Shown: positions 1 to 64,000 of the stretch, one piece after another
How the letters are laid out: each line of letters opens with the position of its first letter
Position numbering within the stretch: the stretch's first letter is position 1
Sequence record: MW384823.1
Reading direction: 5' to 3' (one strand)
Length of the DNA stretch: 64,000 nucleotides
Notes under the pieces: generated by a model
Databases searched by the model: none
The model's input: only the letters and a program-made list of their open reading frames with translations
Told to the model about the DNA's origin: nothing
Position numbers and translations under genes: made by a program

Positions 1-486
1 ATGACCACGATTGCGTACGATGGAAAAACACTGGCGTCCGATAGCCAATCGACTCAAGGGAATATCCGTGTGTCGAACTCCGCGGTAAAAATCTTTTCAG
101 CCCCTCACCGTGACTGGTCAGTCGAGAACAAGCGCATCGTCGCATTCGGAGTGGCTGGTAATCTGCACGCCGCTAACGACCTGCGCGCCGCGATGGAAAC
201 ATTCGCTGGCCACAAAGCCGGTGACCCGTTTGCCAAAGGCGTTACGTTCGCGTTCATCGCGATTGCCGAAGACCGCACCGTGTTTGTTGGCGGGAAGTAT
301 TCCGACGAAGACCGTTCGTGGGTGATGCAAGCCGATGCACCGGTTGCTGTCGGTAGCGGTGGAGATTTTGCATTGGGTGCCATGGCTGCCGGTGCCAAAG
401 CCGAAGACGCTGTCCGTATCGCATCGAAGTTCGATGTGAACACCAACGACAGTGTCTCGTCCATCAATTGCTGGAGTAACACATGA
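1..486 (+). CDS. HslV/proteasome-beta-like Ntn-hydrolase peptidase
   Basis: N-terminus M-TTIAYDG gives a Thr1 nucleophile after Met removal; SDSQ, K33-like KIF and AVGSGG motifs of the HslV/20S-beta fold. Confidence 0.75.
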   Translation: MTTIAYDGKTLASDSQSTQGNIRVSNSAVKIFSAPHRDWSVENKRIVAFGVAGNLHAANDLRAAMETFAGHKAGDPFAKGVTFAFIAIAEDRTVFVGGKYSDEDRSWVMQADAPVAVGSGGDFALGAMAAGAKAEDAVRIASKFDVNTNDSVSSINCWSNT

Positions 487-818
487 GCGAAGAAAAAGTT
501 CAACCGGAGCTGGTGTTTGATTTTGCGTATCCACTCGATGAGGCATGCGCGATTCTGGGGAATACCCGCGTACCAAAAATCGCGGCGTTGACGGAAGTCG
601 TTTCCACCGTCCAGTTTCACATGTGGGCTGCAACCGATTTGGTAACCGTGATGGTTCTGTCGAAAGACGGCGATGCCACTACGGTGAATACTTACCAAGG
701 CTATAGCCCGGTAACCAAAATCGAGTCCATCAACAACGCTTTCGAGGAAGCACTCAAGGCAGCACTGAAGTCTTGGGCTTACCTTCAAACGCGCAATTTG
801 AACGACGCGGTAGTCTAA
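483..818 (+). CDS. hypothetical protein
   Basis: 111 aa ORF coupled by ATGA overlap to upstream gene. Confidence 0.7.
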   Translation: MSEEKVQPELVFDFAYPLDEACAILGNTRVPKIAALTEVVSTVQFHMWAATDLVTVMVLSKDGDATTVNTYQGYSPVTKIESINNAFEEALKAALKSWAYLQTRNLNDAVV

Positions 819-840
819 TTACAAGTTTACCCTGTTGTAT
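812..840 (+). promoter_or_regulatory. putative tRNA-operon promoter, copy 1
   Basis: AGTCTAATTACAAGTTTAC (812-830) identical to 3972-3990; both lie just upstream of tRNA genes. Confidence 0.55.
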
Positions 841-865
841 GCTGAGAAGCACGTAATTGAATTCT

Positions 866-941
866 AGGGGAGTAGCTCAGCTGGCAGAGCACCGGTCTCC
901 AAAACCGGGTGTCCAGAGTTCGAATCTCTGTTCCCCTGCCA
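866..941 (+). tRNA. trnW: tRNA-Trp(CCA)
   Basis: AGGGGAG/TTCCCCT acceptor, CCGGT-CT CCA AA-ACCGG anticodon arm, TTCGAAT T-loop, encoded CCA. Confidence 0.95.
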
Positions 942-1005
942 AATTTAGCCAGCAAGAATGTGAGAAACCGCGGAAGACCAAATAGTCAATCGCTGGAGAA
1001 TTCTC

Positions 1006-1227
1006 ATGAACTTGTATTTGCTTGAACGTCAAGACGATGTCGGTTACGACGAGTTTGATTCCATAGTCGTTGCAGCTCCTTCGGAAGCTGTAGCGCGCGC
1101 AATTCGTCCAAGGGGTGGTTGGGTTTACGGTGAGGCATGGGATGAGGCGGAAACGCTGACCTGCACAAACATCGGAACCACGCACCTCCCAATCGGGATT
1201 GTTCATGAATCGTTCAACGCAGGCTGA
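1006..1227 (+). CDS. small hypothetical phage protein
   Basis: 73 aa, GGAG RBS, followed by GGTGGGC-TTCG-GCCCACC hairpin. Confidence 0.75.
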   Translation: MNLYLLERQDDVGYDEFDSIVVAAPSEAVARAIRPRGGWVYGEAWDEAETLTCTNIGTTHLPIGIVHESFNAG

Positions 1228-1257
1228 ATACCGGTGGGCTTCGGCCCACCACACCTT

Positions 1258-1331
1258 GGGGCGCTGGCCGAGTGGTTAGGCGCTGGATTGCAAATCCTGT
1301 TACCGCGGTTCGATTCCGCGGCGTCCCTCCA
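1258..1331 (+). tRNA. trnC: tRNA-Cys(GCA)
   Basis: GGGGCGC/GCGTCCC acceptor, TT GCA AA loop, TTCGATT T-loop, T73 plus CCA; one T.T mismatch in anticodon stem. Confidence 0.92.
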
Positions 1332-1471
1332 AATACCCTGTCTCGCCCGACAGGATTTCTTTACAAAAACCCGTAGAGCCTTTCGGGGGTGAAGCTAGTT
1401 GGAGTGGTTGTTCACTCTACGGTCTTCTACTCCTGGGCGCTGGCTCACCCACCTAAAGGATAAAAAGAATT

Positions 1472-1897
1472 ATGTTCGGTCTTTTCAAAAAACGCGCTAA
1501 CCGTGCTATGTCTGAAATCAAAAAATTCGACAAACGTGACCTGGCTGAAGCCGTGGTTAACGCCGCTTACCTGATTGCTTACGCAGACGGCGAGCTGGAA
1601 TCTTCTGAGAAAGCGAAAATCGATCAGGTGCTGCGCGCCAACCCGGTACTGTCTAACTTCCAGTCCGAGCTGAACGCAATTGCTTCTACCATCATCGCTC
1701 AGCTGGAAGCGGACATCGACATCGGTCGTCGTGCTGCCCTGCGCCAGATTGCTGATGTAAAAGGCGACCAGCGCGAGTGTGAAGACGTGCTGGACGTTGC
1801 TGTGGCTATTGCCCGTGCTGATGGCGAAATCGAACCGGCAGAAGTTGAAATGCTGAAACAGATCGCCGAAGCGCTGGGTCTGCGTTACGACGCGTAA
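1472..1897 (+). CDS. terB: TerB-family (tellurite-resistance-like) protein
   Basis: AAYLIAYADGELESSE and AIARADGEIEPAE duplicated xADG..E motifs typical of TerB; high-expression codon bias. Confidence 0.85.
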   Translation: MFGLFKKRANRAMSEIKKFDKRDLAEAVVNAAYLIAYADGELESSEKAKIDQVLRANPVLSNFQSELNAIASTIIAQLEADIDIGRRAALRQIADVKGDQRECEDVLDVAVAIARADGEIEPAEVEMLKQIAEALGLRYDA

Positions 1898-1900
1898 GCC

Positions 1901-2083
1901 ATGAAGCTGAAAACCAAGTTATACATCGTGGCCGCGTTGCTGCTGATGCTGCTTGGCAACTTCGTTGGGCGAGCCTTCACGTTAATCGCCTACGTAGCTG
2001 TAATCGGCGTAGTAGCCTATCTGGTCTGGCCGGTCATCAAGAAGTTTGCGGCGAAGTCGCAGGCGAAGGTGAAAGGCAAGTAG
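1901..2083 (+). CDS. small two-helix membrane protein
   Basis: 60 aa, two hydrophobic segments, basic C-terminus. Confidence 0.75.
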   Translation: MKLKTKLYIVAALLLMLLGNFVGRAFTLIAYVAVIGVVAYLVWPVIKKFAAKSQAKVKGK

Positions 2084-2149
2084 TAATTCGGTGCGGGGGT
2101 CGTTCCCTCCGCACCACCCTTTTCTTCTCATCTAAAAATAGGTATAACC

Positions 2150-2989
2150 ATGAGAAAGGTGCTTTTCGGAATACTTGCAGCGTTGACGTTTAGCATGTCC
2201 GCCGTAGCGGCAGACGAAGTAGTCATTACCACAGGACAGCAGGGCCTGACCTATAACTCGGTCTATGGTGTTAATCTGGCCGGTGCTATCAGCGAGTTCG
2301 GTACTCGTGCACGGGTCATCCCGTCGAAGGGGTCGTTAGACAACCTCGACAAAGTCGCTGCCGGTGAAGCCCAGATTGGTTTCACGCAGGCAGATGCTTT
2401 CCAGTTCTGGCGTGCTAAGCACCCGAACGAAGCGCAGAACGTTGACATCGTCGGTCAGCTGGCCCGTGAATGTGTATGGGTCGCTGTCAAGAAAGACGGC
2501 AAGGTCAAAGATGCGAAAGATTTAACCGATGGCGTGAAAATCGCAGTCGGTGAACCGGACTCTGGCTCGTACGCGAGCTGGCAATACCTGCAACAGTTGG
2601 TGAAAGAGTATTCCAAAGCGGAAACTTATGCCAAGGGTGGTATCCGTTCGTTGTCCAAAGTGGCAACGGGTGAGTACGACGCATTCCTGTGGGTATCAGC
2701 GCCGGATAAAAGCAACAAATTCCTCGAAGCGGTCAATCAAGACAGTTCTGGTTTAGAGCTGATTGACATGAGCACATGGAACGTCAACGACAAACTGCCT
2801 AACGGCCAGTCAGTCTACACGAAAGAAACGGCCAAGACAGACAAGACCGCGTTCTTCGGTAAGAAAGTTGATGTTCCGTGCACCACCACACTCGTCGTGG
2901 CCAACACTGACGCTGGTGATGATCTGCTCGAAACCGTTTCTACCATCCTCCTGAAAAACAATTCACGAGTGATGGGGGACAAAAAATAA
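2150..2989 (+). CDS. TAXI-family TRAP-type solute-binding-like periplasmic protein
   Basis: Signal peptide (MRKVLF...AVA-ADE), ITTGQQGLTY, SKGSLDNL, IGFTQAD, VGEPDSGS motifs. Confidence 0.75.
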   Translation: MRKVLFGILAALTFSMSAVAADEVVITTGQQGLTYNSVYGVNLAGAISEFGTRARVIPSKGSLDNLDKVAAGEAQIGFTQADAFQFWRAKHPNEAQNVDIVGQLARECVWVAVKKDGKVKDAKDLTDGVKIAVGEPDSGSYASWQYLQQLVKEYSKAETYAKGGIRSLSKVATGEYDAFLWVSAPDKSNKFLEAVNQDSSGLELIDMSTWNVNDKLPNGQSVYTKETAKTDKTAFFGKKVDVPCTTTLVVANTDAGDDLLETVSTILLKNNSRVMGDKK

Positions 2990-3000
2990 AAATATGTACT

Positions 3001-3587
3001 GACCCAGTGCATCTTTTCGGGCTGGGTAGGGTTGATGTCCCTACCTGCGCGGTGTTCGTTAAGGCTGGTAACGTTCGCTAAGACCTATCGCATACCCGTA
3101 AGTCGATAGTAGCCGGTTACACAAAGAACTATCCATTGGGTAGGTAACTGACCGTTCACGATCTCATTAGGTGAGCAAATAATCTATGCAAGGACTTCTA
3201 GGATTTGTGCTCGACATGATGGGTAGCTTACGCCGCCTCATCAAGCAGTTACGAATCTGGAAGCTTGCCCATTACTGGTTTACAGGCGAAAAGGCTTCTC
3301 GTGAGAGAGCCACATGCAAACTGCGTATTTACATTAGTATGTTCACGGCTGTGAGCATAGGTCAAGCCCCGGAACGATAAGCCGGTCAGCTACGCCTGTA
3401 AAATACAATCTGAAAATCATAATGGGATTAAGTTCCCAGATTTGAAAAGGCGACTGTGTGTCGTCGGCGATAACCCCCCGTCGTGGACTCGGTTATCCCA
3501 AAGGTAATGTGAAAGGGGTTGGTGCTTGGAGGCGCTAAGACCGGCGGATACGCTGGCTCAGAAGAAGAAGTCCATCAACCCCATTCT
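3001..3587 (+). ncRNA. putative large structured non-coding RNA region (about 590 nt), or several tandem small RNAs
   Basis: No credible ORF; helices 3219-3229/3261-3272, 3279-3288/3393-3402 (10 bp perfect), 3293-3311 (GTGA tetraloop), 3338-3346/3351-3359, 3469-3475/3491-3497, 3515-3524/3573-3582. Confidence 0.55.
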
Positions 3588-3642
3588 CACCTAAGTAACT
3601 CTTTTACAGAGTGTTACTTATATATGCGAAAGCGAGGTGAAC

Positions 3643-3969
3643 ATGGGAACGTATCGTGAAGGTCCTGAAAGTACGGTGACTCACCGTAGTCATGATTACT
3701 CTGTGGATGCATTGCTGGATATAGCGGAACGTCATAGCCTCGTTCAAATTCCAGTGTCTAGAATAGAATGGATTTTAAACGAGACTACGCTCGATGATGA
3801 GCGGGTTAAGAATGCAGATACGGATTATCCAATAATCGTGCTGCACGAAGGAAGTTTGTATATTGTATTAGACGGTGCCCATCGCCTTGCGAAGGCGGTT
3901 GCCGAAGGGCGGGACACCATCGCAGCCAAGATACTTGTGCCTGCGAATCTACCGAAACCGGTACGATAA
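3643..3969 (+). CDS. small ParB/sulfiredoxin-fold protein
   Basis: YPIIV...VLDGAHRLAKA signature; GAGG RBS before ATG 3643. Confidence 0.75.
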   Translation: MGTYREGPESTVTHRSHDYSVDALLDIAERHSLVQIPVSRIEWILNETTLDDERVKNADTDYPIIVLHEGSLYIVLDGAHRLAKAVAEGRDTIAAKILVPANLPKPVR

Positions 3970-3971
3970 AA

Positions 3972-4000
3972 AGTCTAATTACAAGTTTACACTGTATTAT
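3972..4000 (+). promoter_or_regulatory. putative tRNA-operon promoter, copy 2
   Basis: 19-nt exact repeat of 812-830 followed by ACTGTATTAT, ending one base before a structured RNA at 4001. Confidence 0.55.
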
Positions 4001-4084
4001 GTCGGAAACCCGATTTGATGTTGCACAGGGCGCTACGCTGCGGCGTTTGCCGGTGTGCAGGGTTAGGTCGGGATTCTGGCACCT
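4001..4084 (+). ncRNA. long-stem RNA Z
   Basis: 4001-4013/4068-4080 pair (12 of 13 positions), inner helices TTGCAC/GTGCAG and ACGC-TGCG-GCGT, 3' tail ACC(T). Confidence 0.5.
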
Positions 4085-4088
4085 ATTT

Positions 4089-4173
4089 GGCGGGTTACTC
4101 AAGCGGCAACGAGAGCAGACTGTAAATCTGTTGACTTCGGTCTTCGGTGGTTCGAGTCCACCACACGCCACCA
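4089..4173 (+). tRNA. trnY: tRNA-Tyr(GTA)
   Basis: GCAGA-CT GTA AA-TCTGT arm, variable arm GAC-TTCG-GTC, A73 plus CCA; G.A mismatch in acceptor. Confidence 0.93.
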
Positions 4174-4179
4174 AACAGT

Positions 4180-4254
4180 TGGGGTATAGCCAAGCGGTAA
4201 GGCCCAGGGCTTTGATCCCTGTATGCCTAGGTTCGATTCCTAGTGCCCCTGCCA
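4180..4254 (+). tRNA. trnQ: tRNA-Gln(TTG)
   Basis: CAGGG-CT TTG AT-CCCTG arm, unpaired 1:72, G73 plus CCA. Confidence 0.93.
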
Positions 4255-4259
4255 CACAA

Positions 4260-4481
4260 TGGTACCTGTCACAGCAGCCCTTGAGGCTTACGCGAAGATG
4301 ACTGGCAGCCTCCTTTTACCGGGTAACACATTCCTGCCAGCGTGCTATTGCCGCGAAGGTTTGTCCCCGGTGTCGTGCGTTATTCGGGTCTACCCACGGT
4401 CTGCGGACGGTGCGCTGATGTCTCGATATACGCCATAGGGCAGCCTTGAGAACTCCGTGGGATTCGGAGGGGTACCACCCA
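4260..4481 (+). ncRNA. RNA A: about 220-nt RNA with a tRNA-like acceptor stem and T-arm
   Basis: GGTACCT(4261-4267)/GGGTACC(4470-4476) 7 bp, adjacent CTCCG-TGGGATT-CGGAG 5-bp/7-nt arm, tail A-CCCA. Confidence 0.55.
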
Positions 4482-4552
4482 TTCTTGTGTTTCCTTATCC
4501 TGAAGACATTCGTAAGACAAATCCATTCGTGGTCGAGGAAACACAGAACCCA
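4482..4552 (+). ncRNA. RNA B: 13-bp stem RNA ending C-CCA
   Basis: TTC(T)TGTGTTTCCT/AGGAAACACAGAA then CCCA; abuts RNA A, 4 nt before tRNA-Asp. Confidence 0.6.
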
Positions 4553-4556
4553 TTCT

Positions 4557-4631
4557 AGGACTGTAGTTCAGTGGGAGAACGCCGCCCTGTCACGGCGGAG
4601 GTCGCGGGTTCGAAACCCGTCAGTCCTGCCA
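4557..4631 (+). tRNA. trnD: tRNA-Asp(GTC)
   Basis: CCGCC-CT GTC AC-GGCGG arm, G73 plus CCA. Confidence 0.95.
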
Positions 4632-4639
4632 TTTTCAAA

Positions 4640-4715
4640 TGCGTCTTAGCTCAGTTGGTAGAGCGCACCCCTGATAAGGGTGAGGTCACTGGTTCAAGTC
4701 CAGTAGATGCAACCA
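4640..4715 (+). tRNA. trnI: tRNA-Ile(GAT)
   Basis: CACCC-CT GAT AA-GGGTG arm, A73 plus CCA. Confidence 0.95.
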
Positions 4716-4721
4716 AACACT

Positions 4722-4799
4722 GGTGTATGTAGTTCAGTTGGTTAGAATTCCGGCTTGTGACGTCGGAGGTCGAGAGTTCAAGTCTCTCCATACACCCCA
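4722..4799 (+). tRNA. trnH: tRNA-His(GTG) with encoded G-1
   Basis: G-1:C73 pair, CCGGC-TT GTG AC-GTCGG arm, CCA. Confidence 0.95.
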
Positions 4800-4805
4800 A
4801 ACAAT

Positions 4806-4881
4806 GCTCCCATCGTCTAGAGGCCAAGGACCCCAGGTTTTCAGTCTGGTAACCCCGGTTCAAATCCGGGTGGGAGTACCA
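4806..4881 (+). tRNA. trnE: tRNA-Glu(TTC)
   Basis: CCAGG-TT TTC AG-TCTGG arm, TTCAAAT T-loop, CCA. Confidence 0.92.
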
Positions 4882-4903
4882 TGTTATCCTCACGTAAATC
4901 ATC

Positions 4904-5006
4904 GCCGGTGTAAGGAAGTGGCCAAACCTAAGTAGGTCGTGAGGTAAAAGCTCACCACTGAACACCCTAAGGGTTCCTGAGGTTCGAGTCCTCAGTACCG
5001 GCACCA
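4904..5006 (+). tRNA. atypical 103-nt Leu-like tRNA with enlarged anticodon arm; anticodon undetermined
   Basis: GCCGGTG/TACCGGC acceptor, A73-CCA, D-arm, long variable arm, TTCGAGT T-loop; anticodon loop 12 nt longer than normal, with inner GTGAG/CTCAC hairpin. Confidence 0.65.
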
Positions 5007-5007
5007 T

Positions 5008-5183
5008 GTTCTCTTGCTGTGGGAAATAGAAGCGAACGTAGAAACGCCGATTAGCTTAAAGCTTAGAGCATCTTACCCTAGCGGTAAGGCAGTAGGGGCG
5101 CAACCCGAATTCCCTATCGGCAACGGCCTGCTTGTCAGGATTAGAAACATCTACGTGGATGGGTACTTCTACAGCGAGAACCA
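5008..5183 (+). ncRNA. RNA C: long-stem RNA enclosing a tRNA-like domain, ends CCA
   Basis: Outer stem 5008-5022/5169-5181, inner helix 5036-5042/5150-5156, tRNA-like cloverleaf 5046-5121; followed by AACAGT, the same spacer as after tRNA-Tyr. Confidence 0.6.
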
Positions 5184-5189
5184 AACAGT

Positions 5190-5262
5190 GGGAGCATTGT
5201 CCATTGTGACACCGGCAAAGGTTTCGTACCTTGCGGGTTGGGCGGAAGCCCGATGTTCCCCC
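5190..5262 (+). ncRNA. RNA D: 10-bp stem three-way-junction RNA
   Basis: GGGAGCATTG/CGATGTTCCC; inner hairpins with TTCG(T) and GGAA loops. Confidence 0.5.
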
Positions 5263-5383
5263 GAACGCTGGCCTTCTGGCCAATACAGTGAAAGCTTACC
5301 CTTGCCGTTGATCACCTCTTCTGCTGCTGCCAACACACTGTATAACCGGAATCAGTCCTGCCTTAAATGGCAAGCGTTCACCC
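5263..5383 (+). ncRNA. RNA E: cloverleaf-like RNA
   Basis: GAACGCT/AGCGTTC 7 bp plus ACCC; GGCC/GGCC arm; ATACAGTG/CACTGTAT arm with large loop; TGCC-TTAAAT-GGCA arm. Confidence 0.5.
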
Positions 5384-5388
5384 TTTAC

Positions 5389-5466
5389 GTTTCCTCAAGG
5401 CGGCTTGGGGTGTTATCTCTCGGCTCTGTTGGGTAACATCGTGGTTCAACTCCATGGGAAACACCA
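5389..5466 (+). ncRNA. RNA F: remodelled tRNA-like RNA with A-CCA end
   Basis: GTTTCCT/GGGAAAC acceptor, GTGG-TTCAACT-CCAT T-arm, 9-bp central arm with 14-nt loop, no canonical anticodon loop. Confidence 0.6.
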
Positions 5467-5472
5467 AACAAA

Positions 5473-5542
5473 GACCTCTCGCGTTGGTGTGCTAAAAGTG
5501 CTTTATTGCGCTGCTAGGATGGTTCGAATCCATCAGAGGTAA
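5473..5542 (+). pseudogene. degenerate tRNA (no CCA, 6-nt anticodon loop)
   Basis: ACCTCT/AGAGGT stem, GATGG-TTCGAAT-CCATC T-arm; D-arm eroded. Confidence 0.5.
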
Positions 5543-5619
5543 GTGCACGGCTGTTAAGCTGGTTAACACCCGACTCATAATCGGATATTCGCGGGTTCGA
5601 TTCCCGCTCGTGTGCGCCC
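5543..5619 (+). tRNA. atypical tRNA-Met/Ile2(CAT)
   Basis: CCGA-CT CAT AA-TCGG arm, GCGGG-TTCGATT-CCCGC T-arm; 6-bp D-stem TGTTAA/TTAACA, wobble-rich acceptor, ends GCCC. Confidence 0.7.
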
Positions 5620-5625
5620 TATTTA

Positions 5626-5701
5626 GACTCTGTAGCTCAGTTGGTAGAGCGGATGACTGTTAATCATCAGGTCACAGGTTCAAGCCCTGTCAGAGTCGCC
5701 A
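5626..5701 (+). tRNA. trnN: tRNA-Asn(GTT)
   Basis: GATGA-CT GTT AA-TCATC arm, G73 plus CCA. Confidence 0.96.
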
Positions 5702-5703
5702 CA

Positions 5704-5774
5704 TTTTGCATTGCCCGAGTCCCGAATGACATTCCGGAAAAATATCATCCATGGTCAAGGGCAGTGCAGAACCA
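5704..5774 (+). ncRNA. RNA G: 13-bp stem RNA ending CCA
   Basis: TTTTGCATTGCCC/GGGCAGTGCAGAA then CCA. Confidence 0.55.
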
Positions 5775-5778
5775 AAAT

Positions 5779-5838
5779 CCCAGCCTTCGCAGAAAAAGCT
5801 TACCTGCATTAGCGGTCCCCTGCGGGGGTTGGGTACCA
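5779..5838 (+). ncRNA. RNA H: 14-bp stem RNA ending TA-CCA
   Basis: CCCAGCCTTCGCAG/CTGCGGGGGTTGGG then TACCA, then a T-rich tract ending the cluster. Confidence 0.5.
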
Positions 5839-5972
5839 CCTTTGTCCGTTTTGTTTTTTTCTCTTAATTGTCTGGCGATGATGGCGGGAACAAAACGGAT
5901 AAAGCCCTAGCGGGGGAAAAGCCGCTAACAACAACAGAAGCAGTAAAAACAGAAGTAAAAGCAGGAGTAGTT

Positions 5973-6785
5973 ATGTTTACTATCTTACGTAAAATCAATG
6001 GTAACCGCACACCAACCGAACACGAATCCCCAACGCTGGGTGATACGAAGTCACAAGTGTTCAAAGATGCGATGTCGCTTTTGACCGAATCCAATAACGT
6101 GCACAACTGCATGGATTCTGGGATGGATGCGAAGCCGTGGATTAACGGCAAACCCAAACCGATTGAAGAATGGGTAGAACGCTTTGAGAAAGTATTCGGT
6201 GCGACCGACGTAGACAACCAAGAGCTGGTTTCTCTGGTCAGTGAACTCGCACCGGGGATGTTTGATAAAGCGAATGCGCGTTTTGCCTCCGACTTTGGTC
6301 AGCTGCAAGAAGCCTTCCTGAAAGACACCGGACAAACCATCATCTGGAAATGTCCGAAAGGACTCCCGATTGATATCCAGTTCCAAGACATCCCCCGTCA
6401 GTCTGTTGAAACGCTCCACACAACTCTCGATTTCATCGAAGCTGGTGAATTGAAGTTTGCGGTGTTCAACAGCAAGGCGTTGTGGGATGGGTATAACTCC
6501 GCTGAACTGTTTGGCGGAGAAGCCACCGAGATTTCCTCGGTAGAACTCCAGCACGTTTACCATGACGATACGGCGATGCCGCAAGAAGCGGTACTGAAAG
6601 CCAGCCGTCGTGGTACCCGCACCATGGAACAGGTCATTGGGGTGCTTGCCTATGGCAGCTCCGAACAGCCTGACCCAACCACGGGCAATGTGCCGGTCAC
6701 CGTGATGACCTACGAGTTTATCTACCAAGGCGATGAAGTCTACATTACGAACCGCCACGGCAAGACTGTAGACTCCATCCGTTAA
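5973..6785 (+). CDS. hypothetical protein
   Basis: Start moved to ATG 5973 (GCAGGAG RBS); about 270 aa. Confidence 0.8.
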   Translation: MFTILRKINGNRTPTEHESPTLGDTKSQVFKDAMSLLTESNNVHNCMDSGMDAKPWINGKPKPIEEWVERFEKVFGATDVDNQELVSLVSELAPGMFDKANARFASDFGQLQEAFLKDTGQTIIWKCPKGLPIDIQFQDIPRQSVETLHTTLDFIEAGELKFAVFNSKALWDGYNSAELFGGEATEISSVELQHVYHDDTAMPQEAVLKASRRGTRTMEQVIGVLAYGSSEQPDPTTGNVPVTVMTYEFIYQGDEVYITNRHGKTVDSIR

Positions 6786-6887
6786 GCATTAGCATGCTCG
6801 CTAATACCCGCCCTGAGGATTGGCCTCCTCATGCTTGAAGGGCGACTCTCCTGTAGTACGCTTTGTAAGTCGACGTAAATCGGTACG

Positions 6888-6930
6888 CCCTCTCCCCGAA
6901 AAGGGAGAGGGTAGTATCGTATATTTTTTT
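6888..6930 (+). terminator. intrinsic terminator
   Basis: CCCTCTCCC/GGGAGAGGG stem, downstream T-run. Confidence 0.6.
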
Positions 6931-6935
6931 GGATA

Positions 6936-6951
6936 TATATTACCTAGGTGA
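6936..6951 (+). promoter_or_regulatory. phage early (virion RNAP)-type promoter
   Basis: TATATTACC-TAG-GTGA; matches phiKZ early consensus TATATTAC and five other copies here. Confidence 0.7.
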
Positions 6952-6999
6952 GATTAAACTATAATCTTAACCTACCATTAGACTTCCGAGGATAAACTT

Positions 7000-7983
7000 A
7001 TGCATTACGCACCAATGTCAGCACACGAAACCTTTGCCGCTCGTGGTTACAGCCCAGAAGAAGGTAAACGTATTCGCGGCTATCTACCCCGTCGCTTTGG
7101 CGATATCAGTAATGCGCTCCCTTTAACGAACGCAGAGTTCTGGCTGGCGTACGAGTGCATGAAGCACTACAACGATAACAGTCGTGAACGTGGACGTTTC
7201 TACGCCGCAGGCCCATTCAATTTCCAATCCAATGGAAAAGTCAACTACCGTTCTGAAAAACTCAACGAAGACTTCTCCATGGTGGAATTCATCCGCCACT
7301 TCGGTGATACGGTGTTCACTGACTTCGACGCTGAATTGGGCATGAAAGTTCCACGCACCAATGCAGACGGTTCGCTGGTCATGAAGAACCGTATGGTGGC
7401 CACTCGCTTAGTCGAGATCGAGAAACAGGCACAGCCGCAGTCCGAAGACTTTTCGAGCTGGCACACCACGAGCTGGATGAACTTCCCGGTCGGTTCACTC
7501 TCCTTACCACCGACGGGTAGCATCACGCCTGAAACGGTATTGATGGCAAGCCTACACGGTATGATGGCGCAGGAGTATGTTAATACCCAAGCTGGGCGTA
7601 TGCTGCACCCGACTCTCGATTACAAGTGGGTTGCGACTTACGTGTACCTGAAGCGGTTGTACCATGCGCGTGACCGCCAGTTCGGTCAAGACTATCATGG
7701 TATCCGTAGCACCATTGAGATGAATCTGCGCTTCCGTACAAGTACCGCCATGTACCCAAGTGATGTCATGACGCCGCCGCACTTCTTCCACATCGATGCG
7801 GATCGTGTTATGTCTGCAAACGGTATTCTGAACCACCCACGTTTACACAATACGAAACCTATGGGCTTTTATGAGTCCCTGTATCGCTTCAACAACAACG
7901 GCCATGTTGCTGCCATTACAACCATTCCTACTGAACTTTTCAATGAGTACAGCGAAGAAGAATGGAAAGCAGTTTTAGCATAA
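7000..7983 (+). CDS. hypothetical protein (putative early gene)
   Basis: 327 aa ORF, GAGGA RBS, downstream of early promoter motif. Confidence 0.8.
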   Translation: MHYAPMSAHETFAARGYSPEEGKRIRGYLPRRFGDISNALPLTNAEFWLAYECMKHYNDNSRERGRFYAAGPFNFQSNGKVNYRSEKLNEDFSMVEFIRHFGDTVFTDFDAELGMKVPRTNADGSLVMKNRMVATRLVEIEKQAQPQSEDFSSWHTTSWMNFPVGSLSLPPTGSITPETVLMASLHGMMAQEYVNTQAGRMLHPTLDYKWVATYVYLKRLYHARDRQFGQDYHGIRSTIEMNLRFRTSTAMYPSDVMTPPHFFHIDADRVMSANGILNHPRLHNTKPMGFYESLYRFNNNGHVAAITTIPTELFNEYSEEEWKAVLA

Positions 7984-8054
7984 CCTCAAAGCGGGATTAA
8001 AACCCCGCTTTATTTTTTTACTTGAATACCTGATTTATATAGGAGGGTAACATC

Positions 8055-8495
8055 ATGAAATCTAATCTAGCTTATAACTTCAATGTCACACCGTTTTATC
8101 AACCCGTCGATATGATCCGTGCATTAACCAATGGTTATTTGCCGGAAACCTTTATCCCAAAAGGTCGTTACGACGAGATGTTGTTGGACACGGTTCTCCC
8201 GACTGTCCTTAACATGCCGATGTTCCGTGAGTTTTCTTCTAATCTCACCTACCAAGGCGGAACCGCTTTCCGCAAAGGTGACGATGTGCCGGTGATTACC
8301 ACCACGTACAATATTTCGCGGGCCGAAGCAAACGCCATGATGCGTGACCCAGATGTCTTCTTCCGTTTCCTGACATCGATGGGTGAAGCATTGGAAAAGC
8401 GTGCCCTGCCATTAGAGGAAATCTTTGCAGTTCTCCTCGATGCCATCTGTGCCAGCGACTACGCTATGTTCCACAACATGGGTAGTCTGCACTAA
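8055..8495 (+). CDS. hypothetical protein
   Basis: 146 aa, AGGAGG RBS. Confidence 0.85.
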   Translation: MKSNLAYNFNVTPFYQPVDMIRALTNGYLPETFIPKGRYDEMLLDTVLPTVLNMPMFREFSSNLTYQGGTAFRKGDDVPVITTTYNISRAEANAMMRDPDVFFRFLTSMGEALEKRALPLEEIFAVLLDAICASDYAMFHNMGSLH

Positions 8496-8561
8496 AAATT
8501 ACGCCAGAGTCCCTCCCTATAGGGAATCTGTGCCTGTATAGATTCCAATAGGAGATGAACC

Positions 8562-8948
8562 ATGAAGACGACACTGCGTCCGATGGACGTGATTCTCGCT
8601 CACCCCGACACGCTCAGTAAAATCGCACCCCAGTCAGAACTCGACCGCCGTTTATTAGAAAGCCTAGAATGGGGATTTACTCTCCACCCAGATGAGGTTT
8701 CCAACACACGCGTTCTTGATGTGTCTGACAGTGTGGTGATTGACTGGACAGAGCGTGAAGGATGTGACGATGTGCGAGAGTACGTGGCGCAAGCGACGGT
8801 ACCTCCACGCGTACCCATCGCTGGACTGGCTGAACACACCATTTCTCTGCGCCGTTTATGCAACGCTCAAGACGAGATTGTTCGCAATGGTGAAGCGTGG
8901 AGCTATGGTACCGCCAGTCACCTGAAGAACGTGCTGCTTCAGGCGTAA
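8562..8948 (+). CDS. hypothetical protein
   Basis: 128 aa, AGGAG RBS. Confidence 0.85.
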   Translation: MKTTLRPMDVILAHPDTLSKIAPQSELDRRLLESLEWGFTLHPDEVSNTRVLDVSDSVVIDWTEREGCDDVREYVAQATVPPRVPIAGLAEHTISLRRLCNAQDEIVRNGEAWSYGTASHLKNVLLQA

Positions 8949-9001
8949 AAAAGAAAAGAAGATAACCCCTGCATCGGCAGGGGTTGGTCTTTCTTTTTTT
9001 T
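8947..9001. terminator. bidirectional intrinsic terminator
   Basis: A-tract, AACCCCTGC-ATCG-GCAGGGGTT, T-tract between convergent genes. Confidence 0.85.
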
Positions 9002-9003
9002 GT

Positions 9004-9816
9004 CTACGATTTGAAACGACCACCGGACATGTAGTTGTAACGGTTGCCGATGTCGTCGTTGTGAACCAGCGCACGTTTCATTGCAGGTAGGGTGTCGTCG
9101 AACATCTGACCGGCATCCGAATACCCTTCCACTACGTTACGGAAGGCACCGAACTCCATACCGTTCTCAATCTTACCGGAATCCATATCGAAGATGAGTT
9201 GGTTATAGATGTACTGCTTGGTGGCAAAGACCGCCAAGTCTGCCACGCGTGGGTAGAACGGCGTCTTGATTTCGTTCAGTTCTTCACTGAGCTTATACAT
9301 GATCGCAATCTTCGTAGCGTAGACAAACATACCGGGGTCTTTAATCTTGATGGTGTTCGGCCCCAACACCCGTACCTCAGGAGAACTGATGCGCGGTAAG
9401 GCAGAGTTCGAATCAACCACTAATTGCGTCGCGGCGAGCGCACCGGTGGTGGCCCCATCCAGATACGAGCCCGCAGGCGGGAGTGTATACGCCTGACCGG
9501 CCACCGGCGTGACTGCGATGTGCGCTTCGAGGATTTCGCGGCCACCCGTTTTAAATTCATCGATGTGGTAAATGCGCGAGTAGTAGTCTTCCGTATCGTT
9601 CTCATAGGGCAACCCCTGCAAGTCAAGTTCGGTATATTGCCCCATACGGGACACTTCGGGAATCACATACTCACGAATCACTTTATCCATGATTTCGTTT
9701 TCAATGCTACTGGCTACGCCCAACATCCGGAGGTTCTCTGGTGTAAAGGCGACTTTCAGCAGCGGTAAAGGAATGTCTCGCCGTATTTTGCGGAGACAAT
9801 AATCTATCACGTTCAT
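9004..9816 (-). CDS. conserved phiKZ-like phage protein (possibly virion-associated)
   Basis: 270 aa ORF with GGAG RBS; function not recognised. Confidence 0.8.
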   Translation of the reverse strand: MNVIDYCLRKIRRDIPLPLLKVAFTPENLRMLGVASSIENEIMDKVIREYVIPEVSRMGQYTELDLQGLPYENDTEDYYSRIYHIDEFKTGGREILEAHIAVTPVAGQAYTLPPAGSYLDGATTGALAATQLVVDSNSALPRISSPEVRVLGPNTIKIKDPGMFVYATKIAIMYKLSEELNEIKTPFYPRVADLAVFATKQYIYNQLIFDMDSGKIENGMEFGAFRNVVEGYSDAGQMFDDTLPAMKRALVHNDDIGNRYNYMSGGRFKS

Positions 9817-9938
9817 TTTGGGCTCCAGAGTGGCGTTAGGCAGCTTTCATAGCATGGGTAGTGGGGTAGGATAGGTTACACTAAAAAATACGCTATATGG
9901 CTATTATGTGCGTACCACAGTCTAATTAATTTGACATA

Positions 9939-9954
9939 GATATTATCTTTGTGA
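9939..9954 (+). promoter_or_regulatory. early-type promoter
   Basis: GATATTATC-TTT-GTGA. Confidence 0.7.
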
Positions 9955-9978
9955 CGAAACCATAAGGAGTATCTACTC

Positions 9979-10251
9979 ATGACGCGGGTGTTCTTTGAAC
10001 TGAACTTGAAAACCAAGCGCGGTTACATCGGTCCCCACTGGATTATCATCAACGCAATTCAAGAACTCATCTTTCCGGGAACGTTTAACCTCGATAAACC
10101 GTTACTGGATAGGGCCGAGGAGTATTTCGGTACGGATGCTTGGTACATGATTGCGAAGTTGGGTCCGAACCACCGTCATCCATTTATTTACCACAACGGG
10201 GTTGTAGAAACATGGTCAAGCTATACATCAAACCAGCTGATGTGCATGTAA
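9979..10251 (+). CDS. hypothetical protein
   Basis: 90 aa, AAGGAG RBS. Confidence 0.8.
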   Translation: MTRVFFELNLKTKRGYIGPHWIIINAIQELIFPGTFNLDKPLLDRAEEYFGTDAWYMIAKLGPNHRHPFIYHNGVVETWSSYTSNQLMCM

Positions 10252-10865
10252 GCTTTTGGGGTGAGGCAGACAAGACGCCGTATGTGCAAGCATTACGCAT
10301 GTCTGAGATGCAACGTCAGGAAGTGACAGTGCAGCTCCTCCACACCGCATTAGAACACATCTTCCTTTCTCTCGAGGAGATGCCTTTTGCCCAGCTGCAT
10401 GACCACCTTGAGAAGTATGTTGATCAGGTGTTGCTGCATAAGCTCCTGCATCAAGACAAGAAGATGGAAGAACCCGAAGTCATTCGCGGGCGAACCCGTA
10501 TTGTAACCGAAACCGTGTTCGGTAACGACATCCTCGATACCCGACTGGTTGACCGTGTTGTTTACGCAACCATCCGTGAACTGATTGATGTGGCGTTCGG
10601 TGAAATCTTCAACAAGTTCGTTGACCAGATTGAATCGATGATTGAAGAATCGTGCAAGGTGTGCAAACGCAAGTTCAACCGTTATGCGATTGTGACCATC
10701 ACACCGCATCTGGGTGTTCGTGCGAAGCTTGTTTGTTTGGAACTCGAACTGGGCGAAGATATCCGACATGTCTACTTCAATCAACGTTTCCCGACCGGGC
10801 GGTATTGTTCAGATAACGATGATAAAATTCGTGACCTGCAAAGCTTACTTCCGAATATTGGCTGA
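10212..10865 (+). CDS. hypothetical protein
   Basis: Likely start MVKLYIKP inside ORF 10140..10865; start coordinate approximate. Confidence 0.7.
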   Translation: MVKLYIKPADVHVSFWGEADKTPYVQALRMSEMQRQEVTVQLLHTALEHIFLSLEEMPFAQLHDHLEKYVDQVLLHKLLHQDKKMEEPEVIRGRTRIVTETVFGNDILDTRLVDRVVYATIRELIDVAFGEIFNKFVDQIESMIEESCKVCKRKFNRYAIVTITPHLGVRAKLVCLELELGEDIRHVYFNQRFPTGRYCSDNDDKIRDLQSLLPNIG

Positions 10866-11187
10866 AGAAGAAGGGCTCAGCGGTTATGATGTGCAGGTCT
10901 TGCTCAAGGATATTATCCTCGACCTGTTCAACTATCTGTTGTCGGGCTTTAATCCCACGGGTTCATGGGATGGTACTGCGGTGACAGTCATTGTGCGTGC
11001 TACGCGCCCAAAGACGACAACCCACCAGGCCAACAACTGGGCACGTCATGTTCGCCGAGCAATCTGCGAAGAACTGAACGTTCCCGCCAAAGGGTATCGG
11101 TTATGGTTGAATGTAACCGATGAGTATATCCGTTTTATCCCGTATAAGGATCAGGAGTATGAAAACGCTTTACTTCGAGTTTCCTGA
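10819..11187 (+). CDS. hypothetical protein
   Basis: Likely start MIKFVTCK inside ORF 10714..11187. Confidence 0.65.
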   Translation: MIKFVTCKAYFRILAEEEGLSGYDVQVLLKDIILDLFNYLLSGFNPTGSWDGTAVTVIVRATRPKTTTHQANNWARHVRRAICEELNVPAKGYRLWLNVTDEYIRFIPYKDQEYENALLRVS

Positions 11188-11548
11188 AACTTATCGCGAG
11201 ATTAATCGGGTGCTCGAGAAATTTACAAATAAAAACTATTTTGATGACCCGGATATCATCGACCATTATATCGAGATGCTTGTCCGCATGGAAACCCATC
11301 GGCGTTTGTACAACGCGGATATCGGTTCCCTGAAAAAGTGGATGCGCAGTGAGATTATTCGGTGGCCGGTTTCTGACGACTACTTCTCCAATAACACGGT
11401 GCAGTTATACATTATTGAGTCTTCGGATCTTTGGGCTGCGATAGACAAAGAGATGACCATCACGCCTAATCCCGACTTCATCATGTGGCATGTCGAGCGG
11501 GGTGTGTGGAAAATGATCACTTCAGGAGTCAACCTTTATGCTAAGTAA
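11159..11548 (+). CDS. hypothetical protein
   Basis: Start MKTLYFEF with CAGGAG RBS. Confidence 0.8.
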   Translation: MKTLYFEFPETYREINRVLEKFTNKNYFDDPDIIDHYIEMLVRMETHRRLYNADIGSLKKWMRSEIIRWPVSDDYFSNNTVQLYIIESSDLWAAIDKEMTITPNPDFIMWHVERGVWKMITSGVNLYAK

Positions 11549-12044
11549 CACCTATTGCCTCATTCCCGATTACCAAGAGGTGGCGGGGCCGTTAACCGAG
11601 TTTGACCCTGCATCCATTCTCCGCGAAGTCAACGAAGACATGAACACGATTATCAATCGTGCGTTTACGTTTGTTGAAACCGGGCATTTGGACAGTGGGT
11701 TAGAGTTCAGCATGAAGAACACGTTCAACTATGTGGCGACTGAGCTGTCTACGCGTGGGATTGTGTTGGATAACGACTCGACTGTGGTTTATGCGAACGC
11801 TATTCAGAATGTTGGTAAAGCATTCATGGTGGCAATTTCTTCATCCCCTTACTGGTTCACCCGTTACGGTAAGTGGGTTGGTGCGCGTTATAGCCCAACG
11901 TGTATCGGTGGGGTCGATGTGTACCTTGACCACAACCAGCACAAGTTACCGCAGTTTGAATCTGCTGAGCAGTATCAGGCCATCACGCCGCGCTTACTGA
12001 CAGTGGTCGATATGCTGATCGGTAATCTCGGGGGTCGCCTATGA
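11538..12044 (+). CDS. hypothetical protein
   Basis: 168 aa, CAGGAG RBS, overlapping operon. Confidence 0.8.
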   Translation: MLSNTYCLIPDYQEVAGPLTEFDPASILREVNEDMNTIINRAFTFVETGHLDSGLEFSMKNTFNYVATELSTRGIVLDNDSTVVYANAIQNVGKAFMVAISSSPYWFTRYGKWVGARYSPTCIGGVDVYLDHNQHKLPQFESAEQYQAITPRLLTVVDMLIGNLGGRL

Positions 12045-12613
12045 AGGTCTTTTACGATGTGTCTGCACGGGTTGTAGAGTTCGGGGCTACTCGCTTCTAT
12101 GAACACATCCGTGAGCACATCTCCGCGATACTGACGGAGTGCCAGTTAGAGGTGACGAATGAAACCGTCGATAATCTCTACCATCTCTATCAGCGTTACG
12201 CCATGGCATACGTCATTGGGGTGACAACGCGGGATGCCGGTAAGTTCATTGAACATTTGGTTGATGAGTTTGCCGAAGGGGATGACGACAGTTATGCTCT
12301 AGAAACTGATCGCTCCGGCCTTGAGCTTCGTCAACAGGGATTTCTGCTTGACCGTGCGTTCGAAGATATCGTGGTGGATGAGTTACCGCGCGTCTCGTCG
12401 ATGGTTGCGCAATTCCCCGGCTGTTCGGGTCCGCAAGAGGAGCATGAAAAAGCGATCAACATGGCCGCCGCTTTGTTCTTAGATGAAACCAGCATAGAAC
12501 TGATGGGCCTAGCCAGCGTTATCGGTTCTGTGTGTCCGGGGAAATATATTGAACACTACGGCGATGACTTTAAAGGGTTAGTGGTGGTTTGCGAGCATGA
12601 AACTATACTTTGA
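12041..12613 (+). CDS. hypothetical protein
   Basis: 190 aa, ATGA coupling. Confidence 0.8.
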   Translation: MKVFYDVSARVVEFGATRFYEHIREHISAILTECQLEVTNETVDNLYHLYQRYAMAYVIGVTTRDAGKFIEHLVDEFAEGDDDSYALETDRSGLELRQQGFLLDRAFEDIVVDELPRVSSMVAQFPGCSGPQEEHEKAINMAAALFLDETSIELMGLASVIGSVCPGKYIEHYGDDFKGLVVVCEHETIL

Positions 12614-13031
12614 CCTCAATGATATCTGCGATGTCCCCGCGATGCTTGACCGGGTCAACCAAGACAATAGTCGCTTCACAGGCGACTCGGCAAAAGCGTT
12701 TTACGCATTCACTGCGATGTATGCAGCCTACACGCTCCGGGCGATTATCAACGGAGCCTCAGGAAATAACTTTGTTACTTATGTACCCGTTAAGGCCGCC
12801 AAAGTGTTTTCACAGATGACCAGTGTGTGGTCTCATGACACAATCATCGACCTGCGTGTGTGTTTTGACACGATTGACATGGATAACGTGGTGCGCTTTA
12901 ACAATGTGATTGCTACCGTGGACCATGCGTTGTTAAGCGAGGGCAAAACGTTCGAATCAATAAAAGACGCCAGTCACATACACATCGACCTGACAAACCC
13001 ACAGGGGACGGTGGTGTGTCTGGAGTGTTAA
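12597..13031 (+). CDS. hypothetical protein
   Basis: 144 aa, overlapping operon. Confidence 0.75.
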   Translation: MKLYFDLNDICDVPAMLDRVNQDNSRFTGDSAKAFYAFTAMYAAYTLRAIINGASGNNFVTYVPVKAAKVFSQMTSVWSHDTIIDLRVCFDTIDMDNVVRFNNVIATVDHALLSEGKTFESIKDASHIHIDLTNPQGTVVCLEC

Positions 13032-13040
13032 GGAGTTGCG

Positions 13041-13637
13041 ATGGTCTACAAAGTGGTAGCCTACCACACTTGGAGCATGCATTTGGGTGTGGTGGAGTAT
13101 CTGACCGGCAGTGAGACGTTTTCAGAACTGGTGACACGAACTGTTGAGTCGTTCCCCAAGATGAAGATTGCACTCCCCGTAGGTCCGTTGGAAGAAGACG
13201 CGATCTTCGCCGCGTTGCACAATACCATGCCCTCCTACCTCCAAGCCTTTATGCTCACTATGACACGGGCCGAAGAATCCCACGTTAAGAGCTTCCTGAA
13301 ATCGCTCGATAAAGAATATCGGCGTTGGAAGTTTGGCACGGAAATGGATTCCGGTTCGGTTGACGGTGTGCTGGAAGATTTGGTTCCGCTGATTAAGCTC
13401 TACAAAGCAAACAATGCCGAAGGGGCGACCGTAACCAAGACCTTGTTGGATTACTCGGTTGAGACGCTGGCACAGTTCTTTGCTGGGGCGATTGTGGAAG
13501 AGTTCCGTGAAGCAGTGGATATGTTCCTGACGTGTCATCACGGTAAGGTGCAGTCCCTGAACGTGGTGCTGGACTTCCCACAGTGTCAGTATAACCTCAT
13601 GGGTATGAGGCTAATAATTGATGTGTCGGAGGAATGA
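13041..13637 (+). CDS. hypothetical protein
   Basis: 198 aa, AAGGAG RBS. Confidence 0.8.
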   Translation: MVYKVVAYHTWSMHLGVVEYLTGSETFSELVTRTVESFPKMKIALPVGPLEEDAIFAALHNTMPSYLQAFMLTMTRAEESHVKSFLKSLDKEYRRWKFGTEMDSGSVDGVLEDLVPLIKLYKANNAEGATVTKTLLDYSVETLAQFFAGAIVEEFREAVDMFLTCHHGKVQSLNVVLDFPQCQYNLMGMRLIIDVSEE

Positions 13638-14041
13638 TGTTTGACGTGAAGAGTCTGGAGGAGGGGAGCATCGTAAACATCGTTTATGATACCCCGATGC
13701 TTCAACCCGAAACGCGTGTGACGGTGTTGGGAACCTGTGGCTATGAAATGGCCCGCAGTATTGAAGATGTGACGGTGAAGCAGAAGAATATCTTCTCAAC
13801 CATCGTCTCCCAACCAGAGAACAACGTAGCGAAGTATCGCTACCTGATGTTCAAAGGGGCGGACGGCAAAGCCCATGTGGCTGCCGATGCGTGGATTCGT
13901 AGTGTGTCGGTTATCAAGAACCTCCAAGTGCGGTTCATGACAATCGTGGACAACCGTGAGGAGATTGATTTAATCACCAAAGCGTTGGCCGACCGAGGCA
14001 TTAACGACGTCACGTTTGAAATCGTTGACAACACCAACTGA
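13634..14041 (+). CDS. conserved small beta-rich protein upstream of DNA polymerase
   Basis: 135 aa, GGAGG RBS, followed by terminator. Confidence 0.8.
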   Translation: MMFDVKSLEEGSIVNIVYDTPMLQPETRVTVLGTCGYEMARSIEDVTVKQKNIFSTIVSQPENNVAKYRYLMFKGADGKAHVAADAWIRSVSVIKNLQVRFMTIVDNREEIDLITKALADRGINDVTFEIVDNTN

Positions 14042-14046
14042 ATACT

Positions 14047-14079
14047 CTCCTCGCTTCGGCGGGGAGGTTATTTTTTTTT
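14047..14079 (+). terminator. intrinsic terminator
   Basis: CTCCTCGC-TTCG-GCGGGGAG plus T9. Confidence 0.85.
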
Positions 14080-14143
14080 GATCTTTTTTCACGTCAGTGG
14101 GTAATGTTATAGATGAAGATCCCGCGACCCACAGGAGTACAGC

Positions 14144-16456
14144 GTGGAATATAACGAACCCTTTCGGCTGTCAAAAGACGAGTACAATCGTGACATTGAT
14201 GTCATCGATGCGTACTTCGAACAACTGACGCTGTACATCTGGCACCAAACCGATCACAAGTACAGCAAAGAATTTATCCGTGCACAACTCGATGAGATGT
14301 TTGCGGAAGATGGCGAACTGGCTCACACTTACCCGACTTGTAAGCTGTGGGTGCGCGACCAGCAAACGGGTGACCGTAAAGAGAAGTTCACCACCGTGGA
14401 CAAGCTGCTCCGCGTGGTCATTGATAAGCAGATTATTTCTGCCCCATCACTGACCTTCTATTTACCTGAGCATGTCAAGCGTTCGAAGCTTGCGGAATTC
14501 ACCGCAGAGAACGTGCGTAAACGTGCGGTCATCAAAAATGAGATGTACGAAGCGGCGGCTGCCGGTAACGACATCTTAAAGACCAACAAGAAGAACGAAC
14601 AGAACGCCGTTAAAACCCTGAACAACGGTATGTCAGGTGCGTTCTCTTCGCCGTACACCGTTATCTTCAACCAGTCGTCGCACTCCGTGCTGACCTCCAC
14701 CTGCCGAACAGCCACGTCGTTTGGTAACGCAGGTAACGAGCGTCTGCTGGGTGGTAACCGACATTACGATACGCCTGCGCGTGTCATCGAGCACTTCCTC
14801 AGCATCGGTACCCTTACCGACTTTGCAGAATTCAAACGCTGTGTTGAGAAGTACAACCTGCACATCCCAACCGTCCAAGAAACCATGGACGTTATCAACT
14901 ACTCTGCTAACCTGTACTGGCGCTCAGCTGTCGGGTCAGAGAAAGTTGAACACTACGTGTCCCGAGTCAGTGACCTCGAACGTGCGGCCTTCGTCTACAT
15001 GGGTGACTTCTTCCATCTGGCGAAGTACAACGACGAGTTCATGCGTGGTTTCATTGGTGCATTGATCTCCGAAGAAGAAATCGGTGATTTCTCCCAGTGG
15101 ACTGACGCTGACTGGTCAGCTGCTGAGAAGACCATTGATGGTGACATGAAGATTGTGATTGCACAGTTCCGTACCGATGTGGTACCGCTGGGTAAATCCT
15201 TTGGCGATGTGAAGCTCAAAGACGAAGAAACGGAGAAAGCCTTACCGTGGAGCGAGCAGGCGAAGTATAAAGAACTGATTCGCACCGCGATGTACTTGCA
15301 GCGCACGATTGGTGAGTATGCTTGTCTGATTCGCAACATCCTGACCACCAAAAACCTGCCTATCAACATTGCCCGTATGCCGGACATGATTCGTCGTGTG
15401 GGTGTGGTATCCGATACGGACTCCACGATGATGACAGCGCAGTGGTGGGCACAGTGGTATACCGGCCAGCATTATGGTCGTGAAGCCACCCGTGTGTCGG
15501 ATGCGATGATTTACATTGCGACCCAACATCTGCGTCACCTCATGGCCAGTATGTCTGCGAACATTGGCGTGGCGAAAGAACGCCTGTTCCTGTACGCGAT
15601 GAAGAACGAGTATAAGTTTGACTCGTTTGCGCTGACCACGAAAGCGAAGCACTACTTCTCCATTATTACCGGGCAGGAAGGTCAGCTCAAGAAAGACCCA
15701 GAGCTGGAAGTTAAGGGTGTGTCTCTGCGTACCTCAAACATCCCTCCGGTTATCATGAAGGAGTTCAAGAAAACGATTCGTGAGCTGTGCATGATTGTTG
15801 CGCGTGGCGATCGTATCGAAATCGTTCCTCTGCTGGAGAAAGTGGCGGCCATCGAGCACAACGTTGTGGACTCACTGCGTGCCGGTAATGCTGGGTATCT
15901 GAAAACGACCAACATCAAATCCCGCGATGCGTATCAGGGTGATGAGAAGTCCTATCATTACCACCGCATGTACAACGCCATCTTTGGGCCGAAGTATGGC
16001 TATCTGGAAGAACCACCGTATGATGCGGTAAAACTGCCAGTGAACCTCGGGTCTAAAACGGCCATGAAAGATTGGATTGAGTCTATCGAAGATCCGGTTA
16101 TCCGTAATGGCGCGAAGCAGTGGTTTGAAGACACCAATGGTCGTACTTACGCCACCTTAATCCTGCCGGAATATCTGGTAGAGAACCACGGTATCCCACC
16201 GGAGCTGATTGCCGCGGCAGATTTACGCCGTACTGCGTTTGCCACGGTAGAGCCGTATTACCATGTCCTTGAGTGCTTGGGCGTCTTCATGATTGATAAG
16301 AAGCGTACACGTCTGCTGTCAGACTACTACGGTGAATCTCTGGATGCCGAAGAAGTGTTGCCAGAACTGAAAGACGTGAAGTACATCAAGAAATCTGAAC
16401 GTGATGCGGAAGACAGCGAGGAGGACGAAGATGGGGAAGAAGATGCAGCTGAATAA
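14144..16456 (+). CDS. B-family DNA polymerase, polymerase-domain subunit (phiKZ gp50-like)
   Basis: Motif B KTLNNGMSGA, motif C VSDTDS, LEVKGVSLRTS; acidic C-tail; lacks exonuclease and motif A. Confidence 0.88.
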   Translation: MEYNEPFRLSKDEYNRDIDVIDAYFEQLTLYIWHQTDHKYSKEFIRAQLDEMFAEDGELAHTYPTCKLWVRDQQTGDRKEKFTTVDKLLRVVIDKQIISAPSLTFYLPEHVKRSKLAEFTAENVRKRAVIKNEMYEAAAAGNDILKTNKKNEQNAVKTLNNGMSGAFSSPYTVIFNQSSHSVLTSTCRTATSFGNAGNERLLGGNRHYDTPARVIEHFLSIGTLTDFAEFKRCVEKYNLHIPTVQETMDVINYSANLYWRSAVGSEKVEHYVSRVSDLERAAFVYMGDFFHLAKYNDEFMRGFIGALISEEEIGDFSQWTDADWSAAEKTIDGDMKIVIAQFRTDVVPLGKSFGDVKLKDEETEKALPWSEQAKYKELIRTAMYLQRTIGEYACLIRNILTTKNLPINIARMPDMIRRVGVVSDTDSTMMTAQWWAQWYTGQHYGREATRVSDAMIYIATQHLRHLMASMSANIGVAKERLFLYAMKNEYKFDSFALTTKAKHYFSIITGQEGQLKKDPELEVKGVSLRTSNIPPVIMKEFKKTIRELCMIVARGDRIEIVPLLEKVAAIEHNVVDSLRAGNAGYLKTTNIKSRDAYQGDEKSYHYHRMYNAIFGPKYGYLEEPPYDAVKLPVNLGSKTAMKDWIESIEDPVIRNGAKQWFEDTNGRTYATLILPEYLVENHGIPPELIAAADLRRTAFATVEPYYHVLECLGVFMIDKKRTRLLSDYYGESLDAEEVLPELKDVKYIKKSERDAEDSEEDEDGEEDAAE

Positions 16457-16760
16457 ACTCACGGCACGTTTCATCTCTAATCAGCCGTATAAAACCATTA
16501 ACAACATTATCATTCCGCCCAACCAAACGATGGGGCCGGTACCGACTGGTGCGACATCCTGTTACCCTAAACAACAAGAAGCCCCTCTCGTTATTTGGGA
16601 GGGCAAGGCTTCTGACATCGACCCGCAGCACGAGCAGGTGGATTTTATTCTGCGCACTTGGGTAGGGTTGTGTCTGCAAGAGAAAAGTATCGAGCAGGTG
16701 CGTGCTGAGGAAGACGCTTACCGTGCCCGCTACCCTAAGCGCTTCCCTCCCAGACATTAA
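16443..16760 (+). CDS. hypothetical protein
   Basis: Likely start MQLNKLT overlapping the polymerase stop. Confidence 0.65.
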   Translation: MQLNKLTARFISNQPYKTINNIIIPPNQTMGPVPTGATSCYPKQQEAPLVIWEGKASDIDPQHEQVDFILRTWVGLCLQEKSIEQVRAEEDAYRARYPKRFPPRH

Positions 16761-16765
16761 GGTGG

Positions 16766-16948
16766 TTGGCTGTGTACCACGACATTAAATCGTCAAACGA
16801 GCGTATCGCTGAGATACGCAAGGAGTACACCGAGAAGGGGTACGAGAACATCACGGTCTGGCGGGCAGGGGAGCGGATTCACATTCAGGCATACGACCCG
16901 AAGCGAAAACGCGACATTAACTGTTACGCCATTCCTAACCCATTGTAG
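16766..16948 (+). CDS. hypothetical protein
   Basis: 60 aa, TTG start after AAGGTGG. Confidence 0.6.
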   Translation: MAVYHDIKSSNERIAEIRKEYTEKGYENITVWRAGERIHIQAYDPKRKRDINCYAIPNPL

Positions 16949-16956
16949 GGATTCCC

Positions 16957-17541
16957 ATGGAACACAATTTGTTGGACGTAGTAAAGAAGCTTGCCCGAGA
17001 TGGGCAGTTAAACCAAGTGCGAAAGCGCATCGTGTCGAGCATCGCTAAAATGGTAAACGTGGCTAACGAACAGTCCGGATATAATGAAGCCCTACATCGT
17101 GAACTCGATGAAGACAAACTGATCCCGCACTTTCGCATGCCGCAGGCGAATAAGATTTACCAGCCCGGTGGTAAAGGTTCCACGTTGGTTGTGGAGATGA
17201 ACCCGAACTGCACGTTGGCCAAACGTCTACTGAAAGAAGCGGAATATCGCTACTTCGCTGTCTGGGACTTTGAAGAGATTGAACTGGATTACGGTTTAGC
17301 TGGACACTGCCGCGTTACTGCACTGGCAGGTTTCCTCAATCGCTTTCCGGGTTTGAAGGGTAAAGTGACTGTGGGCGAAGACAGCCGCGGGCCAACACTG
17401 AACGCACCGAACGATGTGGTTGAGTTGGATTTCGTGGTGATTGCCCCCGATGGCAAGTATCATCTCCAGCGTTTTACCAATGACAACGTAGGGCATGTGT
17501 GCGCACAACTGCACATCAGCTACTACCAGTCAAAAAAATAA
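16957..17541 (+). CDS. hypothetical protein
   Basis: 194 aa in operon. Confidence 0.75.
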   Translation: MEHNLLDVVKKLARDGQLNQVRKRIVSSIAKMVNVANEQSGYNEALHRELDEDKLIPHFRMPQANKIYQPGGKGSTLVVEMNPNCTLAKRLLKEAEYRYFAVWDFEEIELDYGLAGHCRVTALAGFLNRFPGLKGKVTVGEDSRGPTLNAPNDVVELDFVVIAPDGKYHLQRFTNDNVGHVCAQLHISYYQSKK

Positions 17542-17632
17542 AAATGAGGTAATTGCACCCTTTCGAGTGCAATTACAAGTTATTCCCTATTATATGTAAA
17601 CCTGAACGGTTTACGGGGGAGGGAGTAAATTC

Positions 17633-18697
17633 TCATTTTTCAGCATGGTCTAACAAGGGCTGAATCAGGGTTTGCCGGAAGTGGTTATAGACCGCCTTTG
17701 GCAACTTGTTTAAGACCTTGGTATCTGCGTAGCGACCGATCTCATACGAGACGTCCTTCAGGTACGCATCCATGTGACCTTTGTTGTACTGGAGACAGTG
17801 CAGCATCCAATGCCAGTTGACCAACGTCAGATGCCACGAGCCCTGGAATGTTAATCCGGGGTCACGGTGAACGATGCGGTCAATCGCAGTCCGATCTCCA
17901 TCTAATGGAAATTGGAATGGCTGGATGACGTGAGCCAATACGACCCCCGGTATTGGATTCCCCGTCAATAGCGACTGACGTGTCTGGGTGGCGTTGCGGA
18001 TAGCAATATCGCGCAGCGGCGGAACCGGAATCGTTCGCAAAGGTTGATCCATCTCGATATCTTGACCCATTGCCACAAAGCGATGGATGTTGAGTAACGA
18101 GATATCCATATAGCTCGGCAGCATACGGCTGATAACGTGTCGCCAGATATACGTCGGGCTGGTCACTACTTCGTTGGAACGGTTGTAATAGGCAAACGCT
18201 TTAACGTGTTGCCACAGCAGCTCTACGAGATTGATCTCGATAATACTCACCCCACGCGGCTTGCCATTCCCGAGTTGCCAGTTTAGATTGGTATACTCGT
18301 GATACAGGTAGCGGGCCGGTGCGTATTCGCGAAAGGATAACTCAGGATCGATTGGGCGGGCTACGAGAGAGATGATCTCATCTTGGCCTTCGATGAACAT
18401 ACCGTTGAAGACTTTTCCGTATTCACCCATCGAGGTTAAGCGCTCGGCGTTGCCGATGCCAATCAACCGTCGTCGACATGCCCACTCTACGGTTTCGTAG
18501 TCGGGGTCTGTTGAATAACCGATGGCTGAAATTAACTTTGCGATGAGGTGGCCGGATTCTACACGGGTCTGTACCGAGTCAAAGTAGTTGCGAATACGTT
18601 GGTGGTTATTTTTTACAAGAGCTGCCAATTGTATAGCGGTAGGGTCGACGTTATGCCCTTTGATTTCCACTTGCTTTAATTCGGCTTGACTGAACAT
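17633..18697 (-). CDS. conserved chimallivirus core protein divergent from chimallin
   Basis: Start MFSQAELK with CAGGAG RBS; position matches the gene preceding ChmA in phiKZ-like phages. Confidence 0.8.
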   Translation of the reverse strand: MFSQAELKQVEIKGHNVDPTAIQLAALVKNNHQRIRNYFDSVQTRVESGHLIAKLISAIGYSTDPDYETVEWACRRRLIGIGNAERLTSMGEYGKVFNGMFIEGQDEIISLVARPIDPELSFREYAPARYLYHEYTNLNWQLGNGKPRGVSIIEINLVELLWQHVKAFAYYNRSNEVVTSPTYIWRHVISRMLPSYMDISLLNIHRFVAMGQDIEMDQPLRTIPVPPLRDIAIRNATQTRQSLLTGNPIPGVVLAHVIQPFQFPLDGDRTAIDRIVHRDPGLTFQGSWHLTLVNWHWMLHCLQYNKGHMDAYLKDVSYEIGRYADTKVLNKLPKAVYNHFRQTLIQPLLDHAEK

Positions 18698-18754
18698 GAT
18701 TCTCTCCTGTGTTACCACATAGGAACTAGGTCGTAGTCAAAGAAATTACAGATG

Positions 18755-18861
18755 TATATTATCATTGTGACGGTTCCGGTTATTCTTTCTGTTATGTGTT
18801 ATTCATTAGGCGACGGCTTAACTGCATTCCACAAATTTACAGATTGATATTATCACTGTGA
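18755..18861 (+). promoter_or_regulatory. tandem early-type promoters of chimallin
   Basis: TATATTATC-ATT-GTGA (18755-18770) and GATATTATC-ACT-GTGA (18846-18861). Confidence 0.75.
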
Positions 18862-18900
18862 ACTTACTCGTACTAATTATCTTTCAAGGATTATATAACC

Positions 18901-20715
18901 ATGGTTAAATATGTTGGCGAAAATGACACTCACGTTGAAGCTCAAGCTGCTGCTGCCGCGGAGTCTGTAAACGTATCTCAGAACGTGACCAAGCCTGCAC
19001 CGGCTGCTGACTACAGCACTGGTAACCACGTCGATTCTTTCGACCAAGCTTTTGACTGGTCTTCTTCTTCTTCCAGCGCAAACGACTTCGTGCGTCTGCT
19101 GAAAGAAGCCGCTGAGAAAAACGAATACCTGTCCCGTTTCCGTTACGGTCTGGTAAAAGGCATCTCTGCCGAAATGGGTTCTGCCGCATACGTTGCTGGC
19201 GAACTGAACGGCGCATGGCTGTACGGTCTGGTCTTCTTCGAGAAGGGCCAGTCTATCCGTATCTACGAAACCACCAACCGTCAGGAAGATTACTTCACCC
19301 TGTCTAGCCTCATCAACAAAGATGTGCTGGCGAAGGTGTCTGAGTCTATCCGTGAAGACCACGGTATCGATAACGTCCACTACATGATCACCAACTGTGT
19401 GCCTGACTTCTCTGGCAACGTGGTTGACATCAACTGGGCGAAGTCTCTGATGGGCCAGCTGCTGCTGGGCGTGTTCGGTCGTGCAGTAGGTTACCTGGGC
19501 ACCATCGTGCTCAAGAAAACCGATCGCTTCGTTGCGAACGTCGCTACTCCTGAAACTGGTGTGGCAACTGACGTCAACGGTCACCCGAACCGTGCTGACA
19601 TCGCTGTGTACGTTGAGCATACGCCGACCAATCAGGAAAGCGATACGCCGACTCTGCTGAGCGACAGCATCCCAACTGCGTACCCGCCGGTTCGTAGCTG
19701 CGGTTATCCGAACCTGCGCTTCACTGGTCTGAAAAAGGCAGTGGATGGCGTGCAGGATCTGAAACAGCTGCAAGGTGAAGTTGTTGTGTCACTGATTGAC
19801 TCTCAGGCGAAAGGTTCTAAGGCCCCGCTGGAGCGTCAGTTCATCGCATTCGGCGCGTTCGCGGATATCGCACAGAACGGCGGCTGGCGTGACCTGTACA
19901 TCAACACCCTGAACAAACAGGATCGTAAGTTCTCCGCACTGGCTTCTCATCTGAGCTGGGGTGCAGAGCAGGCTCCTGACCTGGGTAAACTGGATAGCTC
20001 CCGTGAGCTGGTTGACCGCGCTCTGCGTGTGTTCGCACCAAGCTCTGCTGCGCTGGTAGTCCGTCATCGTGCGGGTAACGGCGTGGGCGGTCTGTCCAAC
20101 ATGTTCGCTGAGATTGCTCTGCGTAACACCAACACTCTGGGTCAGCTGCTGAACGTTCTGAACAGCATGTTCGGCGATGTTGATGGTGTGAACTTCACCA
20201 CTTACCTCGGTCAGCAACTGGGTGTATCTACCATCACATGTGCACATATCGTCGCAGCCGCAGTGCCGACTCTGGATGGCGTGTACACGTCTACCGCAGC
20301 GCACCGCTCACTGCAAGATATGGACCTGACCTCTGTTGCTACCCACCTGGGTGACAAACAGCAGGAAATGTACCGTTACATGCACGCCCAGTCTTACGCT
20401 AACCGTGAGCTGGAAGGTCATGCTCAGCGCATCTACCTGGCTAAGCTGGCTTCTGCAATGTACGGTAACCGTTCACTGCGCTTCACTGGCGAATCTCTGG
20501 ATATGGCAATCCATCCGGTGTTCGCACGTTGCGTACTGGATAAGCTGCGTCAGAAAGCAAGCTTCCAGGTGAACGGCGTCAACGCCAACAACGAGCTGGA
20601 CAACTCCCTGTTCTACAACCAGGGTGGTGAAACGTTCGTGCTGTCAGGTAACGGCCAGACTGGTGGTATCGACACTTTCGGTCTGGGTGTAACCCTTACC
20701 GACTACAAACTGTAA
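18901..20715 (+). CDS. chmA: chimallin, phage-nucleus shell protein (phiKZ gp54-like)
   Basis: 604 aa, disordered N-tail, strong high-expression codon bias, two early promoters, located between DNA polymerase and nvRNAP beta' N subunit; identity from size and synteny. Confidence 0.82.
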   Translation: MVKYVGENDTHVEAQAAAAAESVNVSQNVTKPAPAADYSTGNHVDSFDQAFDWSSSSSSANDFVRLLKEAAEKNEYLSRFRYGLVKGISAEMGSAAYVAGELNGAWLYGLVFFEKGQSIRIYETTNRQEDYFTLSSLINKDVLAKVSESIREDHGIDNVHYMITNCVPDFSGNVVDINWAKSLMGQLLLGVFGRAVGYLGTIVLKKTDRFVANVATPETGVATDVNGHPNRADIAVYVEHTPTNQESDTPTLLSDSIPTAYPPVRSCGYPNLRFTGLKKAVDGVQDLKQLQGEVVVSLIDSQAKGSKAPLERQFIAFGAFADIAQNGGWRDLYINTLNKQDRKFSALASHLSWGAEQAPDLGKLDSSRELVDRALRVFAPSSAALVVRHRAGNGVGGLSNMFAEIALRNTNTLGQLLNVLNSMFGDVDGVNFTTYLGQQLGVSTITCAHIVAAAVPTLDGVYTSTAAHRSLQDMDLTSVATHLGDKQQEMYRYMHAQSYANRELEGHAQRIYLAKLASAMYGNRSLRFTGESLDMAIHPVFARCVLDKLRQKASFQVNGVNANNELDNSLFYNQGGETFVLSGNGQTGGIDTFGLGVTLTDYKL

Positions 20716-20734
20716 TCCGTTTGTAGTGTAGTCG

Positions 20735-20775
20735 GGGTGGGAGCATTTGCTCCCACCCTACCACCATCTTTTTTT
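20735..20775 (+). terminator. intrinsic terminator after chmA
   Basis: GGGTGGGAGCA/TGCTCCCACCC stem plus T-run. Confidence 0.75.
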
Positions 20776-20788
20776 GGTTGAGGTAAAA

Positions 20789-22381
20789 ATGCAGGCACCA
20801 AAGTTTTATGGAATCTCAGGACGATTAGAGGCACAGGATCATTACCTGCGTGACCTCCTTATCGAGGCCGGAGCGAAACAAATCAAACCTCCGACCATCA
20901 TCAATGACTTGGCCATTGGTGGTGACCCCATCAAAGTGGCTGAGCAGATTGACCTGCTGGTGCAAAACCGCATTATTGACGAACAGCTCAACTCTGCGCC
21001 AATTTGTAGCATCACTTGCGATAACCCGATCGCCCACCGTTACAACCTCGGTAAGCAATGTCCGTGTTGTGGATATCGTGTTACCGAAAACCGTATTGAG
21101 TCTGACGTGTGGTTGCGTGCGCCTGATGAGATTGAGTATTTCATCAACCCGCGCTTCTGGGCGATGTTCAATGCGTTCTTTAACAACAACAAGAAACCGC
21201 GTAAGTTTGATCGTACGAAAGTTGCCATCGGTAACGGATCTGATCTGATGATGTGGTTCCTTGACCCGTATTACCGCGCTGATGAGCCCGACTCAAAACG
21301 TGCGTCTGTTGTGAAGCGAATCATGGAAGAACATGGTGTCCGTCGTGGGATTCATTATTTCACCGGTCACTACAAACAAATCTTTGACATTCTTACCCGG
21401 CCTGAGAACTGGCGTGAGATTTATCCACCGCAACGCAACAATGCCAGTGAAAGTGAAATTCTGCGTACCCAATGGATAGAACTGATCGAAACCCAAGGTA
21501 AAGCTATACTCACCAAACATCTGCCGATTATTTCGTCAAAGATGATTGTGTCCGAGGAAGGTCGCCGTGGTGTGGTGATTGACCCTATCTTCACCGCTGC
21601 CATTGATTCGGTGAAAAACATTGCGCAGCTGTATACCCGCAAACGCAGTATGGAATCACGCTTTGTTATCAGTAAAGCGCTGAAAGCAAACCGGCAGTTG
21701 ACCTATTTCCATATTGACTTCCGTCGTGAGACGCTGGAACAAAAGCCGGGTCACTATCGTGCGAAAGTATCATCAACGCATGTGTGTAACTCAGGCCGTG
21801 CAACAATCTCACCAATTGCCTCTCCGCATGATGCGTGGAAGTTAGTGGCACCGTGGCGTTGGTCAGTTGGGTTGCTCAGTGTAGACATCGAGTCGAAACT
21901 GTTGCAGCGCGGCTTCTCTTCACGTCAGTGCGAACGTATTGTTGCGAAAGCGGCGATGCAGTACGATCCGTTGGTCGATGAAATCTTCAAAGAACTGATT
22001 GCGGAATCGCCGGGTGGCATGGGTATCCTTGTCCTACCGCTGCGTAACCCAACGTTAGTTCAGCTCTCTGTACAGGCGCTGTGGATTGACCAAATCATCA
22101 CGGATGTTGACCAGTGCTCGATTCGTATCTCTGACCGCGTCATTAAGATGGCTAACGCCGACTTTGATGGTGACCAGCTCATGGTTTACCGTCCGACCGA
22201 TCAAATCGAAATCGATCTGGCGATGGCGTTCCGTCCAGACAACGGGTTCATGTCATCTACCAAAGTCAATGAGGTAGAAAGAGGCATGATTTTACATAGC
22301 GAACTTATCAGTATGCAGAACAGCTTCCTCTTAGAGGCCGAAGAGGATGACGAAGTAGGTTTAGCACTCGAAGACTTATAA
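20789..22381 (+). CDS. non-virion RNA polymerase beta' N-terminal subunit (phiKZ gp55-like)
   Basis: Zn-finger CSITC...CPCC, LRNPTL, catalytic NADFDGD; GAGG RBS before ATG 20789. Confidence 0.92.
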   Translation: MQAPKFYGISGRLEAQDHYLRDLLIEAGAKQIKPPTIINDLAIGGDPIKVAEQIDLLVQNRIIDEQLNSAPICSITCDNPIAHRYNLGKQCPCCGYRVTENRIESDVWLRAPDEIEYFINPRFWAMFNAFFNNNKKPRKFDRTKVAIGNGSDLMMWFLDPYYRADEPDSKRASVVKRIMEEHGVRRGIHYFTGHYKQIFDILTRPENWREIYPPQRNNASESEILRTQWIELIETQGKAILTKHLPIISSKMIVSEEGRRGVVIDPIFTAAIDSVKNIAQLYTRKRSMESRFVISKALKANRQLTYFHIDFRRETLEQKPGHYRAKVSSTHVCNSGRATISPIASPHDAWKLVAPWRWSVGLLSVDIESKLLQRGFSSRQCERIVAKAAMQYDPLVDEIFKELIAESPGGMGILVLPLRNPTLVQLSVQALWIDQIITDVDQCSIRISDRVIKMANADFDGDQLMVYRPTDQIEIDLAMAFRPDNGFMSSTKVNEVERGMILHSELISMQNSFLLEAEEDDEVGLALEDL

Positions 22382-22396
22382 CAGGAGCAAACGAGT

Positions 22397-22984
22397 ATGT
22401 CGATGTGGAAGAATATCTCTACCGCGTTTACGAAACAAGAAACCGGTAGTGGCTTTCATGATTTCTTTGAAAGCAAATTTAACATCGACCTGATTGCCCC
22501 CGACATGCGTGAAAGTGTGTTGGAGCATCGTCGTGAGTTAGCGAACATGGAACTTTTCCGTAAAACCACTGCGGCCGTACGCAAACTGCGCCATTCCGAT
22601 GGTACAGAATGCATCCGCCAGCTGGAAACTATTGGGGAGTTCCAACACGCCAACCCACTGCTGCAACCGTTCTTGGTCGCCATGCCTGAGTACCGTAAAC
22701 CGTATAACGAATTTATGGCATCAGGTTTTGAGAAAGGTTTCTCCGAACTGGATATCTTCCGTGGTAATGCGTACATGCACACGGACGATAACTATCGTGA
22801 GATGACCACTGACGTCTCAACCGAATACGATGAAGATCGTATCTGGCATTGGGTATCCAATGAAGAACGTCAGTACCGTCCGGACGCAGTCGCGAAGGTC
22901 GAGTTGAATATCAACCGTGTGAGAATGCGAGACTTTGATTGGGAAGATGCAGATCCTTGCTCCCAATTCAACGCCTCGATGTAA
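22397..22984 (+). CDS. conserved hypothetical protein
   Basis: 195 aa, CAGGAG RBS. Confidence 0.85.
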   Translation: MSMWKNISTAFTKQETGSGFHDFFESKFNIDLIAPDMRESVLEHRRELANMELFRKTTAAVRKLRHSDGTECIRQLETIGEFQHANPLLQPFLVAMPEYRKPYNEFMASGFEKGFSELDIFRGNAYMHTDDNYREMTTDVSTEYDEDRIWHWVSNEERQYRPDAVAKVELNINRVRMRDFDWEDADPCSQFNASM

Positions 22985-23069
22985 TAGAAGAAGAGAGGGA
23001 GATAAGCACCCTCTCTTTTTTTCTTCCGTTAGCGCTCAAATCCTATGTTAGTAACTGGGGAGATTAAAA

Positions 23070-23456
23070 ATGGTCGTTGCGGTCGGAACACTTTCTACGC
23101 GTGGTTGGGCAAAAACAACTGGCGATATGATCACGGAACTGATGAACCACTATACCGAAGCCGGGTATAGTCAGTCAGTGATTTACCGTGGCAATATCAA
23201 ATCATTCTCTTTCCGCTGTGCGGCGTTCGCGCAAGACCCCGAAGAACTGGCGTCCAAAGTCCAACAAGACTTGGTGGCCTTATACGGGGGTGTGTTTACA
23301 GCTGGGGTAGAGGTCGAATGTACTTACGAGTACCTTAACGATTCAGACATACGCTACCGTCTGATTATTAGCCTGCGAGTTTTACCGGCCGTGGGTGGTG
23401 ATTGGGTTGACGCTATGCGTTATGTGAATGTGGATAAAGGAGCCTACGGTGGCTGA
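23070..23456 (+). CDS. conserved hypothetical protein
   Basis: 128 aa, GGGAG RBS. Confidence 0.8.
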   Translation: MVVAVGTLSTRGWAKTTGDMITELMNHYTEAGYSQSVIYRGNIKSFSFRCAAFAQDPEELASKVQQDLVALYGGVFTAGVEVECTYEYLNDSDIRYRLIISLRVLPAVGGDWVDAMRYVNVDKGAYGG

Positions 23457-24120
23457 CGAACCGATTAAGTTTGAAAACAACGCCATGTACGACCTGAACA
23501 AAATGGGGCCACAGGAAGTCTTCGAGTTTAACCGCGCGATGGATATCGAAGCGGAGATTCGTGATAACCTCGACCCGTATGCACGCTTTACGGAGAGCAT
23601 GTTCCGTCGTCAGGCGTTACCTATCCTGAGTGGTCTGCTGGACGGGTCTTTTGATGACAATGCGTACATCAACTGCATCGGATCGGCGATGGTGCCGTTA
23701 CAGGTGGTGCAGGATGAAGATCCGACCAAACTGATGTTCACCATTCCACCGTTGTTCTTCACCGGACAATCGTTGCTGCATGTGGAAGGACAGCAGTCGC
23801 TGACCGATGAAGCGCTGGAGATTTCGTCTCGTGCGGAAATCCTGCCTATTCTGGGGCCGCGCGCCAAACACGATCTCATTGTCAATACGCTGGACGGTAT
23901 TGAGATGGCGTCGTACGAAACCAATCGTCGCCGCGCTAAGCAAACGATTGATCTGCTGAACTGGGTGTTCAAGCGTTATAGGCTGAATGGTCAGATTGCA
24001 TATCCTGCGGGCATGGAAGATCTGATCCAAGCCGATGGTAAAGCTGCTGCCCCTGCGGCGGTTGTACAGCGTCAGCCGATTATCTCAGACGATGGTATCG
24101 AAGATGGTGAAGACCTCTAA
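23449..24120 (+). CDS. conserved hypothetical protein
   Basis: GTG start (MADEPIK) after AAGGAG. Confidence 0.8.
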   Translation: MADEPIKFENNAMYDLNKMGPQEVFEFNRAMDIEAEIRDNLDPYARFTESMFRRQALPILSGLLDGSFDDNAYINCIGSAMVPLQVVQDEDPTKLMFTIPPLFFTGQSLLHVEGQQSLTDEALEISSRAEILPILGPRAKHDLIVNTLDGIEMASYETNRRRAKQTIDLLNWVFKRYRLNGQIAYPAGMEDLIQADGKAAAPAAVVQRQPIISDDGIEDGEDL

Positions 24121-25273
24121 ATCCTCCGTGGCTCAGGCCATTGAGAAGATTTACAACGTCCCACCCAAACCGCTGGATGTGAAACGCATCTTGGTGTTGA
24201 GTGATTTGCATTTGTTGCATAAGCGGGTGCCGACATGGCATCTGGTGAATGTGACCAAAACTCTCATCATCAAAGCCGGTGATACCCTCGATGCTATTTA
24301 TATAGCAGGCGACCTCTTTGAGGATTCGCGACAACTGCGCCAGACTGACTCCCAAGAAGCTATGGGATTCTTGTCGTGGTTGTTACAGCACTGCAAGGCG
24401 AACAACATCGCCCTGCGTGTTGTCGAGGGTACCCCATCGCACGACCATGGTCAGTCGAAGGTCATTGTGGAATTGAACGAAGCCATCGGCGCGGACGCGC
24501 TGTATTTAGATGGTATCGGAATCTTCTACGACCCGGCGATTCAGGCCACGGTAGGTTGGGTGCAGGATGAGTACAAAGACCGTATTGCGGCGAACACCGA
24601 AGCCGAAATGGCGGAGCTGATGGCAACGCGTGGGTTGGAGAAAGTTGACTTCTTCTTCATGCACGGCTGCTTTACGTTCCAGTTACCGGTGGAATCTCCC
24701 CGTTCGTTCAATGAAAGTTTTTGGATTCCACGAACGCGTCTCGGTATTTATATCGGACACGACCACCGTGAGAAGATTCACGACCTGATACGCGTCACCG
24801 GAAGCGTTGATAGGTTGTCACAAGGTGAGGAAGAAGACAAAGGGATGACCCTTGTTGATTTCACGCCGACGCTCGCAAGGAACTATTTCCTTGTGAATAC
24901 CGAAGCCTGTCCACAGCGTTCTGTGGCAGCAAGCTTAGACCATGAGGCGCAGTACGCCAAGTGTCTGGCTGCGTTGGAGTATATCGATACCCACGTCTCA
25001 TCGGCCATCGGCCGGTTTAAAGTGGAATACTATCGAGACTCTCCTATCGAGGAGCACATCAACCGCTGGAAGCGTGAGTACCCATTCCACATCGAGGGAG
25101 TGCGTATTAACACCGACGAGGAAGAGAAGGCACTCGAAGCTGTGTTCTCCACAGAAACTATTGCGGATGAACGCATCGGCCCCGACAATGTTGAGGCCGT
25201 GATGTTGAGCGGACTCGAAGGTCAGCAATATGACTTAGAGGTTGTATCCGACGTCATTAGGAGCATTGCATGA
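24104..25273 (+). CDS. SbcD/Mre11-like metallophosphoesterase nuclease
   Basis: SDLH, AGDLFE, EGTPSHD, MHG, GHDH calcineurin-like motifs. Confidence 0.88.
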   Translation: MVKTSKSSVAQAIEKIYNVPPKPLDVKRILVLSDLHLLHKRVPTWHLVNVTKTLIIKAGDTLDAIYIAGDLFEDSRQLRQTDSQEAMGFLSWLLQHCKANNIALRVVEGTPSHDHGQSKVIVELNEAIGADALYLDGIGIFYDPAIQATVGWVQDEYKDRIAANTEAEMAELMATRGLEKVDFFFMHGCFTFQLPVESPRSFNESFWIPRTRLGIYIGHDHREKIHDLIRVTGSVDRLSQGEEEDKGMTLVDFTPTLARNYFLVNTEACPQRSVAASLDHEAQYAKCLAALEYIDTHVSSAIGRFKVEYYRDSPIEEHINRWKREYPFHIEGVRINTDEEEKALEAVFSTETIADERIGPDNVEAVMLSGLEGQQYDLEVVSDVIRSIA

Positions 25274-26115
25274 GAACCCCAATAAGCGTTGATCGTGTAT
25301 TTGGGAACTATCAGATGTCAATCGCCACTTCACTGGCGATGGAAGGTTTACTCCATACGGGCGAATATGCCGACTGGAAAGGCAAGCTGCCCATCCATGA
25401 GTATCAGGAAATTTATCTGAATCTCCGTACGTTGTTCCGTAATGCATTTTACGCATTCGAAGATAATCGTGAAAGATTAACTGCTGACGTTTTAAGAACT
25501 TGTGTCGAAGAAGATATAGAACAATTCACTGCCACCGCTGCGGCGGTGGCCCCCACGGTGGTATGTGTCCCTTATATCTGTCTCTACAAATCGGCCAATA
25601 AGCAGTTCCCTCTCGCGAAGTTCCGTAATGCGTTAGGTGGCGACGAAACAATGACCCCGAATCAGGCGTTCTTCAATTCCGTTGAGCAGGATTTGTATCA
25701 CATGCTCACGAACGAAGAGACGGGGATGGAAAACCTTCTGGCATTTGATGTGTTTCCAAAGAACAACAAAGACACCCTGTTGTTAACGCACTACCCAGCT
25801 GATCTTGTCCACAAAGAGCGGTTCCCTAAACTGGGTCTGCTCGAATCCCACAGCGGGAAGGTAAAGAAACAACTGGAGTGGTATACGAAGATGTACAACA
25901 AGCCGAAGCAGATACCGTTTAACAAAGCGTTTCTGACTCTGTTTGGTGACCAATACATGTTCGCGCCACAGGACAGAAAAATCCGTAACGTGTTACTGAA
26001 AACAGCTGAGAAATACAACTGGGATCAGACCACGTCGATGGACCGTATCTACAACTGCCTGAAGTTGGTCAACGAGCCGCACGTTATTGATTACCTGCGC
26101 AAATTGAGCCACTAA
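25270..26115 (+). CDS. conserved core protein, possible PIN/5'-3' nuclease-like fold (phiKZ gp66-like)
   Basis: 281 aa, coupled to SbcD-like gene; function from synteny only. Confidence 0.6.
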   Translation: MRTPISVDRVFGNYQMSIATSLAMEGLLHTGEYADWKGKLPIHEYQEIYLNLRTLFRNAFYAFEDNRERLTADVLRTCVEEDIEQFTATAAAVAPTVVCVPYICLYKSANKQFPLAKFRNALGGDETMTPNQAFFNSVEQDLYHMLTNEETGMENLLAFDVFPKNNKDTLLLTHYPADLVHKERFPKLGLLESHSGKVKKQLEWYTKMYNKPKQIPFNKAFLTLFGDQYMFAPQDRKIRNVLLKTAEKYNWDQTTSMDRIYNCLKLVNEPHVIDYLRKLSH

Positions 26116-26177
26116 CTTTTTACACCACCGGGGTATCCTTTGAGGATACCCAAACATTTTAATTGAAGGACGCCAAC

Positions 26178-26840
26178 ATGGCCATGATCAACAAAGAACT
26201 CTTTAACGACAAATGGTGCTACCCGCAGACCGAACCTGATAATCAGGGCAACACACGTAAGCTGGGTATCGAGCCAAACTTCTTTAAAGACTCGCCCGAT
26301 TGCGAAGGTCTGAAGTTCAGCTACTCATTCGGTAAAGGCGAAGGCGTTTATTACAACCTCGGCCCGACCATGTGTCAGGTGCTGGTTGATGCTCTGCAAG
26401 ACATCCTGAAGAAGTCTGAAAAAGACGTCCTCAGTCTGCCGTTCTCCGGCGGTAATAAAGGTACCATCACGCTGTCTGTTGGCCGTGGTGATGACCTGAT
26501 TCCGTTCATGGCGATTGGCGGTGAAATTAATGGTCAGCGTCGCACGAAGAAGTTCTTCTTCACCACACCGAAAGGTTACGGTATCGTGCGCAACGGTACG
26601 CCGGTGTCTGATCTCGAAAATGCGGAACGCATGTGTCGCGCCTTTATTGGTCGCTTCCATAAGTTCCAAGAGTGGCTGGATGACAGCTACAAGAAGCGCG
26701 AATGGAATCAGAATGGCGGCGGTCGTCAGGGTAGCGGTGGTTACAATCGTCAAGGCGGTGGTAACAACAACGGCTATCAGGGCGGCGGCAACCAGAACTC
26801 TGCTCCGGCAGCAACGGACAATTTTGACGACTACGTTTAA
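26178..26840 (+). CDS. chmC: ChmC-like nucleic-acid-binding protein (phiKZ gp67-like)
   Basis: Globular N-domain, G/N/Q-rich disordered tail and acidic end; immediately upstream of sigma-like and PicA genes. Confidence 0.68.
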   Translation: MAMINKELFNDKWCYPQTEPDNQGNTRKLGIEPNFFKDSPDCEGLKFSYSFGKGEGVYYNLGPTMCQVLVDALQDILKKSEKDVLSLPFSGGNKGTITLSVGRGDDLIPFMAIGGEINGQRRTKKFFFTTPKGYGIVRNGTPVSDLENAERMCRAFIGRFHKFQEWLDDSYKKREWNQNGGGRQGSGGYNRQGGGNNNGYQGGGNQNSAPAATDNFDDYV

Positions 26841-26959
26841 CTAAAATAATGCCCACGGGACAACCCGTGGGCTTAGGACGATTATGTGTTCCGGTTGCAT
26901 TCGATTCCTTTTTAGATAGATTTTATCGTCGTGCTAATAACAATCGGGGTTTCGCGATA

Positions 26960-28585
26960 ATGAAAATTGTAAAGAATAAAGAGATTATTACTATCAGCCA
27001 CAATGGGGAGGAAGTCCGGTTTGACCAGATTCCGACCCAGCGTAAACGGCAGGGTCCCGAGCCGCGTGATAGTAAGGGTGTCGTGTTAACAGCAGACCGT
27101 TTGCTGTTCAGTGAACTGAATCGTTATTGGGGTACGCTGACTCAGGCGGAACAAGACGAGCTGTTCGGGGCTTATACGTTGTTGTCGGAATTGGCAGTAG
27201 AAGGCGATGAGGTTATAAGCGAGCATGCACCGAAGGTCATGGAAATCATCGCGAAACACCACAAAGCCGAACGTTTCAGAGAGCTGTATCCGCTGAAGAA
27301 CGTGTTCATCCCGCAGAAGCTACATGCCTCGATTGCAGACATGTCACCGAACTACACGGAGTCCATGACGTACTTTGTCCCGGACTATTATCACCTGATG
27401 ATTTTGACGTTGTTAATCAAACCGTTTATTCCGGTGTTTGCGGTACTTGGGGCATACGTGGCAGGTAAAGGTATCTCGCAGGAAGCTAAGCGTAAGGTTG
27501 TGTACAAAATCAACCTCGCGTTCGACCTGCTGTCCGATACTGAAATCCGCCAGTCCGAAGCCGTTCAGAAGCTGGAGTTGTTCTTACCGAGTCTGGTCGA
27601 GAAGTTCCAGAAAGAGATGAGTAACCGTGGCTCAGGTACCAGCCTGTCAATCCTGTCATCCGTTATGGGTTACGGGTCTGACATGATGGATGAATACCTG
27701 TTGTCGTTGACGATTGTTCGTCTACTGGCATTGCGTCCGTGCTATTGCGATTTCCCAGACGGGTCACTGGAAGACAGCTCTATCGTCTCCAGCATCTATT
27801 TTGGTATTCGTACCGAAGTGGAATCCGGCTTTGCAAACCGCATCGCAGGCCAGCAGGTTATCCTGAAACAACATCCGACTGCCGTGGTGTTTAATGGGGA
27901 AAAGGGGAAGGTCAGTGCCATCGACTTAGTACAAGGTCGTAGCCCTGCACCAATAAAGGAGTACGTGCGTCCGGGCATGACGTTTAAGGATTACCGTCGT
28001 TTCATCAAAACGTCCGGTTATGATATTGCGCCAGCCAATGCGAAGTGCCTGATTGATTCGCAGATCGCTAATCACACGGGCCCGACGTATGAACTGCACG
28101 AATGGCTTGCTGCTGCTGCCCTGCATCGCTTTGCTGACCATCGGTCATTCAAAGATATCGATCCAGACAAGTTCCCGTACGGGGTGGGTCTTGCTCAGGC
28201 CATTTACCTGTACTACGGAATGCCGCAGTTAGCTCAGCTGCTCAGTTGTGAAATGTTGCCGGGGAATATCAGTGGCTATCCGATCGAACCAATCGACAGC
28301 GAACTGAAAATATCTACAGATAGATATTATCCTCAGGCATACCGTTCACCCCGTAACGAAACACAGGAGAGTATCGTTCGCACATCGTTAGAGTTGTTGG
28401 TGCGTAATCACCTGAACCCGTATCACTTCCACCTCAAAGCGTCTCCAGAAGCCGCCGAGCTGTTGAAGTGTGGGCCGGATATCCCGAACTATCGACCACA
28501 CGGTCGTATCCTCACGCAGTTAACTGAGTTCTTAGCGATTCAAGCTCGCCAGAAAGTCAGTGAAGTAAAATGGTTTAATTCATAA
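26960..28585 (+). CDS. nvRNAP promoter-specificity (sigma-like) subunit (phiKZ gp68-like)
   Basis: Start MKIVKNK; about 540 aa; synteny ChmC-gp68-PicA-gp70-beta. Confidence 0.72.
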   Translation: MKIVKNKEIITISHNGEEVRFDQIPTQRKRQGPEPRDSKGVVLTADRLLFSELNRYWGTLTQAEQDELFGAYTLLSELAVEGDEVISEHAPKVMEIIAKHHKAERFRELYPLKNVFIPQKLHASIADMSPNYTESMTYFVPDYYHLMILTLLIKPFIPVFAVLGAYVAGKGISQEAKRKVVYKINLAFDLLSDTEIRQSEAVQKLELFLPSLVEKFQKEMSNRGSGTSLSILSSVMGYGSDMMDEYLLSLTIVRLLALRPCYCDFPDGSLEDSSIVSSIYFGIRTEVESGFANRIAGQQVILKQHPTAVVFNGEKGKVSAIDLVQGRSPAPIKEYVRPGMTFKDYRRFIKTSGYDIAPANAKCLIDSQIANHTGPTYELHEWLAAAALHRFADHRSFKDIDPDKFPYGVGLAQAIYLYYGMPQLAQLLSCEMLPGNISGYPIEPIDSELKISTDRYYPQAYRSPRNETQESIVRTSLELLVRNHLNPYHFHLKASPEAAELLKCGPDIPNYRPHGRILTQLTEFLAIQARQKVSEVKWFNS

Positions 28586-28596
28586 GGAGAATCAAG

Positions 28597-30294
28597 ATGT
28601 TATTACGCGACTTACAGTTATTCCCAGTACGTGAAATCCCACAGCAGTACCGTCGTCGTATCGCGTTCAACGCCACGACCGGTGCACTCGGCGAGTTGTC
28701 TGAAATCATCGAAGAGAATGGCCAATCTGCTTCGGGTACGCAGGCGTACCAAGATTCACTCAGTAACATCGTGGGCTTTGATGGCACACCGGACGGTTTC
28801 GAACGTCCGTTGGTTAACATCTCCGGCGATGACAGAAATATCCAACCCTTCCAGTACGAAAACCGCGACACCGGCCTGTATAACTTCGTGGCTGTACTGG
28901 TGGCAAACCCGATTAACGACACCCGATCTCAGGAGTTGCGTTATATCGTAACTGGTTATACCTCGCAGGCAGAACAAAGCCTGTTCGGTAACCTGCCAAA
29001 TGACATGGTGTTGTACATCAACGAAATTCATGGCATGCAAACGGTCTATGACCGTACGCCACTGGGTGAGCGGGTTATCAACCCGAACGGTTTTAAGATG
29101 GTGGACAACTTGGTACTCTCGCGTGCATTGGCGACGCAGGGTTATCATGAGTCCAGCATCAACGCCATCACCATCAGCAAGACTGCTGACATGATTAAGA
29201 AGATGAACCTCAACCCGGACGAGAAGTTCATGCCGAACGAGGATGAGATTTATGCACCGACCGCCACAGCCGCCCCGACGCTGCTTGCGGGCCAGCTTAG
29301 CCAACCTGAGAACTTCGTGACCGCCATCTCAAACTCCTATCTCCGCACCATGGGGATGGACAATGAGCTGACGCAAGTCGAAAGCTTCTTTGAAGGCACA
29401 GGCGGCAGTAATGTTGAGAGCGATCTCAACTCGCTGGGTGTGGTGCGTAACTTCTCGAACTACGACCTGATTAAAGCGTTCCGTCAGGCGCTGACCAATT
29501 CACTGGGCAGCTCAGCAGACGGGTACAACGTTTCATCAAAGGCGCAGTTCCGTCTGGACGATCTCAAAGCCGCGGTGGCTAACCCGGATGAAATCGATCG
29601 GCAGATTGTGGCGTCACTTGATCTCGCGCGTAAGTTGGGATTGGGTGAAATCGAACAGACCGACCAGTGGATTGGCCATAACGGTTATTCCACCATGGGC
29701 TCTCTGGTGTCGTACGAACTGGCTATGCAGATGGGTGCGATTCTGTCGCGTAACCTCGTAAGCCGTGTAAGCTTCGACTTCGACAACCGCCACAGTGACT
29801 TCTTGACTCCGGCGCACTTAACCGTTCACAGTGATTCTATCTACTCACTAAGCGACCGTCAGTTACCGCGCGTACTGGCAGAACGCTTCGAACGTGATAT
29901 TCATGCGATGTTTGTCAAGGTAACCAAGCACAACCATATTCGCTGCCACATCCGCGTACATGCCCTGCTGGGTACGGTCACGCGTATTGAGGTGCTCATG
30001 GACGGTGAAACCGCCAAAGAGTTCTTCACGTATGCGTCGTTCATGTCTTCTCGTCTGCACAACGGTAACACCACCAGTCTGGCTTATACCAGCCGTCTGG
30101 CGAATGATACCTCGAAGCTGATGAAAGCCATCGAAACGGGCTATCATGGCCACAGCACTGCCAGCAACCGCAGCAACATCATTACCTCCGCACCGTCATC
30201 ACCAAATGCGTTCCGCACGGGGAACTCATTGTTAGATGATGATACCCCGGCAGCAGGCATTCGCCTTGGTACCGGCAACAGCCTGTTAGATTAA
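28597..30294 (+). CDS. picA: phage-nucleus protein import factor PicA/Imp1 (phiKZ gp69-like)
   Basis: 565 aa, AAGGAG RBS; identity from conserved synteny. Confidence 0.68.
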   Translation: MLLRDLQLFPVREIPQQYRRRIAFNATTGALGELSEIIEENGQSASGTQAYQDSLSNIVGFDGTPDGFERPLVNISGDDRNIQPFQYENRDTGLYNFVAVLVANPINDTRSQELRYIVTGYTSQAEQSLFGNLPNDMVLYINEIHGMQTVYDRTPLGERVINPNGFKMVDNLVLSRALATQGYHESSINAITISKTADMIKKMNLNPDEKFMPNEDEIYAPTATAAPTLLAGQLSQPENFVTAISNSYLRTMGMDNELTQVESFFEGTGGSNVESDLNSLGVVRNFSNYDLIKAFRQALTNSLGSSADGYNVSSKAQFRLDDLKAAVANPDEIDRQIVASLDLARKLGLGEIEQTDQWIGHNGYSTMGSLVSYELAMQMGAILSRNLVSRVSFDFDNRHSDFLTPAHLTVHSDSIYSLSDRQLPRVLAERFERDIHAMFVKVTKHNHIRCHIRVHALLGTVTRIEVLMDGETAKEFFTYASFMSSRLHNGNTTSLAYTSRLANDTSKLMKAIETGYHGHSTASNRSNIITSAPSSPNAFRTGNSLLDDDTPAAGIRLGTGNSLLD

Positions 30295-30303
30295 GGATAA
30301 ACA

Positions 30304-31671
30304 ATGCACATCATTAAGTTTTATCAATCCATGTTGGAATCGCTTGGGTTCAATCGTGACGGTGACCTGTTGGTCTACGCGGACGATGGTACTCCGGCGT
30401 ATTTCACCTACAACAAAGAGAAGCGCCGTCTGGTGCTTCCTACCAACGCCATGATTAAAGCGGGCATGGAAGATGCGAACGGCAAAGAATGCCACGCCTT
30501 CCATCCGCTGTGTGAATCTGTACTGACCGGGGAATCGGGCACCATCCGCTTCCTCAAACGTGCGATTCGCATGCGTCTGTGGATGAACAGCTTCGATCTC
30601 ATCGATGCGATTCTCGATGCCGCAGCCGAAGGCAAAACCATCAAGCAGGCGTCTTACAAGAAGTTCATGACGGATGTTATCTGTCAGGGCATCAAAGACC
30701 CTAAGCTGGATGACAAGTTGCGTTCGGCGTGGGTTACGCTGCGTAACCACATGATGGAAACGGAGAACAAGAAGCAAACCAACTTGTTCATCGCCTCCGA
30801 CATGTCTATCGAGGGTGTGAAGTATGTCCGCGTGGCAAACTTCAAACACATCTTTGAAGAAGAGTCGTACGACGATACCGCAACCTACTTCGGGGTGAAG
30901 TTACCGCGTAAGCAGGATAAGGTGATTCTGCATCGCCTGCTAACGACTGTGTTTGGCTGGTATCCGAGCATGTGCGGTTCTAACGATAACCGTCCGTACT
31001 TCGGCTGTATGGCACGCGGCTGGGCACAATGGGTCATGAACTACAACAACGTAGTGAAAGCCCTGCGTGAACACTGCGCACTGAAACCGCTGAGTGATGA
31101 ATGGATTGGTCAGCTGGACGAACTCCAGCAATACGACAACGTGATTCAAACGCTGCCGTATAACACCGGTTCCTCATCCAAAGACCCGGAACGTGATACC
31201 ACGGCGCGTGAGTATAGCGTAACGCCAACCGCCCCGAGCCGTTCAGTTGATCTGTTAGCCTCCGAGCAGAACAAGCCTGAGCAAGGTAGTCTGGAAGCGT
31301 TCTTCGACAAAGCGTTACCGAAGACGGTCAGCTCTACCGGATTGGATATCAGCCGACTGACCCCTGCCCAGCAGAGGTCGCTGCGTGAGAACGGACATCT
31401 TAACGGAACGTCCGACCAATCTATCGTGGGTAAATCTCTGTCTGAAGCCATGGGCCAAGCACCGCGTAACCCACTGGGTCTGACGTCTGAGATTGATCGC
31501 CGTAGCCTGTTATCAACCAGCACCGCAAGTGGGTTGTCTAACGGCGGTAACTCGCTGCTGGATGATGCACCGCCGCGTCTGGGTGGACTGGCTGGCGTGA
31601 GTGGCGGGTCAAGTGGCCCACGTCTGGGTGGTATCGATCCAACGAAACCGAAAGACGGGTTCCACTGGTAA
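30304..31671 (+). CDS. conserved core protein (phiKZ gp70-like) with disordered C-terminus
   Basis: 455 aa; FHPLCES motif; synteny. Confidence 0.75.
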   Translation: MHIIKFYQSMLESLGFNRDGDLLVYADDGTPAYFTYNKEKRRLVLPTNAMIKAGMEDANGKECHAFHPLCESVLTGESGTIRFLKRAIRMRLWMNSFDLIDAILDAAAEGKTIKQASYKKFMTDVICQGIKDPKLDDKLRSAWVTLRNHMMETENKKQTNLFIASDMSIEGVKYVRVANFKHIFEEESYDDTATYFGVKLPRKQDKVILHRLLTTVFGWYPSMCGSNDNRPYFGCMARGWAQWVMNYNNVVKALREHCALKPLSDEWIGQLDELQQYDNVIQTLPYNTGSSSKDPERDTTAREYSVTPTAPSRSVDLLASEQNKPEQGSLEAFFDKALPKTVSSTGLDISRLTPAQQRSLRENGHLNGTSDQSIVGKSLSEAMGQAPRNPLGLTSEIDRRSLLSTSTASGLSNGGNSLLDDAPPRLGGLAGVSGGSSGPRLGGIDPTKPKDGFHW

Positions 31672-31712
31672 AAAAATAAAAGAAGGAAGGGACCGAAGTC
31701 CCTTCTTTTTTT
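31670..31712. terminator. bidirectional intrinsic terminator
   Basis: GAAGGGAC-CGAA-GTCCCTTC flanked by A- and T-tracts. Confidence 0.85.
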
Positions 31713-31713
31713 G

Positions 31714-32037
31714 TCAGGTGGTGATGGTGTTCAATACGTTCTCCACAACCACCGGCGATGGAATACGGAGCACCGGGTATTTTTCCGGCGTGAAGTCCAT
31801 CGGGTTTGATATCCCATTAATGAGCATAATGGGGTAAACTTGATTATCCTGAATCTCGGCAAGTTTGCAGTATGCATAGAAGCTATGTATTTCTGGCCAT
31901 GCAAACTCTGCCTTTGTCGGGACATCCGTTGTCTCAGGATGATTCCGAAAGTATTCAGTGTAGTCTTGCATTAGTTTGCGACGTTGACTATCGAGCGAAG
32001 GTATAACTTCACCGAGAGTGATCGAGCTGATAAGCAT
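31714..32037 (-). CDS. small LysM/T4 gp53-like protein
   Basis: AAGGAG RBS before ATG 32037; YPIMLINGISNPMDF...LRIP pattern. Confidence 0.6.
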   Translation of the reverse strand: MLISSITLGEVIPSLDSQRRKLMQDYTEYFRNHPETTDVPTKAEFAWPEIHSFYAYCKLAEIQDNQVYPIMLINGISNPMDFTPEKYPVLRIPSPVVVENVLNTITT

Positions 32038-32065
32038 GAGGTCTCCTTGAAAAGATCTACGAATA

Positions 32066-32081
32066 TATATTATCTCGGTGA
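32066..32081 (+). promoter_or_regulatory. early-type promoter of nvRNAP beta/beta' genes
   Basis: TATATTATC-TCG-GTGA. Confidence 0.72.
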
Positions 32082-32107
32082 AGTAACCAAGAAGGAGTAT
32101 TAAAGCA

Positions 32108-34321
32108 ATGAGCATGCCCGTACAATTAGTCGGTACCCACGCCGACCGTGAGTATTTGATTCGTAACCAATCGGGTGCGCGTGCATCGATGGTAGGTGGC
32201 CATATGAAATCGGCCGCGCCTATCGACCACCCAACCCCGATGTTCCATTTTACCGGTGCGGATTCAAACTACCACGACGTCCTCTTCAATGACATTGTTG
32301 AAGATTCAGGTAGCGTTTGTATCTATAACGATAATGGCACACACAAAAGAGCGGTGTTCACACGTCACGCCCAAATCGGCAGTGGCTCTCCGCTAGAGCA
32401 TGCAATTTTCTTTCGTCGCAGTGAAACCAGTCCTGGCATGTTGAATAAGCCTGTCATGGATGTTATTGAAATAAACCACTATACTTCGCACGATAACGTC
32501 TTCACTTCGGAGAAGCGTATCACCGATAAACTTCGGGCGATCTTACGTGGTGAAACCACCGTGCTGGAAAAGGATGAAATCCTGACCGAGATGAACTGTA
32601 TGATGAACGGGGAATTTGTTGACGGCGTTGCGCTGCCAACAGTGACCATGTCGCATCCGGATATCATCGAGGATTCCTACACGATTTCGAAAACCGCCGC
32701 CGCGTTAATGCACGCCTATGGATTCAAAGAAATCTGGACGTCATTGCGCGAAGACGAGTTCTTGCTGGATACGTACGGCTACGACACACCGAACGGTCGT
32801 GTGCCGCAGTATTTCCCGAACGTGGGACAGGCAATCCGTGATGATGGTTTGGTAATCGCCACGCGTCAATTTGACCCGTTGTACGCGGCTATCAATGCAT
32901 CTATCGGTGAGCTACAGCATGTCTCGCCACACTTTGACCATTGTGAATACGTTGACGCTGATCCGAAGCACTATGAAAACCCAACGGATGAAAACGGTTC
33001 ACGGGTGATTGACATTCAGGTGTGGCGTGATGATGTCAGCTTTAGCAATGGCAACAACAACATCAAAGCAACCGAAGAGAACAAACGTGTTCTCGACTCG
33101 TATGCTGTGGCGTTGAAAGACTACTACCGCGAAATCGTTCGCTTCTACTTCCTCGTGAAAGATGATGTGGTGTGGTCACCAAAAGCCTGTGAGTTCTTAG
33201 AGAAAGCGTTCGCCTCTGAAACTCACGAAGTGTACCAAGAGTTCCGCGAAGAGATTCGTGGTGTGGTTGAAGCAGCGGTACGCCGTGGTGAGTATAAGAA
33301 AGACACCATGGAAACCAAAATCATCAACCGTATCAACCGCCCGGTGGAACGTTCTCTGCGCGACCCTATCAACACGTACACCATCAAGATTGTGGTGCGC
33401 TATCCGATCCCGGTCACTGTCTCGTCCAAGATTACGGACTTGTCAGGTACGAAAGGTATCGTTGGCGAAGTGAAAGAAGACGAAGACATGCCCATCAACG
33501 AATTTGGACAACGTGTCCATTCCATTCGTTCGATGAACGCCGTGGTTCGTCGCTCAACGTATTCTGCTCTGTTCCACATGTATTGGTCGGCTGCGTCTGA
33601 ACAACTCAAGATGCGCTTAAAGCCAATGCTGGATGCAGGTAAGGTGAATGAATCGTGGAATATCCTGATGGATTATCTCGCACGGTACAATCCCGATTGG
33701 GCAAACTGTCTGAACGTGACGCACGATACGCATCAGAAACGCTTGGAACTCTTCAAAGAGATCTACGACTTCACGATACGTATCTGGCTACCGCACGAGC
33801 TGGACAATACGCCGATTGGTATCACCAAAGCGCTGGGTGAATTTGCACCGAAGAAATCCCGCCTCCAAATCACCAACTACCAAGGTGAGAAGGAGTGGAC
33901 GAAGAATGAATTCTACGTGGGTAATGTCATGACCTTGCGTCTTGACAAAACCGGCCGTGAGTTCTCGTCTATCTCTTCGATGCACACGAACTATCTGGGT
34001 TGCATTGATGCGTCGGGCCAAGGGCGTGGGTCTTATCCCATTAACTACAGTCCGAAGAAGTGGGGTGGTGAAGCAGAACACCGACTGACGGATGGCTACG
34101 GCCAAGGTCTGTTCGATGAAGCGCATAACCGTTCCAACTGCCCAGATGTCCATCGTCAGATTGTTGAAGGGAAGTATGCATCCGATACCCCAAGTAATCC
34201 GGGTGTGTTGGTTGACCGTGAACGTTACCCGCTGGGTGAATCGCAAGTGGATAAAATGATCGACAATATACACCGCTGTGAAGGGTTTGTGTTAGTGCGC
34301 CCCGTTCGGGAGGATAATTGA
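32108..34321 (+). CDS. nvRNAP beta C-terminal subunit (phiKZ gp71/73-like, uninterrupted)
   Basis: SKITDLSGTKGIV, WGGEAEHR beta-like motifs. Confidence 0.88.
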   Translation: MSMPVQLVGTHADREYLIRNQSGARASMVGGHMKSAAPIDHPTPMFHFTGADSNYHDVLFNDIVEDSGSVCIYNDNGTHKRAVFTRHAQIGSGSPLEHAIFFRRSETSPGMLNKPVMDVIEINHYTSHDNVFTSEKRITDKLRAILRGETTVLEKDEILTEMNCMMNGEFVDGVALPTVTMSHPDIIEDSYTISKTAAALMHAYGFKEIWTSLREDEFLLDTYGYDTPNGRVPQYFPNVGQAIRDDGLVIATRQFDPLYAAINASIGELQHVSPHFDHCEYVDADPKHYENPTDENGSRVIDIQVWRDDVSFSNGNNNIKATEENKRVLDSYAVALKDYYREIVRFYFLVKDDVVWSPKACEFLEKAFASETHEVYQEFREEIRGVVEAAVRRGEYKKDTMETKIINRINRPVERSLRDPINTYTIKIVVRYPIPVTVSSKITDLSGTKGIVGEVKEDEDMPINEFGQRVHSIRSMNAVVRRSTYSALFHMYWSAASEQLKMRLKPMLDAGKVNESWNILMDYLARYNPDWANCLNVTHDTHQKRLELFKEIYDFTIRIWLPHELDNTPIGITKALGEFAPKKSRLQITNYQGEKEWTKNEFYVGNVMTLRLDKTGREFSSISSMHTNYLGCIDASGQGRGSYPINYSPKKWGGEAEHRLTDGYGQGLFDEAHNRSNCPDVHRQIVEGKYASDTPSNPGVLVDRERYPLGESQVDKMIDNIHRCEGFVLVRPVREDN

Positions 34322-36420
34322 TGGATGCTCGCCAAGTACACGTACGTGATCTCCGTAACCTGAACTCTGATCAGGTATGGCGTCTTCGCGGACGTTATGA
34401 TGTAACGTTTGATGATGGTGTGACCCAACCGATGTCGGGTCGCCACATCAAACTCAGTTGGCCGTACTGGGGCATCTCTCGATTCTATCCGCAGGTACCG
34501 ACACCTTCCACGATGTGTTATCGTCGTGGGGGTGAGTGGGCAACGGATGATCGTCATATCGACCTGATGTCCGAAGCTGCTGTACTCGCCCGCAAAGCGG
34601 GCATTGATTTAGCCGATACCCGTTATCTGTTAAGTCAGCACATCTATGCCGATGCGTTCAACCTGACAGTGAAGAACCTGCTGTCGTATTGTACGACCAT
34701 CGACATCGATACCATGATGCAGATTTACGACCATCCTGATTATCAGATTATCCACGAGTGGGCGAAGCAGTACCCGAGCGGTTATGATGAAGAAGGGGTC
34801 GATAAGGTTAACGAAGCGTACGAGATTATCGAACGTATCATTCGTTCACCTGAGCTGGCAGACAACCCGGTGGCGATGTCGGTACTCGACAAAACTATCA
34901 AGATGGATCAGGTGCTCCAAGCCTATGTGCGTGGTAAAACCTCTGAAATCGATTCCCGTGTCTATTCGAATCAGGTATGGGAAGGGTTCTTCGGTGGTCT
35001 GAACTCGGTTATCAGCCGACTGAAAGAATCGGGTGCAACGTCACGTTCGCACCTGTACAACACCGACAAGATTGCGGAAGCAGAATACGGCTCCCGTAAA
35101 CTCCAGCTCGCTGCAAACGTGCTGACCCACTTCACCTTAGATGACTGTGGTACCGAGCACGCCCACGAACATACGTTCCGTGACACCAAAGAGAGCAAGA
35201 CGCAATACGACGCCATGGTCGGGATGCGTTTCCGCTTCAACGGTGAATCGGGGCCGTGGCGCGTGTTCGAGAAAGGCCACTTCGAGGATGTGGTTGATAA
35301 GCCGCTCCTGTTCCGATCTGCCATGACCTGTCGCCACATGGCGAAGCAGGGTATCTGTGCGGTCTGTATGGGCGACTTGGTGTACAACCTGTCGGAGAAA
35401 ACCTCACCGGGTCACTTGGCATCCACCTCCATCTCGGAAAAGGGTACCCAAGGGATTCTCTCAACGAAGCACCTCGACTTCCTGCGTGAACTGTTTACGC
35501 TGGTTATCGGTGGGCGCATCAAAGGCTACTTCCGTGGCTATGAGAAAGGGTCAGAGAAAGGTCTGCGTTTACTCGACAAGCCGGAGTTCGGTACGTGGAG
35601 TGAATACTCACTGGTGGTATCTGAGAAGATGCACTCTGAACTGAGTCAGGTGGCGTACTACGACAACCTCGAAGACATTGATGAAACCTCTCTGCCGGAT
35701 GTCACAGACGTTACGTTTGTGCGTTTGAATGCAGATGGTGAACCGTGTGGCGGGGAATCACTGGATGTCCGTATGGGCGTCTGCGGGAACTTCTCGAAAG
35801 CGTTCTTGGCGTACTTCCTGAAAGTGCGTGACGAGATCCAGTTCATCCGCAAAGGTGAGATTCGTATTCCAATGAGTGGCTGGAAGCCGAAAGCGCCGTT
35901 CCTCATTTATACTAACCGTTCCGAATCCATGGCAGAGTTCGTTGCCGGTCTTGAGACCAAGCTGCGTTCTGTTGCTGCGGACAAGAACGAAACACCGATG
36001 GACTTCACTACGGATGCCACGGTGAAAATGAGTAAAGATGGTAAAGTTAAGACGCTTACCTTGGTGGAGATGGGTGGGTCTACCGAACGTCAATGTACCT
36101 TTGCGATGTTCGATACCTTCCGCTACATTAACCGTAAGCTGAAAGGGATTCCGATGACACACATCGGTATCATGCTTGCCATTTCTCGTGTGGAAAGCCC
36201 CATCAATCCGTTCCCTGCGGTAGGATTCGATAAGGAAACTGCCATTGATGGTATGGGTAAACGGTTCTTAGACCACAATACGCTGATTGCGATTCGTAGT
36301 GCTGCCCCGATGTTGTTCTTCCAAGGCCAGCAAGACAATCTCAACCGCGTAGGGTTCTATACCACACGTAAGATTCCGGCGTCGTTGTATGACGGGTCAT
36401 TCAAAACACGGTTGCATTAA
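34321..36420 (+). CDS. nvRNAP beta' C-terminal subunit (phiKZ gp74-like)
   Basis: Bridge helix KIAEAEYGSRKLQL, DDCGT, C..GICAVCMG, SEKGTQGILSTKH trigger loop. Confidence 0.9.
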   Translation: MDARQVHVRDLRNLNSDQVWRLRGRYDVTFDDGVTQPMSGRHIKLSWPYWGISRFYPQVPTPSTMCYRRGGEWATDDRHIDLMSEAAVLARKAGIDLADTRYLLSQHIYADAFNLTVKNLLSYCTTIDIDTMMQIYDHPDYQIIHEWAKQYPSGYDEEGVDKVNEAYEIIERIIRSPELADNPVAMSVLDKTIKMDQVLQAYVRGKTSEIDSRVYSNQVWEGFFGGLNSVISRLKESGATSRSHLYNTDKIAEAEYGSRKLQLAANVLTHFTLDDCGTEHAHEHTFRDTKESKTQYDAMVGMRFRFNGESGPWRVFEKGHFEDVVDKPLLFRSAMTCRHMAKQGICAVCMGDLVYNLSEKTSPGHLASTSISEKGTQGILSTKHLDFLRELFTLVIGGRIKGYFRGYEKGSEKGLRLLDKPEFGTWSEYSLVVSEKMHSELSQVAYYDNLEDIDETSLPDVTDVTFVRLNADGEPCGGESLDVRMGVCGNFSKAFLAYFLKVRDEIQFIRKGEIRIPMSGWKPKAPFLIYTNRSESMAEFVAGLETKLRSVAADKNETPMDFTTDATVKMSKDGKVKTLTLVEMGGSTERQCTFAMFDTFRYINRKLKGIPMTHIGIMLAISRVESPINPFPAVGFDKETAIDGMGKRFLDHNTLIAIRSAAPMLFFQGQQDNLNRVGFYTTRKIPASLYDGSFKTRLH

Positions 36421-36461
36421 TACAGAGGGGCATCTGCCCCTCTTTTTTTGTAGAGGGGTAT

Positions 36462-38168
36462 ATGCAGCAGATTAACATCACGCACACCACCATGGGGGTG
36501 CGAATTGAAGTTCCTATCCGACCAGTTGAGATTGCGATCAAGACGTGGGCGGAGCGGAATCTGCACGCCCCGAAAATGGGAAAAGAGCGCGGCAAGATTA
36601 CCGTGGAACAAGGAGATGGCTACTACGCCCACATGGAAGGCGCACGTAGCTTTATCTTTCACAAAGCTCACCTTGAGGAAATCCTCTCGATTATCAAGAA
36701 CGCTATCATTGAATACCGGCTTGAGGCGGAGGTCAAACACCACAAGGTAGAGCGATCGGAGCCTTACCGTTGTACGTTTGAAAATTTCGGTACACCGATG
36801 ATTGTAGACGATCCCGAATCCCGCTTCTATTACCAGAACGATGTGGTAGAGAAGGCGCTTGATCCGAATCGGCTGCAAACCATCTTTGCCATCGATACCG
36901 GCCGTGGGAAAACGAAGTCGCTGCAAAAGGTGATGGTGCGTAAACAAGTGCGTACCGCCCTCATCATGCGTCCGACTTACGTGGACAAATGGCTGTTCGA
37001 TATCTGCGAAGACCCTACCGGCTTGCAGATTGACAAAGACAAGGTACTCGTGTGCCGTGGCGTCCAAGGGATTATTGAAGCGTACGAGATGGGCCTCAGT
37101 GGGGAGTTAGACCGCCGGGATATCCGGGCGATTATCTTCCCAACCGTCTCTCTTCAATTGTTCCTGAAAGAGTACATCAACACCGGCCACTCAATGGGTA
37201 TTGACATTGAGCGGTTTTACGATGTGATGGGTGTGGGTTTGATTGGGATGGATGAGGTGCACGAGCATTTCTATTTGGTGTATCTGGCCGGGATTATCCT
37301 GAACCCATGTGCATCGATTGAAATGTCAGCTACCTTGGAGCCGGGTGCCGCGAAGACGTTTATCATCTCGCGTTATCTGGAACGCTTCCCAATGGAGCTA
37401 CGTTTGACCGTTGAGCGTATTAAGGTCGTTGATATCCGCGCGTTCTATTACACGCTGGATGACAAGAAGTTGGCGTGGTGGGCGACGAAGATGTCCCCCT
37501 ACAACCATAAGCTGTTTGAAGGTAAGTTGATTCGCGAGGGCTTCCACGTTTCGTACTGCGAGATGTGGTGGAATCTGATCGAGAAGGTGTACCTGTCCAA
37601 TTACCAACCGGGACAGAAGATCATCATCTTGTTCTCAACCGTTGACATGTGTGAGTTCTTCACCCAGTTCCTGCATCAGAAGCTGGCGGGGAATGAACAG
37701 TTCAGCGAGTTGATGGTGGCGAAGTATAACGGTGGCGATTCGTATGATGACTTCATCATGGCGGAGTTTGGTGTGTCTACGCCGAACAAAGCCGGTACCG
37801 CGATAGACAAACCGGGTATGGTCCACATGATCGTGACAGTGCCAGTAGATGACCAACAGCTGAATTTACAGATTGCCGGACGTCCGCGTCCTGTGCGTGA
37901 AGTATTTGGTTGGGACATGAACCCGATTGTGTGGTTCGGGCATTGCATGAACATTGCTAAACATGGGACGTACCTGAACTCACGTATGCGTTCGCTGCGT
38001 GACACGGTATTGTCATTCAAGGTTGCGACTTCCCCTTATGTTGTAAGGAAAACGTATGATAACGCCTCCACTTCCAGCCGCCCCAACAGCCCCTTACGCC
38101 GGATTGACGTTGGCAGACTTTCTCGTAAAGGTGCTAAGGGCCTATCCCGGCGCAGAAAGCGCCGCTAA
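36462..38168 (+). CDS. SF2 DEAD/DEAH-like helicase (phiKZ gp75-like)
   Basis: Walker A DTGRGKT, DEVH, MSAT, QIAGRPR. Confidence 0.9.
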   Translation: MQQINITHTTMGVRIEVPIRPVEIAIKTWAERNLHAPKMGKERGKITVEQGDGYYAHMEGARSFIFHKAHLEEILSIIKNAIIEYRLEAEVKHHKVERSEPYRCTFENFGTPMIVDDPESRFYYQNDVVEKALDPNRLQTIFAIDTGRGKTKSLQKVMVRKQVRTALIMRPTYVDKWLFDICEDPTGLQIDKDKVLVCRGVQGIIEAYEMGLSGELDRRDIRAIIFPTVSLQLFLKEYINTGHSMGIDIERFYDVMGVGLIGMDEVHEHFYLVYLAGIILNPCASIEMSATLEPGAAKTFIISRYLERFPMELRLTVERIKVVDIRAFYYTLDDKKLAWWATKMSPYNHKLFEGKLIREGFHVSYCEMWWNLIEKVYLSNYQPGQKIIILFSTVDMCEFFTQFLHQKLAGNEQFSELMVAKYNGGDSYDDFIMAEFGVSTPNKAGTAIDKPGMVHMIVTVPVDDQQLNLQIAGRPRPVREVFGWDMNPIVWFGHCMNIAKHGTYLNSRMRSLRDTVLSFKVATSPYVVRKTYDNASTSSRPNSPLRRIDVGRLSRKGAKGLSRRRKRR

Positions 38169-38436
38169 GGCATTGTGTCAGGACCCGGAGATTAACCGGG
38201 CCTTTCACTATTACACGATTACGGAACACTTCACGTCCTGCTTTATCATGCAGCGTGGGTTAACGTATTTCGTCACTCGTACGTCCAGTATCCGTGGCAC
38301 TGCGGCGTACGAACTTTATTCTTACGAACTGTGGAACAACAATCCCGCAGGGAATACCGATGAAAACCCGAAAGTGGCCTACCGCCTCTTCTCGGATAAA
38401 TGGCATGATTGGGTGACGGTACCACACAACGCTTAA
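38056..38436 (+). CDS. hypothetical protein overlapping helicase 3' end
   Basis: AAGGA RBS; fills the 270-nt gap after helicase. Confidence 0.55.
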   Translation: MITPPLPAAPTAPYAGLTLADFLVKVLRAYPGAESAAKALCQDPEINRAFHYYTITEHFTSCFIMQRGLTYFVTRTSSIRGTAAYELYSYELWNNNPAGNTDENPKVAYRLFSDKWHDWVTVPHNA

Positions 38437-38490
38437 TTACAGCGTTAGTGTATATTGTGTAGAGTCACTTTCATTAATAAGGAATATCCG

Positions 38491-39108
38491 ATGTCTCGTC
38501 GTAAAAAGCAGCCTGGTTTTAGCCCGCGTGAAGCAGCACGCGAACGTGTCCGTAACATCATGCGTGGCATGAACACGACTGAGAGTGTTTTCCTCGGTCA
38601 TTCGAAAACCCACGCCGAGAAAATCGACCGTGAGTTTGAACGTATCAACGCGCTGATGGGTGAAGACCTGAAAGCGTATTTGACGGAGTGGTTAAAGAAC
38701 TCTCAGGCTGCCTTCTTGGGTGCCATGCAGGACTTCAAAACGCGCCTGTTCGCCGTGCGTACTGATGCCGATGCAAAGGCAACCAAACTGATGGAGGTCA
38801 TCGACGGCCACAAGTGGGACGAAATCAAAGACGTCGTGGTTGTGGCTGAGCTGGAACTGGCGGACTTTGACATTCAGGTGGATACCGTGGCACAGGAAAC
38901 CCTGCTGGCTATCGTTGAAGCCGGTGCTGCCTACGAGCAGCGTCGTGAATGCGTCCGTGTGGGTCTGCACAACAACTGGTCCCATGAAGCGATTCTGACC
39001 AAGCTGCGCGAGCTAGACAGCCAAGCCGCAGCCGCTGCCTTAGCGGCGGCAGAAGCAGCCGAAGCGTCAGAACCTGTAGCAGAGCAAGAGGAAACTGCGA
39101 ATGTCTAA
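38491..39108 (+). CDS. hypothetical helical protein
   Basis: Start MSRRKKQ with AAGGA RBS. Confidence 0.85.
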   Translation: MSRRKKQPGFSPREAARERVRNIMRGMNTTESVFLGHSKTHAEKIDREFERINALMGEDLKAYLTEWLKNSQAAFLGAMQDFKTRLFAVRTDADAKATKLMEVIDGHKWDEIKDVVVVAELELADFDIQVDTVAQETLLAIVEAGAAYEQRRECVRVGLHNNWSHEAILTKLRELDSQAAAAALAAAEAAEASEPVAEQEETANV

Positions 39109-41155
39109 CGATCCGCGTCCGACGTTCGGTGCTGCCGAACCGGAAACGGCTGAGGTGCGACTTCCTCCGCGTGAAACCCTGATGGGTAAATCCGCGGAGG
39201 AGGTGGCCTTCGAGCTGGTAAAACTCAATCCCACTTTTTCTTTTGCCGAAGCAACCGAGCGGGCGAAAGAGTTAGTGGTGCTGAACGCCCCGGTAGAAGA
39301 TACGCCGCCGCCTGTGGTGGATACCCAACCTGCGGTACTCGACCAACCGATGGTGCGTGAAGCCACACCGGAAAATCTCGCGGCGCTGCAAAGCACAGAG
39401 AACCAACTGGAACAACCGGTTAAGCTTGATCTCTCTCCGGTACAACCGGCAGCCGCAGAGCCTGAGCCGCAAGCCGCGGTACAGCCGCGTGTCGAACATA
39501 TCGCCGAAGCGCCGCCGATTGTTCAGCCTTTGGGTGTACAAACACCTAAACCGGAGTTCGTTCCGGTTAAGGCGGAAGTGATTCCTGCCCCGGCACTCGA
39601 TGTTGAAGATCCCCCGGCCGATCGCGATGAGAAGACGCCGAACCTCTCGAAAGAGAAACGTCGTCAGATTGACTTCGGGCCAGAAGCACACCGTGCTGAA
39701 ATTACCAGCATGGACCCCGAAGACCCGCATCGCGTGCTGACGCAAAGCGATGAACTGGTGGGTACCACGCTGCCGCTGGCCGGTGAGCAGGAAGTCATGC
39801 AATTCTTTGCCAGCATCCCGCGTAACCGTGAAGGGCGTCCGATGTTCCGTTCAGCCGCTGAAGAGGAGCGTTATCAGAAGCTCTTTACGGCGCTGGAGCT
39901 GACCCCGCCTATCATGATCAACAACCGCGCCGCGTTTGACATGGCGCTGGAACGTGAAGACACGGCGTGGCAACAGACCATCAAGCTGCCGAACGGTAAG
40001 TATGTCTCTGCGGTCACTGACCGTGGTGCGAATGCCCAAGGCGCGATGGCCGCGCTGCGTCGTCGTCGTGGTTCCGGTTCTCCGGTTTCCGTGTGGCTGC
40101 CTGCAACCGGTATCTTTGTTGGCTTCCGCGCCCCGCATGAAAACGACATGTGTGACTTCGATATTCGTATCACGTCAGAGCAGTCGAAAATCGGGATGTT
40201 CACCTACGGTCTGCTGTTGGCCTCGTCTTCGGGCGTGTATCTCCAGCACATGATCGAACACTCGCTGAACTTTGCGGTCGACACCACGTACGACTGTCAG
40301 GGTCTGGACATTAAGACCGCCCTGATGGATATCGTGGATGTGGACGACTACTGGCTGCTGGTCATCGGGCCGTTGATGGCGAAATTCCCGGCGGGTATTC
40401 CATGGAAGCTGCTGTGTCCGAATCACGAATGTGGACATGAGCGTGAAGTGCGTCTGAATCTGGCTCGCTGTATCCGTATGGCAGATGGCCTGTTCTCTGA
40501 CCTGCACCGTTCGCTCTGGCTGCGCCAGCGTGGTAAAGGGCCGGATGCGATCATCGGTAACGCCGAGTATCTGGAATACCGCAAAGAACTGCCGAAGTCC
40601 AAAGCCGCCCGTTTCAACTACGAGCAGCTGGGCATCACGGTCGAGTTCGGTCGTTCCACTATCGGTCAGTTCATCGATAACACCAATGCGTGGGTAGAGA
40701 AGATTAACACCTCTGCCACCAACGCACTGGCAAATCATGCGACCGAATCTGAGCGTTCGCAATACATCCGTTTGGCTGCGGAAAACCGCCGCCTGACCCG
40801 TTATGCGACACACGTTAAAGCCATCATCGTTGAAGAGACGGTGAAAGGTGAATCGGTTGAGACCCGCGAAGAAGATCCAGACCGTATTTTCGAAATGTTA
40901 GAAGAACTTTCTTCTGACCGCATGTACGTGCTGGCATTTGAAAACGCGCTGTCCACTTACAACGAAGAATCGCGCATGGCCGTGTTTGGTTACATGGGTC
41001 ACGCGTGTCCGAGCTGTAAGACCGGGGAGGGTGAAGAAGACGGTCCGTTCCGTGGTATTGTTACCATCAGCCCGGACAAGGTTTTTTTCGCGCTATCTCG
41101 TGTGGTGTTCGAGATACAGAGAGTCTACTTACAACAATTCGAAAATATTGGATAG
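39101..41155 (+). CDS. conserved core protein (phiKZ gp77-like) with CxxC pairs; candidate assembly chaperone
   Basis: 684 aa; Pro/Glu-rich N-terminus; CPNHEC and CPSC. Confidence 0.8.
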   Translation: MSNDPRPTFGAAEPETAEVRLPPRETLMGKSAEEVAFELVKLNPTFSFAEATERAKELVVLNAPVEDTPPPVVDTQPAVLDQPMVREATPENLAALQSTENQLEQPVKLDLSPVQPAAAEPEPQAAVQPRVEHIAEAPPIVQPLGVQTPKPEFVPVKAEVIPAPALDVEDPPADRDEKTPNLSKEKRRQIDFGPEAHRAEITSMDPEDPHRVLTQSDELVGTTLPLAGEQEVMQFFASIPRNREGRPMFRSAAEEERYQKLFTALELTPPIMINNRAAFDMALEREDTAWQQTIKLPNGKYVSAVTDRGANAQGAMAALRRRRGSGSPVSVWLPATGIFVGFRAPHENDMCDFDIRITSEQSKIGMFTYGLLLASSSGVYLQHMIEHSLNFAVDTTYDCQGLDIKTALMDIVDVDDYWLLVIGPLMAKFPAGIPWKLLCPNHECGHEREVRLNLARCIRMADGLFSDLHRSLWLRQRGKGPDAIIGNAEYLEYRKELPKSKAARFNYEQLGITVEFGRSTIGQFIDNTNAWVEKINTSATNALANHATESERSQYIRLAAENRRLTRYATHVKAIIVEETVKGESVETREEDPDRIFEMLEELSSDRMYVLAFENALSTYNEESRMAVFGYMGHACPSCKTGEGEEDGPFRGIVTISPDKVFFALSRVVFEIQRVYLQQFENIG
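41083..41116 (+). promoter_or_regulatory. candidate -1 programmed ribosomal frameshift signal
   Basis: In-phase heptamer T TTT TTC (41083-41089), hairpin TATCTCG/CGAGATA (41094-41116), open -1 frame into 41194..41562. Confidence 0.6.
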
Positions 41156-41193
41156 ACGCCGACGACGTTCCAGCCGAAGCTATCATCACTGCC

Positions 41194-41562
41194 ATGAAGC
41201 TGGACACCACCTCGCTGTTCAAACGGCGAGACAGTCGACCTATCACGTATCAAGAAGCGCATGACGAGCTACTCTCCACGTACGACGGGATACTCGGGTT
41301 AGAGACCGGTGAGAACAACATCAGTGTCTCTGACTTCGAGAACCCCATCAACCAGAGCTTGTATGAAATCTGGGCGACCACGTACGTGCGGGAAGGTATC
41401 AAGGAGTTGTTTGGTTACGACCTTGACACTTGGCTTGATAGGCCGCGTTGGAAGTTGATGAAGCATCTGGAAATCGCAAAACGTCGTCGTGCTGAGCTAG
41501 ACAATGCTAAGAAAGGCGCAATCCCGCCAGAACTTGAGAAAGAACTGAAAGGGCGCATCTAA
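41194..41562 (+). CDS. conserved core protein (phiKZ gp79-like); possibly C-terminal part of a frameshift fusion
   Basis: 122 aa; no Shine-Dalgarno before ATG; frame open back to 41035. Confidence 0.75.
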   Translation: MKLDTTSLFKRRDSRPITYQEAHDELLSTYDGILGLETGENNISVSDFENPINQSLYEIWATTYVREGIKELFGYDLDTWLDRPRWKLMKHLEIAKRRRAELDNAKKGAIPPELEKELKGRI

Positions 41563-41621
41563 GGGAGCTTCGGCTCCCTTTTATTTTTTTGTTGTTATGA
41601 GACCCATTTTAGGAAACCGTC

Positions 41622-42476
41622 ATGACTGACTTATACGAAGACTATGCCGACACACTCGGTCTGGTGAGACAAGAAGGCCGACTGGCCCCGGTGTTAGACT
41701 TAGTGTCGTTAGCTATCGAGTATGGTTACGATACGACGCTGATGGATATTTATACCGGTCAAATCCCAGACATGAATGAAGAGTGTCTGCGACTGGAAGC
41801 CCTCATTAACCGTTGCGCATGTGCGCTGGCACAACGACTGGGTGTGGGCCTGAACCCGCAGGTGGCCTACCGTAAACCAAAAGAGGTCGTGCGTATCCTC
41901 CACGGACTGACCTCCGCTTTTGAAGAATTCGAAGACACCGACACCTTGTACGGGATTCTGCTGTCCGGCGAACCGCCCGCTTACATTCTGGAAAACATGG
42001 TGCGCTATGTCTACGGGGACAACGATATCCACTTCGAAGACCTTGTGGTTGTGGTAGAACCGCGCGTCATGAACGTGATGCGTAACTTCCTTGCGGCCAC
42101 GTCTGCCGAACAACAGGCCGAGGGTACCGACAACCCGCGTATGCAACGGGTGGTGCAATTCTTGCGTGTCTACCCACAAAACCCATCGGCGTATGTCTTC
42201 CTGAACCTGAGCGACACGACTGACATCAACAGCGTCGTCAGTGCGCTGGATTTCAGTGACGAAGGCGGGGTTGGGGAAAGCGAGTTGCTTACCATCTACG
42301 CGGTCGGGTTGTCCATCATTGAAAACGAGACGTTCGATGAAGCCTATGCGGCACTCGAAGGGATGCTCGAGCTGATTAACAGTGATGAGGCCCCTGAAGA
42401 ACCCATCTTGCGGGATGGCTTGGCGGGCTTGAAAACCATCTACGGGGTAGAGGAGCAAACTGATGAACCGGATTGA
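41622..42476 (+). CDS. conserved acidic hypothetical protein
   Basis: 284 aa, AGGA RBS. Confidence 0.85.
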   Translation: MTDLYEDYADTLGLVRQEGRLAPVLDLVSLAIEYGYDTTLMDIYTGQIPDMNEECLRLEALINRCACALAQRLGVGLNPQVAYRKPKEVVRILHGLTSAFEEFEDTDTLYGILLSGEPPAYILENMVRYVYGDNDIHFEDLVVVVEPRVMNVMRNFLAATSAEQQAEGTDNPRMQRVVQFLRVYPQNPSAYVFLNLSDTTDINSVVSALDFSDEGGVGESELLTIYAVGLSIIENETFDEAYAALEGMLELINSDEAPEEPILRDGLAGLKTIYGVEEQTDEPD

Positions 42477-43761
42477 GTATTTGATTGCTGCGTGTAATGC
42501 CGAGGCGTGGCGTCGACTCGTCTGGCGTATTGGCCTGTTCAACGTCTGTATCTTCCCCGAAGCACACGAGCGCCCGGAACAGTATGACCTGAACTTCATT
42601 GAAGGGATGGCGCATTACTGGGATGAGGTGAATGGCCATTGGGAGTGGGTGCCCATTAAAGACGCTGTAAAGGACGCTGAGCTGTTTGTGCCTGAAATGC
42701 GATTCCAGCTACCGGTTGATGGTTATCCGGGCTTAGAGAGTGCGGTAGAGACGTCTGTGGGGCGCTATGTCCTGAACTGGATTGTCATCTACTACGCCTT
42801 TGAGAAACGGATGCCGTATCTGGAAGTGGGTCACCCAATGGACATCCGTAAAGAGATGTACAGCCGTTGTGTGGACTACGAGGATGATGACCCGGAGAAC
42901 GTGGGTGCTATCCGCCCGAGTATGGTTGACCGCTTTGTCAATGGCTTAGCCGAACTCGCTCCGTTGGCCAAGGCGATTGCCCCGACCGGTACCCTGCGTT
43001 CATGGACGGTACACCCTGATACGTACAAAATCCGCGATGCCCTGCTTGAGAAACACAAAGACGAGCTGGATAACCCTGCCGTCATTGTGAAGATTGAACA
43101 GGCGTTGGATGAACTCGATAAAGAGTGGCTGTCCGGTGACCAGTCTGTGCAGTATTACGCCTCGAAGAAATCCCGCATGCGTCGCCGTAAGCTGATGCTG
43201 ATGTACGGGATTGAATCAGCCTTCCAAGAAGGGGCTGACTTTACCCTGATACCAAACGCGTTGGTTGAGGTGGATAAAGAAGGGCTCAAGAATCTGGTGG
43301 CGAAGTACAACTCGATTCGTGACGGTTCATTCTCCCGTGGTGCGGAAACCGCGAAAGGGGGTGAGCAGGTACGTATCATCCAGATGATTTTCCAGAACCA
43401 CAAAATCGTTGAAGGGGACTGCGGCACGAAACTTGTCCATCAGGTCTTCATTACCGAACTCAACGTGAAGCGCTACCTTGGCATGAACGCCATGGTCAAC
43501 GGTAAGCTGACGCCAATTACCGACAGCTTCATGAAAGCCAATCTGGGCAAAATCATTAACCTGCGTCGCCCCATCCTATGTCAGATGGGTCACGTCGACT
43601 GCTGCGCGGCTTGCGCATCCAATGAGAAAGCCAAAGAACCCCGCGCGATTGCCGCCGATATCTCTACCGCGTTCTCGAACGTCATGGGTGTGGCAATGGC
43701 AAAGATGCACGGTTCTGATACCGTAGTTGTCGAGTTCAAACCCAAACTTCACATCACTTAA
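42463..43761 (+). CDS. virion RNA polymerase beta'-like subunit (phiKZ gp80-like)
   Basis: RDGSFSRGAETAKGG bridge-helix region, GDCGT, LRRPILC...CCAAC. Confidence 0.85.
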   Translation: MNRIEYLIAACNAEAWRRLVWRIGLFNVCIFPEAHERPEQYDLNFIEGMAHYWDEVNGHWEWVPIKDAVKDAELFVPEMRFQLPVDGYPGLESAVETSVGRYVLNWIVIYYAFEKRMPYLEVGHPMDIRKEMYSRCVDYEDDDPENVGAIRPSMVDRFVNGLAELAPLAKAIAPTGTLRSWTVHPDTYKIRDALLEKHKDELDNPAVIVKIEQALDELDKEWLSGDQSVQYYASKKSRMRRRKLMLMYGIESAFQEGADFTLIPNALVEVDKEGLKNLVAKYNSIRDGSFSRGAETAKGGEQVRIIQMIFQNHKIVEGDCGTKLVHQVFITELNVKRYLGMNAMVNGKLTPITDSFMKANLGKIINLRRPILCQMGHVDCCAACASNEKAKEPRAIAADISTAFSNVMGVAMAKMHGSDTVVVEFKPKLHIT

Positions 43762-43772
43762 AAGGATATATC

Positions 43773-44282
43773 ATGACTCAGCCAGTTAAAGACACGAGCA
43801 CCCAAAATGCTGCGCGTCCTGAAACCCTTTCCGTCACCAGTGCAACGTACGGCAACGATGAACAGAGTCAGGTCAAACTGATTGCTGACATGCTGGACAG
43901 TGCCGGTAACACCGTTGGCCGTAACAAGTCACCGAGTTCGCAGAAGAAAGCCGAAGCGTACGGTCAGCTGCACAACGCGTTCCGTAACCTGTTCAAGCTG
44001 CGCGGTCAAGCGTTCCTTGATGGCTTCGCGTGTTTCGTGAATGCGGTGAACAAATACCCGGACGGGATTTTCTATCTGCCGCTGGTTAACGAAAACCTGT
44101 CAGACTTCAGCAACCAAGCTGAGCGTGAAGTGTTCATGATCTTCATCAACAACACGGTGCGTTTCGCGCGTTCTGCGAACAAAGCGAACTTCGGCCAGAT
44201 TAGCAATATCGAACGTCTGACCTCACGTATGTCCGACCCGGAACTGCGCAGCCTGCTGCGTGCGGCTTTCCTCGTCGAATAA
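43773..44282 (+). CDS. conserved hypothetical protein
   Basis: 169 aa, AAGGA RBS. Confidence 0.85.
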   Translation: MTQPVKDTSTQNAARPETLSVTSATYGNDEQSQVKLIADMLDSAGNTVGRNKSPSSQKKAEAYGQLHNAFRNLFKLRGQAFLDGFACFVNAVNKYPDGIFYLPLVNENLSDFSNQAEREVFMIFINNTVRFARSANKANFGQISNIERLTSRMSDPELRSLLRAAFLVE

Positions 44283-44326
44283 AAAAATAAAGCTACCTAC
44301 TCCCAAAGGAGTAGGTAGTCTTTTTA
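44281..44326. terminator. bidirectional terminator
   Basis: CTACCTACTCC-CAAA-GGAGTAGGTAG with A/T tracts. Confidence 0.85.
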
Positions 44327-46105
44327 TTAAAACCCTTGCGCGTATTCTTCCGACGGTTCGCTGTTAGCAACACGACGGTTAAACGCATCCAGCACATCAT
44401 CCTTGTCCGGTAAGAGGAAGAAGGTGTTAGCGATATCCATCGCATTCACACGACCTGCTGTCAGGTTCACACCGGTACGACGACGAACTTCCTCAGATAC
44501 CCCATTGATGAACAGCAGTTCAAAGATGGTGGTTTCACGAGACTGGTTCATCATGTTGGTTGCCGAAGGATACGCCTGTGTTAAGTCGGCATCCGCGGTT
44601 TGACCACGGAAGGCCGAATAGAACTGCGGCAGCTCTTTCAGAACATCCAACCCGTTCTCGGCATTCATACACGCCGTTAACGTGACAATCCAACCGTCTG
44701 TCCCGATAACCTCCTCATCGTAGTTGTTGCGCATCTCCGCACCCACACTGCCCGCCACGTAGCCTTGGGCTAACAGGTAGTAGGTGAAGGCGATACAGAT
44801 ACGTTTCGGTAACGACGGGAAGATATCGTACATCGAGTAACCGGCCAAAATCGTTATCGCTGAGGACAGGTCATTGGTTTTCTTATCCAACAACACAATC
44901 ATCAGGTTATCGAAGATGTTATAGACACAATACTCCAGCGGGAACTCTCGCTGGGCTTTTAAGTGCCAATCCAGTTTCTCTTCGTACGGCAGACCCGGTA
45001 TGTCAAGCTTGTTCAGTCCCAGCTCTGAATCCAGAATGGCGTTCAGTTTATAGCTGGGTCGCTGTCCTTCATGCACACGCAGAGAACGGAACAACACCAT
45101 GGCATCCACGCAGAAGAACGACGCCATGCAGTACAGGACGTGCCACTGCTGACTCGGTGCTTTGGTGAGCGACTTGGACTCCGTCTTCTTCGACGCCAAA
45201 TCTTTCTTGAACCACACCTTGCGATACTGCCTTGGGACATCCGGGTGACAGAACACGTCTTCCGGTTCGATACAGCCACGCTCTAACGCTTCCATCATTC
45301 GTGTGATATCGAACTCGTGGTTCCATGCCACTAACAGGTCAGGCAGACGTGGGTGAATCTCTTCAAACATACGGACGATACATTGCGCCGAGTCTAAGCA
45401 CTCGTAGGTGAAGATTTTGTAATCAGCGATTACGTTCTTCACTTTGACTTCGGTTTCGCCCGTCTTTTTATTTTTTTCTCTGAACTCAATCTTGCTCAGC
45501 AGTTCCTGCGCTTTGGCAACCAGACGGTCTTCCCAGTTCTTGCCGATACGGGCCACGTAATCTTTCGTGCAGAACAGGTGAATTTCATCATCGAGTACAA
45601 AGGACATGATCCACGGGTCACGCGACTTGTCTTCTTCGCGTGTTTCTACGTCGTAGACGCAGATACGGTTCGGTGTGGTGCAGTCTTTGTACTTGGCCAT
45701 GTACTTCTGTTTAATCCAGCTCGTGACCGGTAAGTCAGCCAGATAAACAAACGGGCTGGTACAGACCTGACGAAGACGCTTCTTCGGGTCAGGGAAACGG
45801 GCACCCAAACCCATTTGCAATGTCTTGGCCATTAACGCATCGGTCGTCAACAATTCCTGACAACGCGACTTCAATTCGAACTCTTTCTTTTCCTTGTGAT
45901 TACGGTACGGCTCTTGCGTCACGTACACCGGACGCTTTACGTTTTCACGCAGCTGGATACGCGGAATAAGCCGTCCATCCTTAGTATGGATGACCTCTTT
46001 AATGAGGACTAAGTCGTTTTCCCCGCTGTCGTCAGTGGCATAAGCGACGTGCTTACACTCCTTCGCTATGACGTCCTCGGGACTGAAATACATGTTGGTT
46101 TCCAT
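44327..46105 (-). CDS. B-family DNA polymerase, exonuclease plus motif A subunit (phiKZ gp82-like)
   Basis: ExoI YDVET, ExoII WNHEFD, ExoIII YNIFD, motif A DADLTQAYPS. Confidence 0.88.
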   Translation of the reverse strand: METNMYFSPEDVIAKECKHVAYATDDSGENDLVLIKEVIHTKDGRLIPRIQLRENVKRPVYVTQEPYRNHKEKKEFELKSRCQELLTTDALMAKTLQMGLGARFPDPKKRLRQVCTSPFVYLADLPVTSWIKQKYMAKYKDCTTPNRICVYDVETREEDKSRDPWIMSFVLDDEIHLFCTKDYVARIGKNWEDRLVAKAQELLSKIEFREKNKKTGETEVKVKNVIADYKIFTYECLDSAQCIVRMFEEIHPRLPDLLVAWNHEFDITRMMEALERGCIEPEDVFCHPDVPRQYRKVWFKKDLASKKTESKSLTKAPSQQWHVLYCMASFFCVDAMVLFRSLRVHEGQRPSYKLNAILDSELGLNKLDIPGLPYEEKLDWHLKAQREFPLEYCVYNIFDNLMIVLLDKKTNDLSSAITILAGYSMYDIFPSLPKRICIAFTYYLLAQGYVAGSVGAEMRNNYDEEVIGTDGWIVTLTACMNAENGLDVLKELPQFYSAFRGQTADADLTQAYPSATNMMNQSRETTIFELLFINGVSEEVRRRTGVNLTAGRVNAMDIANTFFLLPDKDDVLDAFNRRVANSEPSEEYAQGF

Positions 46106-46177
46106 CGGTTCTCTCTCATCGATCCGCCTCTATATTGATCGGTGGTGACGTAAAAACTTTTTAAAGGAACGTCTGAT

Positions 46178-47536
46178 ATGGGCTACTGGTCTAAGCACGC
46201 TCAAAGCGTGAAAGAACTCAAGCGTGTTGCCGCTGAGTCAATTAAGTTTCAAGATAAGAAAAAACTGGCATCACTCGCCGATATCGTTGCTAAGTTCCAA
46301 GCTGCCGGGGATTTCACCGTGGCGGCATACGACACCTCCGGCATCAAAGAGTGGATTCAGAAAAACCACGGCATCGGTGTGACCTTCACCAATGGCGCAG
46401 AACTGGGACTGGAATCAGAACTGTTTGCGGCCATCCAACCGCCACAGATTGATGCTAACAACCCGATTGTGGCGCAGTTCCACCGCGTGGTGTATCAGGG
46501 TAACAAAGACCTTGACCTGTACAGCAAGTTTATCAAAGACAACGAGCTGAATGGCGAGTTCGATGATAACAACGCGGTACTGAAAGGCGACCTGTCGAAA
46601 ATCACCTCACCGCTTTACGTGACTCCACCGATCTTCAATGGTCGTGCTGAACTGACCGCGTATGAAATCGCCGCTATCATTCTGCACGAAGTGGGCCACG
46701 TCTACTATTACCTGCGCACGCTGATGCGTGGTGTGATAGTGAACCTGTTGGCGGATGCTGCGGCAAACCGCATGATGGAGATGGATTCCCCGCAAGAGAA
46801 ACTGCGCGTAGTCAAAGACGTTGAACGTATCCTCGATACGAAAATCAACCAGCCGGAGACTATCTGTGACTCGTTCAAAAAAGAAAACATCTACATGCAC
46901 CTCGTTACCCAGACACTGCTTGAGCGTCCGAACATCACCGGCGGTAAAGGGTTTGGTAACCGTAGCTGGGAACGTGCTGCCGATGACTTCTCTGCCCGAA
47001 TGGGTGCTGCGCCTTACCTTGCGTCCGCGCTCTACAAGATGGAGATGAGCCAGTGGTGGATTCTGCGCCATAACTCGTACACCAACATCTATACGCACCT
47101 GTTTGGCGAGCTGCTGAACATGGCGGTACTGATTGTAGGTGCCACTACACCATTCGGTATTGTGTATGCCTCGGTGATGGTGGCCTTCGGGTTAATCATC
47201 AACGACCCGGAAAACACCATTTACGATCCACCGCAGGAACGCTTCGAAACGCTGCGTCGCAATCTGGTCGAGGAACTGAACGTCCTCAAAGGGTTGAACA
47301 CCAAAGCCGCGAACGAGCAGCGCCAGCGTTGTTTGGACGGGATTGCCGGGCTTGACCAGATTCTGAAGACGGTCAAGGATAAAGACAACATCTATGCCTT
47401 CATCATGAAAACCCTGACGCCTGCGGGCCGTAAGGAACGTGCCGCGGTAGACTACCAGCGTGCCCTTGAAGGCTACATGTCTAACGACCTGCGTGTGGCC
47501 TCTGCGAAGATGGCTCAACTGGCCAACGCTAAATAA
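46178..47536 (+). CDS. virion protein with M48-like Zn-metallopeptidase motif
   Basis: ILHEVGH plus ERAADDF...ALYK; hydrophobic segment near C-terminus; located at start of virion block. Confidence 0.7.
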   Translation: MGYWSKHAQSVKELKRVAAESIKFQDKKKLASLADIVAKFQAAGDFTVAAYDTSGIKEWIQKNHGIGVTFTNGAELGLESELFAAIQPPQIDANNPIVAQFHRVVYQGNKDLDLYSKFIKDNELNGEFDDNNAVLKGDLSKITSPLYVTPPIFNGRAELTAYEIAAIILHEVGHVYYYLRTLMRGVIVNLLADAAANRMMEMDSPQEKLRVVKDVERILDTKINQPETICDSFKKENIYMHLVTQTLLERPNITGGKGFGNRSWERAADDFSARMGAAPYLASALYKMEMSQWWILRHNSYTNIYTHLFGELLNMAVLIVGATTPFGIVYASVMVAFGLIINDPENTIYDPPQERFETLRRNLVEELNVLKGLNTKAANEQRQRCLDGIAGLDQILKTVKDKDNIYAFIMKTLTPAGRKERAAVDYQRALEGYMSNDLRVASAKMAQLANAK

Positions 47537-47560
47537 CTTGATTACTGACAAGGTAAAATC

Positions 47561-48001
47561 ATGACGCATAAACTTTCTCTGAATTCCCTCGTGCTCGACT
47601 TCAAACGCGACAACGAAGGGAAAGGTGTGCAGGGCTCACAAGCGCTGACCGCACTGGTAGCCTTCACGCTGGCGTACTCCGTCCGTCTGCCGGATAACGG
47701 CGCATACGGCTCTACAGAAGCCGCACAGGCGTTCCTCGTGCCTATCATGAAGAACATCGTCTCGGACGTGAACGAGCTGTACTGTGTTGACCTCGGTACG
47801 GTGCTGGATTTGACCTCTGCCCTGTACTGCAACCGCTACGACAACGTCTGGGGTGGCAAACGTGCGCTGGATGCGTTCTCTCCGAAAGCCGTCATTGACG
47901 AAGCGTATGGCGTGGACTGCTACCCGACCGTGCAACTGTGGGCTGAGCGTTTCTTCGAAACCGTTGGCTTCTACATCAGCGAAACAACTCAGAAGGCGTA
48001 A
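47561..48001 (+). CDS. putative virion protein
   Basis: 146 aa in virion operon. Confidence 0.7.
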   Translation: MTHKLSLNSLVLDFKRDNEGKGVQGSQALTALVAFTLAYSVRLPDNGAYGSTEAAQAFLVPIMKNIVSDVNELYCVDLGTVLDLTSALYCNRYDNVWGGKRALDAFSPKAVIDEAYGVDCYPTVQLWAERFFETVGFYISETTQKA

Positions 48002-48004
48002 ACC

Positions 48005-49762
48005 ATGACCAGCATGACCGAAGTAGGTGGGCTGGTCTCTACCGCCCCACAGTGGCGTCTCGGTGAAATGGGCAACCTGCTCCAAGAGCACATGAACCAC
48101 AAGATCAGCAGTCTCGACCAGCTAAACTTGTACATGCAGCGCAACGACGCTGATCTGCTCTACGGTAGCCGTATCCTTGCACAGGTTGAAGCCATTTTGG
48201 AAGACGTGCGTCGTCACGGGATTTCACGCGACCTTGCCGTCGCGGTGGAGTCTACCCGTCCGGGCACCATTCCAAAGAACGTGCAGAAAATCCTGACCTC
48301 CAACTACACCGGTACCCATCAGCGGGAAACGGTGGCGGCGCTGGAGTCGTGGAAAGAAGCCGGACGCATGGGCCTGATTATTCTGGTGCTGACGGCCATC
48401 CTGAAAATCATCAGTTGGATTGTGGAGTCAGGCAAAGGGTATAAAGGTAACACCAACCCGAAAACGGCCGCTGATAAAGTCGAGGAATACAAAACCAAGA
48501 CTGATGAGAAATGGCAAGCCGCTGCCGAAGCTCCACCTCCGGCTCCGAAGTCCGTTAAACCGGACGACTGGAAACGCGAGTACGAGTCACTGGCAGATAC
48601 CCTCTCCTGTGCATCCGTTAAGGCCGCGTACCTCGAAGCCACCAAAGAGCTGTCCAGCCGTAGCCTGTCTCAGCTGACAGCCGCTGCATTGCGTTACGAT
48701 GCGCTGATTAAGAACGCGAGTGCAGGTGACTACATCGATACGGTAACTGCGGTTTCTGGGCGCAACCCGATTGTCCCACTGCTGAAAGACGTGGCGTCGG
48801 GTGAAAAGGGCGCGGGTTCTGTTGGGGGTCTGGTCGCTGAATTGCTGCGCATGAATGTGTCGGAAGGTATCTTCACGCCACAGGCGGCAGCAAAGGCATA
48901 TTCGATGCTGCCAAAAGGCATGCACGAAGCCGGGGTGCGTATTCCTAACGAATCGGTCTTCCGCATGATGGCTAACCGTGCGCCAGAGCTGAACAGCTTC
49001 TTCCAGTCCGCTGGAAAAGGGTTTGATGCGCTGTCCGCAATGATGTCGCAGAAGCACGAGCAGAACAAGTGGAACGACAACGACCTGCATAAACCGGGTA
49101 CCGAGTTCGCCCACGCTATGCGTTACCTGAACGACTACCTCGCCACGGTGATTCCGGTTGTGAAAGGTGGGAAGTTCACCGCAGAAACCTCCCCAACAAT
49201 CGCAGTCGTTGGTACGTTGTCTGGCGGTGGCTTAATCGGTTACGACGAACCTACTGAGTTCCTCGGCAACACGGTGCTGGTTTGTGCGCAGTATGGCGCT
49301 TACCTGAACAGCAGCTTCCTTTCTTCCTACACCGAACGTCGTGGGTTGAACGATGACGAGGCCGGTGGGGTGTTGCAGGCGCTGGTCGTCATGGCCAATG
49401 GTCTGTCAACCAACAGCGGTGTCACCAACTTCAACGCGTACAGCAAAATGGAAGGTGAGGTGAAAACCCTTATCGACCGTATTCAGACGTGGGAGAAGTC
49501 GATGTCCCGCAGTCGTGAAGGTGCGCATGCGTTGCAGGTGATTGGTGCGGGTCTGCTCAGCGTGATGATGGAAGAACGTTCTGACAGCCTGAACATGGGC
49601 CGTGAACTGTCAGCGGATTACAAAGACCAAAGCTCTGGAGATTTCTGGATGGGTCTGCGTAAGAACCTGAACTACATCCGCCGTATCTGCATGGGTACAG
49701 TCGGGATGCAGAACATTATCAGTAAGAGCCAGAACAACCCGTTCATCAAAGGCAAAAATTAA
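48005..49762 (+). CDS. putative virion head/ejection protein
   Basis: 585 aa; ALE processing-like site followed by hydrophobic helix GLIILVLTAILKIISWI. Confidence 0.65.
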   Translation: MTSMTEVGGLVSTAPQWRLGEMGNLLQEHMNHKISSLDQLNLYMQRNDADLLYGSRILAQVEAILEDVRRHGISRDLAVAVESTRPGTIPKNVQKILTSNYTGTHQRETVAALESWKEAGRMGLIILVLTAILKIISWIVESGKGYKGNTNPKTAADKVEEYKTKTDEKWQAAAEAPPPAPKSVKPDDWKREYESLADTLSCASVKAAYLEATKELSSRSLSQLTAAALRYDALIKNASAGDYIDTVTAVSGRNPIVPLLKDVASGEKGAGSVGGLVAELLRMNVSEGIFTPQAAAKAYSMLPKGMHEAGVRIPNESVFRMMANRAPELNSFFQSAGKGFDALSAMMSQKHEQNKWNDNDLHKPGTEFAHAMRYLNDYLATVIPVVKGGKFTAETSPTIAVVGTLSGGGLIGYDEPTEFLGNTVLVCAQYGAYLNSSFLSSYTERRGLNDDEAGGVLQALVVMANGLSTNSGVTNFNAYSKMEGEVKTLIDRIQTWEKSMSRSREGAHALQVIGAGLLSVMMEERSDSLNMGRELSADYKDQSSGDFWMGLRKNLNYIRRICMGTVGMQNIISKSQNNPFIKGKN

Positions 49763-49808
49763 AATAAAAGACCTACTCTCCTTCGGGAGAGTAGGCTTTC
49801 TTTTTTTA
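49761..49808. terminator. bidirectional terminator
   Basis: CCTACTCTCC-TTCG-GGAGAGTAGG with A/T tracts. Confidence 0.85.
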
Positions 49809-52754
49809 TACCGGTGCAGTATCGTGACGGTTGTAGCTTGCAACAATGTCGTCTTTGAGACCAACACGGCCGTTCGCTTCAATCACCATTTTCTTACCGA
49901 CGGTGACCTGTGTGGCATCAGACATGACCGTGAACAGACGCATGTCTTGGTCTGGCCCCATACCACCGACCACAACCCCTAAGATGGTGTCTTTCAACGC
50001 ATCTTGCAGCGCCTCACCCAACGCCACCGCAGAGACGGTGCTGTTGTTAATCAGATACTGACTGATAACCTCCGAGGTCTTCTTCTGGATGGCCTTAATC
50101 AAGTCGGCATTCTGACGGTTCACCGCAGTCAGGTAATAGCTTACCGTGAACTGTTGCTCAGCCGGGATTGGTGTGATGGCACCGTTCTCCGTACGGGCGT
50201 CGATGTAACCCATGGTGGTGATAGGCACGAAGTACGCATCCGTACGTTCCAACAGCAGTGGAGTCAGCTGCGGCATGTTCACCGTGATTTGATTGATCAT
50301 GTAATCAATCACCGATTGACGGTACGCCACCACTTCATCGCTGTCCGCAAACAGATAACGCGCATCGAAGACCGCCATCTCGTTACGGAACCGGATACTG
50401 CGGGGACGGTCAATCACGGAGTTACCGTCGCTGTCCTTCACCAAGGTGCCTTTCTCGTGCAACACTTCCTGCACCCCGTTTGCATCAAGCACCGGGTCAC
50501 CTTTACGGTGCAGGTACGTTAATTGCAACGGCGGGGTTTTGGTTTCGTCGTACGTGTACTCCGGCACACCACGCTCGTTCGTCTTCACCACATCCGCATC
50601 GTAGAACTTCAGCACATCGGCTTCGTAATACTTGTAGTTGATGCTGTCGGTGATAGGACGGGCTTTGCGCCAGTACGCGGTCAAGGCTTTCCCCAGTTCG
50701 ATTTTGAAAATCTCATGGGTGATACCAATCGCGTCGCGTGACGGGGCAACAATCAGCGTGTCCATGTTCGCCCGCTCGTAGTTCTTCGGATAGTAACCCG
50801 TGCAGCCATAGAAGATGTTGAAGTCTTCGGTCAGGCTAACCGGGATATTCACCGTGGTAGACGAGGTAGTGCGGGTGTTGGTGATAATCATCTCATCGTT
50901 ACGGTCAACGTCAAGATTGGTCTCCAACAAGAACTCCCACACACGTTCGCTTCCCTGTTTCCCGACGAGTGTCCCCTGAACCCAAGCAAGGCTTTCAGAG
51001 TTACGCGGTTGGAAGGAAAGCTGGGCAAACACCTGACCGTCGTCGAGGGCTTGATACGGTGATTCCGATTTGGTCACCGTGCGCAGCACATAGCCTTGGT
51101 CAGTCATCAGAATCTGATAGTCGTCGGTGACGACACTCAGTTCGGTCGTGATGTTGGTACTGATAAAGCGCTTCGACACAAGGCTCGGTCGGTCAAGCTG
51201 ATAGATACGCACGTCGATAGAGTTGTTGTTGATGTCCAGCACGTAATGGAATGGGGTGAAGAGGTACGAACCGCTGTTCCCCACATTCACCAAATCCTCT
51301 TTACGCATGGTCTTCAACAGTTCCGTCATGGTGGTCTCCACCGACAACGAGCTGCCGTCAAACTTGTACAGCGTGTTAGGCAGTACGGTCATACGGTTGT
51401 CGTTAATGCGAACCGTCGAGAGATTCGACAGCTCATCCCAACTGAAGTACAGGGCCGACGTGACAGAGCCAATCGGGGAGCTGACGTTCTTCAGTGTGGA
51501 AACCGGCAACGGAGCGGACATCAGATACGTACGACTGGTGACATAGTCGATGGCGTTCTGGAGTGTCAGGTTGAAGTCTGCCGCGACCGCAGTCAATTGC
51601 TTCTCCGTAATCGGAGCTTGACGCAAGCCTACAGCGTTGTTCACCACACGGTCACGCAGTTCGGTAAACGGTAACTCTGCACGCCCGCCAGATGTGACAC
51701 CCACACCACTCTCCGCCACAATCTGGAAGATAGAGAAGTTACGCAGTGGGTTCACGTAAGAGGCATCGTACTCGCCGTTCAGGTCACGGAAGTCCCATGA
51801 GAACTGGTCAGTGGCATAGCTCGACAAATCCACATTCAACACACCCATGGTGGTATAGACATCCATACGCACCTCTCCCGATACCAAACCGGTGGTCAGG
51901 TAAATAGACGGGATGGTACAACGTATGTTCTGGCCCACAACCTGAATGACTGCCGTGGCCACATTCGGGTCGTACACGTCACGGCTGTGCGTGTGTGGGA
52001 TTTCCACCCAACCGGTACCCGCCGCATCACGTTGCCAGACACGGGCGTAGAAGAAGCTGTTGGTGAAGCTGCGGGTGATTTGCAGTTCGTTCGTCCCGAC
52101 GGTGGTGTCGGTATGGCTTTTGACGTCGTACTGCTTCACCGGAATCTTGATACGCAACAGAATCGAGTTGGTCGTAGGCGATGAACCCAAATCCCAATCC
52201 AGTGCGTTCGTAGAGACCGGTGCAATCGGTGACTGCGTCTCGGTAATCCACAACACCTCGAAGGCCGGGTTATCCGGTGTCCCGTACGGCAACACCCGAA
52301 TCTCAATCGGGTACTGAATTGAGAAGGTGTAGCCCGATACTTTGAAAACGGTGTCACGCGGGATAACCAGTTTACGCACACCGGCGTAAACCAGCGGCAT
52401 GGCTTTGCTCAGCAACGAGTCCACATCGATAATCAGCTGGAGTTCGGTGTTGGACGGTTGTGAGAACACATCGACGTAATCCACATCCGACATATGGCGG
52501 AAGAGGTCATCCATGGTCTGGGCCTGAGACGGGTAAGTTTTTGGTACTGTCGCTCGACACCCTTCAATCGCAGTGTGGGCCAACATCACTCCGGCTTCGG
52601 CTAAGAAGACCACCGGGTCAGTTGGGCTGCGCAGGGTAATTGAGGCGGCGTTGTCGCTGACGTTTTGGAGCTGCTTTAATAACAGCGTCTGCATCGCGGC
52701 GGGGTTATGCGCCAACAGCAACATATTCGATGCCAGCTTATCATAAGTGTCCAT
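49806..52754 (-). CDS. large virion structural protein, probable baseplate wedge (phiKZ gp87-like)
   Basis: 982 aa beta-rich protein; ELRDRV..NA...R baseplate-J-like segment; synteny. Confidence 0.65.
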   Translation of the reverse strand: MDTYDKLASNMLLLAHNPAAMQTLLLKQLQNVSDNAASITLRSPTDPVVFLAEAGVMLAHTAIEGCRATVPKTYPSQAQTMDDLFRHMSDVDYVDVFSQPSNTELQLIIDVDSLLSKAMPLVYAGVRKLVIPRDTVFKVSGYTFSIQYPIEIRVLPYGTPDNPAFEVLWITETQSPIAPVSTNALDWDLGSSPTTNSILLRIKIPVKQYDVKSHTDTTVGTNELQITRSFTNSFFYARVWQRDAAGTGWVEIPHTHSRDVYDPNVATAVIQVVGQNIRCTIPSIYLTTGLVSGEVRMDVYTTMGVLNVDLSSYATDQFSWDFRDLNGEYDASYVNPLRNFSIFQIVAESGVGVTSGGRAELPFTELRDRVVNNAVGLRQAPITEKQLTAVAADFNLTLQNAIDYVTSRTYLMSAPLPVSTLKNVSSPIGSVTSALYFSWDELSNLSTVRINDNRMTVLPNTLYKFDGSSLSVETTMTELLKTMRKEDLVNVGNSGSYLFTPFHYVLDINNNSIDVRIYQLDRPSLVSKRFISTNITTELSVVTDDYQILMTDQGYVLRTVTKSESPYQALDDGQVFAQLSFQPRNSESLAWVQGTLVGKQGSERVWEFLLETNLDVDRNDEMIITNTRTTSSTTVNIPVSLTEDFNIFYGCTGYYPKNYERANMDTLIVAPSRDAIGITHEIFKIELGKALTAYWRKARPITDSINYKYYEADVLKFYDADVVKTNERGVPEYTYDETKTPPLQLTYLHRKGDPVLDANGVQEVLHEKGTLVKDSDGNSVIDRPRSIRFRNEMAVFDARYLFADSDEVVAYRQSVIDYMINQITVNMPQLTPLLLERTDAYFVPITTMGYIDARTENGAITPIPAEQQFTVSYYLTAVNRQNADLIKAIQKKTSEVISQYLINNSTVSAVALGEALQDALKDTILGVVVGGMGPDQDMRLFTVMSDATQVTVGKKMVIEANGRVGLKDDIVASYNRHDTAPV

Positions 52755-54022
52755 CAGATGAGACCTGCCCTTTTCAGAATGCGTTGGTAATCAGATTGGT
52801 ACACCCACCACGTCAGTTTCCGGCGCACCGGGTCGATGTGGGGGTATCCGTAATAGTTGAACAGCGGAAGGAACTGCGGAATGACCTGCACCAACTGGTC
52901 GCGTGCAGTCGGCACGAAGTTACCGGTTTGCAAACTTTCCGGGGTCGGTGACATGTCCGGGTTAAAGTAAGACACGGTCGCGTTAAACATCTCCATGTAA
53001 AGCGGGTCGTCGTAACGGGCCCCGATACACTGCCACTGCAACGTGATGTTGGTGTCATCGTTGCTCATGGGTTTGGAGTTGTCCACCTGTGCTTGTTGTC
53101 CGGCGTTGTTGTTCATTGGCCATGCCACGCACGCTGTCCAGAAACGGGTGATGTTCCCCATGGGGTCGTACTTCATCCCGTACATGCGGGTCTGGTAGTC
53201 GATTCGCCGTTGAATCGAGTTACGAATCTTCGGCATGAACTGACCACGACGCACACCTGACATATACTCCAGCCACACACTGGCCATGCGCATAATCGCA
53301 TTACCGTACGGGTTGGTTAATGTTGAGGACATGGTGTAGCCATAGTTCACAAGGTTCGTGGAATCGACCATCCCCCACTGTTCACGCAGCAACCCTTCGT
53401 CCGACATCCAGTTATCCACAGACTCATCCGGCATTCCCGACAAGCTAATCAGTTGTGTGGAAAGCAATGGTATGAAAGCCTGTAAATTATCGAAGGGGAT
53501 ATCAGGCAGGAACGGGGTTCCTAACCGGTTCTTTCGTAATCCCCTTGCGGTAAGCGGCGAGTCGGAAAACCCCAGTTCGAAATCAGGGTCGAGGGCTGCC
53601 AGAATCGAATAGTCGAGAGACGACTTCGGCTGCATTGCCATGTTTGACATGCGGCGTGAATTCGAAATGTTGTCGTAGCTAAGGTTAAAATCCGGTCGGG
53701 TAAAGAAGGTCATCCCCCCGTATTCCCGGTTCACCGGTACGGGGTTGTTGGCCATCATATGGTTGAACCCCATCAAGGGGTTGGTCATACGCTGCGCAGC
53801 GATACCTAGACCGACTGACAAGCGAATGCGGTCTGCCCACACGGATAACTCGTCATCGAAACTCTTCTTTTGAGTGGGAGCTGTCGATGAAGAACGACCG
53901 TCAATGTAACCCGCTAACGAGGGAACGGCATCGGAATTATTCGGGTTTGGGACGGTGTAGTCGATATCCGTATTAGGGTCGTAACCGGGATCTGTATTCT
54001 TCTTTTCAGTCTCGTCACTCAT
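52754..54022 (-). CDS. virion structural protein (phiKZ gp88-like)
   Basis: 422 aa, coupled to baseplate gene; synteny. Confidence 0.65.
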   Translation of the reverse strand: MSDETEKKNTDPGYDPNTDIDYTVPNPNNSDAVPSLAGYIDGRSSSTAPTQKKSFDDELSVWADRIRLSVGLGIAAQRMTNPLMGFNHMMANNPVPVNREYGGMTFFTRPDFNLSYDNISNSRRMSNMAMQPKSSLDYSILAALDPDFELGFSDSPLTARGLRKNRLGTPFLPDIPFDNLQAFIPLLSTQLISLSGMPDESVDNWMSDEGLLREQWGMVDSTNLVNYGYTMSSTLTNPYGNAIMRMASVWLEYMSGVRRGQFMPKIRNSIQRRIDYQTRMYGMKYDPMGNITRFWTACVAWPMNNNAGQQAQVDNSKPMSNDDTNITLQWQCIGARYDDPLYMEMFNATVSYFNPDMSPTPESLQTGNFVPTARDQLVQVIPQFLPLFNYYGYPHIDPVRRKLTWWVYQSDYQRILKRAGLI

Positions 54023-54051
54023 GAAATTTTTACTCCGGAGTAAAGTATAAA

Positions 54052-55287
54052 ATGGCAGAAAAAACTGTTGAGACGAGTGTCATCTCGTTTCTCTCTAAAT
54101 TCCCAGACCTGTTTCGGCAGCGTGCCGACTCGCTGGAAGAGTTCAACCAGATTCTGTATAACGAATACACTACGCTTGTTGAACAGTCGCTGTTAGGCGT
54201 TGATTACCTGCCGGGCATTCTGGATAAGTTGCAGATACTGCTGGCCGCTAACCAATTAACTGCCATCTCCCTGCTGATTGGCGTGCCTGAGGTGGATGTT
54301 ATTGGAACGCTGGATAAAATCTCCACGCGCCGTAACTCCCTCGATGCCGCCGCCCGCAGCGGTTCCCGTCTGGCCACAATGGCTATCGGCGAACGCCGGG
54401 GTCGCTTTGGTTTACCGTCATACGATAGCCTCGCCATCGCCGTGGGCGAATCGAGCCGTCGTGGTAGCCGTCCGGTGAACCAGAACAACCAGTTCAACGG
54501 TAACACCGAAGTCAACAATAACAACAGCCACACTGAGAACTTTAACTCGACCACCAACAACTACGACAGCAAGTCGGGTAAAGTAGCGTCAACGCTGCCG
54601 TCCAACTTCATGAAGCAGATGATGGAGCAGGAAGGTCTGGCGGGTGGTAAAGTGTTCAGCGCAACCTTTGAACGTAACGGGAACAAAACCGAAGTGCCGA
54701 TGCGTCTGCGCCTCGATGTGAAATCTGTACCGACTGACGGTATGGAAACCCTGATTGCGTTTGCTTCCGAACAGAAAGACTTCTGGGAGCGTTACATCCG
54801 CCTGCAACATAAAGGTGATCGTAACGGGGGCTGGCTGGATAAACTGGCAGCAGCAAAAGACCTCGCGTTCTCAAACGACCTGATGGAAGAGTACCGTAAG
54901 AACCGCTACCGCGATAAGACGGGCTACTACACCAAGATGATGGAGAAGCGCAATGGTAACTGGCTGTCTGGTCTGCTGACCCTGTCGCCGTCTATCAATA
55001 ACGCCTCTGGTGTGATGGTGGTCTCTCAGGAAACCATCGACGGTCTGGAAGCACAGCTTGGTGGCAGCTTCGAAGACTTCAACGTGCGTCAGCGCGTGTT
55101 CCAAGACACCCTGACCGTGTACTACGTTGTGGTCGACACCACCTGGAACCGTGTGACCATTTACACCCGTGGCCTGAACGGCTCTCAGGAACTGGATAAG
55201 TCTGACTTCTCCAAATCGAAATCTGGTGCGGCTGATGTGAACAAAATCATCGAAGCCTACCGCTCTGGCGCACAGCCGGTTCTTTAA
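54052..55287 (+). CDS. virion head protein (phiKZ gp89-like)
   Basis: 411 aa with Asn-rich insertion; synteny. Confidence 0.65.
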   Translation: MAEKTVETSVISFLSKFPDLFRQRADSLEEFNQILYNEYTTLVEQSLLGVDYLPGILDKLQILLAANQLTAISLLIGVPEVDVIGTLDKISTRRNSLDAAARSGSRLATMAIGERRGRFGLPSYDSLAIAVGESSRRGSRPVNQNNQFNGNTEVNNNNSHTENFNSTTNNYDSKSGKVASTLPSNFMKQMMEQEGLAGGKVFSATFERNGNKTEVPMRLRLDVKSVPTDGMETLIAFASEQKDFWERYIRLQHKGDRNGGWLDKLAAAKDLAFSNDLMEEYRKNRYRDKTGYYTKMMEKRNGNWLSGLLTLSPSINNASGVMVVSQETIDGLEAQLGGSFEDFNVRQRVFQDTLTVYYVVVDTTWNRVTIYTRGLNGSQELDKSDFSKSKSGAADVNKIIEAYRSGAQPVL

Positions 55288-55298
55288 GGGGTTTAGCA

Positions 55299-56234
55299 AT
55301 GCCTATTCCAAACATGCTGTCGGTGCTCTTGCCGAGCTTCGAAGCAACGAATCTGAAAAACACGCTGAACGCAAACTGCGATGCCATCAGTGAATCACTG
55401 CTGCCGCAATTTGAAAACCTGCGTGACCTGGTCGGTAGCGAACAGGGGAAACCGTTCCTCTCTAAGCCGGTGCAAACCCTGAGCGAAGAGTTGGTGAAAA
55501 TGTTGCGTAGCTCTGGCCTCGAGGTCAAAGGTCTGCGCGACCCATCTGCACTGGAATACATCATCGCAGCCATGCGCAACACGCTGGAACTGCGTCCGTT
55601 TATTGAACAGTGCATTAACCGTGACATCGGTAAGCAGGTTGTAACCGCTTCACTGACGTTCAACAAATCCACGCTCCTTCAATTGCTGGACCTCATTAAC
55701 TTCTTTGTTCTTTACAGCGGTACGCTCGTAAACTACATCACTGCCGAAGAACTCGGCGCGGTGGAGAACTCGAACATTGCAGTCAAAGGTATTGGTCCAA
55801 ACGATTTGCAGTACCTCCATGTTCGAATGGTGACGTACGGCATCGCTTGTCGTGTTCTGGCTACGCCTCAGTCGAAGCTCAAAGCAGACTATGCGGAAAT
55901 CCCGGAAGCGGTATTTGATGAAGACACCTACAATGATCTGGTTAAGTCTTTCGGTTCGAAAGCCACCGATCCGCTGGGTCTCTCCGCAGTACCATTCCCG
56001 CTCACCATCATTTATCGGATTAATCTGTCGTGGAACGAATGGCAGATGGACAACTACGATGAAGTGTGTGAAGCGGCGAAAGCAGCCGAGTACCGTATCT
56101 TACTGTTCAAGAAACAGCAAGCGGAAGGTAAAGGCGACGCGGCGTTGGAAATCCTTATCGAGAAACACGAGAAGCGTCTGGATTCCCTGAAACGCAAACG
56201 CGAACGTCTGGCAAAAAAGAACGGTCTCGAATAA
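55299..56234 (+). CDS. virion head protein (phiKZ gp90-like)
   Basis: 311 aa, C-terminal coiled coil; synteny. Confidence 0.65.
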   Translation: MPIPNMLSVLLPSFEATNLKNTLNANCDAISESLLPQFENLRDLVGSEQGKPFLSKPVQTLSEELVKMLRSSGLEVKGLRDPSALEYIIAAMRNTLELRPFIEQCINRDIGKQVVTASLTFNKSTLLQLLDLINFFVLYSGTLVNYITAEELGAVENSNIAVKGIGPNDLQYLHVRMVTYGIACRVLATPQSKLKADYAEIPEAVFDEDTYNDLVKSFGSKATDPLGLSAVPFPLTIIYRINLSWNEWQMDNYDEVCEAAKAAEYRILLFKKQQAEGKGDAALEILIEKHEKRLDSLKRKRERLAKKNGLE

Positions 56235-56249
56235 CAACAGGAGAGACTG

Positions 56250-56810
56250 ATGAACCAGATTAACAACCCCGACTTTAACGTGGCCGAGCGCCTCGTTAAA
56301 CGTTACATGGCCAAACTGACTGAGAACCCGACAGAAGTCCATGATGATGACCTCATTCATGAGACGCTGACCGCGGCAGCCGTTATCCTGCCTTACTTCC
56401 GGCTCTTAGCCGCGGAGTCTGTGCAACAGGTATTATATGACGAATTTCCTCAAATCGGTTTTACGTTTAATACGTTTTACAATGAAACAGTTGCGTTCAT
56501 TGTTGACGGAAAGAAACGTCCAACCAATGTCGGTACCTGGTCTGTGCTGATGTCGACGTACATGAATGATGTACACGGCACCAAATACGTTCAGGAAAAA
56601 GGCAGCTTGGGCTCGCGTATGATGTCTGCCGCTTTCGGTCAGGCTGGTAAAGTTCGTAACATGGGCACGCAGCACCAATCCATGCAACCGGATACTCGCC
56701 TCTTATCTTATGCAGACCACGAACTGCTTGCGCGGTGGATGACACGTACTAACGGATTGTCCGATATGATTATGTCGCTGGCAGTATTCTTGAAAATCGC
56801 ACGTCCCTAA
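56250..56810 (+). CDS. putative virion protein
   Basis: 186 aa, CAGGAG RBS. Confidence 0.7.
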   Translation: MNQINNPDFNVAERLVKRYMAKLTENPTEVHDDDLIHETLTAAAVILPYFRLLAAESVQQVLYDEFPQIGFTFNTFYNETVAFIVDGKKRPTNVGTWSVLMSTYMNDVHGTKYVQEKGSLGSRMMSAAFGQAGKVRNMGTQHQSMQPDTRLLSYADHELLARWMTRTNGLSDMIMSLAVFLKIARP

Positions 56811-56866
56811 GGGGGCCCCTTTCTAGGGGCGTGTAATTCGGTTATAACCAAACAGGAACAAAAGAA

Positions 56867-58195
56867 ATGGCAAATTTTGCACAACGCAGAGCTGCTCGTG
56901 AAAGCATCGAAAACACCGAACCGGGTGAAATCGACGGCCTGTCTAACGTAGAGCCGGGTGTAGAAAACCTGGATACCCAACTGGCTGAAATGGCATCGGA
57001 AGATGCACAGCTGGAAGGTCTGGCTGGCGATCAGGAAACCCTGGGCGCGGACACCGCACGTACTGAAGACGCTATCGACGACGCGCAAGACGCTATCGAT
57101 AACGGCGAAGAACAATCCGAAGAATCGATTGCCCACACCGAAGTGGCGCAAGAGTCGATTCGTCGTCGTTGGGGTATCGACCGCACCAAGCTGGCGCGCG
57201 AAAGCTTCCGCCGTGGCCGTGGCATGACTGCCGCTGCGCAGGAAGGCTGGAAAGAAACCCTGAAAGATCTGTGGAAACGTTTCCTTGAGCTGATCAAGTC
57301 AATCGTTAACAAGATCAAAGAGCTGAAACTCAAGTACATCAACGTGGGTAAAACCGCGCAGAGCCGTGCTAAGAAGTATCAGGCCGCAATCAAAAACCTG
57401 GGCAGCAAAAAGACCAAAGATGAAATCGGCGGTAGCTGGATCAGCAAACTGTCCATCGAAGGCGCTTTCAACGTTGACGGTTCTATCGGCATCGCGAAAG
57501 AAGTGACCCAGGGCAAAGCCAAAGGCGCGATCGCTGCAATGACCAAACAGGCCGATGCAGCTGCAACCTACGTCGTGAAAGCGGCTGACGGTGAAGTGTC
57601 TGCTTCTAAAGCTTCTGGCGGTTCTTCTGCTTCTGGTCCGGGCGTAATGCTGGCGTCTGACGCGCCGACTTACGACAAAGTCGAGCTGTTCGGTACCGCA
57701 GCGACCAAACTTCAGAATCTGGAAGAGTTCGCCGACGGCGAATACCAGAAACTGCAAGCGCTGCCGGGTAACGCCTACATTCAGGTCGGTAACAAGAAAC
57801 TGGCTGGCGGCGTAGACTTCGCTGCTATCGGCTTCATGACCACCGGCGACGCGACCGAAGACAAACAGGTTGCAACTCCTGAGCTGGGTAAACTGACTGC
57901 TGCTGCGCAGGGTCTGGATGCGATCGGTAAAGGCTTCGAGAAAGTCCTGCAAGACTTCCGTACCTTCGATAGCGAAGTTGAGAAACTGCAACGCGCCGCT
58001 GAGAAAGCCTCTGGTGCTGTAGATAAAGCTGACGACGCGAACCGCGAAGCGCTGCAATCTGCACGTACTGCTGCTGACCAGTCTGTGAAGAACTATCAGG
58101 TTCTGAACCGCGCTGTGGCTTACGTTGCTAACACCGTTATCGCTGGCCTGAACGGCTACATCGGTGCTGGTATCGGTGCGTACGGTAAGAAGTAA
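56867..58195 (+). CDS. abundant head (inner-body/ejection) protein, phiKZ gp93 / SPN3US gp53-54 family
   Basis: Acidic propeptide with ARE-S, AQE-S, AQE-G protease sites; high-expression codons. Confidence 0.78.
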   Translation: MANFAQRRAARESIENTEPGEIDGLSNVEPGVENLDTQLAEMASEDAQLEGLAGDQETLGADTARTEDAIDDAQDAIDNGEEQSEESIAHTEVAQESIRRRWGIDRTKLARESFRRGRGMTAAAQEGWKETLKDLWKRFLELIKSIVNKIKELKLKYINVGKTAQSRAKKYQAAIKNLGSKKTKDEIGGSWISKLSIEGAFNVDGSIGIAKEVTQGKAKGAIAAMTKQADAAATYVVKAADGEVSASKASGGSSASGPGVMLASDAPTYDKVELFGTAATKLQNLEEFADGEYQKLQALPGNAYIQVGNKKLAGGVDFAAIGFMTTGDATEDKQVATPELGKLTAAAQGLDAIGKGFEKVLQDFRTFDSEVEKLQRAAEKASGAVDKADDANREALQSARTAADQSVKNYQVLNRAVAYVANTVIAGLNGYIGAGIGAYGKK

Positions 58196-58271
58196 TCCTT
58201 CTTAACCCGTAAACGACCCGACGTTAATCATTGAGGTGGGGCACGCTGCCCCACCTAGAGGAAAAGTGAAA

Positions 58272-59552
58272 ATGGCAAACTTTGCACAAAAACGCGCTGC
58301 TCGCGAATCCATTGAAGGCACCGGTACTGTTGTTCCGGATGGCCTGGAGCTGCCAGCAGAATCGGTTGAAGGTATTCTCGCCGAACTGGCTGAGAAAGAG
58401 CGTGATATCGACCAGACTGACTCTGAGCACGACGTGCTGGTTGAAGACGGTAACGAAACTGATGCGCAGCTGGACGCGGTAGACGCGGCTGACGACGCAG
58501 CAGCTGATCCGTCTGACGACAAAATGGAAGCGGAAGAAGACATGCCTGACGAAGCAGCGGAAGCGCTGGACGTTGCGCAGGAATCTATCCGTCGCCGTTG
58601 GGGCTTCGACCATCGTACCAGCGTAGCTCGCGAAAGCTACGGCAGCCGTAACCGCCGCAGCGTGGCGCGTGAAAGCCTGTGGGAAGACATCAAAGCCTTC
58701 CTGAAGCGTGCGTGGGAATGGCTGAAAGAGCAGGGTCGTAAGATCAAAGACCGCTGGCTGAAATTCAGCAACCAGGGTAAATCTGTTCAGGGTCGTTCTA
58801 AGAAGTTCGCTGAACAGATCAAGAAACTCGGCAAGCAGAAGTCTGGTAAAGACAAACTGTCTGGTGGCTTCATCAAAGATCTGACCATTGCTGGTAAGTT
58901 CGAAGGTACCAGCACTGCGGAACTGGATCAGGTATTCACCAAAAAAGGTGACTTCGCCAAAGTTCAGGATGAAGTGCTGGCCGAAATGACCCACGCGGTT
59001 GATGAAGTGGTTAACGTGTCTGAAGCTGACTTCACCAAAACTGGTAAGAAAGCAAAAGAGCTGGCTGACATCATCTCTGGTGATCTGAAAGGCGAACATC
59101 CGATGCTGGGCAACCAGGTGTTCAAAGTTGAAACTGAAGCCACTGTAGACGGCGACAGCTTCGAAGTGAGCACCACGGTTGTTGAAGCAGATCACAGCGT
59201 AGAGAGCGATATCGCTACTCCGTCTATTGCTCAGCTGACCGCAGTGAACACCTTCTTCAACAAAGTCGGTGTGGAGATCGAGAAGAAGGTTAAAGCGTAT
59301 CACGCGACTAACCAGAAACGCGATCGCTACGAAGCGGCCATCGAGAAACTGCTGAAGAAAGTCGACGGCGTGAAAATCGATGAGCAGGGCGGCGAGTTCT
59401 CCAAGTCAATCCGTCTGATCCGTAAAATGATCAGCGCGACTAACCAGTTCCTGGGTGCTGCTGAGCGTGCAGACGCTTCTAACACCAAGAACCTGGTCTC
59501 TGGTCTGAACGGCCTGCTGGTCGCCGGTATCGCTGCTTACGAGAAAAAGTAA
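58272..59552 (+). CDS. paralogous abundant head protein
   Basis: Same MANFAQxRAARESIE start, AQESIRRRWG and E(G/S)(L)WxxxxxxLxxxW motifs as upstream gene. Confidence 0.8.
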   Translation: MANFAQKRAARESIEGTGTVVPDGLELPAESVEGILAELAEKERDIDQTDSEHDVLVEDGNETDAQLDAVDAADDAAADPSDDKMEAEEDMPDEAAEALDVAQESIRRRWGFDHRTSVARESYGSRNRRSVARESLWEDIKAFLKRAWEWLKEQGRKIKDRWLKFSNQGKSVQGRSKKFAEQIKKLGKQKSGKDKLSGGFIKDLTIAGKFEGTSTAELDQVFTKKGDFAKVQDEVLAEMTHAVDEVVNVSEADFTKTGKKAKELADIISGDLKGEHPMLGNQVFKVETEATVDGDSFEVSTTVVEADHSVESDIATPSIAQLTAVNTFFNKVGVEIEKKVKAYHATNQKRDRYEAAIEKLLKKVDGVKIDEQGGEFSKSIRLIRKMISATNQFLGAAERADASNTKNLVSGLNGLLVAGIAAYEKK

Positions 59553-59573
59553 GTTAGTGTGCTGACGCGGAAT

Positions 59574-59610
59574 ACCCTACTCCTTCGGGAGTAGGGTTTT
59601 TCTTTTTTTA
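59574..59610 (+). terminator. intrinsic terminator
   Basis: ACCCTACTCC-TTCG-GGAGTAGGGT plus T-run. Confidence 0.85.
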
Positions 59611-59630
59611 TTTTAAAAAGTTTTCAGATA

Positions 59631-59646
59631 GATATTATCCTAGTGA
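59631..59646 (+). promoter_or_regulatory. early-type promoter
   Basis: GATATTATC-CTA-GTGA. Confidence 0.7.
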
Positions 59647-59679
59647 GTATTCATCCTATTCACCTTTAAGGAGTATCTA

Positions 59680-60312
59680 ATGCAAAAGACAAACCGCCTT
59701 ACTCTCACCGTCAATATCGGTGCTTACCAGAATCCTAAAGTGCGCTATAACCGCCGCGAAGACAAAGTCTCCGTAACATCCGGCAAAGCAGAATTCGTGT
59801 GCAGCTATCTCGAATTCTACGCGCTGCTGATGTGGGCACGTCTGTGCTACCACGAAGAAGAACAGATGGCATTTGTCGCCGGTAACACGCGTTACGAATT
59901 AGACCCGCCCTACGGTACCACGCGTCGGGAACGTATAAAAGGGCTGCTGGATGCCGCCAAAGGTTTCCTGCCGATGCCAACGGACGAACCTGCAACGTAT
60001 ACGTGGGATGACGAAATCATCTACGGTAGCGATTTAGAGCACATCTATCTGCGTAAGTCAGTCGACTCATGGCGTCCGGTGTTCGCGCTGCGTGTCACCC
60101 TGCCGAAAACCCTGAAACGTGACGATGGCCTGGCCCTGTATCACCACGCGAAAGAGACCATCAACGAGGGGCGCGCGTTGCCCGCCGGTACGGAAGACAT
60201 CAGCATCATCTACCCGAAAGCAGATGCGAAGTCGCCAACCTACCGCGGCATCAACAACCGTCAAATCTTCGACGAGTTTACTGGCGTACCGGTGCCAAAC
60301 GCGCCGGTCTAA
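59680..60312 (+). CDS. hypothetical protein (putative early gene)
   Basis: 210 aa, AAGGAG RBS, own promoter and terminator (60319-60350). Confidence 0.85.
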   Translation: MQKTNRLTLTVNIGAYQNPKVRYNRREDKVSVTSGKAEFVCSYLEFYALLMWARLCYHEEEQMAFVAGNTRYELDPPYGTTRRERIKGLLDAAKGFLPMPTDEPATYTWDDEIIYGSDLEHIYLRKSVDSWRPVFALRVTLPKTLKRDDGLALYHHAKETINEGRALPAGTEDISIIYPKADAKSPTYRGINNRQIFDEFTGVPVPNAPV

Positions 60313-60475
60313 AAGGTTGCCCCACCTTCGGGTGGGGTGCTCTTTCTTTTTTACAAATCCCCTTTTGGTTATGCGAGGGGGTAGGCCCTTTTATGTCTTT
60401 GGCCGATCGATCGGCGCTTGTCGTTCAGACAAGCTGCCTTATTGCTGTTGACCTTTATCGTTTATCGAGGATTAC

Positions 60476-60841
60476 ATGATCGAAACAACCAGCTTTTCCC
60501 TCAAGATGGAAACCATTGTCCATCCGGTGATGGTATTTAAATCGCCTACCCGCCCCCAGATTAAGCTGTTCGTTGTGCTGGAAGATTTAGAAGCCGCATT
60601 ACTCGAATTGGGAAACCGTGATTTCCGTGGCCCCATCACCATTCGACTGTCCACGCCGTTCTACGGCAAAGAGACGTACGCCAACAGTCGCATGGACGGC
60701 ATTGTGTTTGATGTGGAAGGCCGTACCGTATCCACAGCCGTCATCACGGACAGCGTTGAACTATTCACATTCGCCCGCAGAACGTTCACCACGTACCTGC
60801 GCGAACTTATCAAAGAAATCAATAAGGATAAACAATCATGA
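60476..60841 (+). CDS. hypothetical protein
   Basis: 121 aa, GAGGA RBS. Confidence 0.75.
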   Translation: MIETTSFSLKMETIVHPVMVFKSPTRPQIKLFVVLEDLEAALLELGNRDFRGPITIRLSTPFYGKETYANSRMDGIVFDVEGRTVSTAVITDSVELFTFARRTFTTYLRELIKEINKDKQS

Positions 60842-61380
60842 AGTTGAGTATCATTGCTGCGACTGACCGTAAGAACGCCATTGGTAAAGAGAACACGCTC
60901 CCGTGGCGTTTACCGGCCGACCTCAAGAACTTCAAAGCCTTGACTGACGGCAAGCTCATCATCATGGGGCGTAAGACGTGGGAGTCACTCGGTTCCAAGT
61001 CCCTGCCAAATCGCCAGTCAATTGTTATTACCCGTGACCATACGCGCGTAACGGAAAACAGTCCCAATAACGAACGCGGTGTAATCGTCGCCCCGAACCT
61101 TGCGGATGCAATCGGCTGTGCAGAAGCGCTGGTTAGGCAAGGGACGTACCCGGATGAAGTCTTCATAATCGGCGGGTCTGAGGTCTACCACCAGACCATC
61201 AAGAAAGCTGACCGCATTTACGTCAGCCGTGTAGACACGGTGGTGGAAGGCGCAGATGCGTTCTTCCCGGATATCGACCGTGATTATTATCAGCAGTCTA
61301 TGTCGGTTCGCCATCTGAAAGACGATGCGGGGAACACGTACGACTGGCATTACCAAATCTGGGATAAGATAGGGGGTTAA
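60838..61380 (+). CDS. folA: dihydrofolate reductase
   Basis: IIAA...AIG...LPW.LPADL..FK..T.GK.IIMGRKTWES, LPNR, FIIGGSEVY, GADAFFP. Confidence 0.96.
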   Translation: MKLSIIAATDRKNAIGKENTLPWRLPADLKNFKALTDGKLIIMGRKTWESLGSKSLPNRQSIVITRDHTRVTENSPNNERGVIVAPNLADAIGCAEALVRQGTYPDEVFIIGGSEVYHQTIKKADRIYVSRVDTVVEGADAFFPDIDRDYYQQSMSVRHLKDDAGNTYDWHYQIWDKIGG

Positions 61381-61381
61381 G

Positions 61382-61711
61382 ATGGGTGGTTATGCTCTGA
61401 CAGAAATGAACGAGTATGAAATGAATGAATCGCTGGAGCGATACTTTCGTGAGATTACGGGGAAAGAAGAAGTGCCGGTTCTGGTGCTGCTGACGCGGGA
61501 GAACGGTGACCCGCGCAATACGGCGTTGCGCGGTATCGCACTGTATGATGGGGCGAAGCATAACTTCCTCCGTCTGACGCCACAACAGGCGAGTCAAGCA
61601 ATGGTGAAGGCTGACCTCACGAAAGGCCAATCGGTGATTCGTGAGTCCCACTACATGACAGTGGTTCGCAGTAAGACGCTGCGGAGTGGAACAGTTTACG
61701 AACCGTTCTAA
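61382..61711 (+). CDS. hypothetical protein
   Basis: 109 aa, followed by terminator. Confidence 0.7.
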   Translation: MGGYALTEMNEYEMNESLERYFREITGKEEVPVLVLLTRENGDPRNTALRGIALYDGAKHNFLRLTPQQASQAMVKADLTKGQSVIRESHYMTVVRSKTLRSGTVYEPF

Positions 61712-61811
61712 AAAGTGGGGAGCTTTGGCTCCCTGTTTTTTTTGCGTTTGCGTTCAGTGATATGTATAAGCACAAGCAATGGCCACCATGTGGACGGCCT
61801 GAGGGGATGAA

Positions 61812-63338
61812 ATGCAACAGTATTTCGAAGTGCCGTCACTTGATGTGACCATCCGCAAGGCGGTTATTGACGGCATCGTCTATCGATTATTAAACGAATC
61901 GGGGATGGACAAATCCGACGCAGTCTTTATCGACTCGTTCAACACCGCCCATCAACCCGGCTCAACGCTCGGCGATGCCACCGATGTGGAATACGCCTCG
62001 ACAGAGCGTGTCTATGTTGAAGTGGATGAAGAACGTGATGAGATGGCCCGCATCAATCGGGGTGTCGGGCTCAACATTGAATTGCCGTTCTTCCACGATG
62101 AAACCAACAACATCAAAGCGTGGCCGATTCGTACCAAATACAAAGTCACCATCACCTTCCGCCGTAATGCCCAGTCTGAGGACGAGTTGTTACGCTGGAC
62201 AAACCGCCTGAACAGTTTACTGGACATGGGCCGCTATTCGTTAGTGACAGAGTCCGAAGCGTATTTCGTGATTCCTAAACCCCTGTTCAATCTGCTGAAC
62301 GCGTGTTGGGTTGCATCTGAAACGCGTGTGCCTGTGTACCCCACGTTCAAAGAGTACCTGGCCGCGAACTTTGAAGATGCGGTGGGTGTCGTAGCCAACG
62401 ACAGCGGGGGTCAGCAAACGCTGATGGTGCGTTATTCCCCAACCCGTGTGGAAATGGTTTACGACGTGAACCCGCCTGCATGGAATAAGGAAGAGAACCA
62501 TTACGAAGCGACGATGACCGCCAACTTCGAATACGACCGCCCCGAGGAAGTCGGGTGTGTCTATCCGTACATCATCAACCAGACACCGTTGCCCGATGCG
62601 TACTTCCCGCTGATTGACCCTCCGTGGATGGAAAACGAAGACGGGGTTGAGCGTAGCGAGGTACAGTCGTCGTTCGACGGGACGTGGTGGCAGAATGAGC
62701 GTCGTCAGTTGATTCGCCTGCCGTACCTGCTGTGTCCCCCGGAGCAGCTCCACCGTATCCATTCCCCGCTTGAGGCAAAACTCCTGCGGATGTTTGGGAC
62801 CGATGTGTGCTTCGGTGAGGAGAACATGTCAAATCCGGTGGTGATGTCAACGTCTGACTTGCCGTATGAGTGGAACCCGGTGCTGTTGCCGTACATCGAA
62901 CACTGTCGCGCAATTGACCCGACGGGGATGACCGGGGTGTTCCGTACGGAACTGTTTGAGAACGGATTGCGTATTGAGCCGCGGTTGTACCACTGGCAGG
63001 ATGACGAGTTTTCCTTAACCCGTGAGATGGATGTGCACAAAGCTTACTTCCTGACCGAGTCGGTGATTTACGACTGGCGGGGGTTAGACCTGTGGCCGCT
63101 CCAGAAATACCCGAAAGCGGCAGAGCTGCTCATCAAGTGGTTGTTCCCAAATCTCGACTTCCCGGATTGGTGGTGGGAGTTACCGACACTCCCGCCGAGT
63201 GCGTGGGAGGAGATAGAAGACAAAACCACCCAAGACGAGACCGGTGCGGGTACCAACCGCAAGCATTTGCTGCTGACCGTCTTTAACACCACCATCATTG
63301 CAATACGAGGTACTTCGAATGCTGCAAGCGAAGGGTAA
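61812..63338 (+). CDS. putative virion structural protein
   Basis: 508 aa, GAGGGG RBS; position in virion block. Confidence 0.65.
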   Translation: MQQYFEVPSLDVTIRKAVIDGIVYRLLNESGMDKSDAVFIDSFNTAHQPGSTLGDATDVEYASTERVYVEVDEERDEMARINRGVGLNIELPFFHDETNNIKAWPIRTKYKVTITFRRNAQSEDELLRWTNRLNSLLDMGRYSLVTESEAYFVIPKPLFNLLNACWVASETRVPVYPTFKEYLAANFEDAVGVVANDSGGQQTLMVRYSPTRVEMVYDVNPPAWNKEENHYEATMTANFEYDRPEEVGCVYPYIINQTPLPDAYFPLIDPPWMENEDGVERSEVQSSFDGTWWQNERRQLIRLPYLLCPPEQLHRIHSPLEAKLLRMFGTDVCFGEENMSNPVVMSTSDLPYEWNPVLLPYIEHCRAIDPTGMTGVFRTELFENGLRIEPRLYHWQDDEFSLTREMDVHKAYFLTESVIYDWRGLDLWPLQKYPKAAELLIKWLFPNLDFPDWWWELPTLPPSAWEEIEDKTTQDETGAGTNRKHLLLTVFNTTIIAIRGTSNAASEG

Positions 63339-64000
63339 GGGTAAAACCACATTCGAGCCGGTTAAGACGGAACCCGAATACCTGAATCAGGCTCAAGACG
63401 GCGTCAAGGAAAAAACCAACATCGTCACAGAGCCTACCAGAACGACTGTAGTCGATTTAGAGCGTACGCCTGCCGTTAACTTGCTTCCGGTCGTTGAAGG
63501 CTCCTCATGGCCGTTGCTGGCGTATTATCGCCGGTTAATGGGCAAGAACGACCCGAAGATGTTGTTCGACCCGAAACAGGACTCACCGGTACAGCAATAC
63601 GACTGCATCCACTATCTGGAACTGCGGGTGAATAGCCCGCTGTCGCGCGACCAAGATGGGGGGAACAAAACCTTCACCATGTCGGGCAGCGCCACGATGG
63701 CTACGTCGGTTGTCCCGAACGAAAACGATATCTTCACGGCCTCCCTCGGGGATAACCGCATCGGTATCTTTAACGTTACCAGCACCACCCGTAATTCGAA
63801 CAATAAAATCGCCACCTATTCCATCGAGTACACGTTGCTCTTTGAAATGACACCTGCCCACAAAGCCATTCTGGACAAGTGCACGGCGCATGAGTTCTAT
63901 TACGTAAAGGAACGGGCCTACACGGGCGGAGACACGCTGCTCACCCCGAACGAGTACAATGCGTTCTTAGCACTCGGTGAGCACGTCAAAGGGATTGAGG
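63319..64000 (+). CDS. putative virion structural protein, 5' part (runs off window)
   Basis: ATG 63319 after GAGG; MLQAKGKGKTT...VEGSSWPLLAYYRR...QQYDCIHYLELRVNSP; read for over 100 codons with no stop; absent from the ORF track, consistent with no stop in the window. Confidence 0.75.
   Translation, partial: MLQAKGKGKTTFEPVKTEPEYLNQAQDGVKEKTNIVTEPTRTTVVDLERTPAVNLLPVVEGSSWPLLAYYRRLMGKNDPKMLFDPKQDSPVQQYDCIHYLELRVNSPLSRDQDGGNKTFTMSGSATMATSVVPNENDIFTASLGDNRIGIFNVTSTTRNSNNKIATYSIEYTLLFEMTPAHKAILDKCTAHEFYYVKERAYTGGDTLLTPNEYNAFLALGEHVKGIE

Follow-up and report, generated by a model that had tools for sequence, protein, structure and literature searches.

A probable programmed -1 frameshift site in the phiKZ gp77 homologue of Erwinia phage pEa_SNUABM_43 and its relatives in the Chimalliviridae

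Introduction

The tail-assembly-chaperone frameshift of the lambda G/GT and P2 E/E' type was reportedly described by Xu, Hendrix and Duda in 2004. In these phage genes some ribosomes slip by -1 shortly before the end of an ORF, so that a short protein is made together with a version extended at its C-terminus, both with the same N-terminus. No separate start serves the downstream part, and the arrangement is conserved over a large group of phages despite divergence of their sequences. The homologue of phiKZ gp77 in Erwinia phage pEa_SNUABM_43 appears to be alike in these respects. Unlike lambda G/GT, it does not lie between the tail tube and tape measure genes, and it is five times larger. It has no match among the tail-assembly-chaperone families of Pfam or PHROGs, and the lone 'tail assembly chaperone' returned from BFVD has an E value of 7.2. 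The initial annotation of this DNA had drawn the lambda parallel; its layout stands, but kinship with the chaperones does not, given the lack of a nearby tape measure gene and of any chaperone-family match. The likeness is formal only, one of working and not of membership.

The tau/gamma gene of E. coli, dnaX, resembles the locus in having an in-phase homopolymeric heptamer of the bacterial type and two products in a set ratio. In dnaX, slipped ribosomes soon meet a stop codon and the product is shorter; an element resembling a Shine-Dalgarno sequence 5' of the site and a hairpin 3' of it drive the slip. At gp77, in contrast, the slip would lengthen the protein and neither stimulator is evident. 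Transcriptional slippage, as in Thermus dnaX, Shigella mxiE and some IS elements, also involves an A or T run and two frames to join. Known programmed cases use runs of about 8-9 or more, whereas the run in three chimallivirus lineages with this layout is only T5 or T6. Insertion elements of the IS3/IS1 type make an orfA-orfB fusion protein by a -1 ribosomal slip, and U_UU.U_UU.C is among the motifs they use (PMC4066793). A strong pseudoknot or hairpin generally follows the slip site in these elements; at gp77 no such structure is evident, and the proteins are unrelated.

Results

The locus in pEa_SNUABM_43

The window is the whole stretch of DNA that was analysed, 64,000 nucleotides of record MW384823.1, which comes from Erwinia phage pEa_SNUABM_43. 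Positions are those of the window. The features of the locus are as follows.

38491-39108, plus strand: upstream operon partner in the phiKZ gp78 position, with an 8-nt overlap with the start of the recoded gene.
39101-41562, plus strand: whole putative recoded gene, the phiKZ gp77 homologue, read in frame 0 to the slip site and then in frame 0 (684 aa) or frame -1 (about 820 aa); corresponds to CDS pEaSNUABM43_00055 plus _00056 at 100% identity.
39101-41155, plus strand: frame-0 ORF, the predicted short product of 684 aa.
41083-41089, plus strand: candidate slippery heptamer T_TTT_TTC, in phase.
41089-41562, plus strand: frame -1 extension, 157 codons and a stop at 41560-41562; matches phrog_7580.
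41090-41155, plus strand: dual-coding overlap, consisting of the 21-codon frame-0 tail and its TAG, also read in frame -1.
41094-41116, plus strand: hairpin with a 7-bp stem and a 9-nt loop, weak and at most a candidate stimulator.
41194-41562, plus strand: annotated 122-aa 'hypothetical protein', the 3' part of the -1 extension.
41561-41590, plus strand: intrinsic terminator, a GC-rich stem followed by a T run, directly 3' of the -1-frame stop.

The 684-aa ORF is in frame 2 and the 122-aa ORF in frame 1, so that the downstream ORF is in frame -1 relative to the upstream one. The codons GTT TTT TTC set the heptamer in phase, and 21 sense codons separate it from the TAG at 41153-41155; the T7 run occupies 41082-41088 and the two Phe codons 41084-41089. 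Frame -1 contains no stop from 41035 to 41559, and the products would have 684 and 663 + 157 = 820 residues. All of this agrees with the initial annotation. The terminator marks the end of the transcription unit and is present only after the -1-frame stop.

A gp78-like gene lies upstream of the recoded gene at every locus examined. As had been stated, no tape measure gene is adjacent; a helicase, RNA-polymerase subunits and DNA polymerase are encoded nearby instead, and this neighbourhood is the same in SPN3US, phiKZ and Goslar. The small downstream ORF had been labelled 'gp79-like', which is wrong. It matches the phiKZ 076.4 region; by position, phiKZ gp79 corresponds to the gene that follows, at 41622-42476.

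The putative slip site in its codon context

The in-phase sequence T_TTT_TTY occurs once in the 18,944 codons of the long ORFs of the window. TTC makes up 70% of the Phe codons in the window, and TTT comes first in only 3 of the 41 Phe-Phe pairs in its long ORFs. Among the in-phase homopolymeric heptamers of A or T, only the one at the slip site opens into a long -1 frame (157 codons; the four others have 0-14); the chance that 157 random codons lack a stop is approximately (61/64)^157 = 5e-4. Heptamers of the class H_HH.U_UU.Y, which includes U_UU.U_UU.Y, are among the most efficient in E. coli (PMC4066793).

Conservation across the Chimalliviridae

Junctions were read at the nucleotide level in the Machina and Caitlin groups, SPN3US, CR5, phiEaH2, Wellington and four IMG/VR lineages; in phiKZ, PhiPA3, PS119XW, RVTF4, 201phi2-1, Goslar and RSL2; and in Ea35-70/AH06, Moabite, PCH45, Ea277G and a relative of RTH11. 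Both Phe codons are conserved as TTT TTY in all 19 genus-level lineages, and the slip site is in phase in every lineage read. In 18 of the 19, the conserved extension lies in frame -1 and the open frame reaches back across the site. A single public record, RTH11, departs from this layout. Conservation in phiKZ, SPN3US and their relatives had been named beforehand as a check on the proposal, and the slip site with its open -1 frame is kept in 18/19 lineages.

Tblastn searches with the recoded gene matched PHIKZ077 and 180 phage records. When the -1 piece was used, 132 of 136 records aligned from the site (62/63 SPN3US-like and 70/73 phiKZ-like); the alignments begin at residue 1 or at most 3 residues away and span two annotated genes. 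Membership in the phiKZ gp77 family is indicated by matches to phrog_8054 and phrog_4585 (E = 0 and 3.9e-56). The last ~100 residues of the extension are homologous throughout the family (hhalign probability 97.7%, E 2e-12). A profile-profile comparison was needed for this assignment because direct BLASTP of the window extension against that of phiKZ was not significant. A protein search with a six-genus alignment reached no further clade.

No naturally fused homologue was found among 37 clusters (644-706 aa) or among 1.84 billion representative proteins. Two apparent fusions, P0041 and SEGD1, were rejected, as the junction is crossed only through extra frame changes in those records.

Coding signature of the two frames

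The coding signature changes precisely at the run, with frame 0 before it and frame -1 after it, and both frames are constrained in the 63-nt overlap. Upstream of the run, synonymous changes make up 38% of the codon differences in frame 0 and 8-11% in the other frames. In the overlap the synonymous share is 39% in frame -1, 26% in frame 0 and 4% in frame +1, and downstream of the run it is 45% in frame -1 and 8-10% in the other frames. Codon-position entropy agrees with this switch of frame. The overlap is 2-3 times less variable than its flanks, and the conservation of frame 0 within it could be partly a by-product of constraint on frame -1.

The frame-0 TAG is at the same position in 18/18 sequences, where it is supplied by a CTA, ATA or TTA codon of frame -1. 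These three codons together account for 8.9% of the Leu/Ile codons in the window. The pattern shows that the TAG is kept by selection, through rare xTA codons.

Downstream hairpin and other candidate stimulators

The hairpin described in the initial annotation exists: TATCTCG (41094-41100) pairs with CGAGATA (41110-41116), 4 nt 3' of the heptamer. It does not make a convincing stimulator and was set aside as evidence. Its energy of -7.1 kcal/mol is weaker than that of 78% of the 45-nt windows in the same gene, and its z-score against shuffled sequences is -0.41. No pair of its stem covaries, and the pairing is eroded in some relatives, with two uncompensated mismatches in those of the Wellington type. 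The spacer is 4-6 nt, compared with the 5-9 nt expected of a stimulatory structure.

Notably stable downstream structure occurs only in Goslar, Ea277G and PCH45. A long-range pairing between the bases just 3' of the run and the TAG region, seen in the minimum-energy fold of the window sequence, was also discarded; it is absent in relatives. A search of Rfam with the site gave no match, and no conserved upstream Shine-Dalgarno-like motif was seen on inspection of the aligned junctions. Slip efficiency may be low, because no convincing stimulator was found.

Ribosome or RNA polymerase

The comparative evidence strongly supports the proposal that a -1 shift at the T run fuses the 684-aa ORF with the downstream ORF. 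To judge from the sequences, the event is probably a programmed -1 ribosomal frameshift. Ribosomes on the gp77-like gene would reach the Phe-Phe codons TTT TTC, preceded by T, where a fraction of them would move back one base and tRNA-Phe could pair again with UUU in frame -1. The rest would add 21 further residues and stop at the fixed TAG, giving the 684-aa protein. The slipped ribosomes would read 157 further codons and make a product of about 820 aa that ends in a helical domain conserved across the Chimalliviridae, and the small annotated gene downstream would have no translation start of its own. We infer that the ribosome, and not RNA polymerase, is the slipping agent and that both products are needed.

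The same two proteins would be made if a polymerase, probably the non-virion enzyme of the phage, stuttered on the T run in programmed transcriptional slippage. This is unlikely, yet several observations are in its favor. The site is a homopolymer, T7 in the window and T8 in Goslar, RSL2, Ea35-70, AH06 and the RTH11 relative; the analysis of the site revealed no strong ribosomal stimulator; and the RTH11 record would still yield both products if the polymerase slips in both directions. In addition, E. coli genes contain fewer UUUUUUU heptamers than expected, whatever the frame, and the authors of that finding ascribe the avoidance to possible slippage. Against it, the two-frame layout and the conserved -1 protein are kept with T6 in PhiPA3 and RVTF4 and with T5 in the PS119XW group (6 records); in all three lineages the site is reduced to an in-phase U_UUY tetramer. 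Runs of T5-T6 are generally too short for efficient stuttering by bacterial RNA polymerases. A long homopolymer (~8-9 or more) in all members, as transcriptional slippage would lead one to expect, is not found; the run varies in length, whereas the in-phase TTT TTY pair, which corresponds to the requirement for tRNA re-pairing, is invariant. Ribosomal frameshifting also covers the three lineages with T5 or T6, because the tetramers U_UU.C and U_UU.U rank second and third in E. coli (PMC4066793).

The downstream ORF, probably not a gene of its own

The small annotated downstream ORF is very probably the tail of a longer protein, lacking its own translation start, as the features of its 5' end suggest. 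The alternative is that there are two ordinary genes, as in GenBank, with the 122-aa protein translated from the ATG at 41194, perhaps by ribosomes that re-initiate after stopping at the TAG 38 nt upstream, and with the slippery motif incidental. The locus is annotated in this way in 27/28 records examined, and a Met occurs within a few codons of the position of the window ATG in several lineages. Nevertheless, we regard this arrangement as very improbable. The ATG at 41194 has no Shine-Dalgarno sequence, as had been noted: its anti-SD pairing is -0.2 kcal/mol, compared with medians of -5.8 for the 52 starts of long ORFs and -2.2 for all ATG triplets. Nor is this ATG conserved. The Caitlin group has CTG in its place, and in six other lineages frame -1 reaches its first ATG at codons 61-124 (codon 123 of 159 in Wellington). 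The 35 codons 5' of the ATG, 22 of which overlap the upstream gene, are conserved as protein with substitutions of the coding type and are startless.

The -1 frame before the run has no ATG, GTG, TTG or CTG in 16/19 sequences, and it opens merely 11 nt 5' of the run in four phages. Gene callers have placed the start of the small ORF at many differing positions, and in phage 124.01 and the original annotation of phiKZ the region was left as an unannotated gap of ~500 nt.

That a long gene has been split by a homopolymer sequencing error or a recent inactivating mutation can be dismissed with near certainty. In favor of this reading, sequencing errors are common in homopolymers, the SEGD1 annotation has a single uninterrupted CDS of 795 aa and one short Logan contig reads through the junction. 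Against it, the split is shared by well over 100 phages that many laboratories sequenced independently on various platforms, and it has lasted across genus-level divergence with both frames and the frame-0 stop under purifying selection. The SEGD1 ORF results from one frame change in a short stretch differing from the near-identical SPN3US, the Logan contig holds two frame changes, and both departures look like errors in the records.

Predicted fold and function of the products

In the 684-aa protein, residues ~64-227 are predicted to be disordered and residues ~230-640 to form a folded core, and four Cys residues (439, 444, 636 and 639) are invariant. The -1 extension is helical. The 684-aa protein has no match in Pfam, NCBIfam or PDB. 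Searches of Pfam, NCBIfam, PHROGs and PDB with both pieces and with diverse homologues returned only families of unknown function. The structural model of the 684-aa protein (pLDDT 64) has no neighbour in the PDB (best E 0.65), and the model of the extension (pLDDT 57) matches only the small ORFs of other chimalliviruses.

In BFVD, the AlphaFold model of the 684-aa protein matches its own family and one entry of the T4-type hub-assembly class, A0A6J5KPC0 (Foldseek E 9.7e-6; TM 0.24 on the query and 0.49 on the target; rmsd 8.6). This T4 gp26-type likeness, taken from an InterPro name, is between two predicted structures with TM <0.5. Labels similar to T4 gp26-type hub assembly are carried in the GenBank records of pEa_SNUABM_43 and AH06. 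Six diverse members of the gp77 family gave no Pfam match at E values up to 10, and a T4 gp26-like baseplate hub has no sequence support in Pfam, PHROGs or NCBIfam. T4 gene 26 makes two products as well, by internal initiation. A possible kinship with T4-type baseplate-hub assembly is thus a weak lead from structure models.

The homologue in 201phi2-1 has no virion mass-spectrometry note, and its neighbours have one. The gp77 homologue is probably not a virion protein. Genes of the gp77 region have no entry in the supplements of the phiKZ Grad-seq paper.

Discussion

The recoding mechanism proposed here is itself conventional, and the site in gp77 appears to be newly described. No prior description was found in annotations or in the literature outside subscription journals, searched for jumbo-phage frameshifts, gp77 and ribosome profiling. 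Few phages have been studied as intensively as the nucleus-forming jumbo phages of the Chimalliviridae (phiKZ, PhiPA3, 201phi2-1, Goslar, SPN3US), whose conserved core genes include the gp77 homologue.

If the site is used as proposed, more than 130 public genomes are mis-annotated at the gp77 locus. The small 'gp76.4-type' ORFs, which start differently in almost every genome or are uncalled, would not be genes. Proteomic databases would be without the long isoform and without the first 35 to ~120 residues of the extension, and existing proteomic data could not have shown the long isoform, because the databases omit it. Functional studies of gp77 would face two proteins with a fixed N-terminal core.

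The locus would also be a deeply conserved case of -1 recoding in phages outside the tail-chaperone and transposase paradigms, apparently with no strong RNA stimulator. Recoding that is apparently so poor in stimulators would be of interest to the recoding field.

A more speculative reading, which we think improbable, is that the site does more than yield two isoforms and is a regulatory device of the whole family, in which the ratio of short to long gp77 is set by stuttering of the divergent phage polymerase on the U run or by phage factors acting on host ribosomes in infected cells. We know of no precedent for programmed slippage by a phage-encoded multisubunit RNA polymerase. Were this reading true, the site would be a timer for assembly or for a nucleus-associated process specific to the Chimalliviridae.

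Locus and Annotation

The stretch 39101-41562 matches MW384823.1, the record of Erwinia phage pEa_SNUABM_43, at the same coordinates with 100% identity. This is a jumbo phage of the genus Machinavirus, similar in kind to SPN3US and phiKZ. Two coding sequences are annotated in the stretch.

39101-41155, + strand: CDS (684 aa), GenBank label 'putative baseplate hub assembly protein, T4 gp26 like'
41194-41562, + strand: CDS (122 aa), GenBank label 'hypothetical protein'

They are preceded by a helicase gene and two small genes and followed by a 284-aa gene and a virion RNA-polymerase subunit gene; a DNA polymerase gene is on the opposite strand. The initial annotation proposed that a -1 frameshift fuses the two ORFs, and the sequence features it named are present. 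The codons GTT TTT TTC give an in-phase T_TTT_TTC at 41083-41089, 21 codons ahead of the TAG, and a 7-bp hairpin begins 4 nt past the heptamer. The -1 frame is free of stops from 41035 to 41559, with a canonical terminator downstream of its stop, and the predicted products would have the stated lengths, 684 aa and 663 + 157 = 820 aa. The ATG at 41194 indeed has no Shine-Dalgarno sequence: its anti-Shine-Dalgarno pairing is -0.2 kcal/mol (medians are -5.8 for 52 long ORFs and -2.2 for all ATG triplets).

The site is unusual within the window: an in-phase T_TTT_TTY occurs once in 18,944 codons of its long ORFs, at the slip site. Phenylalanine is encoded there by TTC in 70% of cases, and 3 of 41 Phe-Phe pairs start with TTT. 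Among five A/T homopolymeric in-phase heptamers in the window, the slip site alone has a long -1 continuation.

Four other ORFs of the window have an in-phase heptamer. The DNA polymerase gene (44327-46105, - strand) has an in-phase A_AAA_AAT at about codon 211 of 592 (A7 at + strand 45471-45477), with a -1-frame stop directly behind it. A slip would truncate the product, the same geometry as in dnaX gamma, and the heptamer may be there by chance. A 311-aa ORF (55299-56234, + strand) carries A_AAA_AAG, the most slippery motif in E. coli, at 56213, 5 codons ahead of its stop; the -1 frame would swap the final 4 residues for 14. In-phase A-run heptamers are also found in ORFs 17633-18697 (- strand, at 18614) and 16957-17541 (+ strand, A7 at 17532); in one case the heptamer is at codon 29 and the -1 frame stops at once, in the other it is at the extreme end of its ORF.

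T runs of at least 7 are about eightfold above the composition expectation in the window (15 observed, about 2 expected; examples are at 8013, 14071, 23016, 31706, 36443, 41584, 49801, 59603 and 61736). Nearly all are intergenic and 3' of GC-rich hairpins, and those other than the slip site are therefore nearly all tails of intrinsic terminators. Host-type terminators appear to end the phage's transcription units.

Conservation in SPN3US-like Phages

The check named in the initial annotation, retention of the heptamer and open -1 frame in phiKZ, SPN3US and relatives, finds both features in these two phages and in further lineages. Ten Machinavirus records are identical in heptamer, phase and open -1 frame. 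The informative records among them, the Caitlin/ChrisDB/SNUABM_4/9 group at about 74% nucleotide identity, have CTG in place of the window's ATG and an annotated start 75-99 nt further 3'; the -1-frame protein is nonetheless kept right back to the run. This pattern extends to SPN3US, CR5, phiEaH2, Wellington and several IMG/VR genomes, each with a T7 of identical phase and a frame-0 tail of 21 codons ending in TAG. Their -1 frame is 157-162 codons long, with its first ATG between codons 36 and 124. In tblastn searches with the window's -1 piece alone, the alignment starts at residue 1 in 62 of 63 records and always spans two annotated genes.

The synonymous fraction of codon differences was compared among 18 distinct SPN3US-like sequences. 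It is 38% in frame 0 and 8-11% in the other two frames 5' of the run, and 45% in frame -1 and 8-10% in the other frames 3' of the TAG. In the 63-nt overlap the shares are 39% for frame -1, 26% for frame 0 and 4% for frame +1. Codon-position entropy agrees, and the overlap is 2-3 times less variable overall than either flank, which indicates that both are translated in the overlap. The frame-0 TAG is constant in position in all 18 sequences. In frame -1 its first two bases always come from CTA, ATA or TTA and from no other Leu/Ile codon; among the Leu/Ile codons of this phage the combined share of these three is only 8.9%. This suggests that the end of the short product is under selection too.

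The -1 frame opens just 11 nt 5' of the run in four phages, and 16 of 19 sequences have no ATG, GTG, TTG or CTG in that frame 5' of the run. The conserved -1 sequence can therefore be reached solely through a frame change at the run or within 4 codons of it.

Distribution across the Family

The 684-aa protein is a homolog of phiKZ gp77 (families phrog_8054 and phrog_4585). By tblastn it is found in 180 phage records, with hosts that include Pseudomonas, Erwinia, Salmonella, Serratia, Ralstonia, Burkholderia and Xanthomonas. The Phe pair (F662 and F663 of the window protein) is invariant and encoded by TTT TTY in every lineage read. In the lineages read, the RTH11 record excepted, conserved coding sequence resumes in frame -1, and this frame is open backwards across the site.

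Slip-site sequences in other lineages
phiKZ, 201phi2-1, Moabite, PCH45, Ea277G: T_TTT_TTT (T7)
Goslar, RSL2, Ea35-70, AH06, IMG/VR relative of RTH11: T8, includes T_TTT_TTT
PhiPA3: G TTT TTT
RVTF4: A TTT TTT
PS119XW: A TTT TTC

With the -1 piece of PhiPA3 as tblastn query, the alignment starts at residue 1-3 in 70 of 73 records; one such alignment spans 'PHIKZ076.4 | PHIKZ077'. In phiKZ, annotated 076.4 begins 218 nt 3' of the gp77 stop, and phage 124.01 has no annotation whatever in the corresponding stretch. The C-terminal ~100 residues of the extension in the SPN3US-like group are homologous to those of other clades (hhalign probability 97.7%, E 2e-12), a relationship that pairwise BLASTP does not detect. 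No naturally continuous gene was found: the upstream protein has 644-706 aa in all 37 of its clusters, and among 1.84 billion representative proteins the -1 piece matches small ORFs only, with scattered starts.

Individual records depart from this layout. RTH11 (Xanthomonas phage) has one frame discrepancy, and its upstream frame enters neither conserved frame; its IMG/VR relative, 66% identical, has the normal layout. SEGD1 (Enterobacteria phage, KU726251.1), of the same species as SPN3US, has one frame change that gives a single 795-aa CDS, and is the sole record annotating a continuous CDS across the junction. The change falls where SEGD1 briefly diverges from SPN3US, to which it is otherwise near-identical, and may reflect either an artefact of assembly or a natural variant making the long form only. 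RVTF4 (Pseudomonas phage) has one additional frame break within the extension, and a 1.6-kb Logan contig has two frame changes. All four departures look like properties of the individual records.

Homologs of the 684-aa protein from Salmonella and E. coli assemblies, numbering in the hundreds, make up clusters P0020, P0025 and P0028 (192, 282 and 241 member sequences), and their contigs reach 240 kb. Sequenced isolates thus often carry SPN3US-like jumbo phages or are co-assembled with them.

Proposed Mechanism of the Frame Change

According to Sharma et al. 2014 (PMC4066793), heptamers of the form H_HH.U_UU.Y are among the most efficient in E. coli, the tetramers U_UU.C and U_UU.U rank second and third, and IS elements are listed as users of U_UU.U_UU.C. 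A ribosomal model therefore fits all lineages, including those with T5 and T6. Some ribosomes would slip -1 on the in-phase Phe-Phe pair by tRNA re-pairing and yield a C-terminally extended product.

An unlikely but not negligible alternative is that RNA polymerase stutters on the T run, making the slippage transcriptional. UUUUUUU is avoided in all frames, perhaps through such slippage (PMC4066793), and no good ribosomal stimulator was found at the site. The hairpin TATCTCG/CGAGATA, noted in the initial annotation, does not stand out: it has -7.1 kcal/mol (z-score -0.41), and 78% of the windows in its own gene are more stable, none of 13 predicted pairs covaries, and it carries two uncompensated mismatches in Wellington-type phages. 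Notably stable structure 3' of the site is confined to Goslar, Ea277G and PCH45, and an Rfam search gave no match. Against stuttering, the long homopolymer that it needs is not invariant, since T5 and T6 runs occur, and the in-phase codon pair needed for tRNA re-pairing is invariant. This comparison of sequences favours the ribosome as the agent of the slip.

Properties of the Proteins

No relatives of the protein were found in Pfam, NCBIfam or PDB. The AlphaFold model of the 684-aa product (pLDDT 64) predicts disorder for the N-terminal third and a folded core at ~230-640. Residues ~64-227 (window 39101-39800) are rich in proline and glutamate and predicted to be disordered (pLDDT ~30). The N-terminal third varies in length among relatives (total 508-720 aa) and is mostly missing from phiKZ-type homologs. 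Cys 439, 444, 636 and 639 form a C-x4-C and a C-x2-C separated by 190 residues, and none of the four varies among 33 SPN3US-like sequences. This suggests a zinc site that would link the C-terminal segment with the core immediately ahead of the slip site. phiKZ, too, has a CPxC ~25 residues ahead of the Phe-Phe pair.

The model has no structural neighbor in PDB. Beyond its own family it has one match in BFVD, 'Baseplate hub assembly protein, bacteriophage T4-like' (E 9.7e-6, target TM 0.49). This entry is probably the origin of the GenBank baseplate label, and the relation it predicts serves as a lead only. The 201phi2-1 homolog does not carry the 'identified by mass spectrometry' note that both its neighbors have; the protein is therefore probably outside the virion, compatible with an assembly factor and many other roles. 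The extension is modeled as helical (pLDDT 57) and resembles only its own counterparts.

Relation to Known Frameshift Systems

In lambda G/GT, P2 E/E' and IS3 orfAB, some of the protein molecules gain a C-terminal domain through a -1 slip late in an ORF. The site would work in the manner of all three. The proposed parallel to lambda G/GT holds to that extent; membership in the tail-assembly-chaperone system was tested by gene position and by family and is rejected on both.

No joined CDS is annotated at the site in any of 28 GenBank records examined, and no description of the site was found in full-text literature whose coverage excludes most subscription journals, so an earlier mention is possible. 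Its interest lies in the depth of its conservation, the prominence of these phages, and the consequences for their annotation and proteomics.
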